DNA of 63,110 nucleotides, counting the filler, from Licmophora abbreviata (taxonomy: Eukaryota), in NCBI GenBank assembly GCA_900291995.1. It is 9 parts of 9 records of this genome, joined end to end, with 100 filler letters (N's around TTAATTAATTAA, not from the genome) between each part and the next. Parts side by side here need not be neighbours in the genome. Positions count along the whole stretch, not along the records: positions 7,819 to 18,754 come from OLMU01001068.1; 8 more parts are not named here. One strand, 5' to 3'. Shown here piece after piece: positions 1 through 63,110 of the stretch. The notes under the pieces were generated by a model. It did not search any database and had not been told where the DNA came from. It saw nothing but the letters and a program-made list of their open reading frames with translations. Every line of letters begins with the position of its first letter. Within the stretch, counting starts at the first letter, position 1. The translations under genes were made by a program, and so were the position numbers.

Positions 1-2200
1 GCCCGCTGCCCCGGACCCAAAAGTGCAGGCCGAGGAAAGCCCGGCCCCGGAGGCGGACGTCGCTGAAAAAGCGGCGGACCATGCGCCCGAGCCGGTCGCT
101 GCTACTGAACCTGAGGCTGCTGTGGCTGAGGCTCCGGTGGAAGAAGCTCAGGTTGAAGAGGCTCCGGTGGCTGAGACGCCGGCCAAGCCCGATGAGGCCG
201 AGGCGCCAGAAGCGCCCGCAGATGCGGTGCCGCCTGTCGAGACCGAAGAAACAGCCCCGGACGAGACAGCCGAGACCGCAGCCGCCAGTGCGCTTGAGGA
301 CAGCGCGGAGGACGTTGCCCTTGCCCAAGGCGAAGCGACTGCCGAAAGTGAAGCGATTGCCGAAGGCGAAGCGATTGCCGAGGAGGCAGAGCTTTCGGAC
401 CGCGCCCCCGACGCCCTTGAAGCGCCTGAACCCCAGGCACAAAAGGCGGAAGCGCCCGAACCGGAGGCACCGCAGGAGGCGGATATCGTCGCGCCCGCGC
501 CGCAACAGGCCAGTGACGAAGGGGACGAGGGCGACAGCATCGCCGCCAAGCTGCGCCGCATCCGCTCGGTCGTTCTGCAATCCGAACGCACGGATCTGGG
601 CGATGAATATACCGAGGATCAGCACGCCGAGCTTGCGTCCGATCCGCAGGCGTTCCTTGACTCGGCAACCGCCGATCTCAACGCGGCCTTGGCCGAGGAT
701 GATCTGACCGAAACCGCCGCTGCCGGGTCCGAGGCTGTGGATGTGCCGCAGGATGATCTGGACTCGATCCTTGCCCGCTTCCGCATGGAAGAAGCCGCAG
801 CGGATGACTCTGAGGCAGAAGAGGCTGTCGACGATATCGCCAAGGCAGAAGAGCCTGAGACAGACGAGGTTGGGGCAGAAAAGCCTGTCGAAGACCACCC
901 TGAACATGCTGAAATCATTGACGAAACGCTTGATGACGATGAGCAGACCGAGGCCGAGTCTGCTGCCCCTCTCGTTCTGTCGCAGGATAAGCTTGCGCAG
1001 CTGAGGGAGGATGCGGTTCCCGCGTCTGACACCCCGCTTGAGCCGCGTGCTGCGGCGCAGCCGGTCATGGCCGAAACGCCGCTTGATGGGGACACGACCA
1101 AGCCGGCCCGCGTCCGAGCGCGCGTCGTCAAGATCAAGCGCAGCGACTATGAGGCCGCGATCGTCGAAGGCTATATCGAGGAAGACGAGTCCGACACCGA
1201 TGAACTCGACTCTGACGAGGCCAATGCCAATGTCTTCAACGAGGACATCAACGACTCGACCCTCAGCCCCGAACAAGAGGCCGATCTGCAGCGTGAACTG
1301 GCCGAGGTCGAAGCCGAGATGCGCCAGGGCGAGCGTTCGGATGACATCGACGACGCAGACGATGACCTGTCCTGGTTTGCCGATGATACCGTGTACGAGA
1401 TCACGGAACCCGCCACCGAGACGACGACCGACACCGCCCCGGACAGCAACGCCGACGCCGATACCGATGCCGATGAAGGGCATGCCGCTGCTGCGCCGGA
1501 AATCAAAGGGCGCGACAAGCTTGCCGCCGGGGGGCCGCAGAATGATGTCAGCCGCATGTTCCAGGAGGCCGACAATCAGCGCGACGAGCCTGAATCGAAC
1601 CGCCGCCGCAGCGTGATCCAGCATCTTCGCGCTGCCGTCGCCGCCACGCGCGCCGACAAAAAGGCCGGGATCGAGTCCGATCTGAGCAAGGATCAGTCGC
1701 CCTATCGGTCGGATCTGGCCGATGTCGTGCGTCCGCGCCGTCCCAACCTCGAGGGAGAGCCTGCGCGCACCCGCTCATCGCGCCCCGAGGAAACCCGCCC
1801 CGCGCCGCTCAAGCTGGTGGCCGAGCAGCGGGTCGATGTGGACACCCCGCGCGAGACGATCATGCCGCGCCGGGTGTCGTCCAGCGACCTGCAGGCGGGT
1901 CAGATCGGCGATACCGGCTTTGCCGATTTCGTCGAACAGTCCGGCGCGTCCTCATTGCCCGAACTTCTGGAGGCGGCGGCGGCCTATCTGTCGGATGTCG
2001 AAGGGCGCCCGCAATTCTCGCGCCCGATGCTGATGGGCAAGCTGCGCGAAGTGACCGGTAGCGACTTCTCTCGCGAGGACGGATTGCGCAGTTTCGGCAA
2101 GCTGTTGCGCGACGGCAAGCTGCAAAAGCTCAAAGGCGGGCGGTTCGCGGTCACGGATGACACCGAATTCCGCGCGCAAGAGGCTCGCAACGCAGGCTGA
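1..2200 (+). CDS. Large acidic, low-complexity hypothetical protein with a folded-looking C-terminal domain (5'-partial)
   Basis: Frame is open from the window start. Sequence is Glu/Asp/Ala/Pro-rich. The C-terminus (ELLEAAAAYL...FSREDGLRSFGKLLRDGKL) looks globular, possibly winged-helix-like. Confidence 0.8.
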   Translation, partial: PAAPDPKVQAEESPAPEADVAEKAADHAPEPVAATEPEAAVAEAPVEEAQVEEAPVAETPAKPDEAEAPEAPADAVPPVETEETAPDETAETAAASALEDSAEDVALAQGEATAESEAIAEGEAIAEEAELSDRAPDALEAPEPQAQKAEAPEPEAPQEADIVAPAPQQASDEGDEGDSIAAKLRRIRSVVLQSERTDLGDEYTEDQHAELASDPQAFLDSATADLNAALAEDDLTETAAAGSEAVDVPQDDLDSILARFRMEEAAADDSEAEEAVDDIAKAEEPETDEVGAEKPVEDHPEHAEIIDETLDDDEQTEAESAAPLVLSQDKLAQLREDAVPASDTPLEPRAAAQPVMAETPLDGDTTKPARVRARVVKIKRSDYEAAIVEGYIEEDESDTDELDSDEANANVFNEDINDSTLSPEQEADLQRELAEVEAEMRQGERSDDIDDADDDLSWFADDTVYEITEPATETTTDTAPDSNADADTDADEGHAAAAPEIKGRDKLAAGGPQNDVSRMFQEADNQRDEPESNRRRSVIQHLRAAVAATRADKKAGIESDLSKDQSPYRSDLADVVRPRRPNLEGEPARTRSSRPEETRPAPLKLVAEQRVDVDTPRETIMPRRVSSSDLQAGQIGDTGFADFVEQSGASSLPELLEAAAAYLSDVEGRPQFSRPMLMGKLREVTGSDFSREDGLRSFGKLLRDGKLQKLKGGRFAVTDDTEFRAQEARNAG

Positions 2201-2225
2201 CTGCCAACCCTGCGAACCCTGGGGG

Positions 2226-2267
2226 GCGCCCGGTCGGGATCATATCCGGCCGGGCGCTTTGCGTTTT
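2226..2267 (+). terminator. Intrinsic terminator-like hairpin between convergent genes
   Basis: GCGCCCGGTCGG...CCGGCCGGGCGC stem followed by TTTGCGTTTT. Confidence 0.55.
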
Positions 2268-2276
2268 GCGCCGGTG

Positions 2277-4625
2277 TCAGGCGCCGTAAGGCAGCCAGAC
2301 CGTCTTGATCCGCGTCGCCTGCTCCAGAAAATCGGGCGCCTCGCCCTGTGGGCCGAACCAGTCGCGGGCCTTGGCGTTGTTCACCCATGTCCGCTTGAGG
2401 CTGGAGGCGCTGTCGGTTTCGATCCGCCCCGACAGATCGGTCGAGGAAAAGCACCACAGCGCATCCAGATCGGCATGCAGCGCCAATGTCGGCGCCAGAT
2501 CGGCATGACAGCCGGTCAAGACGTTCACCACACTGGGCGGAATGTCGGAGGTTTCAAGAAGCTGGACCACATCCAGAGCCGCCAGCGGAAACGCCTCGGA
2601 CGCGACAAGCACCGCGCGGTTGCCCATCGCAAGGATCGGCCCCAGCACAGACACCAGCCCCAGAAGCGGCGCCTCGTCCGGGCAGATCGCGCCGATCACG
2701 CCCACCGGTTCGCGCAGCGCCAGCGTCATGCTGGCCTGTGGCACATCCAGAGCGCGTCCAGCGAACTTGTCCGCGCGCGCGGCCCATGTGAACAGCCGCG
2801 AAATCGCGGTCTCCACCTCGGCCACGCCTTGGTTTTCACCGGTCAAATCATTGATCAGGTTGGCAAAATCAAGCGCCCGGGCCGACAGGTTCTCGGCCAT
2901 GAAATACAGGATTTGCGCCCGGCTGTGCCCGCTGCTGCGCGACCAGCCCGACGCGCCCCGCGCCGCTTCGACCGCGTTGCGGATGTCTTTACGCCCAGCG
3001 ACAGGCGCATGACCCAGAAGCCTGCCCGCGCGATCGTGCACCGCCCGGCTATAGCCGCCATCGGGCCGCACCTGCTTGCCCCCGATATAGAGCTTTCCGG
3101 TGCGGTCGATCAGCGGCTCCGCCGCTGCTGGCGCGTCTCCTGTGTCGGCAAATGGCTCAACCGGGTGCAAGGGCGCCCCCGAAACATTCGGCTGCGTATA
3201 GTCCCGAAGTCCCTCCCATCCGCCATCCCGGCCAAAGCCGCTTTCCCGCATGCCGCCAAAGGGGGCTGCCGCGTCGAACATATTGGCGCCATTCACCCAG
3301 ACCACCCCCGCCTCGAGCCGCTGCGCCACCTCGAGCGCCCGCCCGATGCCTTCCGACCAGACCGACGCCGCCAGCCCGTAACGGGTGTTGTTGGCCATCT
3401 GCACAGCCTCATCCACCGTGCGGAACGTGGCCGAAACCAGAACCGGCCCAAAGATCTCGTCCTGCATCAAGGGGTCCGACGGGGCGAGGCCCGTGATCAA
3501 AGTGGGCGCGTGATAACACCCCTCCGGCACCGCACCGGCGGTGAACACCTCGCCACGTGCCCCGGCGATCATCGCGGCCACGCGATCACGCTGCACCGGG
3601 TGCACCATGGCGCCGATATCGATGGTCTTGTCCATTGGATCGCCGACGCGCAGCTTTTCCATACGCTTGCGTATCTTATCATGCAGCCGATCGGCGACGC
3701 TCTCCTGCACCAGAAGGCGCGACCCGGCACAGCAGACTTCACCCTGATTGAACCAGATCGCATCCACCAGCCCTTCGACCGCCGAATCGAGATCGGCATC
3801 GTCGAACACCAGATAGGCGGACTTGCCCCCCAGCTCGAGCGTGAGGGCCTTGCCACTGCCCGCCGTCACCTCGCGGATGCGGCGGCCCGTGGCGGTCGAT
3901 CCGGTAAAGGCGATCTTGTCGATGCCGGGATGCGCGGTCATCATCTCGCCCACCTCTGCGCCGCCGGTCACGATATTGACGACACCACCGGGAAGCCCCG
4001 CCTGCTGGCAGATATCGGCGAAGAGAAGCGCCGTCAGCGAGGTCCATTCGGCGGGTTTCAGCACCACGGTATTGCCCGCCGCCAGCGCCGGCGCCACCTT
4101 CCAAGCCAGCATGAGCAAAGGGAAATTCCACGGGATGATCTGCCCGCAGACCCCGATCTGCGCGCGGTCCGGCATCTCCGAGGCCATCAGCTGCGCCAGC
4201 CCCGCATGGTGATAGAAATGCCGCTGCGCCAGTGGGATATCGACGTCGCGCGCCTCGCGGATCGGCTTGCCATTGTCCAGAGTCTCGAGCGCGGCAAAAA
4301 GCCGGGCGTGTTTCTGCAAGAGCCGCGCCAGCGCATAAAGATACCGCGCCCGCCCATGCCCGCCAAGCGCGGCCCATCCCGGCAAGGCGCGCCGCGCGGC
4401 ATCCACCGCGGCATCCACATCCTGTGCGGTGGCCTCGGTCAGTGTGGCCAGAACCTCGCCTGTCGCGGGGTTCATGGACTCAAGCCCGTTGCCCGGTGCG
4501 GTAAAGCCGCCGTCGATGAACAAACCAAAGCGGTCGCCCTGATCCACCAGCCAGGCCAGCGCGTCGGCGGCGCTCTCGGGGGCGGTTCCATACGGCATCG
4601 TCTGGTATAGCTCTCTGACTGTCAT
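2277..4625 (-). CDS. Aldehyde dehydrogenase with a duplicated C-terminal ALDH-like domain (ALDH16-like)
   Basis: IIPWNFP, LKPAE, FTGST, LELGGKS, NQGEVCCAGSR and EIFGPV motifs, followed by a second partial ALDH repeat. Confidence 0.92.
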   Translation of the reverse strand: MTVRELYQTMPYGTAPESAADALAWLVDQGDRFGLFIDGGFTAPGNGLESMNPATGEVLATLTEATAQDVDAAVDAARRALPGWAALGGHGRARYLYALARLLQKHARLFAALETLDNGKPIREARDVDIPLAQRHFYHHAGLAQLMASEMPDRAQIGVCGQIIPWNFPLLMLAWKVAPALAAGNTVVLKPAEWTSLTALLFADICQQAGLPGGVVNIVTGGAEVGEMMTAHPGIDKIAFTGSTATGRRIREVTAGSGKALTLELGGKSAYLVFDDADLDSAVEGLVDAIWFNQGEVCCAGSRLLVQESVADRLHDKIRKRMEKLRVGDPMDKTIDIGAMVHPVQRDRVAAMIAGARGEVFTAGAVPEGCYHAPTLITGLAPSDPLMQDEIFGPVLVSATFRTVDEAVQMANNTRYGLAASVWSEGIGRALEVAQRLEAGVVWVNGANMFDAAAPFGGMRESGFGRDGGWEGLRDYTQPNVSGAPLHPVEPFADTGDAPAAAEPLIDRTGKLYIGGKQVRPDGGYSRAVHDRAGRLLGHAPVAGRKDIRNAVEAARGASGWSRSSGHSRAQILYFMAENLSARALDFANLINDLTGENQGVAEVETAISRLFTWAARADKFAGRALDVPQASMTLALREPVGVIGAICPDEAPLLGLVSVLGPILAMGNRAVLVASEAFPLAALDVVQLLETSDIPPSVVNVLTGCHADLAPTLALHADLDALWCFSSTDLSGRIETDSASSLKRTWVNNAKARDWFGPQGEAPDFLEQATRIKTVWLPYGA

Positions 4626-4661
4626 CTGCCCGGTTCTCCCGGCCTTGCGCGGCGCTTTCCT

Positions 4662-5651
4662 CTAGGCCAGCCCATGCCGCCACCCCGCCGAATAGGCACC
4701 TGTCACGTGATGTTCGAGCTGGCGCTCGATATCCCCCAACAGCGACGAGGCGCCAAAGCGGAACAGGTCTGGCTCGAGCCACCGATCGCCCAGCTCTTCC
4801 TTGACCATCACCAGCCAGTTGAGCGCATCCTTGGCCTTTGAAATGCCGCCCGCCGGTTTCATGCCCACCCATTGACCGGTGCGCTCGTGATAGTCCCGGA
4901 TGCAGCGCAGCATCACCAGCCCCACGGGCAACGTGGCATTGACCGCCTCCTTGCCGGTGGACGTCTTGATGAAATCGGCCCCCGCCATCATCGCCACCAG
5001 TGAGGCGCGCGCGACCTGACCCAGATCGCCCAGCTCTCCGGTGGCGAGAATCGCTTTCATATGCGCCGGCCCACAGGCTTCGCGGAACCGGCGCAACTCG
5101 TCATGCAGCGCGCCCCAATCGCCCTCCAGCACATACCGGCGCGAAATGACGATGTCGATCTCCTGCGCGCCTGCGGCAACGCTCTCCTCGATCTCGGCCA
5201 GTCGCAGGTGCAATGGCGACAGCCCCGCCGGAAACCCGGTCGAGACCGCCGCGACCGGGATGCCCGAGCCTTCCAGCGCCTCCAGCGCCGGGCCGATCAT
5301 CTCGTGATAGACACAGACCGCGCCCACCTGCAGCCCCTCCATGCCGATGGCCTGCAGCAGATCGGCGCGCACCGGGTGGCGGGCCTTGGCACACAGCCTG
5401 CGCACCCGCGCGGCGGTGTCATCCCCCGACAGGGTGGTCAGGTCCATGCAGGCCACCGCCTTGCACAGCCACGCGGCCTGGTGCGCGCCCTTGACGCTGC
5501 GCCTTGTCGGCAGGGTGGCCGCGCGGCGCGCGACCGCAGCACTGTTGATCCGCACCGAACGGACCCAGCCCAGATCCAGCGCGCAGCCCTCGTTTCGTGG
5601 CCCGATGGGTTTGGGCGCGAGACTGGCGTGATCCTGTCCGAGGGTCTTCAT
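4662..5651 (-). CDS. deoC: Deoxyribose-phosphate aldolase
   Basis: DLTTL, GFPAG, EIDIVI, ADFIKTSTGK, KPAGGI and RFGASSLL motifs. Confidence 0.95.
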   Translation of the reverse strand: MKTLGQDHASLAPKPIGPRNEGCALDLGWVRSVRINSAAVARRAATLPTRRSVKGAHQAAWLCKAVACMDLTTLSGDDTAARVRRLCAKARHPVRADLLQAIGMEGLQVGAVCVYHEMIGPALEALEGSGIPVAAVSTGFPAGLSPLHLRLAEIEESVAAGAQEIDIVISRRYVLEGDWGALHDELRRFREACGPAHMKAILATGELGDLGQVARASLVAMMAGADFIKTSTGKEAVNATLPVGLVMLRCIRDYHERTGQWVGMKPAGGISKAKDALNWLVMVKEELGDRWLEPDLFRFGASSLLGDIERQLEHHVTGAYSAGWRHGLA

Positions 5652-5737
5652 GGCTGATCCGGGAAAAACATGGCGATGCCGACAGCGTTACACGGCGCCA
5701 CGGGCTTGGCAAGCAGGCCTGATCGCAGCTCTGCAAA

Positions 5738-5787
5738 TGAGAATAATTCGCAAGTGCATTGACAGACCCACACCCTCGCCTCATATT
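5738..5787 (+). promoter_or_regulatory. Fur/Mur-like 7-1-7 box plus a sigma70-like promoter for the metal-binding protein gene
   Basis: TGAGAAT-A-ATTCGCA (5738-5752, one mismatch from a perfect inverted repeat); TTGACA (5759-5764)-N17-CATATT (5782-5787). Confidence 0.65.
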
Positions 5788-5819
5788 CACAGACGATGAT
5801 CCACAGGAGCATGACCGCC

Positions 5820-6260
5820 ATGACGACCATGACACGCCGCCGGATGATCGGGGCGTCCGCCACGGCCCTTGCCCTTGCCGCGCTGCCCGGCCACGCCCGG
5901 ACCGCGCCGCTTGCCGTTGTCGCCACCACCGGCATGATCGCCGATGCCGCCCGCAACGTGGGCGGCGATCTGGTGACCGTGCAGGCCCTGATGGGGCCGG
6001 GCGTCGATCCGCATGCTTATCGCCAGACCCGCAGCGACATCGTGGCGCTCACCCGCGCCGATGCGGTGCTCTGGCATGGTCTCTATCTCGAAGCGCAGCT
6101 CGAAGAGCTGCTGCTGGATCTGTCCTCTCGCGGCACTGTCACCGCGGTGGGCGAAACCGTGCCTCAGGACCTGCTGATCGCGCATGAGGACTATCAGGGC
6201 AAGTTCGACCCGCATGTCTGGATGGTGCCCGAGCTTTGGGCGCATGTGGTGACGGGCGTG
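5820..6260 (+). CDS. Mn/Zn/Fe ABC transporter substrate-binding protein (TroA/ZnuA family), cut by a gap
   Basis: Twin-arginine-like signal TRRRMIG; VVATTGMIAD, GPGVDPHAY, GLYLE and DPHVW motifs; start chosen from the upstream AGGAG. Confidence 0.9.
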
Positions 6261-6360
6261 NNNNNNNNNNNNNNNNNNNNNNNNNNNNNNNNNNNNNNNN
6301 NNNNTTAATTAATTAANNNNNNNNNNNNNNNNNNNNNNNNNNNNNNNNNNNNNNNNNNNN
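6261..6360. other. Scaffold gap with six-frame-stop linker; the same structure occurs at 7719-7818, 18755-18854, 29133-29232, 39679-39778, 53436-53535, 59110-59209 and 61497-61596
   Basis: N-run, TTAATTAATTAA, N-run; 100 nt each. Confidence 0.99.
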
Positions 6361-9043
6361 GCCGATCCCGGACCGGCCTGTTACCGGCGCGGCGGGCCGC
6401 TGACGGTGATCGATTGCAACGTCATGCTGGGCAAGCTGACACCGGCGCATTTTCCCGCCGTGTTCGGCCCGGATGGCGACGCGCCGCTCGATCTGGATCC
6501 GGTGCGTCGGCGCTTTGCCGAGCTGGCCGACACCGTCACGTCAGAGACGGGCGAGGCGCCGCGTAGCCCCGAAGACATGGCCGAAGGCTTCCTGCGCATC
6601 GCCGTCGACAACATGGCCAACGCGATCAAGAAGATCAGCGTGCAGCGCGGCCATGACGTCACGGGCTACACGCTGCAATGTTTCGGCGGGGCGGGCGGGC
6701 AGCATGCCTGTCTCGTGGCCGATGCGCTGGGCATGCGCAAGGTGCTGATCCATCCCCATGCCGGGGTGCTGTCGGCCTATGGCATGGGCCTGGCCGAGAT
6801 ACGCGCCATGCGCGAGGCCCAGATGGATGCCCCCCTGATCCAGATCGACCGTGCCCGTGAGGTCACCGCGACCCTGGCGCGTCGCGCCCGTGGCGAGGTC
6901 GAGGCGCAGGGCGTCACCGATATCGACACCGAAATCCGCGCGCATCTGCGCTATGACGGCTCGCATCAGGCGCTCGAGGTGCCTTTTGCCGACGCCTCCA
7001 CCATGCAGGCCGCCTTCGAGGCGGCGCATCGCCGCCGCTTCGGCTTTCACAGCCCCGAGCGTGCGATCTATTTCGACATGCTCAGCGTCGAGGCCATCGG
7101 CCGCACCGGCCATGCGCCGATCGCCGATCGCCCCTCGGGCGAAGGCCGGCCCGAGGCTCATGTGCCGGTGCATCTTGACGGCGCGCGCCGCGATGTGCCG
7201 CTTTATCATCGCGACGCGCTCGATCCTTCCGCCACCATCACCGGCCCCGCGATCATCACCGAACCCACCGGGACCAACATGGTCGAACCCGGCTGGTCGG
7301 CGCGGATCGACCATATGGGCAATCTGCTGCTGGAACGCACCGGGGCCATGTCCCGCGCGCATGCGGCGGGCACCCGCGCCGATCCGGTGCTGCTCGAGGT
7401 ATTCAACAACCTGTTCATGTCGGTCGCCGATCAGATGGGCGCCACCCTCGCCAATACCTCGTGGTCGGTGAATATCCGCGAGCGGCTGGATTTCTCCTGT
7501 GCGATCTTCGATGCAGAGGGCGATCTGGTGGCCAATGCGCCGCATGTACCGGTGCATCTGGGGTCCATGTCCGACAGCATCAAGACGGTGATGCGCCGCA
7601 ATCCCGATCTGCGGCCCGGCGATGCCTTCATGCTCAATTCGCCCTATCATGGCGGCACGCATCTGCCCGATGTCACCGTGGTGACACCTGTGTTCGTCGA
7701 TGGGGCGCCCGCCTTCTGNNNNNNNNNNNNNNNNNNNNNNNNNNNNNNNNNNNNNNNNNNNNTTAATTAATTAANNNNNNNNNNNNNNNNNNNNNNNNNN
7801 NNNNNNNNNNNNNNNNNNCGTCGATGGGGCGCCCGCCTTCTGGCTGGGCTCGCGGGGGCACCACGCCGATATCGGCGGGCGCACCCCCGGCAGCGCCCCG
7901 CCTGACAGCACCCGGATCGAGGAAGAAGGCGTTCTGATCGACAATTTCAAGCTGGTCGATCAGGGCCGCCTGCGCGAACACGAGGCCGAGGCGATTTTGT
8001 CCTCGGGGCGCTGGCCCTGCCGCAACATCGCGCAGAACATGGCCGATCTCAAAGCCCAGATCGCCGCCAATGAAACCGGGCGGCAGGCCTTGCTGAAGGT
8101 GGTCGAGACCTACGGTCTGGACGTGGTGCAGGCCTATATGGGCCATGTGCAGGACAATGCCGAAGAAAGCGTGCGCCGGGTGATCGACCGCCTGCGCGAT
8201 TGCAGCTTCAGCTATCCGATGGATCACGGCGCAAGGATCGAGGTGGCGATCACCGTCGATCACGCCGCCCGCGCCGCGCGGATCGATTTCACCGGCACCA
8301 GTCCGCAGCATTCCGGCAATTACAACGCGCCCAAATCCATCGCTCGGGCGGTCGTGCTCTATGTGTTCCGTACGCTCGTGGGGGCCGATATTCCGCTCAA
8401 CGAAGGCTGCCTCAAGCCTTTGGAGATCGTGGTGCCCGAAGGCTCCATGCTGAACCCCGCCTATCCCGCCGCCGTGATCGCCGGCAATACCGAGGTCAGT
8501 CAGGCCACCTGCAACGCGCTTTATGGGGCGCTTGGCGTGATGGCGTCGTCTCAGGCGACGATGAACAATTTCATCTGGGGCAATGACACGTTCCAGAATT
8601 ACGAGACGATTGCCGGCGGCACCGGGGCCGGGCCGGGCTTTGACGGGTGCGACGCGGTGCAAAGCCACATGACCAACACCCGCATGACTGATCCCGAAAT
8701 CCTCGAAAAACGCTTTCCCGTCCGCCTTGAAGAGTTCGGCATCCGCTCAGGCTCGGGCGGGGCAGGACAATGGCGCGGCGGCGACGGGGTGCTGCGGCGT
8801 CTGCGCTTTCTGGCGCCAGTCACGGTCACGACGCTCTGCTCTCACCGGAAGGTGCCGCCCTTCGGCGGCGACGGTGGCGCGCCGGGGGCGACAGGGCGCA
8901 ACTGGGTCGAATGGCCTGACGGCACCACCCTTGAGATGCAGGGCAATGACGAGATCGATTTGCCCGCCGGGGCGGCCTTTTGCATGGCCACTCCGGGGGG
9001 TGGTGGCTGGGGTGTGCCGCCTGACCCGGATCAATTGTCCTGA
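6361..9043 (+). CDS. ATP-hydrolysing 5-oxoprolinase / fused hydantoinase A+B (OplA-type); 5'-partial and spans the 7719-7818 gap
   Basis: [39 protein letters not shown] and [11 protein letters not shown] motifs; contig ends overlap by 24 nt across the gap. Confidence 0.92.
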
Positions 9044-9411
9044 TCAATGTGAACAGACCAGTTCAGATCGCCGTGATCTCGCCTCATGGTGGAAGGTCCG
9101 ACTCGTTTTGGCCGCACTCTTCAGGAGATTGTCCCGTCATATGCCGCCTAAAAGGAAGAATGCACAGACCCGCTATGATATCGTCAGCAGTAGCCGTTGT
9201 ATCGCATGTTGGTCCTAACGGAGAGGATCGTGACGAGTGGCCGGATCTTTGATCCGGTTGGTTTTCCTACCCTGTGGCCTCTCCGGGCTGGCTGGCGTCT
9301 TAATCCCCCTCGATCGCCATAAGGCCAATCGAGGATCAACATCGCGGAGCACGAGCATGTGTGGGCCACGATGAGGTATGGTGGTTTATTTCGAGACTGT
9401 AACGAGTGATC

Positions 9412-9438
9412 GGCCGGCGCATCGCGTCGGCCCTTTTT
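9412..9438 (+). terminator. Intrinsic terminator
   Basis: GGCCGGCGC-ATC-GCGTCGGCC stem followed by CTTTTT. Confidence 0.6.
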
Positions 9439-9536
9439 GTGTGATTTCCCGTTTGCATTGACCACGCCCATTGATGCCCGGCGCTCTCCTTCTTACGTCA
9501 TTTGCACATTGATTGACGCAATAAAGGAGCGATCCC

Positions 9537-9824
9537 ATGGACGAGAAACAAGCATATCAGCAGAAACTCGACGCCAAGCTCGACGAATGGAAAGCCGAAA
9601 TTGACAAGTTGCGCGCCAAGGCCGAAGGGGCCAGCGCCGACGCCAAGCTGCAATATCACGACCAGATCGACGATTTGAAGAAACGCCGCGACGAGATGGA
9701 GAAGGAGCTGGAGAAGATCCAGAACGCCAACGAGGCCGCGTGGAACGATCTCAAGGCCGGCGCCGACAAGGCGTGGGAGGCGATGTCCGACGCGATGAAG
9801 GACGCCTGGCGCCGCTTCGGCTGA
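9537..9824 (+). CDS. Small coiled-coil protein (95 aa)
   Basis: AAGGAG RBS; heptad-rich KLDEWKAEIDKL...AWNDLKAGADKAW. Confidence 0.85.
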   Translation: MDEKQAYQQKLDAKLDEWKAEIDKLRAKAEGASADAKLQYHDQIDDLKKRRDEMEKELEKIQNANEAAWNDLKAGADKAWEAMSDAMKDAWRRFG

Positions 9825-9923
9825 CCACGGTCCGGGCAACCCGGCAATCCCGCAACCGGTCAGCCCGATGACGGGACGGCGGGCCAATGGCCCCGCCGTC
9901 CCTCTCGTGCAAGGCGTGCCGCG

Positions 9924-11273
9924 TCAGGCCGCCGAGAACCCCGCGTCCAGCGCGCCGAGGATGCGGTTCACCTCATCCTCGGTGATCGTCAGCGGCGGCG
10001 ACATCAGCACGTTATGCGCGCCCAGTCGCACCATCGCCCCGGCCTCATAGGCGGTCTGATGGATGCGCTTCATGGTGGCTGCGTCCATCGGCGTCTTGGC
10101 GTCCCGGTCGCTGACGATCTCGATCCCGGTCATCAACCCGTGCCCGCCGCGCACATCGCCGATGATGTCGTGCTTTTCCGCCAGCCTGCACACCCCGTCA
10201 TAAAGCTGCGTGCCGCGCGCCGCCGCATTGGTCTTGGTGTCCAGCCTCAGCGTCTCGGACAGGCACGCCACCACCGCCGCCGCACCCACCGGATGCGCCG
10301 AATAGGTATAGCCATGCCAGATCGCCCCCTCGGGTCCGGCGTTCTCGAACACATCTGCCACCTTCTCGCTCAGCAGCGTGGCGCCCACCGGGAAATAGCC
10401 GCTGGTGATGCCCTTGGCACAGGTCATCATGTCGGGCTTCACGCCCCAATGCCGCGCGCCCGACCAGTCGCCGCTGCGCCCGAAACCGGTAATCACCTCG
10501 TCCGAGATCATCAGGATCCCGTATTTGTCACAGATCTCGCGCATCAGCTTCATGAAGCTGGCATCCGGCACGATCACGCCGCCCGCGCCCTGGATCGGCT
10601 CCATGATGAAGGCCGCGATGGTGCTGGGATCCTGGAACTCGATCTCGTCCACCGCCGCCGCTGCGATCTTCTGCGCCAGCAACTCGGGGTCGATCGCCCC
10701 GAACGGGTTGCGATAGGTATAGGGGCTGGGCAGGTGGAAACAGCCCGGCAACAGCGGCTCATAGGTGATCCGGAACCGGTTGTTGCCATTCACGCTGGCG
10801 CCGCCGAAATGCGTCCCGTGATAGCCTTTCTTGAGGCTCAGGAACTTGGTCCGCGTCGGCTCTCCGCGCAGCCGGTGATACTGCCGCGACAGGCGCAGCG
10901 CGGTCTCCACACTGTCCGATCCGCCGCTGGTGAAGAAGGCGCGCACCATGCCATCCTCGGCAAAGAACTCCTGCACCGCATAGGACGCCTCGATCGCGGG
11001 CGGGTTGCTGGTGCCGGCAAAGGCCGAGTAATAGGGCAGCTTCCACAGCTGGTCCGAGATCGCCTGCTTGATCGCGTCGTTCGAATAGCCAAGGTTGACG
11101 CACCACAGACCGCCCACCGCATCGACGACGCTATGCCCGTCGATATCGGTGATCTCGACGCCCTGGGCGCTCTTGATGATCTTGGGCGCGTTCTGATGCG
11201 CCTCCCCGGGACGGCCCATCGGATGCCACAGGTGGCGGGCATTCATCTCTCGCAGGAAATTGTCGTCTTTCAT
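9924..11273 (-). CDS. Class III aminotransferase (omega-amino acid/polyamine type)
   Basis: GGLWCVNLG, GGSDSVE, YHG, EPIQGAGG, DEVITGFGR, AKG and HGYTYSAHP motifs; start set at MKDDNF. Confidence 0.92.
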   Translation of the reverse strand: MKDDNFLREMNARHLWHPMGRPGEAHQNAPKIIKSAQGVEITDIDGHSVVDAVGGLWCVNLGYSNDAIKQAISDQLWKLPYYSAFAGTSNPPAIEASYAVQEFFAEDGMVRAFFTSGGSDSVETALRLSRQYHRLRGEPTRTKFLSLKKGYHGTHFGGASVNGNNRFRITYEPLLPGCFHLPSPYTYRNPFGAIDPELLAQKIAAAAVDEIEFQDPSTIAAFIMEPIQGAGGVIVPDASFMKLMREICDKYGILMISDEVITGFGRSGDWSGARHWGVKPDMMTCAKGITSGYFPVGATLLSEKVADVFENAGPEGAIWHGYTYSAHPVGAAAVVACLSETLRLDTKTNAAARGTQLYDGVCRLAEKHDIIGDVRGGHGLMTGIEIVSDRDAKTPMDAATMKRIHQTAYEAGAMVRLGAHNVLMSPPLTITEDEVNRILGALDAGFSAA

Positions 11274-11386
11274 CGGAAGGCTCCCTCTGGGGCCTGAGTC
11301 GCGGATTTGATCAAACTGTTGCACCCGTGCGGCCCGCCTGTCCAGAGCCCGCGCCGCCCCTGCATGCCGCCCCCGGCCCAAAGCGT

Positions 11387-11431
11387 CGGAAACTTTGCAA
11401 GTTTCCGCCCCGATGTCTTTTCAAGACATCG
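11387..11431. repeat. Twin palindromes (REP-like)
   Basis: CGGAAACTT-TGC-AAGTTTCCG and CGATGTCTT-TTC-AAGACATCG. Confidence 0.7.
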
Positions 11432-11521
11432 CCCCGCTCCCGGCCCACCCCGGATCGCATCATTCCTCTCGCCTTGCCGTCTTCGGGCCTCGCAAGCCGC
11501 CTCCCCCGGTGGAAGCAACGT

Positions 11522-11845
11522 CCCTAAACCCGCCCGCCGTCGCCTGTCCGTCCCCCGGTCAGGCGATAGGGTGACGCAAGCGCGCCTACTGAATGACGTG
11601 ATGACACGGCAGCCATCAAGCGCCCCGAAACAAGGTTATATCGCCATCCGACGCCCAACGTCATCCCCCGTCAATCCCCGCCCCCGGTGGAATAGCGGCC
11701 CTCAACCCGCCCGCCCTCGCCTGTCCGCCCCCCGGGCAGGCGATTGGGTGACGTAAGCCTGCCGACTGAGTGAAGCGACGACACGGCAACCATCAAGCGC
11801 CTCGAAACAAGGGCGTATCGCCAGCCCGCGGACAGGCGAGGGCGG
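11522..11845. mobile_element. Two tandem copies of a ~130-bp MITE/REP-like element
   Basis: Copies at ~11522-11650 and ~11699-11845 (177-bp period). The second has perfect 18-bp terminal inverted repeats: CCGCCCTCGCCTGTCCGC (11711-11728) and GCGGACAGGCGAGGGCGG (11828-11845). Confidence 0.7.
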
Positions 11846-12021
11846 TCTTGTGCTTTGACGTGGCAGGTTTGCGGGGGGGGGTGGTGATGGGTTGCTTTTG
11901 GATCAGTTTGACCGGTGCGGTAACTCTGCTATCGACAGAAAAATGCACGAAATAGGAATTGCAAGTTTCCAAAACCTAACTGGTATTCTCTATTCTGGTG
12001 CGCGGTTCTAGCAGTAAGTGT

Positions 12022-12750
12022 TTAAGATTTTATCGCCTGATTTTTCATACGCAAAACGCGTTCAATGGACGCAAGGCAGGACGGACTAAAAACAAACCTA
12101 GCCACAAAAAGAAGATCGCTAACCTCATGGTACATCGCCTCTGCGTATCCAGCATAAAGCGTACTATAGCCTTCGAGTGCCTTCTTATCGTCTTGTAAAT
12201 GCTCAAAACGTGAAAATCTTAGGTTGTGAGCTGCCTGGTTTCTTATGTTTTTTATGGCTATTAAGTCTCTATAGTCTTCGGCTTGGGACAAGACACCCTT
12301 CTCCTTAAGTTGTTGAATTTTCGCACCAAGCGTCTTGCAAACGGCGTCACCTGGAAGCCTTGACCGAATGACTTCCCCGAGCGCGATCTCCAACAAAGCA
12401 CTCCAGACAAGGACAATGCCACGCGGTGTACCTCGTGCGTTCTCAAGGTTGCCTTCCTGTATCCCTTGCAACATAAGGTTAATGGATTGTTGCGACAGGC
12501 TTATTTCCCTAGGACTGTTCACGGCACTAGAAATCCGGGCGAAACTGCCCTTCGGGTGAATTTTTCCAAACTCGCCAGCTCTCAGACGTTTGTAGAGGCT
12601 TCGACCGTGCGCCTCGGTGTCCGTGGCCATAGCAGTGAACGGTACCTCAATCTTGCAATGATTGAACTTAACGCAACAGTCTAAGCTATCTGGAGCGTCC
12701 GTCTCACTTATTTCACGAGCATACTCGATTTCGTAAGGTATCTTGATCAT
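12022..12750 (-). CDS. Lower-GC protein: phage tail-fibre-assembly-like N-terminal domain plus MtlR/DUF4145-like HEPN domain
   Basis: N-terminal LDCCVKF...PFTA...D.EAHGR.LY...AGEFG.I; C-terminal RGIVLVWSALLE...TLGAKI...DLIAIKNIRNQAAH (Rx4H). Confidence 0.7.
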   Translation of the reverse strand: MIKIPYEIEYAREISETDAPDSLDCCVKFNHCKIEVPFTAMATDTEAHGRSLYKRLRAGEFGKIHPKGSFARISSAVNSPREISLSQQSINLMLQGIQEGNLENARGTPRGIVLVWSALLEIALGEVIRSRLPGDAVCKTLGAKIQQLKEKGVLSQAEDYRDLIAIKNIRNQAAHNLRFSRFEHLQDDKKALEGYSTLYAGYAEAMYHEVSDLLFVARFVFSPSCLASIERVLRMKNQAIKS

Positions 12751-12896
12751 CTCGGGAACATCCTAACCCGATTGTTTTGTTCTCAGAACAATAAAACCAC
12801 TGCAGCCCTAGTCGGTATTAGGCGGATCATGGTATTTGTGTATCTACCTAGCGCTCCTATCGGTTGTGATTGAGCCAACGTCAAACCACCCCCCAA

Positions 12897-13193
12897 TCAC
12901 CCCACCAAAATCCCGCTCACCTTCAGCGCCCGTTGTGCGCTGCCCTCGACCTTGAGCTTGCCGCCCATCACCGCCATCACCGGGTTCTGATCGCCGGACA
13001 GGATCGCCCGGAACACCGCGTCGCTGGCGATCAGCGCCACGTCGGCCTCATCGGCCACATCGCAGGCCCGCGCGCCGGTCTCGTCCAGCATCACCGCCCC
13101 CTCGCCCGAAATCACCAGTTTCGCCGTCCCGCGCAGCGTGCCGACCACCTTGGGCGTCAATGCCTCGACATAGCTCTGGATCAACGCGCTCAT
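12897..13193 (-). CDS. SCP2 sterol-binding domain protein
   Basis: ADVALIASDAVF...NPVMAVMGGKLKVEG motif; GAGG RBS before ATG at 13193. Confidence 0.85.
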   Translation of the reverse strand: MSALIQSYVEALTPKVVGTLRGTAKLVISGEGAVMLDETGARACDVADEADVALIASDAVFRAILSGDQNPVMAVMGGKLKVEGSAQRALKVSGILVG

Positions 13194-13269
13194 GGCCTCG
13201 TCCCCTGTCTGAAATCCGGACAAGACGTGACCCGGATCAGCGGCCCCGGCAAGCTAAACCTCGGGTCAC
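13194..13269. repeat. 76-bp imperfect direct repeat, copy 1 (partner at 21475-21550)
   Basis: Ungapped alignment by eye, 67/76 identical. Confidence 0.9.
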
Positions 13270-13348
13270 TTCCGGGGCAACAGGACATCAGCACCCTGGA
13301 ACGCTTCAATCGCTTTGCGGACCAGATGATCCACTCTATGACTGGGTC

Positions 13349-14227
13349 ATGACCTTCGATCAGATCAAAACCTTCCTCTGGGTGGCCCGTCTCGGCGGGT
13401 TTCGTCGCGCGGCAGAGCGGTTGAACCTGTCGCAACCCGCCATCTCCACGCGCATCGCCAAACTGGAACAAGAGCTGCGGGTGCCCTTGTTCGAGCGCGG
13501 CATGGGTGAGTTGATCCTGACCAAACACGGCACATTGCTGTTGTCTTATGTCGAACAGATGCTGTTCGTCGAGGAAGAGATCAAGCAGCGCGTCGCCAAC
13601 CCGTCCGAGACCGAAGGCCTGTTCCGCGTCGGCGCCTCCGAGACGATTGCCCAGGCCTGGTTGCCTGATTTCCTCAAGGCGCTCAGCGAACACTACCCCC
13701 GAGTGAACGTCGATCTCACGGTGGATATCTCTCTCAATCTGCGGTCAGCACTGCTCGAGCGGAAGCTGGACCTTGCCCTTTTGATGGGGCCGGTGTCGGA
13801 ATTTTCGGTGGAGAACGTCGATTTGCCGTCTTTTGATCTGCATTGGTACCGGGCCGCCGCCAACACGCAGACCGACCTCACCCAGATCCCGGTCATTTCA
13901 TATTCCAGCCAGACACGGCCCTACCGCGAACTGATGTCGGAATTGTCGCGCCGGGTGGGGCCGAAATTGCGGGTGTTCACCTCGGCCTCGCTGTCAGCGA
14001 GCCTGAAGATGATCGCGGCGGGAATCGCTGTCGGGCCGTACCCCCGCGCGCTGGCGAATGATTTCCTTGCCTCCGGGCAGATCGTGGAATTCGATCCGGG
14101 GTTCCGGCCAAAGCCGCTGTCGTTCACGGCGTCCTATTTATCGGAACCCCGCAGTTTTCTTGTTGAAAAAAGTGCGGACATGGCGCGTGCGGTGGCGGTC
14201 GACTGGGACAGGTCGCATCCGAAGTAG
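13349..14227 (+). CDS. LysR-family transcriptional regulator
   Basis: MTFDQIKTF...GGFRRAAERLNLSQPAISTRIAKLEQELRVPLFER HTH. Confidence 0.95.
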   Translation: MTFDQIKTFLWVARLGGFRRAAERLNLSQPAISTRIAKLEQELRVPLFERGMGELILTKHGTLLLSYVEQMLFVEEEIKQRVANPSETEGLFRVGASETIAQAWLPDFLKALSEHYPRVNVDLTVDISLNLRSALLERKLDLALLMGPVSEFSVENVDLPSFDLHWYRAAANTQTDLTQIPVISYSSQTRPYRELMSELSRRVGPKLRVFTSASLSASLKMIAAGIAVGPYPRALANDFLASGQIVEFDPGFRPKPLSFTASYLSEPRSFLVEKSADMARAVAVDWDRSHPK

Positions 14228-14241
14228 ATTTAAAAAATCTA
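14225..14241. promoter_or_regulatory. Putative LysR-type operator upstream of the catabolic operon
   Basis: Perfect inverted repeat TAGATTT-AAA-AAATCTA in the AT-rich spacer, overlapping the lysR stop codon. Confidence 0.5.
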
Positions 14242-14319
14242 TCACGACAGATATAAAATGATAATTTGATTGAGGGCCTGACCCCATGTGATGCTGAGTC
14301 GGATGATAGGGGGGCCAGC

Positions 14320-15138
14320 GTGACCACAACCGCAGTTTCACATAACGATCTGATTGGCGCCTCTGCCGCAGATGTCCGTGCCGCGATTCGCAGCGGTGCC
14401 TATACAGGCCACACGGCTGGCCTCGCGGCTGGGAAGCTGCAATGCAACCTTGCCATTCTGCCGGAACAATACGCGCTCGATTTCCTGCGGTTTTGTCTGC
14501 GCAATCCCAAGCCCTGTCCCATTGTGGGCGTCGGTGACAGCGGTGATGCAAAGCTGCCCACACTGGGCCGCGACATCGACATTCGCACGGATGTCGCCCG
14601 GTATCGCGTGTTTCGGGGCGGCACGTTGAGCGAGGAAGTTACCGATATATCGGACGTCTGGACCGCCGATCTGGTGACGGTGGCGCTGGGGTGTTCGTTC
14701 ACCTTTGAAAACGCGCTGGTGCGTCATGGTATTCCCGTGCGCCATCTGGAAACCGGTCGCAACGTGCCGATGTTCAAATCCAACATCGATCTGGTGCCTG
14801 CGGGGCGGTTTGGCGGGCAGATGGTGGTGACCATGCGCCCGATCCCCGCCGAACAGGTTGACGCCACGCGCGAGATCAGCCGCCGTTATCCGCAAGCCCA
14901 TGGCGCGCCCATCGCGGTCGGCGACCCCGCAACCATCGGCATTTCCGATCTGTCCGCCCCTGATTGGGGCGACGCGGTCGAGATCAAGGACGGCGAAATC
15001 CCCGTCTATTGGGCTTGCGGCGTCACCCCGCAAAACGTGCTGCTGGAGGCGGCCCTGCCGATCTGCATCACGCATTCGCCCGGTCACATGCTGATCGCCG
15101 ATGTGGCCGAAGACGCCGAAACAACAATCCTCACGTGA
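14320..15138 (+). CDS. DUF1445 / D-glutamate cyclase-like putative hydro-lyase
   Basis: RNPKPCP, DIRTD, GCSFTFE, VVTMRP, AHGAP, WACGVTPQ and THSPGHM motifs; GTG start inferred. Confidence 0.88.
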   Translation: MTTTAVSHNDLIGASAADVRAAIRSGAYTGHTAGLAAGKLQCNLAILPEQYALDFLRFCLRNPKPCPIVGVGDSGDAKLPTLGRDIDIRTDVARYRVFRGGTLSEEVTDISDVWTADLVTVALGCSFTFENALVRHGIPVRHLETGRNVPMFKSNIDLVPAGRFGGQMVVTMRPIPAEQVDATREISRRYPQAHGAPIAVGDPATIGISDLSAPDWGDAVEIKDGEIPVYWACGVTPQNVLLEAALPICITHSPGHMLIADVAEDAETTILT

Positions 15139-15169
15139 AGACCAAAAAACCAACAAGGAGACGAAGACC

Positions 15170-16201
15170 ATGAAGAAGATGATCCCGATTATCGCCGCAA
15201 CAGCGGCACTGGCGGCGCCGGCTTATGCCGAAAACCTGTCCGTCGTGGGCAGCTGGTCCGGCCTGCCACTGCACAAGGAATACGAAACGCCGTTCTGGTC
15301 CACCACCCTGCCCGAAGCGTCGGGCGGCGCCATCACGGTCGAGCTGACGACCCACAACCAGATGAGCCTTGGCTTGGGTGATATCTATCCGCTGCTGGGA
15401 CAGGGCGTCTACGATGTCGCCATGACCGTGGCCGACTATGCGGTGGCCGACGCGCCCGAGCTTGAAGGGCTTGATGTGCCGCTTGTGGCGCTGACCGCGG
15501 ATGAAGCGCGCGCCATGGTTGACGCGGCCCGCCCCATGGTCTCGGATATTTACCGTGATCGGTTCAACAGCCACGTGCTGGCCATCGCGCCCTATCCTCC
15601 GCAGGTCGTGTTCTGCAACCACGAGATTTCGAGCCTTGGCGATCTCGAAGGCCTCAAAGTGCGCGCATCAGGCCGCATGACCGCCAAACTGCTCGAGGCT
15701 CTGGGTGCCGAGGGCGTGAACGTGTCCTTCGCCGAAGTTCCGGGCGCGTTGCAAAACGGCGTCGTCGATTGCGCGGTCACTGGTGCGGGCTCGGGCTACA
15801 GTGCGGGCTGGTGGGAAGTGTCCACACACCTGCTGCCGATCCCGCTGGGTGGCTGGGACTCTGTGGTCACCGCGATCAACCTGGACAAATGGAACAGCCT
15901 CGATGCCGACATGCAGGCGCTGATCACCAGCGAAATCGCGAGCGGCTTCGAAGACCCCGCCTGGGACAGCGCGCAGAACGCCTTGGTCAACGACATCGCC
16001 TGCCTGACCGGCAACGGCGAATGCCCGGCGGGTGACGCACGGTCCATGACCCTCGTGGAGGTCAGTGACGCCGATTTCGAACGTGCGCGCGAGATCCTCA
16101 CCAGTGAGGTTCTGCCGGAATGGGCAGAGCGCGCGGGCGGCGACTGGGCACAACGCTGGAATGACAGTGTTGGCCAGGTTGTTGGCGTGACAATCAAGTA
16201 A
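15170..16201 (+). CDS. TRAP transporter substrate-binding protein (DctP-like)
   Basis: Signal peptide; DLEGLKVR and EVPGALQNGVVDCA motifs; AAGGAG RBS. Confidence 0.9.
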   Translation: MKKMIPIIAATAALAAPAYAENLSVVGSWSGLPLHKEYETPFWSTTLPEASGGAITVELTTHNQMSLGLGDIYPLLGQGVYDVAMTVADYAVADAPELEGLDVPLVALTADEARAMVDAARPMVSDIYRDRFNSHVLAIAPYPPQVVFCNHEISSLGDLEGLKVRASGRMTAKLLEALGAEGVNVSFAEVPGALQNGVVDCAVTGAGSGYSAGWWEVSTHLLPIPLGGWDSVVTAINLDKWNSLDADMQALITSEIASGFEDPAWDSAQNALVNDIACLTGNGECPAGDARSMTLVEVSDADFERAREILTSEVLPEWAERAGGDWAQRWNDSVGQVVGVTIK

Positions 16202-16242
16202 GGTCTTGCAACCTTGACCGACTGACAGGGGACGTACCGACC

Positions 16243-16791
16243 ATGGAACGCAAGATGATTCACGGCCTTCGGGTCATCAACAGGGGGGTGGCGCTGGCCG
16301 TTGGCTTTGGCCTGCTTGCCTGCGCGGCCTTTGTGCTGCTCGATATCATCATGCGCCAAACAGGTGCGTCCCTTGGCGGCACCGAGGAAATCGCAGGTTA
16401 CGCCATGGCGCTCGCGACCTCGTGGGGCATGTCCTACACCCTGCTAGAGCTGGGGCATGTCCGCATTGACCTTCTGCGGTCGCGCTTTCAAAGCTTCGGG
16501 CGCGCTTTGCTGGATGTGTTTTCGATGATCGTCATGTCTGGCGTAATTATCACTATCGCGGTCAAGGCGTGGCCGGTTCTGGAACGTTCCCTGACCATGG
16601 GATCGCGGGCCAACACGCCGCTCGAGACGCCGCTCGCTTGGGTTCAGCTTCCTTGGTTTGCGGGCTGGGTCTGGTTTGCGGTCATGTCATGCCTGACAAC
16701 GCTCGCCGCGCTCAGCCTGCTCATCAAACGCCGCTTCGAAGACAGCGAAGCCATGGTCGGCGCCTTTGCCGAGCAGGAGACACTGCAATGA
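16243..16791 (+). CDS. TRAP transporter small permease (DctQ-like)
   Basis: About 4 TM segments; GTEEIAGY and GHVRIDL motifs. Confidence 0.9.
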   Translation: MERKMIHGLRVINRGVALAVGFGLLACAAFVLLDIIMRQTGASLGGTEEIAGYAMALATSWGMSYTLLELGHVRIDLLRSRFQSFGRALLDVFSMIVMSGVIITIAVKAWPVLERSLTMGSRANTPLETPLAWVQLPWFAGWVWFAVMSCLTTLAALSLLIKRRFEDSEAMVGAFAEQETLQ

Positions 16792-18071
16792 TCGGGTTTG
16801 TTTCTGTCGCGCTTCTGGGATTGCTGGCCCTGTCCATTCCGGTTGGCATCGTGCTGTTCCTGCTGGGCTTTGGGGTTGATACCTTCTTCTCGAGTTTTCC
16901 ATTGACGCGCGGTCTGGGCAACATGGTCTGGTCGTCGTCCAATTCCGCCACGCTGATCGCCATCCCGTTTTTTGTGCTGCTGGGCGAAGTCCTTGTCCGC
17001 AGCGGCGTCGCCGCGCGCACCTATGCCGCGCTTGATCGCTGGGTCAGCTGGCTGCCCGGTGGATTGGTCCATGCCAATGTGGCGACCGCCACGATGTTTT
17101 CCGCAACCTCGGGGTCGTCTGTCGCCACGGCAGCCACGGTGGCGACCGTGGCCATGCCACAGGCCGAAAAGCTGGGCTATGACCCCAAGCTCTTTTCGGG
17201 CGCGATTGCGGCTGGCGGCACGCTCGGGATCATGATCCCGCCGTCGATCAACCTGATTGTCTATGGCTTCCTGACGCAGTCTTCGATCCCGCAACTGTTT
17301 CTCGCGGGTCTGATCCCCGGTATCGCACTGGCTTTGGCGTTCATGGTTGTCACGGCAATCATCTGCGTCATTCGCCCGGATCTGGGCGGCGTACGCCGGA
17401 CATTCCCGTTTGCGCAGATGCTGCGGGCGCTGGTCGATCTGATCCCGATCCTGATCCTGTTCGGGCTGATCGTGGGGTCGATCTATCGTGGCTGGGCCAC
17501 CCCGACCGAGGCCGCCGCCGTCGGCGTTGCAGGCGCGTTCCTGATCGCTTTCGCCTTTGGCGGCGTGTCATGGGACATGCTGAAGAAAAGCCTGACCGGC
17601 ACCATCAAGATCACCTCGATGATCATGCTGATCGTCATGGGCGCGGCGTTCCTGAATTTCACGCTGGCATCGGCCGGATTGGGCCGCGAGTTGACGGCAT
17701 TCATGGAGGGGCTGGGCCTGTCGCCCTTGGGCTTCATCCTTGTGGTGGTCGTGCTTTACATCGTGCTGGGCTTTTTCATCGAAACCCTGTCGCTCATGGT
17801 GGTGACGATCCCGATCATCGTGCCCATGGTCATTGTGCAGGGCTATGATGTGATCTGGTTCGGTATCCTGATGATCGTGCTCATCGAAATGGCGCTGATA
17901 ACCCCACCCGTCGGTTTGAACCTTTATGTTGTGCAGGGCGCACGCAAGTCAGGGAGCCTGAACGAGGTCATGCTGGGCGCAATCCCCTACTGCCTGACGA
18001 TGCTGGCCATGGCGTTTCTGTTGATCGCGTTCCCCGGTATCGCGTTGTTCCTGCCCACCACCTTGCAATAG
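16788..18071 (+). CDS. TRAP transporter large permease (DctM-like)
   Basis: AIPFFVLLGE, SGSSVATAAT, GTLGIMIPPS, TPTEAAA and ITPPVGLNL motifs; ATGA overlap with the small permease. Confidence 0.93.
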   Translation: MIGFVSVALLGLLALSIPVGIVLFLLGFGVDTFFSSFPLTRGLGNMVWSSSNSATLIAIPFFVLLGEVLVRSGVAARTYAALDRWVSWLPGGLVHANVATATMFSATSGSSVATAATVATVAMPQAEKLGYDPKLFSGAIAAGGTLGIMIPPSINLIVYGFLTQSSIPQLFLAGLIPGIALALAFMVVTAIICVIRPDLGGVRRTFPFAQMLRALVDLIPILILFGLIVGSIYRGWATPTEAAAVGVAGAFLIAFAFGGVSWDMLKKSLTGTIKITSMIMLIVMGAAFLNFTLASAGLGRELTAFMEGLGLSPLGFILVVVVLYIVLGFFIETLSLMVVTIPIIVPMVIVQGYDVIWFGILMIVLIEMALITPPVGLNLYVVQGARKSGSLNEVMLGAIPYCLTMLAMAFLLIAFPGIALFLPTTLQ

Positions 18072-18081
18072 GACTTTGGCC

Positions 18082-18940
18082 ATGCGCATCGACCTGAATT
18101 CGGATTTGGGCGAAGGATTCGGCCCTTGGGACATGGGCGATGATGCGCAGATTCTGTCCATCGTCACCTCTGCAAATGTCGCCTGTGGCGGTCATGCCGG
18201 TGATCCCGAAACCATGTTTCGCACGCTGTCGCTGGCGCATGACAAGGGCGTGTCCGCGGGGGCGCACCCGGGATACGCTGACCCGATCGGGTTCGGGCGG
18301 CGGGTGATCCCCATGTCCTTGGATGAGATCACGCGCATGTGCGCGGCCCAGATCGGCGCCTTGCAGGGCGTGGCCGCATTGGTTGGCGTGCCGGTGGCCT
18401 ATGTCAAACCGCATGGCGCGCTGGCGAACCTTGCCGCAAGGGATCGCACCGTGGCCGATGCCATCATGACGGCTGTTCACAAGATCGACCCGGATATGGC
18501 GGTTTTGGCGATCTCCGGCACCCAGACCGAACAGGCGGCCCGCGCGGCAGGCTTGAGCGTCTATTCCGAGATCTTTGCAGATCGCGGCTATCTGTCATCG
18601 GGCCAGTTGGTGCCGCGCGACCAGCGTGGTGCCATGATCCACGATGCAGGCGAGGCGGCAGCGCGTCTGGTGTCGTTCCTAGAAACCGGGGGGATGCCCG
18701 TGGTCGACGGTGACCCGATCGAGCTTGCGGCGCAGTCGATCTGCGTGCATGGCGNNNNNNNNNNNNNNNNNNNNNNNNNNNNNNNNNNNNNNNNNNNNTT
18801 AATTAATTAANNNNNNNNNNNNNNNNNNNNNNNNNNNNNNNNNNNNNNNNNNNNGTCCCGGTGCCTTGGCGATGGCCCTTGAAATCCGCGACCGGTTGAT
18901 GGCGCAAGGCGTTCACATCGCCTCTTTCCTGGGCAGCTGA
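18082..18940 (+). CDS. pxpA: 5-oxoprolinase subunit A (LamB/YcsF family), spans a gap
   Basis: IDLNSDLGEG, ACGGHAGD, AHPGY, KPHGAL, FADRGY and SICVHG; continues as PGALAMALEIR after the gap. Confidence 0.9.
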
Positions 18941-18947
18941 GGATCAC

Positions 18948-19637
18948 ATGAGCCCAAAGTTCAAAGCCATCGCCGATCACGCATTGCTTGTGACCTTCGC
19001 TGACAAAATCTCGGACAGCGCGCATGGCGCCGTGCTGGCGCTGGATGCGGCCCTTGGTGAAAATCCGCCAGAGGGCATGATCGAAACCGTCCCTGCCATG
19101 GTCAACCTGCTGGTGTCCTTCGACCCCGTCGCGACGGATCATGACGCCATCAAGACCCATGTTGAGGGTTGCATGCGGGCGACGATCGAGGCCCCGTCTG
19201 CGGGGACATCCCGCACAGTACAGGTGTGTTACGACGCGCCGTTTTCGCCCGATCTGGAGGCCGTAAGCGCGGCCACGGGCCTTACGCCAGAGGCCGTGAT
19301 CAACGCCCATCTGGCCGGGGATTTTTGCGTGCTGATGTACGGTTTCGCACCGGGATATGCGTACTTGTCGGGCGTCTCTGACGCCATTCAGGTCCCCCGC
19401 AAACCCGCGCCTGTGCGCGATGTCCCCGCTGGCAGCGTGATCATCGCCGGGCCGCAATGCCTTGTCACGACGCTGACAATGCCCACGGGCTGGTCGATCA
19501 TCGGTCGGTCCCCCACGGCGATCCTGACTGGCGATCCGGATCACCCGTTCCTGTTCGATGTCGGCGACCGGGTGACATTCGAACGGATCGATGCCGCGAC
19601 CTTTGGAAAGCTGAACAAGGCAGGCGCCGATGTCTGA
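18948..19637 (+). CDS. pxpB: 5-oxoprolinase subunit B (KipI/AHS1-like)
   Basis: GFAPGYAYL, VPAGSV and PTGWSIIGRS motifs. Confidence 0.88.
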   Translation: MSPKFKAIADHALLVTFADKISDSAHGAVLALDAALGENPPEGMIETVPAMVNLLVSFDPVATDHDAIKTHVEGCMRATIEAPSAGTSRTVQVCYDAPFSPDLEAVSAATGLTPEAVINAHLAGDFCVLMYGFAPGYAYLSGVSDAIQVPRKPAPVRDVPAGSVIIAGPQCLVTTLTMPTGWSIIGRSPTAILTGDPDHPFLFDVGDRVTFERIDAATFGKLNKAGADV

Positions 19638-20631
19638 GGCCGCATTCACCGTCGCCTTCGCAGGCCCGCTGGTCACAGTGCAGGATGCGGGCAGACCCGG
19701 TCACATGCGGTTCGGCGTTCCTATGTCCGGGCCTATGGACCGGCTGGCGTTCGACGCAGCCAATGCCGCCCTTGGCAACGAAAGCGGGCAGACGGGGATC
19801 GAAATCTCGCTTGGCGGATTGATCCTCCAATGTACCCAAGGGCCGGTGACTGTGGCCATTGCTGGGGGCGATTTTACCGTCCAGCTCGGGCCTCAGAAGA
19901 CCCGCTCCTGGACGGTGTTGACGGTTCAAAAGGGCGAGCGTTTGTCGATCACCGCAGGCAAGGCCGGAAGCTGGGCCTATCTTGCCGTCGCGGGGCGGAT
20001 CATGGCGCCCGAGTGGTTGGGCCGACAGGCGACGCACTCGACATCCGGTTTCGGCGGCGGGGCCTTGCAAACCGGACAAACGATCACCCTGTCCGACGCC
20101 TCCCTGCGCGAGGATCGTCTGGGAGACATCCAGAAGCCGGACTTTCAGGCATCCGGGCCGATCCGTGTCGTCACCGGTCCGCAAGATCAGCATTTCGCGA
20201 AAGAGACGGTGGCGCGGTTTCTGTCGGACAGCTTCACCGTCTCCGACGCCTACGACCGGATGGGAATGCGCCTGAAAGGGCCAGAGCTTCCCCTGGCCGG
20301 GGCGCTTTCGATCCCGTCGGAACCCATCGTGCGCGGCTCGGTGCAGGTCTCTGGCGACGGCGTGCCGACGGTGCTGCTGGCCGACCATCAAACCACAGGC
20401 GGCTATCCCAAGATCGCCACCGTCATTTCGCCTGATATCGACCGGTTGGCACAGTATCGCGCAGGCCAAAGCCTGCGCTGTGTGGCCATAACCAGCGCGC
20501 AGGCCGTGGCAGAGGCCCGCAGCTATGACCTTTGCAAGGCGGCCTATCTGGCCGAGGTTTCGGTCGCACGCGGGACTTTCGCGCAGCGGTTAATGCGCGA
20601 AAACCTCAATCATGGCTGCGTTTTCGACTAA
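19630..20631 (+). CDS. pxpC: 5-oxoprolinase subunit C (KipA/AHS2-like)
   Basis: TVQDAGRPG, SGPMD, DRMGMRL and DHQTTGGYPKIA motifs. Confidence 0.9.
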   Translation: MSEAAFTVAFAGPLVTVQDAGRPGHMRFGVPMSGPMDRLAFDAANAALGNESGQTGIEISLGGLILQCTQGPVTVAIAGGDFTVQLGPQKTRSWTVLTVQKGERLSITAGKAGSWAYLAVAGRIMAPEWLGRQATHSTSGFGGGALQTGQTITLSDASLREDRLGDIQKPDFQASGPIRVVTGPQDQHFAKETVARFLSDSFTVSDAYDRMGMRLKGPELPLAGALSIPSEPIVRGSVQVSGDGVPTVLLADHQTTGGYPKIATVISPDIDRLAQYRAGQSLRCVAITSAQAVAEARSYDLCKAAYLAEVSVARGTFAQRLMRENLNHGCVFD

Positions 20632-20657
20632 CGCGATTCGCGAAACGCTTTGGCGCG

Positions 20658-21317
20658 TCAGGCAACAATCGGCAGCGTCTCGACCGTGTAGGACAGGCTT
20701 ATGGTCTTGCCACGGTGCGGGTCCGAAACCTCCATTCGATAGGACCGGGCAGGGCGCACCCCTCCGATTGCGGGGAAGGTGCCGCATAGCATGGCTGTCC
20801 CGTCGGCAAACCCGGCCCCGGCGCACAGCTCTTCCAGCGGGCGAATGCCAGCCAAGGTTCCCTCCTGATACAGAACCTCTTGCCCGTTCTCTTCGATCCA
20901 GCACCGCAAGCGGATCTCATCAAGATGGCCGGCAATGTCGTCAAACTCCCACAAACTGGATGCGACAGGTTTGGCACAAGCTTGCTTGGACGCGGCAACC
21001 GAATAAGCCTCCAGATCGCGATCCGTATGGTCGGATGCGAGGCCGAAATAGGTTTTGCCGCCCGCCCGGATCAACAAGGGCTCCACCTCACCCGAAGAGC
21101 CTTCGCCCAGAACCTCGATCCTGTCCGATTGGGTCAACAGCGCGGTTGAGACGCGATAATAAAGCGGCACCGAGCTGGGTGGCGCAATGCCAAGCTCGGA
21201 CAGCTCATCAATGTGGTGCTGCACCGCCGCGTGGTCTCGCCCCGTCCATCCCGCGACGACAGCCGAGGTTAGCGTCAGGGTGATGCTCGGGTTTTCGAAA
21301 TTGAAAACTATACCCAC
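20658..21317 (-). CDS. DUF2848-family protein
   Basis: AGWTGRD...HIDEL, SSGEVE, SDHTDR, SKQAC and YQEG motifs; GTG start after AAGGA. Confidence 0.82.
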   Translation of the reverse strand: MGIVFNFENPSITLTLTSAVVAGWTGRDHAAVQHHIDELSELGIAPPSSVPLYYRVSTALLTQSDRIEVLGEGSSGEVEPLLIRAGGKTYFGLASDHTDRDLEAYSVAASKQACAKPVASSLWEFDDIAGHLDEIRLRCWIEENGQEVLYQEGTLAGIRPLEELCAGAGFADGTAMLCGTFPAIGGVRPARSYRMEVSDPHRGKTISLSYTVETLPIVA

Positions 21318-21474
21318 GGTTTCAGATCCTTTCATGATCGTCGATGTGATTGGCGGTGCCGAAGGTAGACGGCGTGATGATCCATCGGACCGTAAATTTA
21401 CCGGTTGAGCAAGCCGCAGCAGCAGCGGCGGTTCACCGCATTCCTGCAAAAGTCCGGAAAAGCCCGGCTCTCAG

Positions 21475-21550
21475 GGCCTCGTCCCCCGTCTGAAATCCGC
21501 ACAAGCGGTGCCCCGGATCAGCGGCCCCGACAAGCGAAACCTATGGTCAC
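21475..21550. repeat. 76-bp imperfect direct repeat, copy 2
   Basis: Matches 13194-13269. Confidence 0.9.
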
Positions 21551-21571
21551 ACAGGGTCACGAAAAGGGCAT

Positions 21572-21658
21572 TTGTGTACGGGATGGACACAAATTCACAG
21601 GATGACCCCTCGGATCGTCCCAAACCCGTGTAGGTTTCGTACGAACCTTACGCAAATC
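21572..21658. repeat. Dispersed ~87-bp intergenic repeat (second copy at 58168-58253)
   Basis: Identical 25-mer TTGTGTACGGGATGGACACAAATTC plus a shared GGTTTCGTACG...CAAATC tail. Confidence 0.85.
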
Positions 21659-21664
21659 GCCTTC

Positions 21665-22108
21665 TCACCAGCGGCTCAGCGCATCCTCGTCCTCGTCGCG
21701 TGCCGCGACCCAGGCCGCCTCCTGCCCGGTGACTTCCTTTTTCCAGAACGGCGCCCGGGATTTCAGGAAATCCATAAGGAATTCAGCGCCTTGGAATGCA
21801 TCGATCCGATGCCGCGCCGAGGTGGCCACCATCATGATAAGATCATCCGGCCGCAGCCGCCCATAGCGATGCACGACCAGAATATCACCAAGATTCCAAC
21901 GGCTTAGCGCCTCTTGCCCGATCTTTTCGATCGCCGCTTCGGTCATTCCGGGGTAATGTTCGATCTCCATCACGTCCAGATCGCCCCCATCCAGATCCCG
22001 CACGATCCCGGTAAACGTCACCACAGCCCCCATCCCCTTTTGCCGTTCGGCAAAGGCGCGGGCCTCGTCCCCAAGATCGAAAGCGGCCTCCTGAACACGG
22101 ATGTCCAT
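21665..22108 (-). CDS. moaE: Molybdopterin synthase catalytic subunit
   Basis: GAVVTFTGIVR, EHYPGM, HRYG and LKSRAPFWKKE motifs. Confidence 0.95.
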   Translation of the reverse strand: MDIRVQEAAFDLGDEARAFAERQKGMGAVVTFTGIVRDLDGGDLDVMEIEHYPGMTEAAIEKIGQEALSRWNLGDILVVHRYGRLRPDDLIMMVATSARHRIDAFQGAEFLMDFLKSRAPFWKKEVTGQEAAWVAARDEDEDALSRW

Positions 22109-22113
22109 ATCGC

Positions 22114-22359
22114 CTAACCCCCTGTCATTGGTGGGAAAAACGCCACTTCCCGGACCCCGGCCAGGGAGGCGTCGAAATCCGAAAGCTCCTGATCCACCGC
22201 CACCCGCAGCGCGCTCAGATCCTCGAACGCGGCGGCATAGCGCTCTTCGCGGGCGCGCAATTCCTCGACCAGATCGCGCACCGTTGCGGCCTGCGTCTCG
22301 ATCCGGTCCTTCGGCCGCCCGATCCGTTCCCTGACCCATGCGAAATAGAGCACATCCAT
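22114..22359 (-). CDS. moaD: Molybdopterin synthase sulfur carrier subunit
   Basis: VLYFAWVRE...EVAFFPPMTGG with C-terminal GG. Confidence 0.95.
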   Translation of the reverse strand: MDVLYFAWVRERIGRPKDRIETQAATVRDLVEELRAREERYAAAFEDLSALRVAVDQELSDFDASLAGVREVAFFPPMTGG

Positions 22360-22363
22360 GATC

Positions 22364-22945
22364 TTAGTCCTTCAGGTAAGGCGTTGATTTTCTGAGGTAA
22401 TCATACCCTGTCACCAATGTCAGCGCAGCCGCGATCCACAACAGCCACAGCCCCGCATGGCCCAGCAACACCGCGCCCTGCGTGTCAGCCCCGAAATAAT
22501 GCTCGAACACACCCTGTGCAAACAACACCGCAATCGCCACCATCTGCGCCGTGGTCTTCCACTTGGCCAATTGCGTGACCTTGAGCGTCCCGGCCGTATC
22601 CCCCAGATATTCCCGCAGCCCGCTCACGAACACCTCTCGGAACAGGATGAAGGTCGCCGGCAACACCAGCCATGGCGACATGCTCGAATAGCCCACGATC
22701 ACCATCAGTGCGATCACCACCATCGCCTTGTCGGCGATGGGGTCCAGCATCGCTCCCAGCTTTGTCGTCTGTTTCCAAGCCCTTGCAAGATAACCGTCGA
22801 ACCAGTCCGTGATCGCGGCGCTGATGAACAGCGTCAGTGCGAACCAGTCCGCCCAGGGCCTATGGAAATACAGGAACATCAACGCCACGCCGGGGGCGGC
22901 CAGCAGCCTCAGTAGGGTCAGCAGATTGGGCAGGTTCCACGTCAT
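22364..22945 (-). CDS. pgsA: CDP-diacylglycerol--glycerol-3-phosphate 3-phosphatidyltransferase
   Basis: NLPNLLT, TDWFDGYLAR, GAMLDPIADK motifs; follows uvrC. Confidence 0.95.
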   Translation of the reverse strand: MTWNLPNLLTLLRLLAAPGVALMFLYFHRPWADWFALTLFISAAITDWFDGYLARAWKQTTKLGAMLDPIADKAMVVIALMVIVGYSSMSPWLVLPATFILFREVFVSGLREYLGDTAGTLKVTQLAKWKTTAQMVAIAVLFAQGVFEHYFGADTQGAVLLGHAGLWLLWIAAALTLVTGYDYLRKSTPYLKD

Positions 22946-22992
22946 GCGTGAGGTTCTACCCGCAACGCGACCAAAGGGAAAGCGCCACTGGT

Positions 22993-24861
22993 TCAGCCTT
23001 TTTCATGGAAGAAATCATAGACTTTCTGGGCCAGCCCCTCGGAGACGCCCTCCACGGCCTTGAGGTCCGACAGATTGGCGCGACTCACCGCCTTGGCGCT
23101 GCCGAAATGCGCGAGCAAAGCGCGTTTGCGTGCAGCCCCCACACCGGGAATGTCGTCTAGCGGGGTGGCGCCCACGGCCTTTGCCCGCTTGGCCCGGTGG
23201 GTGCCGATGGCAAAGCGATGCGCCTCGTCGCGCATCCGCTGGACGAAATACAACACCGGGTCATTGCGCTGCAACGCCATGGGCCGTTTACCGGTGCGGT
23301 GGAATTCTTCCTTGCCGTGATCGCGGTCCACCCCCTTGGCCACACCGACCATCGGGATGTCCTCGACTCCCAGCTCGCGCATGATCTGCGCCACGGCACT
23401 GACTTGTCCCGCACCCCCATCAATCAGCAGCAGATCGGGCCAATGGCCCTGATCGCGCTCGGGGTCTTCCTTGAGCAGGCGTTTGAACCGCCGCGTCAGC
23501 ACCTCTTTCATCATCCCGAAATCGTCCCCCGGCGTCAGCTCATCACCCCGGATGTTGAACTTGCGATAGCTGTTCTTCATGAAGCCGTCCGGCCCCGCCA
23601 CGATCATCGCGCCTACCGCGTTGGTGCCCTGAATATGCGAGTTGTCATAGACTTCGACCCGTTTCGGCGGCGCCGGCAGGTCGAACGCCTCGGCCAGCCC
23701 CTTGAGCAGCTTGGCCTGTGTCGCCGTCTCGGCCATCTTGCGGGCAAGGCTTTCGCGGGCATTGCGCAGGGCGGCATCCACCAGCTCGGCCTTTTCACCG
23801 CGCTGCGGGACCAGAAGCTCGACCTTGCGGCCCAGTTTGCCGCTCAGCGCCTCGGTCATCAGATCGGCATTTTCGATCGGGTGCGACAGGATCAATTGCC
23901 GCGCGGGGTCCTTGGTGTCGTAGAACTGGCCGATGAATGCCTCCAGCACCTCGGCCTCTTCCACATCGGCCCCGACGCGCGGATAGAAATCACGGTTGCC
24001 CCAGTTCTGCCCGGCCCGGATGAAGAACACCTGCACGCAGGCCTGTCCCTTTTCCAGATGCAGCGCCAGAATATCCGCCTCGGTCACGGTACGCGGGTTG
24101 ATGCCCTGTGCGGTCTGCACCTGTGTCAGTGCCTTGATCCGGTCGCGCAGGGCGGCGGCGCGTTCGTATTCCATCGCCTCGGCAGCTTCGGCCATCTCGG
24201 CCTTCAGCTTCGTCTGGATCTCGGTGGAGCGGCCCGAGAGGTAGCGTTCGGCATCCTTCACCGCTGCCGCATAATCGGCCTTGTCGATATAGCCGACACA
24301 GGGCGCGGTGCAGCGTTTGATCTGGTATTGCAGGCAGGGACGGGTGCGGCTTTCGAATTGCGTGTCGGTGCAATTGCGCAGCTGAAACACCCGCTGCAAT
24401 TGCGACAGGGTCCGGTTCACCGCGCCGGCACTGGCGAAGGGGCCGTAGTAATGGCCTTTCTCCTTCTTGGCGCCACGGTGTTTCTTGATCATCGGAAAAT
24501 CATGCCCGGTCACAAGGATGTTCGGAAAGCTTTTGTCGTCGCGCAAGAGCACGTTGTAACGCGGCTTGAGCTGCTTGATGAGGTTCTGTTCCAGAAGCAG
24601 GGCTTCGGTCTCGGTGGATGTCGTGAGGAACATCATCGACGCCGTCTCGCGGATCATCCTGTCGATGCGCGCGGTATGGCCTGACGGGCGCGCATAGTTC
24701 GACACCCTTGCCCGCAGATTGCGCGCCTTGCCGACATACAGCACCCGCGCCTGCGCATCGAGCATGCGGTAGACCCCCGGAGACGAGTCCAGTGTCTTGA
24801 GATAAGACTGGATCACCTCGTGGCCGGTCGGAGGGGAAATGTCAGATGTCTGCTCGGGCAT
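22993..24861 (-). CDS. uvrC: Excinuclease ABC subunit C
   Basis: GIY-YIG (PGVYRM...LYVGKA), [23 protein letters not shown] and HhH motifs. Confidence 0.98.
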
Positions 24862-24874
24862 GAGGCTCAGGTAT

Positions 24875-25110
24875 GATTCTCTGGTGTGGCTGCAATCTTA
24901 TCGCGCTGTGGACAAGAGGAAAGCTGTCCACCAAACCTGTGGATAACCATGGGGGCAAGTTTGCGCGAAGGGAAAATTTTCTTTGTTCTGACATGCCTTC
25001 GTTGGCTTGCACAAAAAATAGGCAGTTTTTCAACGTATTGAAATCATTGCACAAAAACTTTGGTCTGTGACAAAATATTGAAAACATTAAAAATTTTGTA
25101 ACAGGTTTCT
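24875..25110. promoter_or_regulatory. AT-rich region with DnaA boxes and CtrA/IHF-like sites (candidate oriC or DnaA-regulated promoter)
   Basis: TGTGGATAA 24938-24946 (perfect DnaA box), TGTGGACAA 24907-24915, TTAA-N7-GTAAC 25087-25102, TTTCAACGTATTG, GANTC at 24875. Confidence 0.55.
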
Positions 25111-25150
25111 GACGGTCATCTTTGACGTGCACAACTTTGGCCCGAATATG

Positions 25151-25930
25151 TCACTCGACGCCCAGGACATCCGGTGTCTGCCATCCCAGATGCTGCCCGC
25201 CATCGACGCACAGCAATTGTCCCGTAACTGCCGGTGCATCAAGGAAATATGCCAGCGCGGCGGTGATGTCGGAAGGGTTGGCGCCGCGTCCCAGAACGGT
25301 GGACTGGCGCTGTCTCTGGAAATGCATTTCGGTCTGCCGATGCCCCTGCAGGGTCGGACCGGGACCGATGGCATTGACCCGGATATGGGGGGCGAGCGCC
25401 TGTGCCGCCGTCTGGGTAAAGGCCCAGAGCCCCATCTTGGCCAGCGTATAGGTCATGAACTCGGGCGTCAGCTTGCGCACCCGCTGGTCGATCATGTTGA
25501 TGACCAGCCCGCGCGCCACCGGCTCGCCCATGTCGCACTGGTCCGCTGCGGGCACTTGGGCCGCCATCGCCTGCGTGAGCACGAAGGGCGCGCGCAGATT
25601 GCTTTCCATATGCCGATCCCAGCTTTCGCGGGTGGCGCTCTGGATAGTGTCATACTCGAAAATCGACGCGTTGTTGATCAGGCAGGTGATCGGCGCCCCC
25701 AGCATCCCGGCGGCTTCCGGCAAAAGGCGCTGTATCTGCGCCTCGTCCAGCAGATCGGCCTGCACGGTCACGGCGTTTTGCCCCAGTCCCCGGATCTCGG
25801 CGGCGACGGCCTCGGCCTCATCGCGGCTCGAGGCGTAATGCACCGCCACGTCATGCCCGCGCCGCGCCAGTTCCAGCGCCATCGCGCGTCCCAGCCGTTT
25901 GCCGGCCCCTGTCACCAATGCTGTCGTCAT
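25151..25930 (-). CDS. SDR-family oxidoreductase (pteridine reductase-like)
   Basis: TGAGKRLG, NNAS, YTLAK and VNAIGPG motifs. Confidence 0.9.
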   Translation of the reverse strand: MTTALVTGAGKRLGRAMALELARRGHDVAVHYASSRDEAEAVAAEIRGLGQNAVTVQADLLDEAQIQRLLPEAAGMLGAPITCLINNASIFEYDTIQSATRESWDRHMESNLRAPFVLTQAMAAQVPAADQCDMGEPVARGLVINMIDQRVRKLTPEFMTYTLAKMGLWAFTQTAAQALAPHIRVNAIGPGPTLQGHRQTEMHFQRQRQSTVLGRGANPSDITAALAYFLDAPAVTGQLLCVDGGQHLGWQTPDVLGVE

Positions 25931-25946
25931 GCCGCGCCGCCTTTCT

Positions 25947-26912
25947 TCATGAGAGCACGATCACGACATAGGCCACATAAAGCCCCGTCAAGATCACACC
26001 CCACACGCGGCCGATATCCTGCTTGAAAAAGACGAACGGAATGATCAGCAGCGACGCCGCCAGCATCACCCAAAGATCGAACCGCAGGAACTCGGGATCG
26101 ACCGGGATCGGCCCGATCACCGCCGTGATCCCGATGATCGCCAGCAGATTGAACATGTTCGACCCGATCACGTTCCCAAGCGCGACATCCGCCTGCTTGC
26201 GCAGCGCGGCCATGACCGTGGTGGCCAGTTCGGGCAGCGACGTGCCAAGTGCCACCAGCGTAAGGCCGATGACCGTGTCACTGACCCCGTATTGCCGCGC
26301 GATGATCGAGGCATTGTCCACCAGCAGATCGGCGCCAAGCGGCAGGCCCACAAGCCCCAACACCAGAAAGACGCTGATCTGCCACCAGGGCATGTCCGGG
26401 TCCGCACCCTCCACGTCCTCGATTCCGTCGGCCTCCGACAGGGCAAGGGCGGCATTGGCGCTGCGATGGCGACCGGATTCCAGAAAGGCATCGGTCAGCA
26501 CAAAGGCCAACGCCGCCAGCAGGATCAGCCCCGAGACCAGCGTGAATTCCCCAAGAAACGCCAGCCCGATGAACAGGACCGACGCCACCAGCATGAACAC
26601 ATAGGTCTTGCGCGTATCACACTCGCTTGTGTGCAGAACCGACAGGATCGCGGGCACCCCCAGAACCATCAGGATATTGGCCGTGTTTGAGCCCACCACA
26701 TTGCCAAGCGCCAGCCCCGGCTTGTCGTCCAGCACCGCGTTCACCGAAATCAGCAACTCCGGCGCCGAGGTGCCGAACGCCACGATGGTCAGGCTGACGA
26801 TCAGGGCAGGGATCCCCACCCGCAGGCTCAGGTTGACCGCACCCTTGACCAGCGAGTCACCGGCCAGAAGCAGGATCACCAGCCCCAAAACCGACAGTAA
26901 CCAAGGCATCAT
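25947..26912 (-). CDS. Calcium/sodium antiporter (YrbG-like)
   Basis: Duplicated alpha repeats GTSAPEL...GNVVGSN and GTSLPEL...GNVIGSN. Confidence 0.92.
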   Translation of the reverse strand: MMPWLLSVLGLVILLLAGDSLVKGAVNLSLRVGIPALIVSLTIVAFGTSAPELLISVNAVLDDKPGLALGNVVGSNTANILMVLGVPAILSVLHTSECDTRKTYVFMLVASVLFIGLAFLGEFTLVSGLILLAALAFVLTDAFLESGRHRSANAALALSEADGIEDVEGADPDMPWWQISVFLVLGLVGLPLGADLLVDNASIIARQYGVSDTVIGLTLVALGTSLPELATTVMAALRKQADVALGNVIGSNMFNLLAIIGITAVIGPIPVDPEFLRFDLWVMLAASLLIIPFVFFKQDIGRVWGVILTGLYVAYVVIVLS

Positions 26913-27079
26913 TTGCTTTTGCCTTTCGTACAGGGACAGGGGCCCTTGCCGATGCGGAACCGCCCGCATTTCTGGCATTTGGCCGAAGCCAGCTTTTGCT
27001 GACCCGGAAAGCGCAGCTTCCCGAACATCGCCAGAACACCCATGGCGACCAGGAACAATATGACGATCTTGACGATCAC
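26909..27079 (-). CDS. Small 56-aa membrane protein with a CxxC...CxC motif (not in the ORF track)
   Basis: GTG start 1 nt after the S49 stop; MIVKIVILFLVAMGVLAMFGKLRFPGQQKLASAKCQKCGRFRIGKGPCPCTKGKSK; stop overlaps the antiporter ATG (ATGA). Confidence 0.75.
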   Translation of the reverse strand: MIVKIVILFLVAMGVLAMFGKLRFPGQQKLASAKCQKCGRFRIGKGPCPCTKGKSK

Positions 27080-27080
27080 G

Positions 27081-27878
27081 TCAGAGGCCGAAACGCGCGT
27101 AGGACGCCCGCTCCTCGATGGCGGCGATGCCGTCCTGTGCGACGCTCATGCCGAACCGCTGGAACAGGCCGCGTTTGCGCCCGTATTGCGCAAAGCGCAC
27201 CTTGTCGCCGTAAAGCTCTTTCATCTTGGGGGCCACATGCCCGATCCCGTCCACAAGGCCCAACTCCATCGCGCGTTGGCCCAGCCAGAACTCGCCGGTG
27301 AACAGATCGTCATTCTGCGCAAGCTTATCACCCCGTCGCGCGGTGACTTGCGTCTCGAACACCTTGTGCATCTGCTCGAGAATATCCTTGAGACGGCTCA
27401 CATCCTCGTCTTTCTGCGGCAGGAACGGATCAAGGAAGCTTTTCGATTTGCCCGATGTGTGCACCCGGCGTTCCACGCCCTGCCGTGCCAGCAGGACCGG
27501 CGCGCCGAACCCGGCCGAGATGACACCGATCGATCCCACGATTGAGGCCGGATCGACCCAGATGTGATCCGCCGCCGTCGCCAGCCAATAGCCGCCCGAA
27601 GCCGCCACATCCTCGACGAAGGCATGCACGGGGATCTCTTTTTCCTCGGCGAGCCTCCGGATGCGCGACGCGATCAGCGAGGATTGCACCGGCGATCCGC
27701 CGGGCGAATTGATCAACAGCGCCACCGCCTTGGGCTTGCCGCGCCGGAACGCCTTTTCGATCGACGGGGCCAAGGCCTCGTCGCTCAACTGTGCTCGGCT
27801 GCCGGCGCCGATCGTGCCGCTCAGCCGGATCACCGAGACCACCGGCCCGCGGTTCAGGAAGGGGATACGCTCTTTCAT
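27081..27878 (-). CDS. S49-family peptidase (SppA/SohB-like)
   Basis: INSPGGSP, AASGGYW, GSIGVI and GLVDGIG motifs. Confidence 0.92.
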   Translation of the reverse strand: MKERIPFLNRGPVVSVIRLSGTIGAGSRAQLSDEALAPSIEKAFRRGKPKAVALLINSPGGSPVQSSLIASRIRRLAEEKEIPVHAFVEDVAASGGYWLATAADHIWVDPASIVGSIGVISAGFGAPVLLARQGVERRVHTSGKSKSFLDPFLPQKDEDVSRLKDILEQMHKVFETQVTARRGDKLAQNDDLFTGEFWLGQRAMELGLVDGIGHVAPKMKELYGDKVRFAQYGRKRGLFQRFGMSVAQDGIAAIEERASYARFGL

Positions 27879-27986
27879 GATGACGGATGTAGATTGCCCT
27901 CCTTGCACAAACAAGGCGACCGGACCGGCCATTTGGCGCGCTGACACAAAAACTGCGCCTTATCGGGCAAATAAGTCACGCCTCGC

Positions 27987-28748
27987 TCAGGATTTTATCC
28001 TGTAGCCGGTCTTGAAGATCAGCCAGACGATCAGCAGGCAAATCCCGGTAAACGCCGCAATCGCCAGCAGGCTCAGCCCTACAGGCACATCCGCCTGCCC
28101 GAAGAACGACCAGCGGAACCCCGAGATCAGGTAGACCACCGGATTGAAGTAGCTCACCGTTTGCCATGCCTCGGGCAGCATCGAGATCGAATAGAACGAT
28201 CCGCCCAAAAACACCAAGGGCGTGATGACCAGCAGCGGAATGATCTGCAATTGCTGAAAGTTTTCGGCCCAGATTCCGATGATGAACCCGAAGAGCGAGA
28301 AGGACAGGCAGGTGAGCACCAGAAAGCCCAGCATCGCGGCGGGGTGCAGCACGTCGATTTCCACGAAGAACCCCGATGTAATCAGGATCACCACCCCGAT
28401 CAGCAGCGATTTGGTCGCCGCCGCCCCGACATATCCCAGCACGATCTCCAGAAAATTCACCGGCGCCGACAAAAGCTCATAGATCGTGCCGATGAACTTG
28501 GGAAAGTAGATCCCGAAACTGGCATTGCTGATCGCCTGCGTCATCACCGTCAGCATGATCAGCCCCGGCACGATGAACGCGCCATAACTCACCCCTTCGA
28601 CCTGATCGATGCGGCTGCCGATGGCCGATCCGAACACCACGAAATAAAGCGTGGTCGAAATCACCGGCGACAGCAGGCTTTCCATCAGCGTGCGCATGAA
28701 GCGTTTCATCTCATAGACATAGATCGCTCGGATTGCGCGCAGGTTCAT
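27987..28748 (-). CDS. ABC-2 transporter permease (YadH-like)
   Basis: [22 protein letters not shown] and [11 protein letters not shown] motifs. Confidence 0.9.
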
Positions 28749-29666
28749 GCCACGTCCTCCTTGACCAGCCCGACGAAGATCTCTTCGAGGCTCGATTGCG
28801 AGGTGTGCACGTCACGCAGCGTCAGCCCCTCGGCGGCCAGCGCCTGCAACAGCCGGGTGATCCCGGTGCCGTCCTGCCCGCGTGTGTCATAGTGATAACT
28901 CAGCGCGCAGCCCTCGGGCGAGAGTTCCAGATCATAACCCGCCAACCCTTCTGGCACGGCCTCTATCGGCGCCGACAGGTCGATGCGCAGGGTCTTGCGG
29001 CCCATGCGCCGCATCAGATCGATCTTGTCCTCGACCAGCAATATCTCGCCTCGGTTGATGACGGCGACTCGGTCGGCGATGGCCTCGGCCTCTTCAATGT
29101 AATGGGTGGTCAGGATGATCGTGACCCCTTCCNNNNNNNNNNNNNNNNNNNNNNNNNNNNNNNNNNNNNNNNNNNNTTAATTAATTAANNNNNNNNNNNN
29201 NNNNNNNNNNNNNNNNNNNNNNNNNNNNNNNNATCAGCACCCGCCGCTTCATGCCGCCCGACAATTCGCGCGTGCGACTGTTGCGCTTGTCCCACAACGA
29301 GAGCTGCCGCAACAGCTTTTCGATCAGCGCCTCGTCGCGCGGCTTGCCGAAAAGCCCGCGTGAAAACCGCACCGTGTTGATGACTTTCTCGAACGGCTCG
29401 AGCGCCACCTCCTGCGGCACCAGCCCGATCATCGCGCGGGCCTTGCGATACTCGGTCACGATGTCATGCCCGCCGACGCGCGCGGTCCCGCCTGTCGGCG
29501 TGGTGATGCCGCAAAGCGCCGAAATCAGCGTAGTCTTGCCCGCGCCATTGGGGCCAAGCAGGGCAAGGATCTCGCCCTCTTCGATCCCGAGCGACACGCC
29601 CCTGAGCGCCTCGAACCCGCCGTCATACGTTTTCTGCAGGCCTTCGACCTCGACTATGGATGCCAT
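28745..29666 (-). CDS. ABC transporter ATP-binding protein (YadG-like), spans a gap
   Basis: GPNGAGKTT and LSGGMKRR before the gap; [10 protein letters not shown] after it. Confidence 0.9.
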
Positions 29667-29777
29667 GGCGCACCTCCGTTTCCTGACCCGAAGCTAGGCG
29701 TTTCATGGCCGAGTGCAATCCGCCGGAGGCGCAGGCTTTTGTGTGCGCCACTGCAGAATGGTAAAACTCCTGTCGAA

Positions 29778-29793
29778 TTAACCGTTCATTAAC
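29778..29793. promoter_or_regulatory. CtrA-binding site
   Basis: Perfect TTAA-N7-TTAAC (TTAACCGTTCATTAAC) in the divergent promoter region. Confidence 0.7.
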
Positions 29794-29829
29794 GTCTACA
29801 GACTGATATCAGGAAAGCATACAAAACGG

Positions 29830-30522
29830 ATGATCCGGCCCAACATGATGACCCGCCTGCTTTCGCTTGCTGCCCTGATCCTGCTTGCCGCTTGCGGCGA
29901 ACCCGTCACCAAGGATTCGCGCATCCTTCTGATGGGAGACTCGCTTCTGGCGTTCCACAAGGGGCAGGGGCGCGGGGTGTCCCATGCGATCGAGGCAGAA
30001 TTGTCCGAGCCGGTCATTGATCGCTCGGTCTCGGGCGCGCGGTTCTTCTACGCCCTGCCGATCTCGGGCAGCGCCGGGTTGAATATCGCGCAGCAATACC
30101 GCGAAGGGCCTTGGGACTGGATCGTGCTCAATGGCGGCGGCAATGACATCTGGATGGGGTGCGGCTGTGGCGCCTGCGGACATCGCATCAATCAGCTTGT
30201 CTCGAAAGACGGGCGCAGCGGCCGGATACCGGGCTTTGTCTCGACCCTGCGCGCGACCGGCGCGCAGGTGATTTTCGTCGGCTATCTGCGGACGCCGGGT
30301 GTGCGATCCCCGATCGAAGGCTGCACCGACGAGGGCGACGAAATGGACCGGCGCCTGTCCCGTCTTGCGGCTCTGGACGAAGGGGTGCATTTCCTGTCGC
30401 TGGCCGATCTGGTGCCGCATGGCGACCGGTCCTATCACGCGATCGACCTCATTCACCCTTCGCAGAAGGCCAGCCGCGAAATCGGCGCGCGGATCGCCGG
30501 GATCATCGCGCGCAACGAGTGA
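29830..30522 (+). CDS. SGNH/GDSL hydrolase lipoprotein
   Basis: Lipobox LAAC; GDSL, GGND and DxxH motifs. Confidence 0.88.
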   Translation: MIRPNMMTRLLSLAALILLAACGEPVTKDSRILLMGDSLLAFHKGQGRGVSHAIEAELSEPVIDRSVSGARFFYALPISGSAGLNIAQQYREGPWDWIVLNGGGNDIWMGCGCGACGHRINQLVSKDGRSGRIPGFVSTLRATGAQVIFVGYLRTPGVRSPIEGCTDEGDEMDRRLSRLAALDEGVHFLSLADLVPHGDRSYHAIDLIHPSQKASREIGARIAGIIARNE

Positions 30523-30535
30523 CCCCGCCGCCGCC

Positions 30536-31042
30536 TTACTTCTTGATCAGCCGCTTCAGCCAGCCCTTCTTTTCGGCCTCCTCGGGCGCGTCTTCATCCT
30601 TGGGGCCTTCGATCACCTCAGCCAGCCGGACAAAGAAACTGTCGGCCATCTTCTTGGCGAACCCGTCGACGATCCGGCTGCCAAGCTGCGCCAGCTTGCC
30701 GCCCACCTTGGCCTCCACGTCATAGATCAGACGGGTGCCCTCCGGCACCTCTTCAAGCCGCACATCCGCGCCCCCCTTGGCGAACCCGGCCGCACCGCCT
30801 TTGCCTTCACCGCTCAGGGTCAGGCTTTCATGCTCCACGATATTCGAGATCGTCACGGCCCCCTTGAAGGTGGCTTTCACCGGCCCGACCTTCTGGGTCA
30901 CGGTGGCCTCATACCCGTCCTGCGGGTTGCCTGTCACCTCCTGCGCACCGGGCACACATTCCTTCAGAACATCGGGGTTCAGCAGCGCCGCCCAAACGGT
31001 CGCGCGGTCGGCCTCGATAATACGTTCGTCACTCATCTTCAT
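30536..31042 (-). CDS. CoxG/SRPBCC-family protein
   Basis: VWAALLNPDVLKECVPG, KVGPVKATF and GGKLAQLGSR motifs. Confidence 0.88.
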   Translation of the reverse strand: MKMSDERIIEADRATVWAALLNPDVLKECVPGAQEVTGNPQDGYEATVTQKVGPVKATFKGAVTISNIVEHESLTLSGEGKGGAAGFAKGGADVRLEEVPEGTRLIYDVEAKVGGKLAQLGSRIVDGFAKKMADSFFVRLAEVIEGPKDEDAPEEAEKKGWLKRLIKK

Positions 31043-31168
31043 GGGGCGGCTCCTTGTGTCACGTCTTCCGGACCGAGGTTAGACCAACCGCGCAACAGCG
31101 CCAAGCGGCCATTGCACCTGCCCGGCAGGCCGCTAGGCTGGCCGCATCGCACCTACGGGGGACAGGAC

Positions 31169-32263
31169 ATGATGTTGCAGGGCATTCGCGTGATCGAGAT
31201 CGAAGGACTCGGCCCTGGCCCCTTCGCCGCGATGATGCTGGCCGATCTGGGGGCCGAGGTGATCGTCATTCACCGTCCCGGCCCGGGCAATCCCGTGGCG
31301 GGCGATGTGAACCTGCTGGACCGGGGCAAGAAATCCATCACGCTCGATCTCAAGGACCCTGCCGATCTGGCCATTGCCCGCGCGCTCATCGCGACCGCCG
31401 ACGCCCTGATCGAAGGCTTTCGCCCCGGCGTGATGGAGCGTTTGGGTCTTGGTCCCGACACCTGCCGCGCCGAAAATCCAAGGCTTGTCTATGGCCGCAT
31501 GACCGGCTGGGGGCAGTCCGGACCCAAGGCGCAGATGGCGGGCCATGACCTGAATTACATCGCCACCTCGGGCGCGCTCTGGTATGCCTCGGCCCCTGAT
31601 GCGGCGCCCTTGACGCCGCCCACATTGGTGGGTGATGTGGGCGGCGGCGCGCTGTATCTGGTGGCGGGGATTCTGGCCGGGCTCCTCAATGCGGCGCGCA
31701 GCGGGCAGGGGACGGTGGTCGATGCCGCGATCGTCGATGGCTCAGCGCATATGATGGCGCTCTTGATGTCGATGGCGCCCTCCGGAAACCTGTCTGACAG
31801 GCGCGGCCAAAGCCTTCTGGACGGCCCGCATTGGTGCCGCACCTATGCTTGCGCCTGTGGAGGGCATATCGCCGTTCAGTGCCTCGAGCCGAAATTCCAT
31901 GCCGCCTTTCTCGACCTTTTGGGCCTGTCCGACGATCCGGCCTTTGCCGATCAGCTGGATGCCGCCCAATGGCCCGAGCAGACCGCGCGCCTTGCCGCGA
32001 TCTTTGCCGCCAAGCCCCGCGATCACTGGGCCGCCCTGTTCGAGGGGAGCGATGCCTGCGCCGCCCCAGTCCTGTCTCCGACCGAGTCCGCGCGCGATCC
32101 GCATATGGCCGCGCGCGGCGTCTGGACCGATGCGCAAGGCTTGCGGCAACCCGCGACAGCACCCCGTTTCGACGGTGCCGCTTGTGTTCCCGGCCCCGTG
32201 CCGGCGCGCGGCGCGCATGGGGCCGAGTTGCGCGCCGATCTGGCGCGCCGTGGCCCGATCTGA
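31169..32263 (+). CDS. CaiB/BaiF CoA-transferase (alpha-methylacyl-CoA racemase-like)
   Basis: GPGPFAAMMLADLGA, EGFRPGVMERLGLG and GHDLNY motifs. Confidence 0.92.
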   Translation: MMLQGIRVIEIEGLGPGPFAAMMLADLGAEVIVIHRPGPGNPVAGDVNLLDRGKKSITLDLKDPADLAIARALIATADALIEGFRPGVMERLGLGPDTCRAENPRLVYGRMTGWGQSGPKAQMAGHDLNYIATSGALWYASAPDAAPLTPPTLVGDVGGGALYLVAGILAGLLNAARSGQGTVVDAAIVDGSAHMMALLMSMAPSGNLSDRRGQSLLDGPHWCRTYACACGGHIAVQCLEPKFHAAFLDLLGLSDDPAFADQLDAAQWPEQTARLAAIFAAKPRDHWAALFEGSDACAAPVLSPTESARDPHMAARGVWTDAQGLRQPATAPRFDGAACVPGPVPARGAHGAELRADLARRGPI

Positions 32264-32347
32264 CATCCCCCGCGCACGCCCCCTTGGATCATCCCGGCCA
32301 AGCCGTTATCTTGGCCTTTCGCATTGCCGCGCCACAGGACACCCGAC

Positions 32348-32824
32348 ATGGCCAAGCCGAAGGATAACCCCAACTACAAGGTCGTCGCCGAGAACCGGCG
32401 CGCGCGCTTTGATTATGCCATCGAGGACGATCTTGAATGCGGCATCATCCTCGAAGGCTCCGAGGTCAAATCGCTCCGCCAGGGTGGCGCCAACATCGCC
32501 GAAAGCTATGCGACCGTCGACAATGGCGAATTGTGGCTCATCAATGCCTATGTCGCGCCATATGAGCAGGCCAAGACCTTCCAGCACGAGGAACGCCGCC
32601 GTCGCAAGCTGCTGGTCTCGCGCAAGGAACTCGCGCGGCTCTGGAACGAGACGCAGCGCAAGGGCATGACGCTCGTGCCGCTGGTGCTCTATTTCAACCA
32701 TCGCGGCATGGCCAAGCTGAAGATCGGGATCGCCAAGGGCAAGAAAACCCATGACAAGCGCGAAACTCAGGCCAAGCGCGACTGGCAGCGCCAGAAGCAG
32801 CGCCTGCTGAAAGAAAACAACTGA
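32348..32824 (+). CDS. smpB: SsrA-binding protein
   Basis: [20 protein letters not shown] and GKKTHDKR motifs. Confidence 0.97.
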
Positions 32825-32833
32825 GCGCGGCGC

Positions 32834-33115
32834 ATGGAGCTTCTGATCGCCCTTTTCTCAGGCGCCGCAGGCGGCATTCTGGCGGCGGCGGTCTATCGCG
32901 CGCTCGGTCTGGGGTTCGTGGTGAATGCCGCGGCCGGTGTGTTGGGCGGTCTTCTGGGCTGGCAGGCGGCGCAGACCCTTGGCGCCGATGCCCTGGCGCG
33001 TTTGCTGGGGGGCGGCGATGCCGGTGTGATCGCGACACAGGCGCTGATGGGCGGGCTTGGGGGCGCGGTCGTGCTGATGTCTCTCGGGATGGCGCGCAGG
33101 CTCGTGGTCAAATAG
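32834..33115 (+). CDS. Small glycine-rich membrane protein
   Basis: Three hydrophobic GxxxG-rich segments; lies directly after smpB. Confidence 0.7.
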   Translation: MELLIALFSGAAGGILAAAVYRALGLGFVVNAAAGVLGGLLGWQAAQTLGADALARLLGGGDAGVIATQALMGGLGGAVVLMSLGMARRLVVK

Positions 33116-33193
33116 GCGCTGACGGCACCGGGGCGCTTGCCCTTGACCGCGCTGCGCGATAGGCATGAAGCGTCCGCAAACCGGGGGCTGACC

Positions 33194-34051
33194 ATGGCAC
33201 ATGACGATCCTAAGACGCTTGTTTCAACCGACTGGCTGGCCAGCCATCTCAAGGATCCGGATCTTCGCGTTCTGGACGGGACATGGTTCTTGCCCGGTGA
33301 CGGGCGCGATGGCCGGTCCGCATATCTGGCCGCGCATATTCCCGGCGCCCGGTTTTTCGATATCGACGATATCAGCGATCACCGATCCGAACTGCCGCAC
33401 ATGGCCCCGCCGGTCGAGAAATTCATGTCCCGCCTGCGCGCCATGGGCGTGGGCGATGGTCATCAGGTGGTGGTCTATGACGCGCATGGCCTGTTTTCGG
33501 CAGCGCGCGTCTGGTGGCTGTTCCGCCTGATGGGTCAGGACAATATCGCCGTTCTGGACGGTGGCCTGCCCAAATGGCAGGCCGAGGGGCGCCCCGTGGA
33601 TGACATGCCCCCCGTCGTGCGTGACCGGCACATGACCGTGCGCCGCCAGAACCAGATGGTCAAGGATGTCACGCAAGTCGCCGCCGCCTCCAAGCTGGGC
33701 GATTACGAGATCCTCGATGCCCGCTCCCCGGGGCGATTCCGTGGCGATGAGCCCGAACCGCGCGCCGGGCTGCGCTCGGGCCATATCCCCGGCTCGAAGA
33801 ATGTGTTTTACCGTGACCTTCTGAACGATGACGGCACCATGAAGGATGCCGACGGCCTGCGCGCCGTGCTGGCCGCGTCAGGCGCTACCCTGGACAAGCC
33901 GGCCATCACCACCTGCGGTTCGGGCGTGACCGCTGCCATCATCAACCTTGCGCTGGAACGGATCGGCAAGACCGACCATGCGCTTTATGACGGATCATGG
34001 ACCGAATGGGGCGCCTTCCCCACCGTGCCCGTCGCCACCGGAGACAAGTGA
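33194..34051 (+). CDS. sseA: 3-mercaptopyruvate sulfurtransferase
   Basis: HIPGA, ARVWW, CGSGVTA and YDGSWTEW motifs. Confidence 0.95.
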   Translation: MAHDDPKTLVSTDWLASHLKDPDLRVLDGTWFLPGDGRDGRSAYLAAHIPGARFFDIDDISDHRSELPHMAPPVEKFMSRLRAMGVGDGHQVVVYDAHGLFSAARVWWLFRLMGQDNIAVLDGGLPKWQAEGRPVDDMPPVVRDRHMTVRRQNQMVKDVTQVAAASKLGDYEILDARSPGRFRGDEPEPRAGLRSGHIPGSKNVFYRDLLNDDGTMKDADGLRAVLAASGATLDKPAITTCGSGVTAAIINLALERIGKTDHALYDGSWTEWGAFPTVPVATGDK

Positions 34052-35235
34052 TGTTCGAACATCTCAACGAACAACCCAAAGACAAGATCCTCGCTCTGAT
34101 GCAGGCGTTCAAGGACGACCCCCGCGAGGACAAGATCGACCTTGGCGTCGGCGTCTACAAGAACGCCGAAGGCGTGACCCCCATCATGCGCGCCGTCAAA
34201 CAGGCCGAGCGTCAATGGTGGGAGCAGGAAACCACCAAGGCCTATACCGGCCTTGCCGGCGATCCGGCCTTTTCGGACGCGATGATCGGCCTTGTGCTGG
34301 GCGATGCCGTGGCCCGCGATCAGGTCGCCGCCGTGGCCACGCCGGGTGGCACCGGTGCGGTCCGGCAGGCCTTCGATCTCATCCGCATGGCCAACCCCTC
34401 TGCGCGTGTCTTCGTCTCCGATCCGACATGGCCCAACCATCTCAGCATCCTCAAGCATATGGCGATCGAAACGGTGATGTATCGCTATTTCGATGCTGAA
34501 AGCGGCGGGGTCGATTTCGCCGGCATGATGGAGGATCTGGGCCAGATGCGCGCCGGCGACGTGGTGCTGCTGCATGGCTGCTGCCACAACCCCACCGGCG
34601 CCAACCTCACCGGCCCCGAATGGCAGGCGGTGATCGATCTGGTCAACGCCAAGGGCGTCGTGCCGATGATCGACATTGCCTATCAGGGCTTCGGCGACGG
34701 TCTCGAGGCCGATGCTGCGGCGACCCGCATGGTCGTCTCGGGCTGCCCCGAGGTGCTGATCGCGGCCAGCTGTTCCAAGAATTTCGGCATCTACCGCGAA
34801 CGCACCGGCCTTCTGATGGCCGTGGCCCAAGAGCGTGGGCTGCATGCCGTGACACAGGGGAACCTCGCCTATCTCAACCGGCAGAACTATTCCTTCCCGC
34901 CCGATCATGGCGCGCGCATGGTGTCCTTGGTGCTGACCGATGACGCCCTGCGCGCCGATTGGCAGGCCGAACTCGAAGAGGTCCGCAACGGGATGCGGGC
35001 GCTGCGCGAACAGCTGTCCTCCGAATTGCGCCGCCTCGCCGGATCCGATCGCTACGGCTTCATAGCCCAGCATCGCGGGATGTTCTCGCGGCTCGGTCTC
35101 TCGCCCGAAATCGTCGAGCGTCTGCGGGCCGAGCATGGCATCTACATGGTCGGCGACAGCCGCATCAACATCGCCGGGTTGAACCGTGAGACCGTGCCGA
35201 AACTGGCGCATGCGATCATCGAGGTGGGCGCCTGA
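34051..35235 (+). CDS. Aromatic amino acid/aspartate aminotransferase (TyrB/AspC family)
   Basis: LGVGVY, GGTGA, HNPTG, DIAYQG and SKNFGIYRER motifs. Confidence 0.93.
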   Translation: MFEHLNEQPKDKILALMQAFKDDPREDKIDLGVGVYKNAEGVTPIMRAVKQAERQWWEQETTKAYTGLAGDPAFSDAMIGLVLGDAVARDQVAAVATPGGTGAVRQAFDLIRMANPSARVFVSDPTWPNHLSILKHMAIETVMYRYFDAESGGVDFAGMMEDLGQMRAGDVVLLHGCCHNPTGANLTGPEWQAVIDLVNAKGVVPMIDIAYQGFGDGLEADAAATRMVVSGCPEVLIAASCSKNFGIYRERTGLLMAVAQERGLHAVTQGNLAYLNRQNYSFPPDHGARMVSLVLTDDALRADWQAELEEVRNGMRALREQLSSELRRLAGSDRYGFIAQHRGMFSRLGLSPEIVERLRAEHGIYMVGDSRINIAGLNRETVPKLAHAIIEVGA

Positions 35236-35284
35236 CCGGGCGCCCCTTCCGGCATATGGGCCGGGCCTTGGGCGCGGTCGGGGA

Positions 35285-35902
35285 TCAGGCGCCGTAGCGC
35301 GCCAGGAACATCTCGACCACGCCCGTGACCACCCGTTCGATATCGGCTTCGCTGGTCTCTCTACTGATCCCGCACAGGCGGCGCACGAACAGATCGCTCT
35401 TGCACAGCTGTCCGAACTGGTCAGCGGCCAGATCCATGTCCTCGATCTTCAACTCGCCACGCGCGATATAGGGCTTCAGGATCGCCGACATCCGTTCGCG
35501 CACCAGCGCCGGACCCGACGCGTAGAACCGCTGCCCAAGCTCGGGAAAACGATAGGATTCCGCAACGCAGATGCGATACACCTGTTGCCCAAAATCCGAC
35601 AGGAAGAACCGCACGATCCGGTCTGCGACCTCGTGCAGCACACTATCGACCGGGTCGCTGAGGTCGAACTCGGCCATCGCCTCCTCGGCCTGCCGGTTGC
35701 ATTCGATGCGGGCGACTTCCGAAAACAGCAGCCGCTTGTCCGGAAAATAGCTGTAGAGCGTCGCCTTGGACACCCCTGCCACCCGGGCGATCTCATCGAC
35801 ACTGGCCCCTTCAAAGCCGTCGCGCATGAACACCTCGCGTGCGCCGTCAAGCACCTGATCGAATTTTCGACCCTTCTTGATTTCAGCAGCCATGGCCGTC
35901 AT
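35285..35902 (-). CDS. TetR/AcrR-family regulator
   Basis: GASVDEIARVAGVSKATLYSYF HTH. Confidence 0.93.
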   Translation of the reverse strand: MTAMAAEIKKGRKFDQVLDGAREVFMRDGFEGASVDEIARVAGVSKATLYSYFPDKRLLFSEVARIECNRQAEEAMAEFDLSDPVDSVLHEVADRIVRFFLSDFGQQVYRICVAESYRFPELGQRFYASGPALVRERMSAILKPYIARGELKIEDMDLAADQFGQLCKSDLFVRRLCGISRETSEADIERVVTGVVEMFLARYGA

Positions 35903-36020
35903 GCGGTGATCCCCTAAGCTGGATCAATCTAGTCTTGCACAGACTGTATCGCAAGCGTCTCGACACCCCTGACCGCCTGCAAGCACAGATCGCACTTGCA
36001 CCTTTTCCGAATTTCGCTAC

Positions 36021-36037
36021 CTTAGAATCATTCTAAA
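36021..36037. promoter_or_regulatory. Irr box (iron control element)
   Basis: CTTAGAA-TCA-TTCTAAA versus consensus TTTAGAA-N3-TTCTAAA, directly upstream of mbfA. Confidence 0.8.
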
Positions 36038-36051
36038 CGAGGACGTTTGCC

Positions 36052-37029
36052 ATGATCCCCGGAGTGATGTCACGCCGCCGCTTTTCCGACCTCTCCGAAC
36101 AAGAGGTGCTGGCCCTCGCCATTTCCTCGGAAGAAGATGACGCCCGCATCTACCGCAGCTACGCTGAACGCCTGCGCGCCGATTTCCCCGACACCGCCGC
36201 GATCTTCGATGGCATGGCCGCCGAGGAAGACACCCACCGCCGCGCCCTCATCGACCTGCACGAGCGCCGCTTCGGCGGGGTGATCCCCCTCATTCGCCGC
36301 GAGCATGTGGCAGGCTTCTATGCGCGCCGCCCCGTCTGGCTGATGGAAAATCTCGGATTGGACCGCATCCGCGCCGAAGCCGAAGCGATGGAGCAGGACG
36401 CCGAAGCCTTCTATCTCAAGGCAGCCCAACGCAGCACCGATGCCGGCACCCGCAAGCTTCTGGGCGATCTCGCCGCCGCCGAGGCCGGGCACCAGACCCG
36501 CGCCACCGACCTTGCCGAAAGCCATCTCGACGCGGCCAGCCGCGACAGCGAAAACAGTTCCGCCCACCGCAAGTTCATCCTGACATGGGTGCAACCCGGC
36601 CTTGCCGGGCTGATGGATGGCTCGGTCTCGACCCTGGCGCCGATCTTCGCCACCGCCTTTGCCACCCAAGATACCTGGACGACATTCCTCGTCGGGCTCG
36701 CGGCCTCTGTGGGTGCGGGCATCTCCATGGGCTTCACCGAAGCCGCCAGCGACGACGGTGAGCTGTCGGGCCGCGGCAGCCCGGTCAAGCGCGGCTTGGC
36801 CTCGGGCGTGATGACCACACTGGGCGGGCTCGGCCATGCGCTGCCCTACCTGATCCCCGATTTCTGGACCGCGACCGTGATCGCCGTGATCGTCGTCTTC
36901 ATCGAGCTTTGGGCCATCGCTTGGATCCAGAACCGCTACATGCAGACGCCGTTCTTCCGCGCCGCCTTCCAGGTGGTGCTCGGCGGCGCACTGGTCTTCG
37001 CCGCCGGGGTGCTGATCGGCAGCGGTTAG
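36052..37029 (+). CDS. mbfA: Iron exporter (rubrerythrin-like domain plus VIT1/CCC1 domain)
   Basis: LALAISSEEDD, EExH motifs, QPGLAGLMDGSVSTLAP; Irr box upstream. Confidence 0.93.
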   Translation: MIPGVMSRRRFSDLSEQEVLALAISSEEDDARIYRSYAERLRADFPDTAAIFDGMAAEEDTHRRALIDLHERRFGGVIPLIRREHVAGFYARRPVWLMENLGLDRIRAEAEAMEQDAEAFYLKAAQRSTDAGTRKLLGDLAAAEAGHQTRATDLAESHLDAASRDSENSSAHRKFILTWVQPGLAGLMDGSVSTLAPIFATAFATQDTWTTFLVGLAASVGAGISMGFTEAASDDGELSGRGSPVKRGLASGVMTTLGGLGHALPYLIPDFWTATVIAVIVVFIELWAIAWIQNRYMQTPFFRAAFQVVLGGALVFAAGVLIGSG

Positions 37030-37037
37030 ACCGCCCG

Positions 37038-37115
37038 GCGTTTCTTCTGGCCGGAAATATCCCAGGGGGAGTCGTTGAAATCCCCGGGATTTCAACGGCG
37101 GGGGCTGGCCCCCAA
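37038..37115. repeat. REP-like intergenic element with a long palindrome
   Basis: TTTCTTCTGGCCGGAAATATCC followed by CGTTGAAATCCC-C-GGGATTTCAACG and GGGGGCTGGCCCCC. Confidence 0.6.
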
Positions 37116-37164
37116 ATCTCCGAAGTCAGATTGACCGCCCGATCCAACGTGCTACGAAGCGCTC

Positions 37165-38097
37165 ATGTTCGATGTCTTTCTTCAGACGCTGCCGTTCTTC
37201 CTCGTCGTCGGGTTGGGATATGGCTCCGGCCGGACCGGCTTCTTCACCGAGGCCGCAACCGCGTGGCTTACGAAATTCGTGTTCTACTTCGCGCTCTCGG
37301 CGATGCTGTTCCGCTTCTCCGCCAATCTCAGCTTCGCCGAGGTGTTCGACTGGACCTTCGTGGCCGCCTATCTCTGGGGCACCGCCTTCGTCTATCTGAT
37401 CGCCACCCTCGTGGCCTTCCTGCGCCGCCTCAGCATCGAGGAAACCGCGATCGAGGCGCAATGCGCCGCCATCGGCAACACAGGCTTTCTCGGCGTGCCG
37501 ATGCTGACGCTGCTTCTGGGGCAGGCGGCGATCGGCCCGGTGATGCTGGTGCTGGCGGTGGACTTGATCGTGTTCGGCTCGCTGGTGGTGATCCTGGTGA
37601 CAGGCTCTCGGGACGGTCGGATGAATCTGGGCATTCTGCGCACCGTCGGGCTCGGGCTGGTGAAAAACCCGATGATCGTGTCGATCGTTCTGGGCTTCGC
37701 CTGGTCCGGGCTTCGCCTGCCGATCCCGGATCCGATGAACCAGTTCCTGTCGATCCTCGGCGGCGCCGCGACGCCGGGGGCTCTGTTTGCCATCGGCGCG
37801 TCGCTGGCCTCGAAATCGGCCGAACGTCCCATGGTGGCTGGCTGGCTCAGTTTCTGCAAACTGGTGCTGCACCCGGCCTTTGTGGCGCTGGCGGCCCTGG
37901 TGCTCTTCCCGGTCGAGCGTTTCGCCGCCGCCGTGATGATCTCGGCCGCCGCCCTGCCGGTCGCGGGCAATGTCTATATCCTTGCGCAGCATTACCGCGT
38001 GGCCCCTCACCGGGTCTCCGCCTCGATCCTGATCTCCACCGCCGGTGCTGTGGTCACTGTCTCTCTGGTGATCGGTTGGGTGTCGGGTCTTTACTGA
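37165..38097 (+). CDS. AEC (auxin efflux carrier) family transporter
   Basis: About 10 TM segments; NTGFLGVP, KNPM, CKLVLHP and ALPVAGNVY motifs. Confidence 0.88.
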   Translation: MFDVFLQTLPFFLVVGLGYGSGRTGFFTEAATAWLTKFVFYFALSAMLFRFSANLSFAEVFDWTFVAAYLWGTAFVYLIATLVAFLRRLSIEETAIEAQCAAIGNTGFLGVPMLTLLLGQAAIGPVMLVLAVDLIVFGSLVVILVTGSRDGRMNLGILRTVGLGLVKNPMIVSIVLGFAWSGLRLPIPDPMNQFLSILGGAATPGALFAIGASLASKSAERPMVAGWLSFCKLVLHPAFVALAALVLFPVERFAAAVMISAAALPVAGNVYILAQHYRVAPHRVSASILISTAGAVVTVSLVIGWVSGLY

Positions 38098-38197
38098 CAC
38101 ATGCCGCCTGCGGGGTTGCCAAGCGACCCCGCCCCGTGGTCATTGTCGCGCCAACCGCAAGACGCACCGCACGCAACTCGCAAAAAGGGGATGACCA

Positions 38198-39031
38198 ATG
38201 AGAACCGTATCGGAAAACGCCTGCTTCGGCGGGGTTCAATCTGTCCATACCCATGCCTCAAGCGCCACCGGCTGCGACATGACCTTCGGCCTCTTTCTGC
38301 CCGCCGAGGCGCGCGACGGCCCGGTGCCGGTGCTCTGGTATCTCTCGGGGCTGACCTGCACCCATGAAAACGCCATGACCAAGGCCGGCGCTCAGGGCTG
38401 GGCCGCCGAACAGGGCATCGCTCTGGTGTTTCCCGATACCAGCCCCCGGGGCGACGGCGTGGCCGATGACGCCGCCTATGACCTGGGGCAGGGTGCCGGC
38501 TTTTACGTCAACGCCACGCAAGACCCCTGGGCGCCGCATTACCGCATGTGGGATTACATCGCCGAGGATCTGCCGCGCGTGCTGACCGCCAATTTCCCGA
38601 TCGACCCTGATCGGCAGGCGATCACCGGGCATTCCATGGGCGGGCATGGCGCATTGACGCTGGCGATGTCCCTGCCGGGCCGCTTCACCAGCGTGTCGGC
38701 CTTCGCGCCGATCTGCAACCCCACCGCCAGCGATTGGGGTCGCAAGCAGTTCACCGCCTATCTCGGCGAAGACGAAGCCGCCTGGGCCGCCCATGACGCA
38801 AGCCTCCTGATGCGCGACCGGGGCTTCGAAGGTCCGGTGCTGATCGACACCGGCACCTCGGACCAGTTCCTCGATCTGCTGCGCCCCGAGGCGCTCGCCA
38901 GCGCCTGCGCCGAACGCCGTCAACACGCCACGCTGCGCATGCAGCCGGGCTACGACCACAGCTATTTCTTCATCTCGTCGTTCATGGAAGACCATGTCTC
39001 CTTCCATGCCGAGGCGCTCTATTCGGGGTGA
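38198..39031 (+). CDS. fghA: S-formylglutathione hydrolase
   Basis: LSGLTC, PDTSPRG, GAGFYVNAT, GHSMGG and GYDHSYFF motifs. Confidence 0.95.
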   Translation: MRTVSENACFGGVQSVHTHASSATGCDMTFGLFLPAEARDGPVPVLWYLSGLTCTHENAMTKAGAQGWAAEQGIALVFPDTSPRGDGVADDAAYDLGQGAGFYVNATQDPWAPHYRMWDYIAEDLPRVLTANFPIDPDRQAITGHSMGGHGALTLAMSLPGRFTSVSAFAPICNPTASDWGRKQFTAYLGEDEAAWAAHDASLLMRDRGFEGPVLIDTGTSDQFLDLLRPEALASACAERRQHATLRMQPGYDHSYFFISSFMEDHVSFHAEALYSG

Positions 39032-39034
39032 TCC

Positions 39035-40568
39035 ATGAGCCATTATGACCTGATCATCATCGGCTCGGGCCCGGCGGGCCGGGCCGCCGCCATTCAGGCC
39101 GGCAAGCTCAAGCGCCGGGTGCTGGTGATTGACCGCAAGGACCGGTTCGGCGGCGTGTCGGTGCATACCGGCACGATCCCCTCCAAGACCCTTCGGGAAA
39201 CCGTGCTGAACCTCTCGGGCTGGCGCGAACGCAGCTTCTATGGCCGCTCCTACCGGGTCAAGGACGATATCGGCGCCCACGACCTCAAGGCGCGCCTGCA
39301 CAAGACCCTCGATTACGAGGTCGACGTGCTCGAACACCAGTTCAACCGCAACCATGTGGACACTCTGAACGGCGCCGCTCGCTTCACCGGCCCGCACGAG
39401 ATCGAGGTCGCCACCGAAGCCGGCGAAAAGACCATCCTCACCGCCGACCGCTTCCTGATCGCCACAGGCACGAAAACCTACCGCCCCGAGACCGTGCCCT
39501 TCAACGGCACCAGCGTCGTGGACAGCGACGAGTTCCTCGACCTCGCCCAGATCCCCCGCAGCCTGATCGTGGTGGGCGCCGGGGTGATCGGCGTGGAATA
39601 CGCCACGATGTTTTCCGCGCTCGACGTCCGTGTGACCCTGATCGAACCGCGCGAGACGTTTCTCGATTTCATCGACCGNNNNNNNNNNNNNNNNNNNNNN
39701 NNNNNNNNNNNNNNNNNNNNNNTTAATTAATTAANNNNNNNNNNNNNNNNNNNNNNNNNNNNNNNNNNNNNNNNNNNNAAACGGGGTCGATCTGCGCCTC
39801 GGCAGCGCCATCGACCGGATCGAGACAACCCCCGGCCATGTCGAGGTCAGCCTCGCCAATGGCCGCCATATCCGCGCCGAGATGCTGCTCTTCGCCGCCG
39901 GTCGCATGGGCGCGACCGACGGTCTGAACCTCTCCGCCGCCGGGCTGAAGTCCGATCACCGTGGACGCCTGTCGGTGGACCGCAAGACCTACCAGACCGA
40001 CATCCCGCATATCTACGCCGCAGGCGACGTGATCGGGCATCCGTCGCTGGCCTCCACGTCATTGCAGCAGGGCCGCGTCGCCGCCTGCCATGCGCTCGAC
40101 ACACCCACCCTGCCGGAAAGCCCCTGGTTTCCCTATGGCATCTATTCGGTGCCCGAAATCTCCACTTGCGGGATGTCCGAAGAAGAGATGCAAGAGCGTG
40201 GCATCCCCTACGAGGTCGGCGTCGCCCGCTTCCGCGAAACCTCGCGTGGCCATATCATGGGGCTGGAACATGGCATGCTGAAAATGCTCTTCAGCCTGAA
40301 AACCCGCCGCGTTCTGGGGGTGCAGATCGTCGGCGAAGGCGCGACCGAGCTGATCCACATCGCCCAGGCGGTGCTCAATCTCAAAGGCACGGTGGATTAT
40401 TTCGTGCAGAACACCTTCAACTATCCCACCCTCGCCGAAGCCTACAAGATCGCCGGTCTCGACGCGTTCAACCGCATGCCCATCCCCGAGGAATACAAGG
40501 TCCGCCGCGATCCCGCCGCTGCCCCTGCGACCCTGCCGGGCGACACATCCGCGGATCCCTCTCCATGA
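39035..40568 (+). CDS. sthA: Soluble pyridine nucleotide transhydrogenase, spans a gap
   Basis: [27 protein letters not shown] and [11 protein letters not shown] motifs. Confidence 0.92.
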
Positions 40569-41026
40569 GCATCTATGTCGACGCCGATGCCTGCCCCGTG
40601 AAGGCCGAGGTCGAAAAGGTCGGCACCCGCCACAAGGTGCAGATGTTCATCGTCTCGAACGGCGGCCTGCGCCCCTCGCAGAACCCTCTGGTCGAAACGG
40701 TCATCGTGCCCGAAGGCCCCGACGTGGCCGACCAGTGGATCGCCGACCGGGCCAGACCGGGCGACGTGGTGATCACCGGCGACATCCCTCTGGCCGCCAA
40801 ATGCGTGGCCTCCGGCGCGCTGGTGCTCAAGCATAACGGCGAGCCTCTGACCGAGGCCAATATCGGCAACGTCCTGGCCACCCGCGACCTGATGGCCGAT
40901 CTTCGCGCCGCCGATCCGTTCCGCCAGGGCGGCGGCAAGGGCTTCTCTCGCGCCGACCGCTCCCGCTTCCTCGACGCCCTCGAACGCGCCCTCCGCTCCG
41001 CCGCCACCCATCGCCCCGGCGCCTGA
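40565..41026 (+). CDS. YaiI/YqxD family protein
   Basis: [18 protein letters not shown] and TGDIPLA motifs. Confidence 0.9.
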
Positions 41027-41174
41027 CCTCTGCCCCCCCTTTCATCGTTCCCCAAATACTCAAACCCCGTCCGGGCCCGCACGTCATCCGCTCCTTCCGC
41101 GAACCGACCCCGGGGGTTTACAAACCGCGACCGCTCCTCTCATGTATCCCCCACAGGACAAGCCGCGGATCTTC

Positions 41175-42140
41175 ATGACCACCTCTGCCATTCAGCGATC
41201 CAACTTGATGGGCGCGCTTTTTGCGCTTGCGGCGGTGATGTGCTTTTCGCTCAACGATGTCGGCATCAAGTTCCTGTCCGACCGCTATGCGCTGCATCAG
41301 GTGATCCTGATCCGCTCGGTGATCGGCACGCTGATCCTTCTGGCGGTCATCATGCCGCTGGCCGGTGGGCTGCGCGTGATGCGCACACGGCGGCTCGGGG
41401 CGCATCTGTTGCGCGGGGTCTGCGTGGTCTTCGCCAATATGTGCCTATTTCTGGGTCTGGCGGCGATGCCCATCGCCGATGCGGTGGCGGTGTTCTTCGT
41501 CTCTCCGCTCATCATCACCATCTTCTCGGTGATCTTCCTGCGTGAAACCGTGGGCGCGCGCCGATGGGCGGCGATCGCCGTGGGCTTCATCGGGGTAATG
41601 GTGATCGTCAAGCCCGGCACCACGGCGTTTCAATTGGCGTCGCTTCTGCCGATCGCGGCGGCCACGCTCTATGCGGTCATGCATATCGTCGCCCGCAAGA
41701 TCGGCGGGACCGAAAGTGCCGCGACCATGGCGTTCTACATCCAGTCCACCTTCATCGTGGCCAGCGTGATCTTCGGCCTGACCCTCGGCCATGGCAGCTT
41801 TGCAGGCTCCGGGCATCCATCACTGGAATTCCTGCTGCGCGCCTGGGGGCCCATCGCGCCCGAAGATTGGCCGATCCTCGCCATGCTGGGGGTGTCCGGC
41901 GTGTTCGGCGGTTTTTTCATCTCTCAGGCCTACCGGCTGTCCGAGGCCGCCTTCGCCGCGCCCTTCGAATATGTCGCCATGCCGATGGCGATCATGTGGG
42001 GCGTCACCGTCTTCGGCACATGGCCCGCCCCCACCGCATGGATCGGCATCGCGCTCATCATCGGCTCGGGCCTCTATCTCATCTGGCGCGAGTCCACCAA
42101 GGGCCGCACCTTGACGGCCAAAGACCCGAGCAGAAGGTAA
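41175..42140 (+). CDS. DMT/EamA family transporter
   Basis: About 10 TM segments; FLRETVGARRW and APFEY motifs; alternative start at 41142. Confidence 0.88.
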   Translation: MTTSAIQRSNLMGALFALAAVMCFSLNDVGIKFLSDRYALHQVILIRSVIGTLILLAVIMPLAGGLRVMRTRRLGAHLLRGVCVVFANMCLFLGLAAMPIADAVAVFFVSPLIITIFSVIFLRETVGARRWAAIAVGFIGVMVIVKPGTTAFQLASLLPIAAATLYAVMHIVARKIGGTESAATMAFYIQSTFIVASVIFGLTLGHGSFAGSGHPSLEFLLRAWGPIAPEDWPILAMLGVSGVFGGFFISQAYRLSEAAFAAPFEYVAMPMAIMWGVTVFGTWPAPTAWIGIALIIGSGLYLIWRESTKGRTLTAKDPSRR

Positions 42141-42144
42141 TCGC

Positions 42145-42765
42145 ATGACCATCAACGCCGTCATTTTCGACATCGGCAATGTCCTGATCGAATGGCAGCC
42201 GGAACGGCGCATGGCCGAACGCATCGGCGCGGCGCGGGCCGCCCAACTCTTTGCGGCGTTCGACGTTCATGCCATGATGACCCGGATCGACAGCGGCGAG
42301 GATTTCGCCGCCGTCATCCACGAGACCGCCTCCGCCCATCCCGACTGGCACGACGACATCGCGCTGTTTCATTCCGACTGGACCGGCATCGCCCAACCCG
42401 ACATCCCCCATTCCGTCCGCCTGCTGCGCGCCTTGCGCGCGCGGCGCGTTCCGGTCTTTGCGCTGACCAATTTCGGCGCGGCGAACTTTCCGCTCAGCGC
42501 CGCGCAATTCCCCTTCCTGACCGAATTCGACCGCCATTACATCTCGGGCGAGATGGGCCTCGCCAAACCCAACCCCGCCATCTATGCCGCCGTCGAGGCC
42601 GATTGCGGGTTTGCGCCTGAAAGCCTTCTCTTCGCCGATGACCGCGCAGACAACATCTCCGCCGCCGCGGCGCGCGGCTGGAAAACCCATCTGTTTGCAG
42701 ACCCTGCCGATTGGGCGCAAACTCTGATAGACTACGGATTACTGACCAAGAACGAGGCCGCATGA
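42145..42765 (+). CDS. HAD-family phosphatase
   Basis: FDIGNVL, LTNF, KP and FADD motifs. Confidence 0.9.
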   Translation: MTINAVIFDIGNVLIEWQPERRMAERIGAARAAQLFAAFDVHAMMTRIDSGEDFAAVIHETASAHPDWHDDIALFHSDWTGIAQPDIPHSVRLLRALRARRVPVFALTNFGAANFPLSAAQFPFLTEFDRHYISGEMGLAKPNPAIYAAVEADCGFAPESLLFADDRADNISAAAARGWKTHLFADPADWAQTLIDYGLLTKNEAA

Positions 42766-43679
42766 GCATCACCATCATCCCTTTCGACGAGGGCGAAGCG
42801 CATCTTGACTGGCTGGCCCTCTGCGATGCGTTCGAGGCGGGTCACAAACTCCCCCGCGCCGAGATCGCCGACACGTTCCTTTACCGCGACCCCGATACGA
42901 TGCTCAATCGCGCCGCATGGATCGACGGGCTGGGCATGGCCGTCAAGACAGCGACGATCTTCCCCGGCAATCCGGGGCGCGGCGCGCCGATGGTCAACGG
43001 GGCGGTCAATCTCTATGACGATGCGGGCGGCACCTTGTCGGCTCTGGTGGATTTCCACCTCGTGACCAAGTGGAAGACCGCCGGTGACAGCCTTTATGCC
43101 GCGCGCAGACTGGCCCGCCCCGACAGTCGGAATATCCTGATCGTCGGCGCCGGCACCGTGGGCCGCTCACTGGTTGAGGCCTATTCCGCCGCTTTCCCCG
43201 ATGCCCGCTTCACGGTCTGGAACCGGACGCGGGCAAATGCCGAAGCGATGGCCGCCGACTGCCCCGGCCTGCAGGTGGCCGATGATCTGGAAGCCGCCGT
43301 GCGCGCCGCCGATATCGTGACCTGCGCCACCATGTCCACCGAACCGATCCTCAAGGGTGACTGGCTGCAGCCCGGCCAGCATATCGACCTTATCGGCGCC
43401 TACCGCCCCGACATGCGCGAGGCCGACGACACCGCCATCTCCCGTGCGCGGGTGTTCGTGGACAGTTTCAACACCACGGTGGGCCATATCGGCGAGATCA
43501 AGATCCCGCTCGAGACAGGCACCATCACCCGCGACGCGCTGATCGCGGATTACTACCAGCCGCAGGCGTTCCAGCGCCGCTCCGAGGATGAGATCACCCT
43601 CTTCAAGAATGGCGGCGGCGCGCATCTCGACCTGATGACCAGCCGCTATATCCTCGACGCCTGGCAGGGTTCACAATGA
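42762..43679 (+). CDS. Ornithine cyclodeaminase/mu-crystallin family protein
   Basis: KTAGDS, GAGTVG, WNRT and FKNGGGAHLDL motifs. Confidence 0.88.
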   Translation: MSITIIPFDEGEAHLDWLALCDAFEAGHKLPRAEIADTFLYRDPDTMLNRAAWIDGLGMAVKTATIFPGNPGRGAPMVNGAVNLYDDAGGTLSALVDFHLVTKWKTAGDSLYAARRLARPDSRNILIVGAGTVGRSLVEAYSAAFPDARFTVWNRTRANAEAMAADCPGLQVADDLEAAVRAADIVTCATMSTEPILKGDWLQPGQHIDLIGAYRPDMREADDTAISRARVFVDSFNTTVGHIGEIKIPLETGTITRDALIADYYQPQAFQRRSEDEITLFKNGGGAHLDLMTSRYILDAWQGSQ

Positions 43680-44599
43680 TCTGGTGGGTGCTCGCAGCCA
43701 TCGTCTTGACGATCCTGCTGGCACCCTTTCTGGCCGAAGCCCTGCGCCCGGCCCTGTCGGATGCGGACCGTGCCGATGCGCCGGGGCAAATGGCCGATCT
43801 CCCGCTTGGACCCACGCATTACCAATGGCTCGGCGCGCAGTCCGGGCCGCTCATCGTCTGCGTGCATGGGCTGACGACGCCCTCTTTCGTGTGGTATCCC
43901 ATCGCCGCCGGTCTGGGGCGTCTGGGGTTTCGGGTGCTGGTCTATGACCTATATGGGCGTGGCTGGTCGGCGCGACCGCGCGGCGGTCAGGACAGCGATT
44001 TTTTCGTGACCCAGCTCGAAGACCTGCTCGATGCGCTCGATATTGACGAGCCGATTACCCTTATGGGCTATTCCATGGGCGGCGTGATCGCTGCCGCTTT
44101 CGCTGCGCGCCATGCGGATCGCCTGCGCCAGCTTGTGCTGCTCGCACCCGCTGGCATGGGCCACGATCTTGGCCCCATCGCGCGGCTTGTGGTCAATCAC
44201 GACTGGCTGGGCCGCTGGCTCTTCATGGCGCTCTATGGCCGTCAGTTCCGCGCCGCGACGGAAGCCGAGCGTGGTCTCGACACCAGCATCGACAACGTCG
44301 TCGATCTCCAGCAGGCCCAGTTGCGCTGGCGCGGGTTTCGTGGGGCGGTCCTGTCGTCACTGCGTGGCGCGCTGGACGAGGATATCGCCCCCGCCCACCG
44401 CGCCATCGCCTCGGTCGGCCTGCCGGTTCTGGCGATCTGGGCGCGCGAGGACGAGGTGATCCCGATCTCCGGCATGGGGCGGCTGGCCGAATGGAACCGC
44501 GATGCCCGGCAGGAAATGATCTCGGGCGCAAGCCATGCGCTCGCCTATACCCATGACGCCGAGGTGGTCGATCTTCTGGATGTCCTGTTGACCCGCTAA
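43676..44599 (+). CDS. Alpha/beta hydrolase with N-terminal membrane anchor
   Basis: VHG, DLYGRGWS and GYSMGG motifs. Confidence 0.88.
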   Translation: MIWWVLAAIVLTILLAPFLAEALRPALSDADRADAPGQMADLPLGPTHYQWLGAQSGPLIVCVHGLTTPSFVWYPIAAGLGRLGFRVLVYDLYGRGWSARPRGGQDSDFFVTQLEDLLDALDIDEPITLMGYSMGGVIAAAFAARHADRLRQLVLLAPAGMGHDLGPIARLVVNHDWLGRWLFMALYGRQFRAATEAERGLDTSIDNVVDLQQAQLRWRGFRGAVLSSLRGALDEDIAPAHRAIASVGLPVLAIWAREDEVIPISGMGRLAEWNRDARQEMISGASHALAYTHDAEVVDLLDVLLTR

Positions 44600-44713
44600 A
44601 GCGTTTCGCGAAAAACCTGACTCACAGATTTTCGCGAAATGCAGTGCTCCGTTCAATCGTTGCGCGCGTTCCGTCTGTCGCTGATGCCTCAGGTTAAAGG
44701 CGGAACGCTTTAG
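44596..44713. mobile_element. 118-bp MITE/CIR-like element with terminal inverted repeats
   Basis: CTAAAGCGTTTCGC ... GCGGAACGCTTTAG (13/14 inverted match); internal TTTCGCGAAAA/TTTTCGCGAAA hairpin around a GACTC site. Confidence 0.7.
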
Positions 44714-44725
44714 GCTAGGGTTCCC

Positions 44726-45979
44726 TCAGCTTGCCATGGCCAAGGGTGGCGGCGGTGTGCTGCGGCGCTCGCGCACCGGCAGATGCACCAGCGCCGAGAA
44801 CGCGCCCACCCCCACGCCGATCCACCACACCAGCGTATAGTCGCCATGCAGGTCATACATCCGCCCGCCCAGCCAGACGCCCAAAAAACTGCCAAGCTGG
44901 TGGCTGAAGAACACGATCCCATAGAGCGTGCCCATATAGCGGATGCCGTAGATATGCGCGATCAGCCCGCTGGTCAGGGGCACCGTGGCCAGCCACAGCG
45001 ATCCCATCGCCGCCGCGAAGATCAGCACGCTTGTGGGCGTCATCGGTACCAGGATGAACACCGCCGCAACCACCGTGCGCGCGGCGTAAATGCCGGCCAG
45101 CAGGTATTTACGCGAATACCTCTTGCCCAGCCATCCCGCGCTCAGCGTGCCCGCGATATTCGCCAGCCCGATCACCGCGATCGCCATCGCGCCAAGCGCC
45201 GATGTCGTCGTCACCCCAATCGAATGCAGCACGCCGCCCGCCATGATCGGCCCGCACATTTCTGTGACGAAGGCCGGGAAATGCGCCGTCACAAAGGCAA
45301 GCTGATACCCACAGCTGAAGAACCCCACGAAGATCAGCGTGAAGGACGGATCGCGAAACGCTCGGCCCAGAACCGTGCTCATGCTCTCTTCCAGCTCGGC
45401 GCGGCTGGCTGGTGCCGGACTGCGCATCATCGGCAGGAACGCCAGCGTCGCCAGCACCGCGCCCGCAAACACGAGGAACACCATCTGCCAATCCATCACG
45501 CTCAACAGCGCCTCGGCCACCGGCGGCCCGAACACCTGTCCCGCCGATCCCGCCGCCGTGGCGATGCCAAGGCTCATCGATCGGTTTTCCTCGGAACTGG
45601 CCCGTCCCACCACTGCAAGGATCACCCCGAACCCGGTGCCCGCGATACCGAAGCCGACAAGGATTTCATAAAGCTGATGCGCCTCCGGCGTCACCGCGAA
45701 GGACGACAGCACCAGCCCGGCGGCATAGGTCACCGCCCCCAGCACGATCGCCTTGCGATCCCCGATCCGTTCCGCCAGCGCCCCGAAGATCGGCTGCCCG
45801 ATCCCCCATGCCAGGTTCTGTATGGCAATCGCCAGGCTGAACTCGGCCCGCAGCCAGCCGAACTCCTCGGCAATCGGGATCTGGAACACGCCGAAAGACG
45901 CGCGCACCGCGAACGACACCAGCATGATGGCGCAGCCCGCGATCAGAACGGGCGTGAACAAGGGCGCGGATGGTTTCAT
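44726..45979 (-). CDS. MFS transporter
   Basis: About 12 TM segments; GALAERIGDR, CGYQLAF and HQLGSFLG motifs. Confidence 0.9.
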   Translation of the reverse strand: MKPSAPLFTPVLIAGCAIMLVSFAVRASFGVFQIPIAEEFGWLRAEFSLAIAIQNLAWGIGQPIFGALAERIGDRKAIVLGAVTYAAGLVLSSFAVTPEAHQLYEILVGFGIAGTGFGVILAVVGRASSEENRSMSLGIATAAGSAGQVFGPPVAEALLSVMDWQMVFLVFAGAVLATLAFLPMMRSPAPASRAELEESMSTVLGRAFRDPSFTLIFVGFFSCGYQLAFVTAHFPAFVTEMCGPIMAGGVLHSIGVTTTSALGAMAIAVIGLANIAGTLSAGWLGKRYSRKYLLAGIYAARTVVAAVFILVPMTPTSVLIFAAAMGSLWLATVPLTSGLIAHIYGIRYMGTLYGIVFFSHQLGSFLGVWLGGRMYDLHGDYTLVWWIGVGVGAFSALVHLPVRERRSTPPPPLAMAS

Positions 45980-46110
45980 GGGGAACGTCCTGAACCTGAG
46001 CACCGCCATAATGATCAAACCCCGCCGCGCGTCAATTCAGGTCTCGTGATGCCCCCCATCACCAAAGCGACGGCTTTTCTTGCCGCGCGTGTCGCGCTAT
46101 GCGGAACGCC

Positions 46111-47175
46111 ATGAACACTCTGACCGATCTCTATGCCGAAAAGGTGGCCACCGGGGCGCTGACCCCCGATCCCGCGCAGCGCGCCGTGCTGCCCGAGTTC
46201 GACCGTATCCGCGACGCCCTCGCCCAACCTGCGCCCAAGGGCTGGTTCCGTCGCCGTGCGCCCGAAGCGCCCCCCGGTCTTTACCTCTGGGGTGGGGTGG
46301 GGCGCGGCAAGTCGATGCTGATGGACCTCTTTGTGGAAACCGTGCCGGTGCCTGCGCGTCGCGTGCATTTCCATGCCTTCATGCAGGAAATCCATGCCGG
46401 GATGCACACCGCCCGCCAGCGCGGGATCGAGGATGCCCTGGCCCCCGTCGCCAAATCCGTTTCCGACGATCTGCGCCTTCTGGCCTTCGACGAAATGCAG
46501 ATCACCGACATCACCGACGCGATGATCGTGGGCCGCCTGTTTCAGGCGCTCTTCGATGCCGGCGTCGTGGTGGTGACCACCTCCAACCGCCCGCCCGATG
46601 ACCTCTACAAGAACGGTCTCAACCGGCAGCTTTTCCTGCCCTTCATCGACCTCATCAAGACCCGCATGGTCGTGCACCAGATGGACGGCCCGACCGATTA
46701 CCGGCAGGATCGGCTCTCGGGCAGTCCCACCTATTTCACCCCGCTCGGCCCCGACACGCGCGCTCAGCTCGAAACCCTCTGGACCGAGCTGACCGATGCG
46801 CAGCCCGCCCCGCCGCTGACCCTGCATGTCCAGAAACGCGAGGTCACGATCCCCGCCTTCCGCAACGGCGTGTCGCGCGCCAGCTTCTATGATCTCTGCG
46901 GCAAACCGCTCGGCCCCGCCGATTATCTGGCCCTTGCCGCCGCCGCGCGTGTGCTGGTGCTGGAAAACATCCCCCAGCTCGGTCGCTCCAACTTCAACGA
47001 GGCCAAACGCTTCGTCACCCTGATCGACGCTTTATACGAGGCCAAGGTGCAACTGATCTGCTCGGCCGCCGCCGATCCCGAATATCTCTATCTCGAAGGC
47101 GAGGGCAGTTTCGAATTCGAACGCACCGCCAGCCGCCTGCGTGAAATGCAATCCGACGGCTGGGGCGCTGCCTGA
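46111..47175 (+). CDS. zapE: AFG1/ZapE family ATPase
   Basis: GGVGRGKS, HFHAFM, FDEMQ, TSNRPP and RTASRL motifs. Confidence 0.92.
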   Translation: MNTLTDLYAEKVATGALTPDPAQRAVLPEFDRIRDALAQPAPKGWFRRRAPEAPPGLYLWGGVGRGKSMLMDLFVETVPVPARRVHFHAFMQEIHAGMHTARQRGIEDALAPVAKSVSDDLRLLAFDEMQITDITDAMIVGRLFQALFDAGVVVVTTSNRPPDDLYKNGLNRQLFLPFIDLIKTRMVVHQMDGPTDYRQDRLSGSPTYFTPLGPDTRAQLETLWTELTDAQPAPPLTLHVQKREVTIPAFRNGVSRASFYDLCGKPLGPADYLALAAAARVLVLENIPQLGRSNFNEAKRFVTLIDALYEAKVQLICSAAADPEYLYLEGEGSFEFERTASRLREMQSDGWGAA

Positions 47176-47181
47176 CCCGGC

Positions 47182-47901
47182 TCAGGTCTTGGCCGTCGCC
47201 TGCAACCAGTTGATATAGAGCCGCTCGGCCATATCGTTGAACATGGGCATTTTGGCCGCGCAGTCCGCCTCCAGCCGCTCCACGGCGCCCGCGCCCAAAG
47301 CCGCCTCCAGCGCACCCGCATATTCCGGAATGTCGGCCCAGACCCGCACTGTGTCCGGCTCGACCTCCATGTGGAACTGCATCGAATAGGCCCGCGTGCC
47401 CCATTTCATCGCCTGCACCGCGCAATCCGGCGATGTCGCCAGAACCTGTCCGCCGGGCGGCAGGGCCGTCACCTCCGCGCCATGCCATTGCAGCGCTGGA
47501 AACACCTCGGGCAGCCCGTCGAACAGAACGCCGCTTGCGCCTGCCTCGGTCAGCATCACATCCAGCACGCCGACCTCCGGGCGCTCGGATTTGCCCACCG
47601 TGCCGCCAAGCGCCTCGGCCAGCAGTTGATGCCCAAGACAAAGGCCCAGAAACGGCATCCCGCGTTCTTCCACCGCCTCCCGGATATAGGCCTTTTCGGC
47701 CACCAGCCAGGGATGCGCGTCCTCCTGCCAGACATCCATCGGCCCCCCCATGACCCACAGCGCGTCATAGCCGTCGATCTGGGGCAGCGCCTCGCCCTCA
47801 TCCAGTTCGACGGCATCCCATGTATGGCCATCCTCGGCCAGGAACTTTCGGAAGATGCCGGGATGTTCGACGCGCTCATGTTGCAGAACAAGGATATGCA
47901 T
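47182..47901 (-). CDS. Type 1 glutamine amidotransferase
   Basis: GGPM, GLCLGHQ, QWH and QFHME motifs. Confidence 0.9.
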   Translation of the reverse strand: MHILVLQHERVEHPGIFRKFLAEDGHTWDAVELDEGEALPQIDGYDALWVMGGPMDVWQEDAHPWLVAEKAYIREAVEERGMPFLGLCLGHQLLAEALGGTVGKSERPEVGVLDVMLTEAGASGVLFDGLPEVFPALQWHGAEVTALPPGGQVLATSPDCAVQAMKWGTRAYSMQFHMEVEPDTVRVWADIPEYAGALEAALGAGAVERLEADCAAKMPMFNDMAERLYINWLQATAKT

Positions 47902-48010
47902 GCGGGCCTCCAATGCGATCGGTCGCGCCAACGGTAGGGGGGCTGCGCGCCTTGGGCAAGCATCCAGCAGGGCTTTGCGCAATTCGCGCCCACCCTGCCG
48001 GTTTCTGCCC

Positions 48011-48970
48011 CTACCTGTAGGACGAGGGCGGCCCCCCGAAATGCTGCGCGTAGACCCGTGAGAAATGCGAGGAACTGGCAAACCCCGTCGCCAGCGCGAT
48101 CTCGGTCAGGCTCAGCGGCGAATTGCGCAAAAGGCTCTGCGCCTTGTCCAGCCGCAATTCCCGGTAATAGCGCATCGTGGACCGGCCCAGTCTGTCCTGA
48201 AAAAGCCGGTTCAACTGCCTTGGCGACAGTCCCGCATAGGCCGCCAGCCGCTCGAGTGGCAGCGGCTCGGCCACATGCGCCTCCATCGCCTCGACCGCAT
48301 CAAGGATCGCCGGGGTGTTCGATCCCACCCGCTCGACCAGCCCCGCGCGCTGCGGCCCGATCGATGGGCGCACCTCGGTATGCATGAACCAGTCGCTCAC
48401 CAGCCGCGCAAAGGGCGCCCCGTGATGCTGGCTTATCAGCGCATGCATCAGGTCCATCGGCGCGGTCCCCCCGGCACAGGTCACCCGATCGCGGTCGATC
48501 ACGTAAAGCGTCCTCTCGATCAGCAGATGCGGCGAGATTTCGGCAAGTGCTGCGGCATGTTCCCAATGCACCGTCATCCGCCGTCCCGCCATCAGCCCGG
48601 CGCGCGCAAGGATGATCGGCCCGCCCGACACGCCCCCAAGCGGCACACCCTCGCGCGCCAGCCTTGCCAGCCATGTCATCACCCGCCGGTCGTCATATCC
48701 CGTCGGATCGCCGCCCGCGACAACGAACAGGTAATCCAGATCCAGATCGTCGCCCACCCGCGCTTGCGGCATCACCACCGCCGCACCGGAACTCGCCACC
48801 GGCGCGGGGCTGGTCGACACATTCACCATGTCGTAAAGCACCCGGCGCGCCAGCAGGTTCGCCGCGCGCATCGGCTCCACCAGCGACGCATAGGACATCA
48901 TCGCGAACCCCTCGACCGGCAGAATGCCGATTCGTCGGGTGGTCACAGTTTTTGTACCAATCTCGTCCAT
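48011..48970 (-). CDS. GlxA-family (DJ-1 plus AraC) regulator, divergent from the sox operon
   Basis: TVHWEH, TCAGG, LSPRQLNRLF and GFASSSHFSR motifs. Confidence 0.9.
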   Translation of the reverse strand: MDEIGTKTVTTRRIGILPVEGFAMMSYASLVEPMRAANLLARRVLYDMVNVSTSPAPVASSGAAVVMPQARVGDDLDLDYLFVVAGGDPTGYDDRRVMTWLARLAREGVPLGGVSGGPIILARAGLMAGRRMTVHWEHAAALAEISPHLLIERTLYVIDRDRVTCAGGTAPMDLMHALISQHHGAPFARLVSDWFMHTEVRPSIGPQRAGLVERVGSNTPAILDAVEAMEAHVAEPLPLERLAAYAGLSPRQLNRLFQDRLGRSTMRYYRELRLDKAQSLLRNSPLSLTEIALATGFASSSHFSRVYAQHFGGPPSSYR

Positions 48971-49004
48971 AAAATGAAAATAAACGTCCGTTTCGGAAAA
49001 GTCC
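48965..49004. promoter_or_regulatory. Possible AraC/GlxA-type direct-repeat operator
   Basis: GTCC...GAAAA units starting at 48965 and 48986 (21-bp period) upstream of soxB. Confidence 0.4.
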
Positions 49005-49057
49005 ATTTCCTGAAGACCGGTCATTGTAGACTGGACCACTGATAGGAAGCGATGCCA

Positions 49058-50308
49058 ATGCGCTACTCTGCATTTCGGATTCTCCGCGAAGGGCTGACCG
49101 GCAACAAGGGCTGGAAACCCGTCTGGCGCGAACCCGAGCCGAAATCCGAATATGATATCGTCATCGTCGGCGCCGGCGGGCATGGCCTTGCCACCGCCTA
49201 TTATCTCGCCAAGGAATTCGGCCTGACCAATGTGGCCGTTCTGGAAAAGGGCTGGCTTGGCTCGGGCAATATCGGGCGCAACACCACGATCATCCGCTCC
49301 AACTACCTTTTGCCGGGCAACGAGCCATTCTACGAATTCTCGCTCAAGCTCTGGGAAGGGCTGGAGCAGGATTTCAACTACAACGCCATGGTCAGCCAGC
49401 GGTCAATCCTGAACCTGTTTCATACCGATGCGCAGCGCGATGCCTTCGTGCGGCGTGGCAACGCGATGATCCTCGCGGGCGCCGATGCCGAACTGGCCGA
49501 TGCCGCGCAGTTGCGCCGCGAATTGCCGTTCCTCGATTTCGACAATGCCCGCTTCCCGATCAAGGGTGGGCTGTATCAGCGGCGCGGCGGCACGGTGCGC
49601 CACGACGCGGTCGCATGGGGCTATGCGCGCGGCGCCGACGCGCGCGGCGTCGACATCATCCAGAATTGCGAAGTGACCGGCTTCGACATCGAGAACGGCA
49701 CCTGCCGTGGCGTGCAGACCACCCGGGGTGCGATCCGCGCCAAGAAGGTCGCGGTCTGCGTCGCGGGCTCGTCCAGCCGCGTGATGGAGAAAGCGGGCAT
49801 GCGCCTGCCCATCGAAAGCCATGTGCTGCAGGCCTTCGTCACCGAAGGTCTGAAACCCGTGCTGCCCGGCGTCATCACCTTCGGCGCGGGTCACTTCTAT
49901 GTCAGCCAGTCCGACAAGGGCGGTCTGGTCTTCGGCGGTGATATCGACGGCTACAATTCCTACGCGCAGCGCGGCAACCTGCCCGTGGTCGAGGACGTGG
50001 CCGAAGGCGGCATGGCCATCATGCCGATGATCGGCCGCGCCCGCCTCCTGCGCAGCTGGGGCGGGATCATGGACATGTCGATGGACGGCTCTCCCTTCAT
50101 CGACAAGACCCATATCGGCGGGCTCTATTTCAACGGCGGCTGGTGCTACGGCGGCTTCAAGGCCACACCCGCCAGCGGCTTTTGCTACGCGCATCTTCTG
50201 GCCCGCGACACGCCGCACCCCACCGCCACCCAGATGCGGCTCGACCGCTTCATGACCGGCAACATGATCGACGAGAAGGGGCAGGGCAACCAGCCCAACC
50301 TGCATTAA
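49058..50308 (+). CDS. soxB: Sarcosine oxidase subunit beta
   Basis: GAGGHGLATAYYLA, GRNTTIIRSNY, HDAVAWGYA and GGFKATP motifs. Confidence 0.95.
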   Translation: MRYSAFRILREGLTGNKGWKPVWREPEPKSEYDIVIVGAGGHGLATAYYLAKEFGLTNVAVLEKGWLGSGNIGRNTTIIRSNYLLPGNEPFYEFSLKLWEGLEQDFNYNAMVSQRSILNLFHTDAQRDAFVRRGNAMILAGADAELADAAQLRRELPFLDFDNARFPIKGGLYQRRGGTVRHDAVAWGYARGADARGVDIIQNCEVTGFDIENGTCRGVQTTRGAIRAKKVAVCVAGSSSRVMEKAGMRLPIESHVLQAFVTEGLKPVLPGVITFGAGHFYVSQSDKGGLVFGGDIDGYNSYAQRGNLPVVEDVAEGGMAIMPMIGRARLLRSWGGIMDMSMDGSPFIDKTHIGGLYFNGGWCYGGFKATPASGFCYAHLLARDTPHPTATQMRLDRFMTGNMIDEKGQGNQPNLH

Positions 50309-50322
50309 CAAAGGCACGACAG

Positions 50323-50610
50323 ATGATCATCGACCACCCCCTTCTCGGTCCCCGCGACGCCGCCGAATTCGTCTATCTGGGCGATGTGTCGCTGATCGAC
50401 CGTCCCGATTGGCAGGCCGAAGACGCGATGCAGCGTTTCCACGAATACGGCTATCTGCGTGACAACCCCGCCGGTCTGCACCGCGAGCTCTGGTATCACG
50501 AACAGGGCGACCGCTCGTGGCTTGTCGTGACCCGCGACACCGTCACACACCAGATCACATCGGTCGAACTGGCCCGCGACGTGGCCCGCCAACGGGGGCG
50601 CAGCAAATGA
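50323..50610 (+). CDS. soxD: Sarcosine oxidase subunit delta
   Basis: GPRDAAEF, YLRDNPAG and RDTVTH motifs. Confidence 0.9.
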   Translation: MIIDHPLLGPRDAAEFVYLGDVSLIDRPDWQAEDAMQRFHEYGYLRDNPAGLHRELWYHEQGDRSWLVVTRDTVTHQITSVELARDVARQRGRSK

Positions 50611-53556
50611 GCCAGAAAAACCGCATCGCCAACGGTCAGGTCGACCGTGCCACCGAACTCAGCTTCCGCTTCAACGACACCTGGATGAAGGGCCATCCCG
50701 GCGACACGCTCGCCTCCGCGCTTCTGGCCAACGGTCAGCGCCTCGTGGGCCGCTCGTTCAAGTATCACCGCCCGCGCGGCATCCTCACCGCCGGCTCCGA
50801 GGAACCCAACGCGCTGGTGCAACTGCGCTCCGGTGCCCATCAGGAGCCGAACACCCGCGCCACCACGGTCGAGCTTTTCGAGGGCCTGACCGCCACCAGC
50901 CAGAACCATCGCGGCTCGCTCGAGTTCGATCTGATGGCCGTGACCGACCTTCTGTCGCCCTTCCTCTCGGCGGGCTTCTACTACAAGACCTTCATGTGGC
51001 CGCGCGCCTTCTGGGAAAAGCTCTACGAGCCGGTGATCCGCGCCTCGGCGGGCCTTGGCAGCCTGTCGATGAAGGACGACCCCGACCGCTATGACAAGGG
51101 CTTCGCCCATTGCGACCTTCTGGTGATCGGCGCAGGTCCCTCGGGGCTTGCCGCCGCTCTGGCCGCGGGCCGGGCCGGTGCGCGCGTGATCCTCGCTGAC
51201 GAGGATTTCCGCCCCGGTGGCCGCCTCAACGCCGAAACGCTCGAAATCGACGGCATGCGCGGCGCCGATTGGGCCGCAGGCGTGGTGGCCGAACTGGCCG
51301 CGATGGACAATGTCCGTCTGATGACCCGCACCACGGTCTATGGCGCCTACGATCACGGCACCTACGGCGCTCTGGAACGCTGCACCGATCATCTGGCCGA
51401 TGCGGGCGGCAAGCCGCGCCAGATCCTCTGGCGGATCTATTCGAAACGCGCCGTGCTGACCGCTGGCGCCACCGAGCGCCCCATCGCCTTTGGCAACAAC
51501 GACCGTCCCGGCATCATGCTGGCCGGGGCCGTGCGCGCCTATCTCAACCGCTACGGCGTGACCCCGGGCCACGAGGTCGCGGTGTTCACCAACAACGACG
51601 ACGGCTGGCGCACCGCCGCCGATCTGGCGGCGCGCGGCGTGCATGTGCCCGCCGTGATCGACAGCCGCGATGCCCCCGCCCCCCTCGATGTGTCGGGTGC
51701 GCGCCATATCCGGGGCGCGGGCGTGGTCGATACCGTGGGCCGCAAGGGGATCAAGTCGATCACCCTCACCGATGGTCAGGTGATCCCCGTCGACTGCCTT
51801 GCCGTCTCAGGCGGCTGGAACCCCAATGTTCACCTCACCTGCCATCAGCGCGGTCGCCCCGTCTGGCGTGAGGATATCAACGCTTTTGTCCCCGGCGATG
51901 CGCTGCCCCCCAGCATGGCCGTCGCCGGTGCCGCCAATGGCGCGCTCACCCTTGCCGCCGCTCTGGCGCAGGGGCAGGCGACCGCCAATGCCCAGATCGA
52001 ACAGCTCGGCTTCACCGCCAGCCACACCGCCACACCCCGCGCCGAGGACGAGCCGCATCGCGGCGCCGCCTTCTGGCATGTGCGCGAGAGCACCAAGCGC
52101 GCCTGGCTCGATCAGCAGAACGACGTGACCGTCAAGGACGTCAAGCAATCCTACCGCGAAGGCTTCCGCGCGGTCGAACATCTCAAGCGCTACACCACGC
52201 TTGGCATGGCCACCGATCAGGGCAAGACCGCCAATATCCCGGCCCTTGCGATCATGGCCGAATGCACCGGCAAGACGATCCCGGAAACCGGCACCACTAT
52301 CTTTCGCCCGCCCTATACGCCCGTGCCCTTGGGCGCGCTTGGGGGCCGGTCCCGTGGCCACGATTTCCGCCCCTTCCGCCTGACGCCCTCGCATCAATGG
52401 GCCAAGGAAAACGGCGCCACCTTCGTCGAGGTGGGCAACTGGCTGCGCGCCCAGTGGTATGCCCGCCCCGGTGAACAGGGCTGGCGCGACAGCGTCGACC
52501 GCGAGGTGACGGCCACCCGCAATTGCGTCGGCATCTGCGACGTGACCACCCTTGGCAAGATCGACATTCAGGGTCGCGACGCGGGCGAGTTTCTCAACCG
52601 CATCTATTGCAACGGCTTCGCCACGCTGGCCGTGGGCAAGGTCCGCTACGGGCTGATGCTGCGCGAGGATGGCATCGCCTATGACGACGGCACCACCGCG
52701 CGGATGTCCGAAAATCACTACGTGATGACCACCACCACCGCCAACGCCGTGCTGGTCTTCCGCCGCCTTGAATTCGCGCGCCAGTGCCTCTGGCCCGATC
52801 TCGATGTGCACCTGATCTCGACCACCGATGGCTGGGCGCAATTCGCCGTCGCCGGTCCCAATGCCCGCAACCTCCTGCGCAAGGTGATCGACGCCGAGCA
52901 TGACATCTCGAACGAGGCGTTCCCCTTCATGGCCTGCGGCGAGGTGACGGTCTGCGGCGGCACGCCCGCGCGGCTCTTCCGGATCTCCTTCTCGGGGGAA
53001 CTCGCCTATGAAATCGCTGTGCCCGCGCGCTATGGCAACGCCATGATGGGCGTGCTGATGCAAGCCGGGGCCGAATATGACGCCACCCCCTACGGCACCG
53101 AGGCGCTCAGCGTCATGCGCATCGAAAAGGGCCATGCGGCGGGCAATGAACTCAACGGTCAGACCACCGCGCATAATCTTGGCATGGGCCGTATGGTCAG
53201 CCAGAAGAAAGACAGCATCGGCGCCGTGCTCAGCCAACGCCCCGAGATGATCCGCGACGACGCGATCAAGCTGGTGGGCTTCCGACCGGTCAACCGCGCC
53301 GACAAGCTGGCGGCAGGCTCGCATTTCATCACGCGCGGCGACACGGCCAGCATGGACAACGATCAGGGCTGGATGACCTCGGTGGCCTATTCGCCCTCTC
53401 TGGGCCATTCCATCGGCCTCGGCTTCATCAAGCGCNNNNNNNNNNNNNNNNNNNNNNNNNNNNNNNNNNNNNNNNNNNNTTAATTAATTAANNNNNNNNN
53501 NNNNNNNNNNNNNNNNNNNNNNNNNNNNNNNNNNNGGAGAGCGCCTCCGTGCCTGA
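50607..53556 (+). CDS. soxA: Sarcosine oxidase subunit alpha, spans a gap
   Basis: GRSFKYHRPRG, HLKRYTTLGMATDQGK, DVTTLGKI and SFSGELAYE; ends GERLRA after the gap. Confidence 0.95.
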
Positions 53557-54121
53557 CCTGACCCTCACCCTCACCTCCGCGCCGCCGCTTGCAGGCTATG
53601 ACAGCACCTTCGGCGATCTGCGCCTGACCGCGCCCGCCGATCTGGCGATCGTGTCGCTGGCCCTCCCCCTCGGCGCCGAGGACGCCGCCAAGAAGGCGAT
53701 CAAATCGGCCTATGGCATCGACCTGCCCGATCCGGGGAAATCCGCGGTCTCCAAGGAGGGCGCGCGGCTGGCCCGGCTGGGGCTGGACATGGCTCTGGCT
53801 ATTTTCACCCATGCCACCCCCGATGCCGAACGCGTCGTGGCGGGCAAGCTCAACGGCAAGGTCTACACCACCGATCAGACCGATGTCTGGGCTGGTCTTG
53901 CGCTCAGCGGTCCGCGCGCCCGTGCGGCGCTGGAACGGATCTGCCCGATTGATCTGCACGCCGATGCCTTTGCCGAAAACGATGCCGCACGCACCGTGAT
54001 GGAACATCTGGGCGCGCTCATCATCCGCACCGGGCCGGACGCGTTCCTTCTTCTGTCCGCCAGTTCCTCCGCAGGCTCGTTCCTGCATGCCATCGAAACC
54101 TCGATCGACAACATCACTTAA
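53549..54121 (+). CDS. soxG: Sarcosine oxidase subunit gamma
   Basis: Operon position; TDQTD and LERICPIDL motifs. Confidence 0.88.
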   Translation: MPDLTLTLTSAPPLAGYDSTFGDLRLTAPADLAIVSLALPLGAEDAAKKAIKSAYGIDLPDPGKSAVSKEGARLARLGLDMALAIFTHATPDAERVVAGKLNGKVYTTDQTDVWAGLALSGPRARAALERICPIDLHADAFAENDAARTVMEHLGALIIRTGPDAFLLLSASSSAGSFLHAIETSIDNIT

Positions 54122-54175
54122 GCCAACCACGCGGAATTCAGGGCTCCGTGTCACAACAGGGAAAGGAAGATAACC

Positions 54176-55171
54176 ATGTATCTTGAAAACCTGGAACCAG
54201 CCCCCTCCGCCGCTATCGGCACCAGCAATGCCCGTCGCAGCCTATCAGGCGATTTCGTGTTTCTCAGTCAGGACAGCGGCGTAGCCTATGCCGCCGAAGC
54301 CTGCATCGACGTTCTGCGCTCGGCGAACCGGCTTCTGGGCCACGAGGCCTATGGCTGGACGCATCTGCGCGCCGACGATCACGCCTGTGACGCCGCCCCG
54401 ATCTGCGGCCCCGACCAGACGCTTGTCCTGATCGGCGGCACCGAACATCCTTGGCGCCCCGCCAAATCCCACCTCACCGCCCTGCGCGCCTGCATCCGCA
54501 ACGCCGCCCGCGTCTGCGTCGTCGGCTCCGCCGTCTTCGTGCCCCTCGCCGCCGGCGTTCTGGGCACCAAGCGCCTCGCCGTGCACCCCAATTTCCGCCC
54601 CGGGGTCGAGGAAACGGGCCGTGGTCTGGACCTCGCCCAAGGCGCCACCTGCCACCACAACGCGCTCAGCAGCGCCATCAGCCCCGCCGCCGCCATGCGC
54701 ATGATCGTCGAGCTGGTGGGCGCCCGCGACGGCGAATTCACCCGCGCCGCCCTGTCGCGCTATCTCGGCCTCAGCGAACCCGAGGCCGAAACCGGCGCCG
54801 GCGAACACTGGCGCTACAAGCGCATGGCCCAGGGCGACGAGGTGATCGGCGACGCGCTGCAGATCATGCTCGACCATCTCGAGGATACCCTGACCGTCGG
54901 TCAGATCGCCGGCCTCCTCGACGTCTCCCCCCGCAAGCTCGAACGCGGTTTCCGCGATCTGCTCGAACAAACCCCCCTCAAGGTCTACCGCGACCTGCGG
55001 CTCGATCGCGCCCACAGCCTTCTCGCCCAGACCTCCCTCCCGGTGAACGAGGTCTCCGTCGCCTGCGGCTTTTCCAACGTCACCCTGATGAAGAAATGGT
55101 TCACCCGCAAATACGGCCAAACCCCCGATCAGGTCCGCCGCCACGCCTTTGCCGGCAGCGCCGCCGCCTGA
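54176..55171 (+). CDS. Second GlxA-like AraC regulator (divergent N-terminal domain)
   Basis: LRSANRL, SPRKLERGF, RLDRAHSLL and ACGF motifs. Confidence 0.82.
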   Translation: MYLENLEPAPSAAIGTSNARRSLSGDFVFLSQDSGVAYAAEACIDVLRSANRLLGHEAYGWTHLRADDHACDAAPICGPDQTLVLIGGTEHPWRPAKSHLTALRACIRNAARVCVVGSAVFVPLAAGVLGTKRLAVHPNFRPGVEETGRGLDLAQGATCHHNALSSAISPAAAMRMIVELVGARDGEFTRAALSRYLGLSEPEAETGAGEHWRYKRMAQGDEVIGDALQIMLDHLEDTLTVGQIAGLLDVSPRKLERGFRDLLEQTPLKVYRDLRLDRAHSLLAQTSLPVNEVSVACGFSNVTLMKKWFTRKYGQTPDQVRRHAFAGSAAA

Positions 55172-55270
55172 TCTTCCCCGCTCATGGGCGCGCGCCGGGT
55201 GACGTGCGCCCTTGCCAGCCCCATCCCCCTTTGATTTAACCGGCCCGGACCCAACATACCGGAGGCCGGC

Positions 55271-56563
55271 ATGGTCGACATCGCCACCCGCGTCTACAAT
55301 CACCGCTGGAAGATGGACCCGATCGTCCGCTCCCTGATCGACACCGATTTCTACAAGCTGCTGATGTGCCAGTCGGTCTTTCGCAACAAGCCCGACACCA
55401 TCGTCACCTTCAGCCTCATCAACCGCACCAAATCCGTCCGCCTGGCCGAGCTGATCGACGAGGGCGAGCTTCGCGCGCAACTCGATCACATCCGCTCTCT
55501 CTCGCTCAGCCGGGGGGAATCCACATGGCTGCGGGGCAACACCTTCTATGGCCAACGCCAGATGTTCACCCCCGAATTCATGGAATGGTTCGAGGCCCTC
55601 CGCCTGCCGCCCTACCATCTCGAAAAGCGCGACGGCCAATACGAACTCACCTTCGAAGGCAAATGGCCCGAGGTCATGCTGTGGGAAATTCCCGCGCTCT
55701 CCGTCCTGATGGAGCTGCGCGCCCGCGCCGTTCTCGGCCGTATGGAGAAATTCGAACTGCAGGTGCTCTATGCCCGCGCCATGACCAAGCTGTGGGAAAA
55801 GGTCGAACGCCTGCGTCCGCTCCCCGATCTGCGCATCGCTGATTTCGGCACCCGCCGCCGCCATTCCTTCCTCTGGCAGGACTGGTGCGTGCAGGCCATG
55901 CGCGAGGGTCTGGGCGACGGCTTCGTCGGCACCTCCAACTGCCTGATCGCCAAGAACCGCGACCTTGAGGCGATCGGCACCAACGCCCATGAACTGCCCA
56001 TGGTCTATGCCGCCCTGGCCAAAACCGACGCCGAACTGGCGCAGGCCCCCTACAAGGTGCTGGCCGATTGGCACGAAGAGCATTCGGGCAATCTGCGCAT
56101 CATCCTGCCCGATACATACGGCACCGAAGGGTTCTTGCGCGCCGCGCCCGACTGGCTGGCCGGCTGGACAGGCATCCGCATCGATTCCGGCGATCCGGCG
56201 GCCGGCGCCGAGGTGGCGATCCGCTGGTGGCAGGACCGTGGCGAGGATCCCCGCAAGAAGCTCATCATCTTCTCGGATGGTCTGGACGCCGACAAGATCA
56301 TCGAGCTGCACCGCCGCTTCCATGGCCGCGTCAAACTCAGCTTCGGCTGGGGCACGCTGCTGACCAACGATTTCCGCGGCCTGACCGAGGGCGACGCGCT
56401 CGCGCCCTTCTCGCTGGTCTGCAAGGCGGTCGCCGCCGACGGCTACCCCACCGTCAAACTCTCCGACAACCCCAACAAGGCAATGGGACCGGCTGACGAA
56501 GTCGCCCGCTACAAACGCGTCTTCGGCGTGGGCCAGCAGGAGGCGATGGCGGTTGAGGTTTAG
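55271..56563 (+). CDS. pncB: Nicotinate phosphoribosyltransferase
   Basis: [34 protein letters not shown] and VKLSDN motifs. Confidence 0.96.
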
Positions 56564-56590
56564 GGCTTGAAAAACATCGACGTTTAGCGA

Positions 56591-57034
56591 GTGTTTTGCT
56601 ACCTAAAGTTGATGTGTAAACAGTTTCTCGTTCAAATCACGGACTCGGATCTCGTAGAACTCCTTTCCGGGCGGCGCCCGGAACTTGAGATCGCTACATT
56701 GCCTCATGAAGTACGATTGCACCTTGGTTGCGCCCGGGACACTGTTTTTCTCTCCAAGGAATCGGCGCGGCACATAATCCTGAGACACGGCGAGCATATT
56801 TCAAACGATGAACTGAAGCTTTTGCCGTGGCTATTGTTTCATGGCCTCTGGTTGGCGGACACACAGCCAACATATGCAGTCGTATCATGTTTTCATGAGG
56901 GGATTGGATACAAAGCAGTGGTCAAGGTCACAAATGACAGACGTCGAACATACGTCACGACCCTGCACCGAACGGCACGTCGCCAAAACAAGGCGCTTAC
57001 CAAAAAAGGGAAGATATTAAGGAAAGCTCTGTAG
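56591..57034 (+). CDS. Lower-GC PBECR/RelE-like (BECR-fold) putative endoribonuclease
   Basis: VFLSKESARHI..RH and YKAVVKVT..RRRTYVTTLHRT with a basic tail, resembling MuF-associated PBECR domains; start uncertain (56591 or 56612). Confidence 0.6.
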   Translation: MFCYLKLMCKQFLVQITDSDLVELLSGRRPELEIATLPHEVRLHLGCARDTVFLSKESARHIILRHGEHISNDELKLLPWLLFHGLWLADTQPTYAVVSCFHEGIGYKAVVKVTNDRRRTYVTTLHRTARRQNKALTKKGKILRKAL

Positions 57035-57160
57035 TTGGTTGCCATGCGGTGGGGCCTGCCATGAACCCCACAATGCGCTACCACTCGCAAGTGGTGCTAC
57101 GGCCGGCAGAATTTCACCGTGTCGCACATGGCTGATGCGCTGGTATGCGGACCAACTACA
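57030..57160 (+). ncRNA. Putative structured, pseudoknotted RNA directly downstream of the nuclease-like gene
   Basis: Stems TGTAGTTGGT/ACCAACTACA, GCCATG/CATGGC, GTGGGG/CCCCAC, ACCACT/AGTGGT and ACGG/CCGT; loop CTGCC complementary to GGCAG. Confidence 0.55.
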
Positions 57161-57400
57161 CGTTGAATTCTTACCAAAAAATGCTCGCAACGTCAAAGTG
57201 AAAGCGTTGATTTACGTAAGAGAGTCAATAACTTACTAACCCTTTGGCAAGACTCACTTTTTCAAATTCTATCCACAGATTTCAAGAGATATCCACAGTT
57301 TTTACCAAGTAAGCGTTGCAGTATTTTTGTCCCTTGATGCGTAAAATATAAAAACTGCTTTGTCGCAAATACCTAAGTCCCCACCGTAATATGCCGCGAC

Positions 57401-57445
57401 TTAAACGATGTTGGGGGATAACCACATATCCTCCAGTCGGTCACA
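57401..57445 (-). pseudogene. Possible remnant of a parE toxin 5' end
   Basis: Reads DRLEDMW right after the antitoxin stop (ParE N-termini have ADLEDIW-like segments), then stops. Confidence 0.4.
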
Positions 57446-57683
57446 TTGATCGATTACGCATCTCCGCCAGAAACTCATCGAAATCGAAGGGTTCCGGTGG
57501 TCCGCTCGCCTCGCCCTCGGCGATCGCCGCCCGAAGCCGCTCCAGCTTTTCCTCTTCCATTTCCAACATCCGCAACCCCGCACGCACCACGTCGCTGGCC
57601 GAGGCATAGCGCCCACTTTCCACCGCACGGGTTATGAAATCGTTAAAGTGATCGCTCAAAACGACCGAGGTGTTGCGCGCCAT
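57441..57683 (-). CDS. parD: ParD-like ribbon-helix-helix antitoxin (CC2985 family)
   Basis: NTSVVLSDHF...SGRYASASDVVRAGLRMLE...EGEASG...FDFDEF; AAGGAG RBS. Confidence 0.88.
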   Translation of the reverse strand: MARNTSVVLSDHFNDFITRAVESGRYASASDVVRAGLRMLEMEEEKLERLRAAIAEGEASGPPEPFDFDEFLAEMRNRSM

Positions 57684-57729
57684 GGCCTGTCTCCTTCGTT
57701 ACCCAATATACCAATCCTTGGTACCCGGC

Positions 57730-58149
57730 TCAATCCTCCCCCTCGATCTTCCCGCGCATCGCCTTCACCTCGCCGCGTACCTTCTTGGCCTTCAGCCGCC
57801 GCTTCTTCGATCCCAGCGTCGGCCGTGTGGCCACCCGCCGCTTGGGCGCCACCAGCGCCTTGCGGATCAGCTCTGCCAGCCGTTCGCGGGCGATCTCGCG
57901 GTTGCGGGCCTGAGAGCGCGTCTCCTCCACCTGGATAATAACCGCGCCCTCCTTGGTCCAGCGCCGTCCTGCCAGCCGTTGTAAGCGCCGTTTGACAACA
58001 TCCGGTAAATGCGGCGACCGCTCGGCCTCGAACCGCAACTCTACCGCCGTCGAGACCTTGTTGACATTCTGCCCCCCCGGCCCGCTGGCGCGGATGAACT
58101 GTTCGGTCAATTCCCAGTCCTCGATGGTGATCGTGTCGGTGATCTTCAT
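57730..58149 (-). CDS. arfB: Alternative ribosome-rescue peptidyl-tRNA hydrolase
   Basis: ASGPGGQNVNKV, RSQARNR and a basic C-terminal tail. Confidence 0.95.
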   Translation of the reverse strand: MKITDTITIEDWELTEQFIRASGPGGQNVNKVSTAVELRFEAERSPHLPDVVKRRLQRLAGRRWTKEGAVIIQVEETRSQARNREIARERLAELIRKALVAPKRRVATRPTLGSKKRRLKAKKVRGEVKAMRGKIEGED

Positions 58150-58167
58150 GCGGTCTTTCGCAGGCAG

Positions 58168-58253
58168 TTGTGTACGGGATGGACACAAATTCGTCCCTCG
58201 GGTCCGAATTTCGTCCTGAACGCGGGGTGGTTTCGTACGGATCGTACCAAATC
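58168..58253. repeat. Second copy of the dispersed repeat at 21572-21658
   Basis: Identical 25-mer core and similar tail. Confidence 0.85.
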
Positions 58254-58254
58254 C

Positions 58255-58283
58255 AAAGGGCCGTTCCGATCCCGGAACGGCCC
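58255..58283 (-). terminator. Intrinsic terminator
   Basis: GGGCCGTTCCG-N4-CGGAACGGCCC perfect 11-bp stem, followed by TTT on the minus strand. Confidence 0.7.
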
Positions 58284-58352
58284 CCTAAAGGCTAGCGAAG
58301 GTGGCCCGGTTAGGACGCACCAATTCGGGGGATCATCGCCCCAGGGACTGCC

Positions 58353-58409
58353 CTAGGACGCACCCTCCCAAACTGTTCCGGCACCTCGCTCCAAATCCTT
58401 TATAGACAC
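58353..58409 (-). CDS. Putative 18-aa sORF (MSIKDLERGAGTVWEGAS) within a small transcript
   Basis: GTG start 7 nt after AGGAGG in AAAGGAGGTGGTCCA; TTGACA at 58473-58468 upstream; terminator downstream. Confidence 0.5.
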   Translation of the reverse strand: MSIKDLERGAGTVWEGAS

Positions 58410-58516
58410 TGGACCACCTCCTTTCGCTTTGTTGAACTTATCCCCAGCCTGCCACAGATTTTCGGCGTGTCAAAACAAAATGCGGTAGGGCATGAGAATT
58501 TTTCCGCAGGATATGG

Positions 58517-59443
58517 TCAGTCTGCCTGCAAAACCGCCACGCATTGCCCCGGCAAGTCCGCCATCGTCAATTCCCGGCGCGGTTTCGGCTTGGGGGCGTT
58601 CGGATCAGGCGGCGGCGGGTTGAGGATATTGCTCACCCATTCCTGCGCCTCCGCACATCCATCCCCCGGAGGCGGCGCCTCCTGCTCCACGCAAGATGCT
58701 GAATTCGCAGGACATTTCAGGCGCACATGGAAGTGATAATGATGCCCCCACCAGGGCCGAACCTTGCGCAGCCAGCTTTTGTCGCCGGCCTCGTCCTGAC
58801 ACATCCGCACCTTGGCGCCCGGAAAAACGAAGATTCGGTCCGTCCTGGGATCCTTCGCCGCCGCCTTGATGATCTCATGATGCGCCCGGCTCCAATCCCC
58901 GTTGGTATACGCCCCGTTCGCCCGCCGCATCGAGATCGACGAGATGCTCTCCCGCTCCGCCCGGCTCAAGTTCAACCGATCCGCCGGCCTCATCCAGATA
59001 TCCGCATCCATCCCGATCTGATGACTGCGATGCCCCGTCAACATCGGCCCGCCCCGCGGCTGGCTGATATCGCCGACATAAAGCCCGCTCCAGCCCGGTT
59101 GCGTCGCTGNNNNNNNNNNNNNNNNNNNNNNNNNNNNNNNNNNNNNNNNNNNNTTAATTAATTAANNNNNNNNNNNNNNNNNNNNNNNNNNNNNNNNNNN
59201 NNNNNNNNNGGCAAGTTGCACACCGCCGGCGAGACAGCCCTGGGCATATCCGCCAAATGGTTCGGCCGCCTGGCGTGACCCGTCGGGCGCGTTTCCGAAC
59301 AACTGCTTGGCGTGCACGCCCACCATCGCGGCGGGGATGTTCTGGGTCGAGACGACCTGACGCGGTGTGGCGATGTCCTGTGGCACAGCGTTGCACCCGG
59401 CAAGGATCAGGCCCAAGGCCATCAGTTTCAGGAAGCGATCCAT
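58517..59443 (-). CDS. mepA: Penicillin-insensitive murein endopeptidase (lipoprotein), spans a gap
   Basis: Lipobox LAGC, GGYAQGCLAG, GDISQPRGG, GHRSHQIGMDAD and HHYHFHVR motifs. Confidence 0.9.
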
Positions 59444-60807
59444 GTCTCACTGTCTCCCTTCGGTTGAACCCACCGTAGCAGCACCAGACCGATCAGGAAA
59501 AGAACAATCACCGGAGATACACCGATGCGCGCACTCTCGCTAAGGGCTGTGACGGTTCCGATCAGGGCAGGCGCCAGAAAGGCGGTGGCTCGACCGGACA
59601 GCCCATAAAGTCCAAAGCTTTCGGTCGGGGCCTTTGGGTCGGTGTGGCGCACCATCAGCGACCGGCTTGCCGCTTGTAGGGTCCCGCCAAACCCGCCGAT
59701 CAGAACACCGCAGCCGAAGAAGATGATGTCAGGCAGTCTTGACCCATCGGCCAGCGCGATCCCGAAAAGCTGCTCGCGGTCCATGCCTACCACGATCACG
59801 CAGACCATGATCAGTGCCCAAACCGATGCGATGATCACCGGCTTGGGGCCAAAGGCGCGGTCCGCCTTGCCCCCGATCCAACTGAATACGGCGGCAGCAA
59901 TTGCGCCGATGATCCCGAAAATCCCGATGAAGACGAGCGGCCAGTTCAGAACCAGAGCCGCATATGTCCCGCCAAACCCATAAAGCCCGTTTAGCGCATC
60001 GCGATACATCATCGATGATCCCAGATAGGCCGAGAGGCTGATGCGGCGGCGCAGGGACTTGACCGACTTGACCAGCAGGGCCATCGCGTCGCCGACACCC
60101 TTTCCTTGTGCAGGGGGGCCGACATCCCTGACCCACAGAAAGTAAGGGATCATGAAGATCACGAACCATATCGCCACGAAAGGCCCTACAAAGCGGGTGC
60201 CTTCTTTCTGCGTGGCATCAAGGCCGAAGGCCGGGTCAAGCCCGATCAATGTCTTGCCCGAGGGTTGTTCCACGAACAGCAAAAGCATGATGACCAACGA
60301 CAGCACGCCACCGGCATAGCCAAAGGCGAACCCGGATCCCGACAAGGCGCCCACCTCTTCCTTCGAGCCAAGCGAGGGCAGCTGCGAATTAATGAAGATC
60401 AGCGCATATTCGGCCCCGATGAAGCCGATCCCGAATGCGGTCAGGGCCAGCCACATGTTCGATCCGTCGGGCTGCGTCCACCAAAGCCCGGTCGCCCCGA
60501 TCACGTAAAGCATCGAAAATCCGATGATCCATGGCAACCGGCGGCCTGTCGTATCCGCAAGCGCCCCCATGAAGGGCGCACCGAAGCCGATGATGAGACC
60601 CGTAATCGTCAGGCATAGCGACCACAGGCTTTGCGCCCGGGCATCGGCGGCCTGTTCGTCAAGGCCGGACGCCATGAAGTATTCGGCGGCGGTGGCGGCA
60701 AAGAAAGGGCCGAAGATGAACGTGATCAACAGCGTATGGTAAGGCTGGCTTGCCCAATCGAAAAAGAACCACCCCCAGATACGCTTACGCTTTGAAATAC
60801 CGGTCAT
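59428..60807 (-). CDS. MFS transporter (UMF1/ATG22-like)
   Basis: WFFFDWASQ, GFAFGYAGG, QAASRSL and FGLYGLSGR motifs. Confidence 0.9.
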   Translation of the reverse strand: MTGISKRKRIWGWFFFDWASQPYHTLLITFIFGPFFAATAAEYFMASGLDEQAADARAQSLWSLCLTITGLIIGFGAPFMGALADTTGRRLPWIIGFSMLYVIGATGLWWTQPDGSNMWLALTAFGIGFIGAEYALIFINSQLPSLGSKEEVGALSGSGFAFGYAGGVLSLVIMLLLFVEQPSGKTLIGLDPAFGLDATQKEGTRFVGPFVAIWFVIFMIPYFLWVRDVGPPAQGKGVGDAMALLVKSVKSLRRRISLSAYLGSSMMYRDALNGLYGFGGTYAALVLNWPLVFIGIFGIIGAIAAAVFSWIGGKADRAFGPKPVIIASVWALIMVCVIVVGMDREQLFGIALADGSRLPDIIFFGCGVLIGGFGGTLQAASRSLMVRHTDPKAPTESFGLYGLSGRATAFLAPALIGTVTALSESARIGVSPVIVLFLIGLVLLRWVQPKGDSETWIAS

Positions 60808-60858
60808 GCTCGCCTCGTGTTTGACAAGATATGACAGGCTCCTTGCGGTTCTATCAAG

Positions 60859-61395
60859 CTATTCCTGCGCAGGTGGCCAGGGCCTTTGCGCTTCGGCTGC
60901 GATCCAGGCGCTGACCCACTCGGGCGCTTCCGGCACGGGCGCCTTTTGCCCCATGACCTCGAAAACCCTGTCAGGGGGCACGATCCCGGCCTTGCCGGTC
61001 ACGGCGATCCGCAAAAGGATGTGGTTGGCGCAGTCTCCATCGGGTTTCCACATCGACTGTTCAATATACACGAAGCGGTCATCCCAGAACACCACGCGCG
61101 ATCGCATCGTTATGCGTTCGAACATGCGAATTCGGCGTCGATACCTGACGGATGCGCCCGCCACGGCGAGCCCCCAGCCCTGCGGTTTGATCGCGTCGAT
61201 CAGCCCGATGCGCTGTGCCAAGGGGATACGCCCCAGATCGAACAGGGTCAGGGTCCGCCCGTTGTTCAATTCCATCCACATGTCGATGTCCCAAGGCAGG
61301 CAGATATGGCTCGAGACATGAACACCGGTCGCTGCAAGGGGCGGATCGTTACGGTGCTTGAACATCTGCCAGAACAGGCGTGGGGCTGGATACAT
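60859..61395 (-). CDS. Acyl-CoA thioesterase (hotdog-fold) family protein
   Basis: PWDIDMWMELNNGR...DLGR and VRYRRR motifs. Confidence 0.85.
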   Translation of the reverse strand: MYPAPRLFWQMFKHRNDPPLAATGVHVSSHICLPWDIDMWMELNNGRTLTLFDLGRIPLAQRIGLIDAIKPQGWGLAVAGASVRYRRRIRMFERITMRSRVVFWDDRFVYIEQSMWKPDGDCANHILLRIAVTGKAGIVPPDRVFEVMGQKAPVPEAPEWVSAWIAAEAQRPWPPAQE

Positions 61396-61596
61396 CTGAA
61401 TGTCCTTTCTTGCCGGGTTTTCTGCCCGCGGCGCCGCCGCGTCAACCGCAACCCGGCGTCAGGCTTGCGCTTTGTCGCTGGCGCGCTTAGGTCTTGNNNN
61501 NNNNNNNNNNNNNNNNNNNNNNNNNNNNNNNNNNNNNNNNTTAATTAATTAANNNNNNNNNNNNNNNNNNNNNNNNNNNNNNNNNNNNNNNNNNNN

Positions 61597-61848
61597 GATG
61601 TGCTTTGGTTCTTCATCATTGCGCATGTCGTGATGAGCTGGCTGATAAACTTCCAGGTGCTGAACCTGCATCAGCAATTCGTGGCGCAGATCTGGTACAT
61701 GCTCAACCGCATCCTCGAGCCGATCTATGGCCCGATCCGGCGGATCTTGCCATCCATGTCCGGTATCGATCTGGCGCCGCTCGTGGCCTTGATCGCGGTC
61801 TATGCAATCCGCATCATCTTGATGAACAATGTGGCGGCCTTTTACTGA
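61597..61848 (+). CDS. YggT-family membrane protein (5'-partial at a gap)
   Basis: MSWLINF...EPIYGPIRRILP..GIDLAP motif. Confidence 0.9.
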   Translation, partial: DVLWFFIIAHVVMSWLINFQVLNLHQQFVAQIWYMLNRILEPIYGPIRRILPSMSGIDLAPLVALIAVYAIRIILMNNVAAFY

Positions 61849-61922
61849 CCAGCCTCTTGTTCCGCGATTCCGAGTGTGAAAAAGTCCTGCCAAGAGCAGA
61901 GTTAAAGACAGACAGGACTTTC

Positions 61923-63110
61923 ATGCCGGGCGCGACAACGCTTTTGCGCGACATCTTTGGATTTGATGCGTTCCGCCCCGGGCAGGAAGACATCGTCGAT
62001 GCCGTGGCGCAGGGCGAGAACGTGCTGGCCATCATGCCGACGGGTGGTGGCAAATCCCTTTGTTTCCAACTGCCTGCTCTGATGCGCGAGGGTGTGACGG
62101 TGGTGATTTCACCGCTGATTGCGCTGATGCGGGATCAGGTCCGCGCGCTGCGCGAGGTCGGAGTGGAGGCTGGCGCGCTGACGTCGGGCAACACTGAAGA
62201 GGAAACCTCTGCCGTTTGGGACGCTTTGGACAACGGGCGCCTCAAGCTTCTCTATATCGCGCCGGAACGGCTTGCGGCCGGATCGTCCATGACCATGTTG
62301 CGGCGCATCGGTGTCAGCCTGATTGCCGTGGATGAAGCCCATTGTGTCAGCCAATGGGGTCATGATTTCAGGCCGGATTACCTGCGCATAGGGGAATTGC
62401 GCCGGGCGCTCGACGTGCCGCTGGCCGCCTTTACCGCCACGGCCGATGCCGAAACCCGCGCCGAGATCGTCGTAAAGCTGTTTGATGGTCAACCGCCCCA
62501 AACCTTCCTGCGCGGTTTCGACCGGCCCAATATCCATCTCGCCTTCAGCCCCAAGGACAGCCCGCGCCGGCAGATCATGGATTTCGCCGCGGCGCGCAAA
62601 GGGCAGTCCGGCATCATTTATTGCGGAACGCGGGCCCGCACAGAAAGCCTGTCCAAGGCCTTGTGCGACAGTGGCCACAACGCGTGCCATTATCACGGCG
62701 GCATGGACCCCGAAGGCCGGCGCGAGGTCGAGACCCGGTTCAACACCGATGACGGGTTGATCGTGGTCGCAACGGTGGCCTTCGGGATGGGCGTGGACAA
62801 GCCCGATATCCGTTGGGTGGCCCATGCCGATCTGCCGAAGTCGATCGAAGCCTATTATCAGGAAATCGGCCGTGCAGGTCGTGACGGGGCGCCTGCGGAA
62901 ACCCTGACCTTGTTCGGTCCCGACGATATCCGCCTCCGCCGATCCCAGATCGACGAGGGGCTTGCCCCGCCCGAGCGCCGCATGGCGGATCATGGCAGGC
63001 TGAACGCGCTTCTGGGGCTGGCCGAGGCATTGGAGTGCCGCCGTGCCAATCTCTTGCGCTATTTCGGCGAAGAGGCGACCGCCTGTGGCAATTGCGATCT
63101 TTGCGACACG
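61923..63110 (+). CDS. recQ: ATP-dependent DNA helicase RecQ (3'-partial; absent from the ORF track)
   Basis: FGFDAFRPGQ, MPTGGGKS, DEAHCVSQWGHDFRPDY, ATVAFGMG, YQEIGRAGRDG and Zn-binding Cys motifs. Confidence 0.96.
   Translation, partial: MPGATTLLRDIFGFDAFRPGQEDIVDAVAQGENVLAIMPTGGGKSLCFQLPALMREGVTVVISPLIALMRDQVRALREVGVEAGALTSGNTEEETSAVWDALDNGRLKLLYIAPERLAAGSSMTMLRRIGVSLIAVDEAHCVSQWGHDFRPDYLRIGELRRALDVPLAAFTATADAETRAEIVVKLFDGQPPQTFLRGFDRPNIHLAFSPKDSPRRQIMDFAAARKGQSGIIYCGTRARTESLSKALCDSGHNACHYHGGMDPEGRREVETRFNTDDGLIVVATVAFGMGVDKPDIRWVAHADLPKSIEAYYQEIGRAGRDGAPAETLTLFGPDDIRLRRSQIDEGLAPPERRMADHGRLNALLGLAEALECRRANLLRYFGEEATACGNCDLCDT

Follow-up and report, generated by a model that had tools for sequence, protein, structure and literature searches.

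A tail-fibre chaperone-like module joined to a HEPN domain in a candidate single-protein anti-phage system

The window analysed here, the whole stretch of 63,110 nucleotides (filler included) from the Licmophora abbreviata assembly, contains a 242-aa gene whose product joins a putative HEPN RNase domain to a module that shares ancestry with the start of phage tail-fibre assembly chaperones (the N-module). We consider it somewhat probable that this product acts alone as an RNase that aborts infection once it meets the tips of nascent tail fibres. Among the evidence for this reading are the kinship of the N-module with chaperones whose genes follow fibre genes, the conservation of a catalytic motif in the HEPN domain, and the rarity, islet and solitary position of the gene, which is how an accessory defence gene behaves.

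Results

A foreign gene in an AT-rich islet

The ORF has 31 homologues in sequence searches (E down to 6e-146) and is matched by 125 cluster representatives at E <= 1e-3, and it is therefore not a chance frame; it is intact in the window and 95% identical to the copy in another strain (Table 1). It lies where the GC content drops to 0.44-0.54 (11.9-12.9 kb) against ~0.60-0.70 in the flanks: the bin at 12001-12600 (GC 0.472) is the lowest among the window's 105 bins of 600 bases, and GC3 of the gene is 0.49 against 0.62-0.87 in its neighbours within 10 kb. G001, the nearest genome compared, does not have the islet and carries ~95 bp of unrelated spacer in its place, the flanking genes being otherwise 91-96% identical. 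The gene is foreign, horizontally acquired and bacterial. Beside the islet stand two direct copies of a 146-nt repeat (11504-11649 and 11681-11826), 82% alike and accompanied by an 18-nt perfect inverted repeat (11711-11728 / 11828-11845); more copies of the 146-nt repeat are present in G001.

Table 1. Positions of the gene, its parts and its surroundings along the window
Feature	Position	Strand	Basis or remark
Whole CDS, 242 aa plus stop	12022..12750	minus	ATG start; 31 homologues of 210-279 aa
N-module, residues 1-66	12553..12750	minus	Homologous to phage tail-fibre assembly chaperone N-terminal module
Linker, residues 67-86	12493..12552	minus	Least conserved stretch; pLDDT lowest; devoid of regular secondary structure
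HEPN domain, residues 87-242, all-helical, MtlR/YggD/HepS-like	12025..12492	minus	VIA-align, DUF4145
R170-N-Q-A-A-H175 codons, HEPN Rx4H catalytic motif	12226..12243	minus	Read from sequence; family conservation
AGGA, Shine-Dalgarno-like tetramer	12761..12764	minus	10 nt 5' of ATG; read from sequence
AT-rich islet, ~1.0 kb, 242-aa gene its sole gene	11879..12885		GC bins, G001 comparison
Two 146-nt REP/MITE-like repeat copies, host GC content	11504..11826		End ~50 bp before the islet's left edge

The flanks are a class-III aminotransferase gene and an SCP2-family gene, and a LysR regulator gene and metabolic genes adjoin. Among 19 window ORFs compared with Pfam, 15 are metabolic, transport or regulator genes, one is DUF2848 (function unassigned) and three have no match; a PADLOC scan of 65 window ORFs gave 0 matches at E <= 1e-5, and the gene stands outside any defence island. 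Mannitol genes are absent nearby (Pfam scan of window ORFs), as is an adjacent minimal nucleotidyltransferase antitoxin gene (HEPN-MNT, type VII), since the islet holds one gene and the neighbours are unrelated. No tail-fibre gene lies directly upstream, and the gene is likewise solitary in three genomes of the host's family. The promoter scan at the gene returned 0 sigma-70-like sites; two terminator-like sites fall within the ORF, a number within chance expectation. The observations of the earlier note on this locus thus hold up: an AT-richer islet with MITE-like repeats at its side, no phage genes nearby, and a 242-aa ORF containing the peptides that it quoted (SLDCCVKFNHCKIEVPFTAMATDTEAHGRSLYKRLRAGEFGKIHP, and RGIVLVWSALLE and DLIAIKNIRNQAAH further along).

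Taken whole, the protein has no match in NCBIfam, matches 0 families of PADLOC-DB 2.0.0 at E <= 10 (PADLOC 2023, which is older than the Tha systems discussed below) and yields only chance-level matches to ribosomal mS26 in a PDB sequence search. Its single-chain model is confident (pTM 0.87) and suggests that the N-module and the HEPN domain pack on each other. Conservation differs along the chain, mean pairwise identity being highest in the N-module (55%), intermediate in the HEPN domain (44%) and lowest at residues 67-94, the linker region (23%).

An N-terminal module from tail-fibre chaperones

Sequence comparison shows clear homology between residues ~18-66 and the module with which phage tail-fibre assembly chaperones begin. 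The PHROG tail families 1795 and 1141 match residues 17-86 (E 1.9e-9 and 1.2e-8), and 49 phage records match the N-module by tblastn, many of them annotated as tail fibre assembly protein or chaperone; the matches are confined to residues 4-106 among the 30 listed of these 49 records. All three plasmid matches are annotated as tail fiber assembly protein. In an alignment of 38 sequences F38, A40, D44, G49, G59 and G62 are invariant; the stretch SLDCCVKFNHCKIEVPFTAMATDTEAHGRSLYKRLRAGEFGKIHP corresponds to residues 22-66. The modelled N-module consists of beta-strands 8-16, 22-29 and 36-41 and one helix (47-57), and it has matches in BFVD to phage tail or chaperone proteins. Against the PDB the N-module alone gave nothing convincing (best VIA Z 4.0, chromodomain-like; Foldseek E >= 0.19), and this structure search did not recover Mu Tfa and Pam3 gp25, which does not show that the folds differ.

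Proteins that carry the N-module without a HEPN domain are, judging by their domains, true chaperones: 16 of the 35 scanned end in a domain of the Phage_tail_APC, Caudo_TAP or DUF4376 type, which in 12 of these 16 scores above the Pfam cut-off. The 242-aa protein itself has no Pfam match to Caudo_TAP or Phage_tail_APC at E <= 10. Proteins of 425-2000 aa with an N-module were not found, which is weak evidence. The suggestion that the N-terminus is tail-fibre chaperone-like, made from the sequence in the earlier note, is therefore borne out by the PHROG families, the 49 phage records and the alignment.

A conserved fibre-tip class and a predicted complex

Genes of N-module-only chaperones come right after fibre genes. 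In viral loci with an N-module-only match, the ORF hosting the match (67-203 aa) was found in 75 of 77, and a same-strand ORF of at least 150 aa ends just upstream in 62 of these 75; 25 of the 48 upstream ORFs scanned match tail or tail-fibre PHROGs, and BLASTP links the C-terminal 150 aa of 59 of the 62 into a single cluster. The N-module co-occurs with one conserved class of fibre tip.

Modelling against tail-fibre C-termini, which the earlier note had proposed, gave a positive result. The complex of three N-modules and three fibre tips was predicted with an ipSAE of 0.81 (runs at 0.80, 0.82 and 0.81; best of three controls 0.01) from a stand-in fibre of an unrelated metagenomic phage (contig L007), with no alignment and with several copies per chain, unlike the calibration. 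In that calibration 51 of 78 solved complexes passed the threshold, as did 2 of 108 mismatched pairs. The runs share at least 42% of contacts, and partner pLDDT is at least 75. The predicted interface takes in N-module residues 36-41, 43-46 and 48-49, including the invariant or near-invariant P37, F38, A40, D44, E46, H48 and G49. Close cousins of a true partner also pass with this tool (10 of 12), so the L007 result shows retained likeness and not binding in the cell; on these models, the N-module is predicted to bind a phage fibre tip. Phage records matching the N-module come from Pseudomonas, Aeromonas, Escherichia/Enterobacteria and Microcystis phages. In 401 genomes of the host's own family the N-module was matched in three fusion genes only, and no phage or prophage of that family carrying it was found.

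A HEPN domain with a conserved Rx4H motif

The C-terminal part is, on sequence and fold comparison, an MtlR/DUF4145-type HEPN domain and a putative RNase; the activity expected of the HEPN superfamily is that of a metal-independent endoribonuclease. With residues 86-242 as query, VIA-align ranked 3c8g highest (Z 11.2, rmsd 3.3, 133 aligned), followed by 2hsb (10.2), 6kcr (10.2), 3brj (10.1), HepS 9oik (9.6) and Csm6 6tug (9.1); HEPN-domain proteins, HEPN-MNT structures among them, make up most of the top 30 rows, bearing in mind that the arrangement of a helical bundle can by itself yield Z values of this size. Foldseek with the full model found nothing in the PDB at E <= 0.001, the top rows nevertheless being HEPN proteins. 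In Pfam, DUF4145 matches the 242-aa protein below the cut-off of 23.1 bits (E 3.7e-4, 20.9 bits) and one relative (G204) at 28.8 bits; 12 of 23 family members match it at E <= 0.01, it is the sole Pfam family that members reach, and the other weak matches are all to HEPN-clan models. The MtlR model does not match the 242-aa protein and matches one of the 23 members (E 0.0094).

HEPN motifs are defined as Rx4-6H with a polar residue following R (PMC3710099), and such a motif is present as R170-N-Q-A-A-H175; the region RGIVLVWSALLE...DLIAIKNIRNQAAH lies within residues 110-175. R170, N171, A174 and H175 are invariant in all 23 aligned sequences; among 82 relatives of at least 195 aa, 77 have R-N-x3-H and two more R-[DK]-x3-H, Rx4H being kept in 79 of 82. 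Compared with the PDB, the family profile finds only Csm6 (E 0.039), with Rx4H aligned to the HEPN motif of Csm6. The earlier note's reading of the C-terminal half as an MtlR/DUF4145-type HEPN domain with Rx4H is thus upheld by fold and motif; it had named an N-terminus unlike tail-fibre assembly proteins and an RxxxxH motif that is not conserved in homologues as findings that would speak against it, and both comparisons came out in its favour.

Distribution of the two-domain family

About 88 related proteins keep both modules, and on this ground a decayed prophage remnant fused by chance was rejected. In the host's family the two-domain gene was found in three of 401 genomes, broken in one, and in all three it is solitary between unrelated housekeeping genes with phage genes absent nearby. 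Two proviruses also carry relatives in their accessory regions. In L004, one of the two, the gene sits between an excisionase-like gene and an integrase, with no adjacent fibre gene; neither these two proviruses (93% and 86% complete) nor one further fragment contains a second N-module copy. In one source a relative goes under the name 'DNA-binding MltR family transcriptional regulator'.

Discussion

Proposed mechanism

We propose that the N-module (~1-66), taken from a phage tail-fibre assembly chaperone, would serve as the sensor: late in infection it would bind freshly synthesised tail-fibre protein at its C-terminal tip, in phages of the matching chaperone/tip type, and this binding would shift the oligomeric state or geometry of the HEPN domain such that R170/H175 sites of neighbouring subunits form an active RNase. 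Cellular RNA would then be cut (perhaps tRNA, by analogy with HepS), and protein synthesis and phage production would stop; capture of the tips may also directly disturb fibre assembly. For Mu Tfa and Pam3 gp25, PMC9608196 describes an N-terminal domain that binds the fibre and conserved C-terminal helices that trimerise; by analogy, the HEPN domain would stand where chaperones have this trimerisation part. A trimeric fibre tip is not obviously compatible with a HEPN active site formed by a dimer, and some HEPN domains of the MtlR clade are described as non-catalytic (PMC3710099). The sequence of events suggested in the earlier note, from fibre sensing through the HEPN domain to abortive infection, is consistent with all that was computed; activation, RNA target and protective outcome of the 242-aa protein are steps that we infer. 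That bacteria and prophages build an immune sensor from a captured fibre-binding module, one that competes with the chaperone for nascent tips, poisons assembly and fires the HEPN RNase, we put forward more tentatively, as a possibility a little short of probable.

Alternative explanations

The family could also be a prophage moron directed against competing phages, the copy in the window being a chromosomal orphan and possibly idle. The two proviruses that carry relatives, one with the gene between an excisionase-like gene and the integrase, fit this explanation, as does the foreign composition of the islet; Tha is likewise found beside a gene formerly annotated as excisionase in S. aureus prophages (PMC11087260), HepS is often prophage-encoded according to PMC13043305, and since the proviruses have no chaperone bearing the N-module, a provirus's own copy would not be triggered. 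Yet phage genes are absent near the gene both in the window and in all three family genomes, and an intact ORF that is 95% identical in another strain argues for a maintained function. We regard this explanation as unlikely, and it departs from sensing of fibre tips by the 242-aa protein in who benefits, not in mechanism. A little less likely still is a HEPN toxin that senses no phage, in which the N-module would be an inhibitor or an oligomerisation domain and its chaperone ancestry incidental. HEPN RNases are reported as frequent toxins of toxin-antitoxin systems (PMC3710099), HEPN-MNT structures occur among the fold matches, and the single-chain model suggests modules packed together; against this, the 1-kb islet holds no partner gene, and the N-module is the best conserved part and keeps the same residues as true chaperones, at the predicted fibre interface, a pattern that would be unexpected if intramolecular contacts alone mattered.

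We give little credence to a non-catalytic MtlR-like regulator that would act on host genes via a host protein or RNA and have no defence role, even though YggD and MtlR are the top fold matches (Z 11.2 to 10.1), a relative bears a regulator's name in one source, and the neighbours include a LysR regulator gene and metabolic genes: Rx4H is kept in 79 of 82 relatives, while non-catalytic MtlR members tend to lose the motif (PMC3710099), the mannitol operon is absent nearby, the N-module is of phage origin, and the gene is foreign and missing from G001 despite flanks that are 91-96% identical. It is hardly credible, finally, that the protein is a working chaperone for a fibre encoded elsewhere (in a prophage, a tailocin or a gene-transfer agent) in which a HEPN-like bundle replaces the trimerisation helices. 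The N-module and the predicted fibre interface are retained, and the C-terminal parts of chaperones are likewise helical (PMC9608196); but true chaperone genes follow fibre genes, and none stands beside the present gene in the window, in the three family genomes or in L004, the provirus with assignable flanking genes, a structural replacement would need no invariant RNase motif, and matches to Caudo_TAP and Phage_tail_APC are absent.

Significance

What anti-phage systems sense is for most of them the hardest question. Here, the ancestry of the sensor names a candidate trigger, a conserved tip in a definable class of fibres, so the idea is directly testable. If confirmed, the 242-aa protein would join Tha and HepS as the third solo HEPN system, independent of both, that tail proteins activate, and within the searches made apparently the first whose sensor is recognisable as a captured phage chaperone domain, revealing one way in which immune sensors come about. 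The protein would also be a small (242 aa) modular sensor-effector, with a specificity that is perhaps predictable and perhaps exchangeable by module. Were the more tentative proposal of a captured module that competes with the chaperone true, the trigger could be read from sequence via the co-travelling fibre tip, and sensors could quite generally be made by mimicking chaperones.

Comparison with known systems

The closest parallel is HepS (STM14_3211, Gifsy-1 prophage of Salmonella Typhimurium; PDB 9oij, 9oik; Sargen et al., Nature 2026, PMC13043305). Like the 242-aa protein, HepS is a single protein without a partner gene and has an MtlR-like HEPN fold with Rx4H (Z 9.6, rmsd 3.5 A, 134 aligned; among the top Foldseek rows). 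HepS is described as activated by direct binding of a new phage tail-end protein, which for the 242-aa protein is predicted from models; its beta-sheet pairing with the trigger can be likened to what is expected here, and its host prophage avoids triggering it, as the proviruses of the present family would. The two differ in several respects: (i), there is no detectable sequence relationship (single protein and family profile against the PDB, E <= 10); (ii), HepS is described as having no separate sensor domain, its disordered N- and C-termini folding onto a J tail-tip peptide, whereas the 242-aa protein has a folded module of ~66 aa derived from chaperones, with a side-tail-fibre tip and not J as its predicted target; (iii), HepS is proven experimentally and the 242-aa protein is a candidate.

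Tha-1 and Tha-2, tail-activated HEPN systems of Staphylococcus aureus prophages (Rostol et al., Nat Microbiol 2024, PMC11087260), are alike by description only: an N-terminal region of unknown kind precedes a C-terminal HEPN domain with Rx4H, minor tail proteins are the activators, and the genes lie in the prophage integration and excision region, as does the L004 relative. Tha-1 is longer (301 aa), its authors report no recognisable N-terminal domain, and Tha has a dedicated inhibitor encoded antisense, Ith, with no counterpart seen at the 242-aa gene.

Among the Tfa chaperones (Mu Tfa PDB 5YVQ, Pam3 gp25; PF02413, PF16778), the N-module is homologous to one large subgroup. Published chaperones are described as modular with the N-domain on the fibre tip (PMC9608196), and binding by the N-module is predicted by modelling; this type of N-module is without a solved structure, and the Mu and Pam3 N-domains, on which the analogy is based, were not recovered in the search. 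Unlike Tfa, the 242-aa protein is missing the C-terminal trimerisation part, has a HEPN domain instead, and is not adjacent to a fibre gene. The best structural matches are MtlR/YggD and the DUF4145 HEPN proteins (Anantharaman et al. 2013, PMC3710099), from which it differs in context, the mannitol operon being absent. DUF4145 domains are reported to be fused to varied conflict-related domains; phage chaperone and tail domains are missing from the fusion partners that the DUF4145 passages of PMC3710099 list, and 'tail' as a word has 0 occurrences in its text. A literature search, in which subscription journals were thinly covered, returned no description of the fusion and no paper with both 'tail fiber assembly' and 'HEPN'.

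The earlier note did not recognise the architecture as a described system, and this stands for the sensor module and its family, apparently undescribed, but not for the principle, known from HepS and Tha. As a mode of action, activation of a solo HEPN protein by tail proteins has precedents shown by experiment, HepS (2026) and Tha (2024). What is new appears to be the sensor, a domain from the phage's own fibre chaperone, together with the family that carries it.

An insertion that carries a single gene

The gene of P0001 is a genuine ORF with an ATG start, encoding 242 aa, and the peptides quoted for it in the earlier note are present at residues 22-66 and 110-175. The AT-richer islet and adjoining MITE-like repeats reported in that note were also recovered: the ORF sits at the window's strongest compositional anomaly (GC 0.44-0.54 over 11.9-12.9 kb), where one bin has the lowest GC of 105 600-base bins, and its GC3 is 0.49 against 0.62-0.87 in neighbours within 10 kb. 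In the nearest genome compared, G001, which has 30% of sampled words in common with the window, the "empty site" consists of a repeat copy and then the SCP2 gene. Because homology to G001 breaks at the two islet edges (table), with ~95 bp of unrelated G001 spacer taking their interval, the islet is an insertion of ~1.0 kb carrying the P0001 gene alone; it holds no integrase or transposase. G001 contig C9 has several further copies of the repeat, some adjoining points where gene order departs from the window. The block flanking the islet on its right has the opposite orientation in G001 and is found there ~6-8 kb away from the left flank, meaning that close relatives are rearranged beside repeats.

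No defence gene was detected, PADLOC matching none of the 65 window ORFs. Sixteen of 19 ORFs scanned matched Pfam families and three did not; none of the 16 belongs to a phage family, which agrees with the earlier remark that no other phage genes are nearby. The neighbours include hydantoinase/oxoprolinase, class-III aminotransferase, SCP2, LysR, D-glutamate cyclase, TRAP transporter and 5-oxoprolinase subunits. The hydantoinase/oxoprolinase gene is spread over two ORFs, which may reflect a frameshift or an artefact of crude ORF picking. Two further AT-richer patches may be other small foreign inserts.

Coordinates of features in the window
Feature	Position	Remark
P0001 ORF	12022-12750	minus strand
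Islet edges	~11878 and ~12885-12897	homology to G001 ends and restarts
Lowest-GC bin	12001-12600	GC 0.472
REP/MITE-like repeat, 146 nt, two copies	11504-11649, 11681-11826	left of islet
Perfect inverted repeat, 18 nt	11711-11728 / 11828-11845	
Left block	9000-11803	91% identity to G001
Right block	13308-15200	96% identity to G001:C9:72378-74271, inverted
Hydantoinase ORF 1	6406-7767	Hydantoinase_A end, Hydantoinase_B start
Hydantoinase ORF 2	7997-9040	Hydantoinase_B positions 171-519
AT-richer patches	56400-57600, 61201-61800	GC 0.49-0.54
ORF, 147 aa	56591-57031	GC3 0.54, no Pfam match

A chaperone-like module joined to a HEPN domain

In the model of P0001, built from 23 family members (mean pLDDT 92.6, pTM 0.87), residues 8-57 fold into three strands and a helix, residues 62-86 are a linker, and residues 87-237 make up a helical domain. 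VIA-align places the C-terminal domain near YggD (3c8g, Z 11.2), a HEPN protein (2hsb, Z 10.2), MtlR (6kcr, Z 10.2; 3brj, Z 10.1), HepS (9oik, Z 9.6, rmsd 3.5 Å, 134 aligned) and Csm6 (Z 9.1), and its top 30 rows are mostly HEPN proteins; Foldseek ranks the same HEPN proteins first, but with E values of only 0.07-0.2. DUF4145 matches P0001 at E 3.7e-4, under its Pfam cut-off, and 12 of the 23 members at E<=0.01, while the remaining Pfam matches (HepT-like, Cthe_2314 HEPN, DUF3644 and MtlR, one member each) are all of the HEPN clan. Across the 23 aligned sequences R170-N-x-A-A-H175 does not vary, nor do E103 and R110, and in the family profile this motif aligns onto that of the Csm6 HEPN domain (E 0.039).

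The N-module (residues ~1-66) has its relatives in phages. PHROGs 1795 and 1141 ("tail fiber protein") match residues 17-86 (E 1.9e-9 and 1.2e-8), and tblastn found 49 phage records (Pseudomonas 21, Aeromonas 15, Escherichia 8, Enterobacteria 3, Microcystis 2); the 30 matches listed all fall within residues 4-106 at 33-53% identity, many annotated as tail fibre assembly protein or chaperone, as were all three plasmid matches (tail fiber assembly protein). In phages COT4 and phiO18P the gene with the N-module comes immediately after the one for the tail fibre. Towards their C-termini, the phiO18P chaperone and P-EibD ORF-191 match Caudo_TAP/Phage_tail_APC and DUF4376; no Pfam model covers their P0001-matching part, and the COT4 chaperone has no Pfam match. 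Alignment with 37 phage-type proteins gives a common signature, IDC.VKF...EVPFTA...D.E.HGR...AGEFG.I, with F38, A40, D44, G49, G59 and G62 invariant. In BFVD the structure matches phage entries named "putative tail protein" or "tail assembly chaperone" (E 3e-5 to 9e-4); among solved structures the best is chromodomain-like (Z 4.0), leaving the module without a solved relative. Both halves of the earlier note's proposal thus stand, the tail-fibre-assembly-like N-terminus and the MtlR/DUF4145-type HEPN C-terminus.

An exhaustive search of 1.84 billion cluster representatives returned 125 proteins at E<=1e-3 and a word-indexed search 31 homologues; in all, 153 proteins were examined (P0001-P0153), 88 with both modules, 60 with the N-module only (67-229 aa) and five short HEPN-only pieces. 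The RxxxxH motif, whose conservation had been proposed as a check, reads R-N-x3-H in 77 of the 82 proteins of at least 195 aa and R-D/K-x3-H in two; three lack it (H lost in one, other C-termini in two). Mean pairwise identity is 55% in the N-module, the best conserved part, 44% in the HEPN domain and 23% in the linker. The few named members come from Roseobacter, Oceaniovalibus, Paracoccus, Amaricoccus and Cohaesibacter, under annotations such as "hypothetical", "Cthe-2314-like HEPN" or "MltR family regulator". Because 16 of 35 N-module-only proteins scanned end in Phage_tail_APC, Caudo_TAP or DUF4376 (12 above curated cut-offs), the two-domain family is a chaperone in which a HEPN domain has taken the place of the C-terminal assembly part. 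Two proteins, P0126 (229 aa) and P0104 (250 aa), join the N-module to a C-terminus that shows no recognisable chaperone domain and no clear Rx4H HEPN, and may be further effector or adaptor swaps.

Association with fibre tips

Of 77 viral loci that match by the N-module alone, 75 yielded a host ORF (67-203 aa), and 62 of these 75 have a same-strand ORF of at least 150 aa ending just upstream (at least 250 aa in 42). Forty-eight of the 62 were scanned against PHROGs, 14 same-length duplicates being omitted: at E<=1e-8, 25 match tail or tail-fibre families and 23 match nothing. The N-module travels with one class of fibre tip, because 59 of the 62 upstream ORFs fall, by their last 150 residues, into one BLASTP single-linkage cluster, perhaps inflated by single linkage and glycine-rich fibre composition.

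Multimer modelling against tail-fibre C-termini, suggested in the earlier note, was run with the fibre of phage contig L007, whose downstream gene encodes an 83-aa, N-module-only protein. Three copies of P0001 residues 1-90 and three of the last 180 fibre residues gave a predicted complex scoring 0.81 (runs 0.80, 0.82, 0.81), against 0.01 for the best of three controls, with contact agreement of at least 42% and partner pLDDT of at least 75. The calibration mark was reached by 51 of 78 solved complexes and 2 of 108 mismatched pairs; the complex modelled here was multi-copy, unlike the calibration, and used no alignment, a true partner's close cousins usually pass, and the score is not a measurement. 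Predicted contacts involve N-module residues 36-41, 43-46 and 48-49, which are invariant positions, and fibre residues 564-655, within the conserved tip. In L007 (9935-11052), the 83-aa chaperone is followed by a 91-aa ORF and by a 199-aa ORF in which the 'AKI.DAN.T' motif of the fibre recurs and which may encode a second short fibre.

Mu Tfa and Pam3 gp25 are described as modular chaperones: the N-terminal beta domain, which is variable, attaches to the distal fibre, and trimerisation is the role of conserved C-terminal helices (PMC9608196). Since the N-module lacks a solved relative and neither protein was recovered as a structural match, its likeness to their N-domains is one of architecture, not homology; the gene-order survey and the complex prediction above served as tests of this analogy.

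Distribution

Across the host's family, 8 of 401 sampled genomes have profile matches; G001 and its congener have none. Just three (G327, G204, G123) encode both modules, each time as a solitary gene flanked by unrelated housekeeping genes. The G123 homologue (L086/L092, G123:C9:5295-6007, minus) is probably a pseudogene, since a break at about residue 139 leaves two ORFs of 147 and 135 aa, counted from stop to stop. In the other five (G237, G053, G335, G351, G320; L087-L091) the relative is a solo HEPN protein whose open frame, counted in the same way, spans 111-213 aa; these have R-N-x-F-A-H and no N-module, and resemble HepS-like solo forms. Among the best 80 viral contigs three bear the two-domain form, namely two proviruses (93% and 86% complete) and one fragment, none with a second N-module copy; in provirus L004 the two-domain gene is flanked by the integrase and an excisionase-like gene, and a CI-like repressor is located upstream of it. 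This occurrence pattern is that of an accessory, mobile, often prophage-borne gene and not of a core function.

Discussion

The most likely reading, which we hold at slightly better than even, is that the captured chaperone module would bind nascent phage fibre tips, that tip binding would switch on the HEPN RNase, and that infection would then abort. It is drawn by analogy with HepS and Tha-1, solo HEPN sensors of tail proteins. Two points weigh against it: no host-clade phage with this N-module was found by tblastn against phage records or among the 401 family genomes, and a trimeric tip is not an obvious switch for an active site shared between HEPN subunits. The gene might instead serve prophages in competition with other phages, an improbable but not negligible account; two proviruses carry the two-domain form, but the gene is solitary in three genomes. 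That the HEPN domain acts as a toxin without phage sensing seems somewhat less probable still.

An MtlR-like regulator is unlikely; the fold matches include MtlR, but gene context led us to reject this assignment. That P0001 still works as a fibre chaperone is the most improbable reading; its N-module is chaperone-like, but we rejected Tfa, as P0001 has neither the C-terminal domain nor fibre-gene context. A HEPN-MNT pair was likewise rejected for P0001.

The earlier note did not recognise the architecture as a described system. This holds for the fusion itself, of which we found no published description; P0001 has no PADLOC match, and the 2013 HEPN survey, in the parts consulted, gives other DUF4145 fusions and none to tail or chaperone domains (PMC3710099). 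It does not hold for the principle, since the sensing of tail proteins by solo HEPN proteins is established (HepS, PMC13043305; Tha, PMC11087260). HepS is described as an inactive tetramer that binds the nascent J tail-tip peptide through a composite beta-sheet, whereupon its Rx4H sites open and tRNA anticodon loops are cut, its own prophage escaping via a non-triggering J (PMC13043305). Tha-1 is reported as a 301-aa protein with a C-terminal HEPN and no recognisable N-terminal domain, activated by minor tail proteins (PMC11087260). A HepS homologue was rejected, neither P0001 nor the family profile having a match to HepS among PDB sequences. By analogy, P0001 may work like HepS and Tha, from which it would differ in having a sensor that can be recognised as phage-derived; the protein is of interest because the ancestry of this sensor predicts what would trigger it.

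What the first reader, a model, noticed from the sequence alone, without database searches (positions are those of the whole stretch)
56591..57034. Stand-alone PBECR/RelE-like nuclease in a lower-GC islet between pncB and arfB
Seen: a 140-147-aa basic protein with atypical codon usage and no adjacent immunity ORF upstream. Knowledge (by recall): the pattern (IATLP...LG...V.LS.ES..H...RH...YKAVVK.T......YVTTLHR, basic tail) resembles BECR-fold domains found at the C-terminus of phage MuF proteins. Inference: a phage-derived toxin domain domesticated as an addiction or defence gene, with the downstream structured RNA as the likely neutraliser.
Basis: partly seen in the sequence, partly recalled or inferred. 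Interest (0 to 1): 0.7.

Follow-up and report, generated by a model that had tools for sequence, protein, structure and literature searches.

The report
Phage RNase with tRNA-shaped RNA antidote
A small mobile gene for a predicted RNA-cutting toxin of phage origin sits tail-to-tail with an uncatalogued, cloverleaf-folded small RNA gene that follows the toxin's relatives through many phages and bacteria and is likely its antidote, which would be a new kind of RNA-based toxin immunity.

Summary
The ORF is real: 140 aa from ATG 56612, pI 9.8, GC3 0.53 against 0.84 in its neighbours, and absent from the 30 closest pncB loci. It is a BECR-fold protein of the PBECR (colicin-like) branch with the predicted catalytic His/Lys/Thr intact. 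The same domain forms the tail of ~400-aa phage MuF head proteins.

The larger finding is the RNA after it. It is not in Rfam and is a four-way cloverleaf with kissing loops (24 of 31 pairs compensatory in 103 sequences). It most likely reads on the MINUS strand from its own promoter, converging on the toxin's stop codon. It lies beside a family gene in 52 of 99 metagenome matches and 25 of 40 viral matches. In 80 MuF loci it follows 16 of 24 His-bearing tails, 0 of 5 His-less tails and 0 of 40 short MuFs. Orphan copies occur in a phage tRNA array and in diversified tandem arrays.

Best reading: an RNA antitoxin that binds the RNase, probably as a tRNA mimic (about 0.5; any antitoxin role about 0.7). 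Expression, toxicity and binding are untested.

The parts
56577..56611 (+). Putative promoter of the toxin gene (TCGACG, 17 nt, TACCTA, 6 nt, ATG); likely leaderless, no Shine-Dalgarno
   Evidence: Seen by eye; same spacing in L003, L004 and L145. Not called by the consensus scan. Inferred.
56612..57034 (+). Stand-alone PBECR-type (BECR fold, colicin-like branch) predicted RNase, 140 aa; H54, H59, K105, T117, H119, R120
57030..57160 (-). Predicted full small RNA (~131 nt), including an outer stem (57151-57160 with 57030-57039) whose 3' arm overlaps the toxin stop codon
   Evidence: Outer stem in the fold and in L003; 5' end inferred from the promoter; 3' end unknown
57041..57132 (-). Conserved cloverleaf core: P1 57132-57125/57048-57041; D-like arm 57120-57099; variable arm 57097-57077; T-like arm 57071-57049 stacked on P1; kissing pair CUGCC 57109-57105 with GGCAG 57060-57056
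57167..57196 (-). Sigma-70-type promoter (TTGACG, 18 nt, AAGAAT) predicted to drive the RNA
   Evidence: equivalent sites in L003-L005; enrichment across loci
57441..57683 (-). Orphan parD antitoxin, followed by a few parE-like codons; a neighbour, not part of the module
   Evidence: Pfam ParD E 1.6e-30; 0 of 58 other toxin loci hold ParD; parE likeness is recalled
55271..56563 (+). pncB, left flank
57730..58149 (-). arfB-like RF-1 domain gene, right flank

Best explanation
The islet is a two-gene mobile module: a predicted colicin-like BECR RNase (likely a tRNase) and a convergent, likely separately transcribed cloverleaf RNA that likely binds the enzyme as a tRNA-shaped decoy and keeps it inactive. 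Shown: the fold class, the conserved catalytic-type residues, the RNA's covarying structure, the tight linkage, the joint loss of catalytic His and RNA, and orphan RNA copies. Inferred: RNase activity on tRNA, minus-strand transcription, direct binding. In Mu-like phages the domain is the tail of the MuF head protein, so the RNA would act as the lysogen's immunity factor in place of the usual small protein. The solo form here would act as an addiction or abortive module: loss of the cassette, or shut-off of transcription, would free the RNase. Orphan RNAs would be acquired immunity or counter-defence.
For: Protein: AF2 model pLDDT 89.5. Top structural matches are BECR/RelE-type RNases including colicin D and CDI toxins (Z 5-6.9) and phage MuF C-terminal proteins (E down to 1.8e-8). 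H59 is kept in 72 of 73 relatives, K105 in 70 of 73, T/S117 in 70 of 73. Characterised colicin-like BECRs mostly cut tRNA (10.64898/2026.08.28.747851, section 10). RNA structure: 97.7% of cells paired, 24 of 31 pairs with double changes, including 3 of 5 kissing pairs; further kissing variants. Strand: promoter score is higher on the far side in 26 of 36 loci and lower in 6 (mean 11.46 vs shuffles 9.94+-0.21). G.U 93 vs A.C 26 on that strand. 5 of 6 neighbouring tRNA/tmRNA genes are co-oriented. Array copies have their own promoters and downstream hairpin or U-tract tails. Linkage: 52 of 99 metagenome matches (28 orphan, 19 too short); 25 of 40 true viral matches. Control: RNA in 16 of 24 His-bearing MuF tails, 0 of 5 His-less, 0 of 40 short, 0 of 11 other tails. 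In four lineages the His-less protein has no RNA while its nearest relative has both. Mu gp30 lacks the His and leaves no gap before gp31. Other PBECR-like tails have a convergent cloverleaf with a canonical T-loop (L274, L294).
Against: No expression, toxicity or binding data; RNA-library contigs were flat and uninformative. Convergent layout is typical of antisense (type I) systems, and no terminator was found at the RNA's 3' end in the window. tRNA likeness is topological only: ARAGORN called none of the RNA copies in 50 loci, the 3' CCA is sporadic, and the variable arm has no fixed anticodon loop. 8 of 24 His-bearing MuF loci lack a model match; they show divergent cloverleaves by eye and only weak scores. 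An unbiased G.U count was weak (13 vs 7), and the 93 vs 26 count comes from an alignment fitted to that strand. Core invariance is partly built in by the search patterns. The loci are related and partly duplicated, so counts are not independent events. Structural Z-scores are below 8.
Confidence: 0.5

Rival explanations
1. Antisense (type I-like) control: the convergent transcript pairs with or collides with the toxin mRNA and lowers expression; the fold only stabilises the RNA.
For: Convergent layout; the RNA end lies within -10 to +28 nt of the stop codon in 13 MuF loci compared and overlaps it in the window; no terminator found; joint loss with the His fits this too.
Against: Orphan copies with no target gene (28 of 99; arrays; tRNA array). 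Conserved tertiary kissing pairs and junction bases. Antisense cannot stop a protein delivered in a phage head. The toxin is not a small hydrophobic peptide.
Confidence: 0.15
2. The RNA is a working partner rather than an inhibitor: a cofactor, guide or dedicated substrate in an RNP (for example processed by the RNase, or carried with MuF into the next cell).
For: Same linkage and joint-loss data. Iyer et al. suggest PBECRs may target specific RNAs rather than tRNA or rRNA (PMC5512222 passage).
Against: There is no variable guide-like segment of fixed length and no protein immunity gene to explain self-protection. Diversified orphan arrays resemble stockpiled immunity genes.
Confidence: 0.2
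3. The RNA is a general Mu-like phage late-operon or packaging element (a pRNA-like kissing-loop RNA) that hitchhiked with the toxin domain.
For: It lies among head morphogenesis genes in Mu-like phages and has complementary loops.
Against: Absent from 40 of 40 short-MuF loci and 5 of 5 His-less loci; kept in solo chromosomal cassettes with no phage genes.
Confidence: 0.04
4. The neighbouring ParD, or a small peptide encoded over the RNA, is the antitoxin (type II).
For: parD lies 400 nt away; short ORFs overlap the RNA.
Against: ParD in 0 of 58 other toxin loci; overlapping ORFs run 26-71 aa with unlike starts and ends; RNA lengths vary in all reading frames.
Confidence: 0.03

Closest known systems
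PBECR / MuF-C domains (Iyer et al. 2017, PMC5512222, passages read; Pfam PF18812, PF18810, PF18819)
   Same: [quoted passage not shown]
   Different: Below the Pfam cut-off for any one family (PBECR3 12.3 bits vs 30). The passages read name no RNA partner or immunity factor.
Type III toxin-antitoxin systems ToxIN/CptIN/TenpIN (PMC5086642, passages read)
   Same: Endoribonuclease toxin paired with a pseudoknotted non-coding RNA; phage-borne orphan antitoxin mimics (pseudo-ToxI, PMC3594212, abstract read)
   Different: No tandem repeats; the RNA is downstream and convergent with its own promoter; cloverleaf with kissing loops instead of an H-type pseudoknot; BECR-fold toxin
AbiF with its abiF-motif RNA (10.1101/2025.04.15.648962, abstract read)
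   Same: Prophage-encoded toxin neutralised in cis and trans by a structured ncRNA through direct binding
   Different: AbiF is Cas13-ancestor-like, not BECR; its RNA motif is a catalogued one (recalled) and this RNA has no Rfam match
MuF polymorphic toxins (Jamet et al. 2017, PMC5576092, passages read)
   Same: Toxin domain on the C-terminus of a temperate-phage head protein
   Different: [quoted passage not shown]
tRNA, allo-tRNAs near TA systems (PMC5389517, passages read) and phage tRNAs that counter tRNases (PMC11464382, search listing only)
   Same: Four-way cloverleaf, T-like arm stacked on an acceptor-like stem, loop-loop elbow, presence in phage tRNA arrays
   Different: No fixed anticodon arm, no conserved CCA, Watson-Crick kissing pairs in place of the tRNA elbow; not called by ARAGORN

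Membership tests
PBECR clade (colicin-like BECR) | BECR fold: helix plus 4-5-stranded sheet | tested here: met
   Viral matches E 1.8e-8; PDB Z only 5-6.9, but the top rows are almost all BECR/RelE-type
PBECR clade (colicin-like BECR) | [quoted passage not shown] | tested here: met
   H59 in 72 of 73, T/S117 in 70 of 73; definition
PBECR clade (colicin-like BECR) | Occurs solo and fused to MuF | tested here: met
Pfam PBECR3 (PF18812) | Score at or above the gathering cut-off | tested here: not met
   12.3 bits vs 30; 19 of 73 relatives match at E<=0.1, best 1.1e-7
PBECR clade (colicin-like BECR) | RNase/tRNase activity | not testable with these tools
   Inferred from fold and residues
RelE/ParE type II toxin | RelE-family profile and cognate protein antitoxin | tested here: inconclusive
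   No Pfam match; the fold is shared with RelE/HigB/BrnT; ParD is not linked (0 of 58)
Classical type III TA (ToxIN/CptIN/TenpIN) | Tandem-repeat antitoxin and terminator upstream of the toxin in one operon | tested here: not met
   48-nt upstream gap; a single RNA downstream on the other strand
Classical type III TA (ToxIN/CptIN/TenpIN) | Pseudoknotted RNA antitoxin | tested here: met
   Kissing-loop pseudoknot with compensatory changes; not H-type
Type III TA (broad sense) | RNA binds and inhibits the toxin protein | not testable with these tools
   No RNA-protein prediction or assay available
Type I TA | Convergent antisense RNA | tested here: met
Type I TA | Small hydrophobic toxin; RNA useful only beside its target | tested here: not met
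   140-aa basic enzyme; orphan RNAs
tRNA | Canonical cloverleaf, anticodon loop, 3' CCA | tested here: not met
   ARAGORN default calls none; CCA sporadic; no Rfam tRNA match
MuF toxin-immunity pairs | Small immunity ORF right after the toxin gene | tested here: not met
   No conserved ORF there
Known anti-phage systems (PADLOC) | Profile match | tested here: not met
   0 of 4 proteins; library of 2023

The most novel reading that the evidence does not exclude
A widespread, undescribed class of toxin-immunity system in which colicin-like tRNases (PBECR domains on phage MuF head proteins, and solo mobile copies) are neutralised by dedicated tRNA-mimic RNAs. Each toxin subfamily has its own cloverleaf, some still carry a canonical T-loop, and phages and bacteria stockpile orphan copies in tRNA clusters and diversified arrays as acquired immunity.
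Probability: 0.4. Interest if true: 0.92.

Novelty: new variant of a known kind. Interest (0 to 1): 0.8.

Why it matters
PBECR domains are common in phage virion proteins, but in the papers I could read they have no known target or immunity factor. This gives them a concrete, testable partner. If confirmed, it would add the BECR fold to RNA-neutralised toxins and show RNA standing in for a protein immunity gene in a polymorphic toxin family. It would also give one explanation for tRNA-like oddities in phage tRNA arrays and define a new RNA family. The 0.6-kb solo cassette in this window is the simplest version to test, and matched natural pairs with and without the catalytic His exist.

Tried and rejected
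Library searches: Rfam gave no match for the RNA in the window or in 13 related loci. PHROGs gave one weak irrelevant hit. PADLOC gave none.

Structure and strand tests that were weak: single-sequence folding z-scores were not significant. The tetraloop count was uninformative (7 vs 4 of 37). A home-made acceptor/T-arm stacking score was noisy (17 of 22 His-bearing, 7 of 33 short MuF, but 8 of 22 control windows). Relaxed ARAGORN called many chance genes and is not used as evidence. A conserved 3' CCA was looked for and not found. The second model gave only weak scores (E 0.15-1.6) at the stop-adjacent position in 5 of 22 loci.

Expression: four RNA-library runs were contigs only, flat across the region, from a ~91% identical relative. 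They show the same pncB-cassette-parD order but nothing on transcription.

Searches that missed: close protein relatives were not found in viral contigs. blastn of the RNA found nothing in 50,697 phage records and one true plasmid copy.

Ideas rejected: ParD as antitoxin, a peptide over the RNA, and a pRNA-like role (see rivals).

Literature: nine full-text searches found no description of this RNA or pairing. Large RNA-motif catalogues in supplements (e.g. PMC8040213, listing only) were not checked, bioRxiv supplements were closed, and most subscription journals are missing, so an anonymous earlier listing is possible.

Full report
1. Observation. The ORF 56591-57034 (+) exists. Its closest relatives are 139-142 aa and align from ATG 56612, so the protein is most likely 140 aa. 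It is basic (pI 9.84) with GC3 0.53 against 0.84-0.85 in soxB, araC, pncB and arfB; the islet 56564-57440 has GC 0.475. Only 48 nt separate pncB from the ATG. An orphan parD lies at 57441-57683 (-) before arfB. Gene and RNA each occur once in the own assembly. None of the 30 best-matching pncB loci, from 301 family-level genomes, carries the islet; one (L355) has arfB about 150 nt after pncB, an empty site.

2. The protein. Pfam gives only PBECR3 at E 0.17. 19 of 73 aligned relatives match PBECR3 at E<=0.1 (best 1.1e-7) and 4 match MuF_C. The Atlas neighbours are PBECR2, PBECR3 and MuF_C clusters. The AF2 model (pLDDT 89.5) matches phage MuF C-terminal and polyvalent proteins (E down to 1.8e-8). 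Among solved chains it matches BrnT, colicin D, CDI toxins and RelE/HigB at modest scores (Foldseek E>0.006; Z 5-6.9). A profile search finds 237 clusters at E<=0.001, most of the 150 listed being solo proteins of 130-140 aa. H59 (72 of 73), K105 (70 of 73) and T/S117 (70 of 73) are conserved and present here. This is the His-helix plus Thr/Ser layout that Iyer et al. give for active PBECRs (PMC5512222 passages). A 2026 preprint places PBECRs in the colicin-like group, whose characterised members mostly cut tRNA (section 10 read). RNase activity is inferred, not shown.

3. The RNA. The 100 nt after the stop codon are conserved behind all three genome homologues, at three different sites: after pncB, after an HNH-like ORF, and at a third site. 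There is no Rfam match. Pattern scans found it in viral contigs and metagenomes. A covariance model gave 106 matches in 100 chosen loci. On 103 distinct sequences, 97.7% of cells pair and 24 of 31 pairs show double changes, well above shuffled and slid controls. That alignment is fitted to the model; the unfitted 18-sequence alignment gave 15 of 31. The fold is a four-way junction: closing stem P1, a 4-nt linker, a 5-bp arm, one A, a variable arm, a 5-nt linker, and a 7-bp arm stacked on P1. The loops of the first and last arms pair (CUGCC/GGCAG), with compensatory variants in L130, L166, L183, L196 and L246, L249, L271, L292. This is the topology of tRNA with a Watson-Crick elbow. It is not a tRNA: ARAGORN calls none of the copies and CCA is sporadic.

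4. Strand. Four lines point to the strand opposite the gene. (a) Sigma-70-type scores are higher on that side in 26 of 36 loci and lower in 6; the mean is 11.46 against 9.94+-0.21 for shuffles of the same DNA (loci are related). In the window the site lies further out, TTGACG-18-AAGAAT at 57196-57167, with equivalents in L003-L005. (b) G.U outnumbers A.C 93 to 26, besides two near-invariant wobbles, one of which flips U.G to G.U in 4 sequences; an unfitted count was weak, 13 to 7. (c) 5 of 6 nearby tRNA/tmRNA genes are co-oriented, and L115 has the RNA inside a tRNA array. (d) Array copies each have a promoter before them and a hairpin or U-tract after. Transcription itself could not be shown.

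5. Linkage. From RNA to gene: 52 of 99 metagenome matches sit beside a family gene, 28 are orphans and 19 contigs are too short. Of 48 viral pattern matches, 8 were chance; 25 of the other 40 follow a ~400-aa MuF-PBECR gene and 15 are orphans; duplicates are included. From gene to RNA: 10 of 401 genomes of the phylum hold the domain, 9 of them in long frames typical of MuF fusions. Five (including the seed genome) have a strong RNA match, one a weak one, one is cut by the contig end, and three have none; by eye those three show divergent convergent stems with a -10 box.

6. Control with 80 MuF loci chosen by the MuF domain. Strong RNA matches, all on the opposite strand just past the stop codon, occur in 16 of 24 loci with a His-bearing tail. 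They occur in 0 of 5 with a His-less tail, 0 of 40 short MuFs and 0 of 11 other tails. The His-less proteins' nearest relatives have both His and RNA: L256/L248 74% (sisters at 100/100 in a MuF-domain tree that left out 12 rows lacking my motif), L316-L319/L295 67%, L321/L293 63%, phage B23/L050 58%. Mu gp30 lacks the His, overlaps gp31 and has no match; Ochrobactrum phage POA1180 keeps the His and has a weak match at its stop. The 8 His-bearing loci without a strong match, and tails of other PBECR-like families, show other convergent cloverleaves by eye; L274 and L294 have a canonical TTCGATT T-loop. Model scores for these are weak, so this extension is a lead.

7. Mobility. IS1595-family transposases lie beside six solo cassettes (L004, L156, L159, L187, L200, L202) among 46 neighbour ORFs scanned; others lie near a restriction subunit, a reverse transcriptase or core genes. 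No transposase lies in this window's islet. Orphans occur as tandem arrays of 2-4 diversified copies (L136, L166, L183, L196) and among immunity and haemagglutinin fragments on a plasmid (L130).

8. Mechanism. An RNA that is kept only while the enzyme's catalytic His is kept, and that occupies the place of the immunity ORF of other MuF toxins (PMC5576092 passages), is best read as self-protection (about 0.7). Its tertiary conservation, its orphan copies and the virion delivery of MuF favour action on the protein over antisense. Its shape favours a substrate mimic (about 0.5 overall). Rivals: RNP partner or substrate (0.2), antisense (0.15), phage structural RNA (0.04), ParD or peptide (0.03). 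For the solo cassette, addiction or abortive defence follows by analogy with type III systems (PMC5086642 passages; pseudo-ToxI abstract; AbiF abstract). There is no PADLOC match.

9. Novelty. The protein is a new member or subfamily of a described clade. The RNA family and the pairing were not found in Rfam or in nine literature searches (term look-ups); supplementary catalogues were not checked. It agrees but is not independent, and my reading was reached before I saw it. The system works like a type III TA but fails the classical layout test, so I rate it a new variant of a known kind, interest 0.8.

Noticed in passing
window 57441-57683 (-) and 57300-57440: Orphan parD followed by a few codons resembling a parE start (recalled likeness). 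A ~91% identical relative has 57302-57429 replaced by other sequence, so the interval is a decaying toxin-antitoxin hot spot.
   Followed up: partly
window 58258-58433 (-): Rfam CC2171-like sRNA upstream of arfB, 48.5 bits, E 1.7e-8, below the gathering score of 75.
   Followed up: no
window 57200-57300: AT-rich tail with TATCCACAG (DnaA-box-like, recalled) and TCAA/TTGA motifs that recur after the RNA in L003-L005; may be a relic of the mobile element's end.
   Followed up: no
L166 494-1415; L196 699-1135 (-): Tandem arrays of 3-4 diversified RNA copies, each with its own promoter; a MuF-like fragment opens L166.
   Followed up: partly
L115 2170-2744: RNA copy inside a phage tRNA array (Thr, Ala, Pro, [a tRNA-like gene not called], RNA, Trp, Ser), same strand.
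   Followed up: partly
L274, L294 (after MuF stop); L305, L306; L239-L242; L283, L296, L303, L311: Other classes of convergent cloverleaf RNA behind other PBECR-like tails; two keep a canonical T-loop.
   Followed up: partly
L042/L107: MuF-PBECR gene separated from the RNA by about 300 nt that may hold an inserted small gene.
   Followed up: no
G000: The assembly is 29 Mb in 7734 contigs with no relatives listed, while this window is alphaproteobacterial in gene content; likely a mixed assembly.
   Followed up: no
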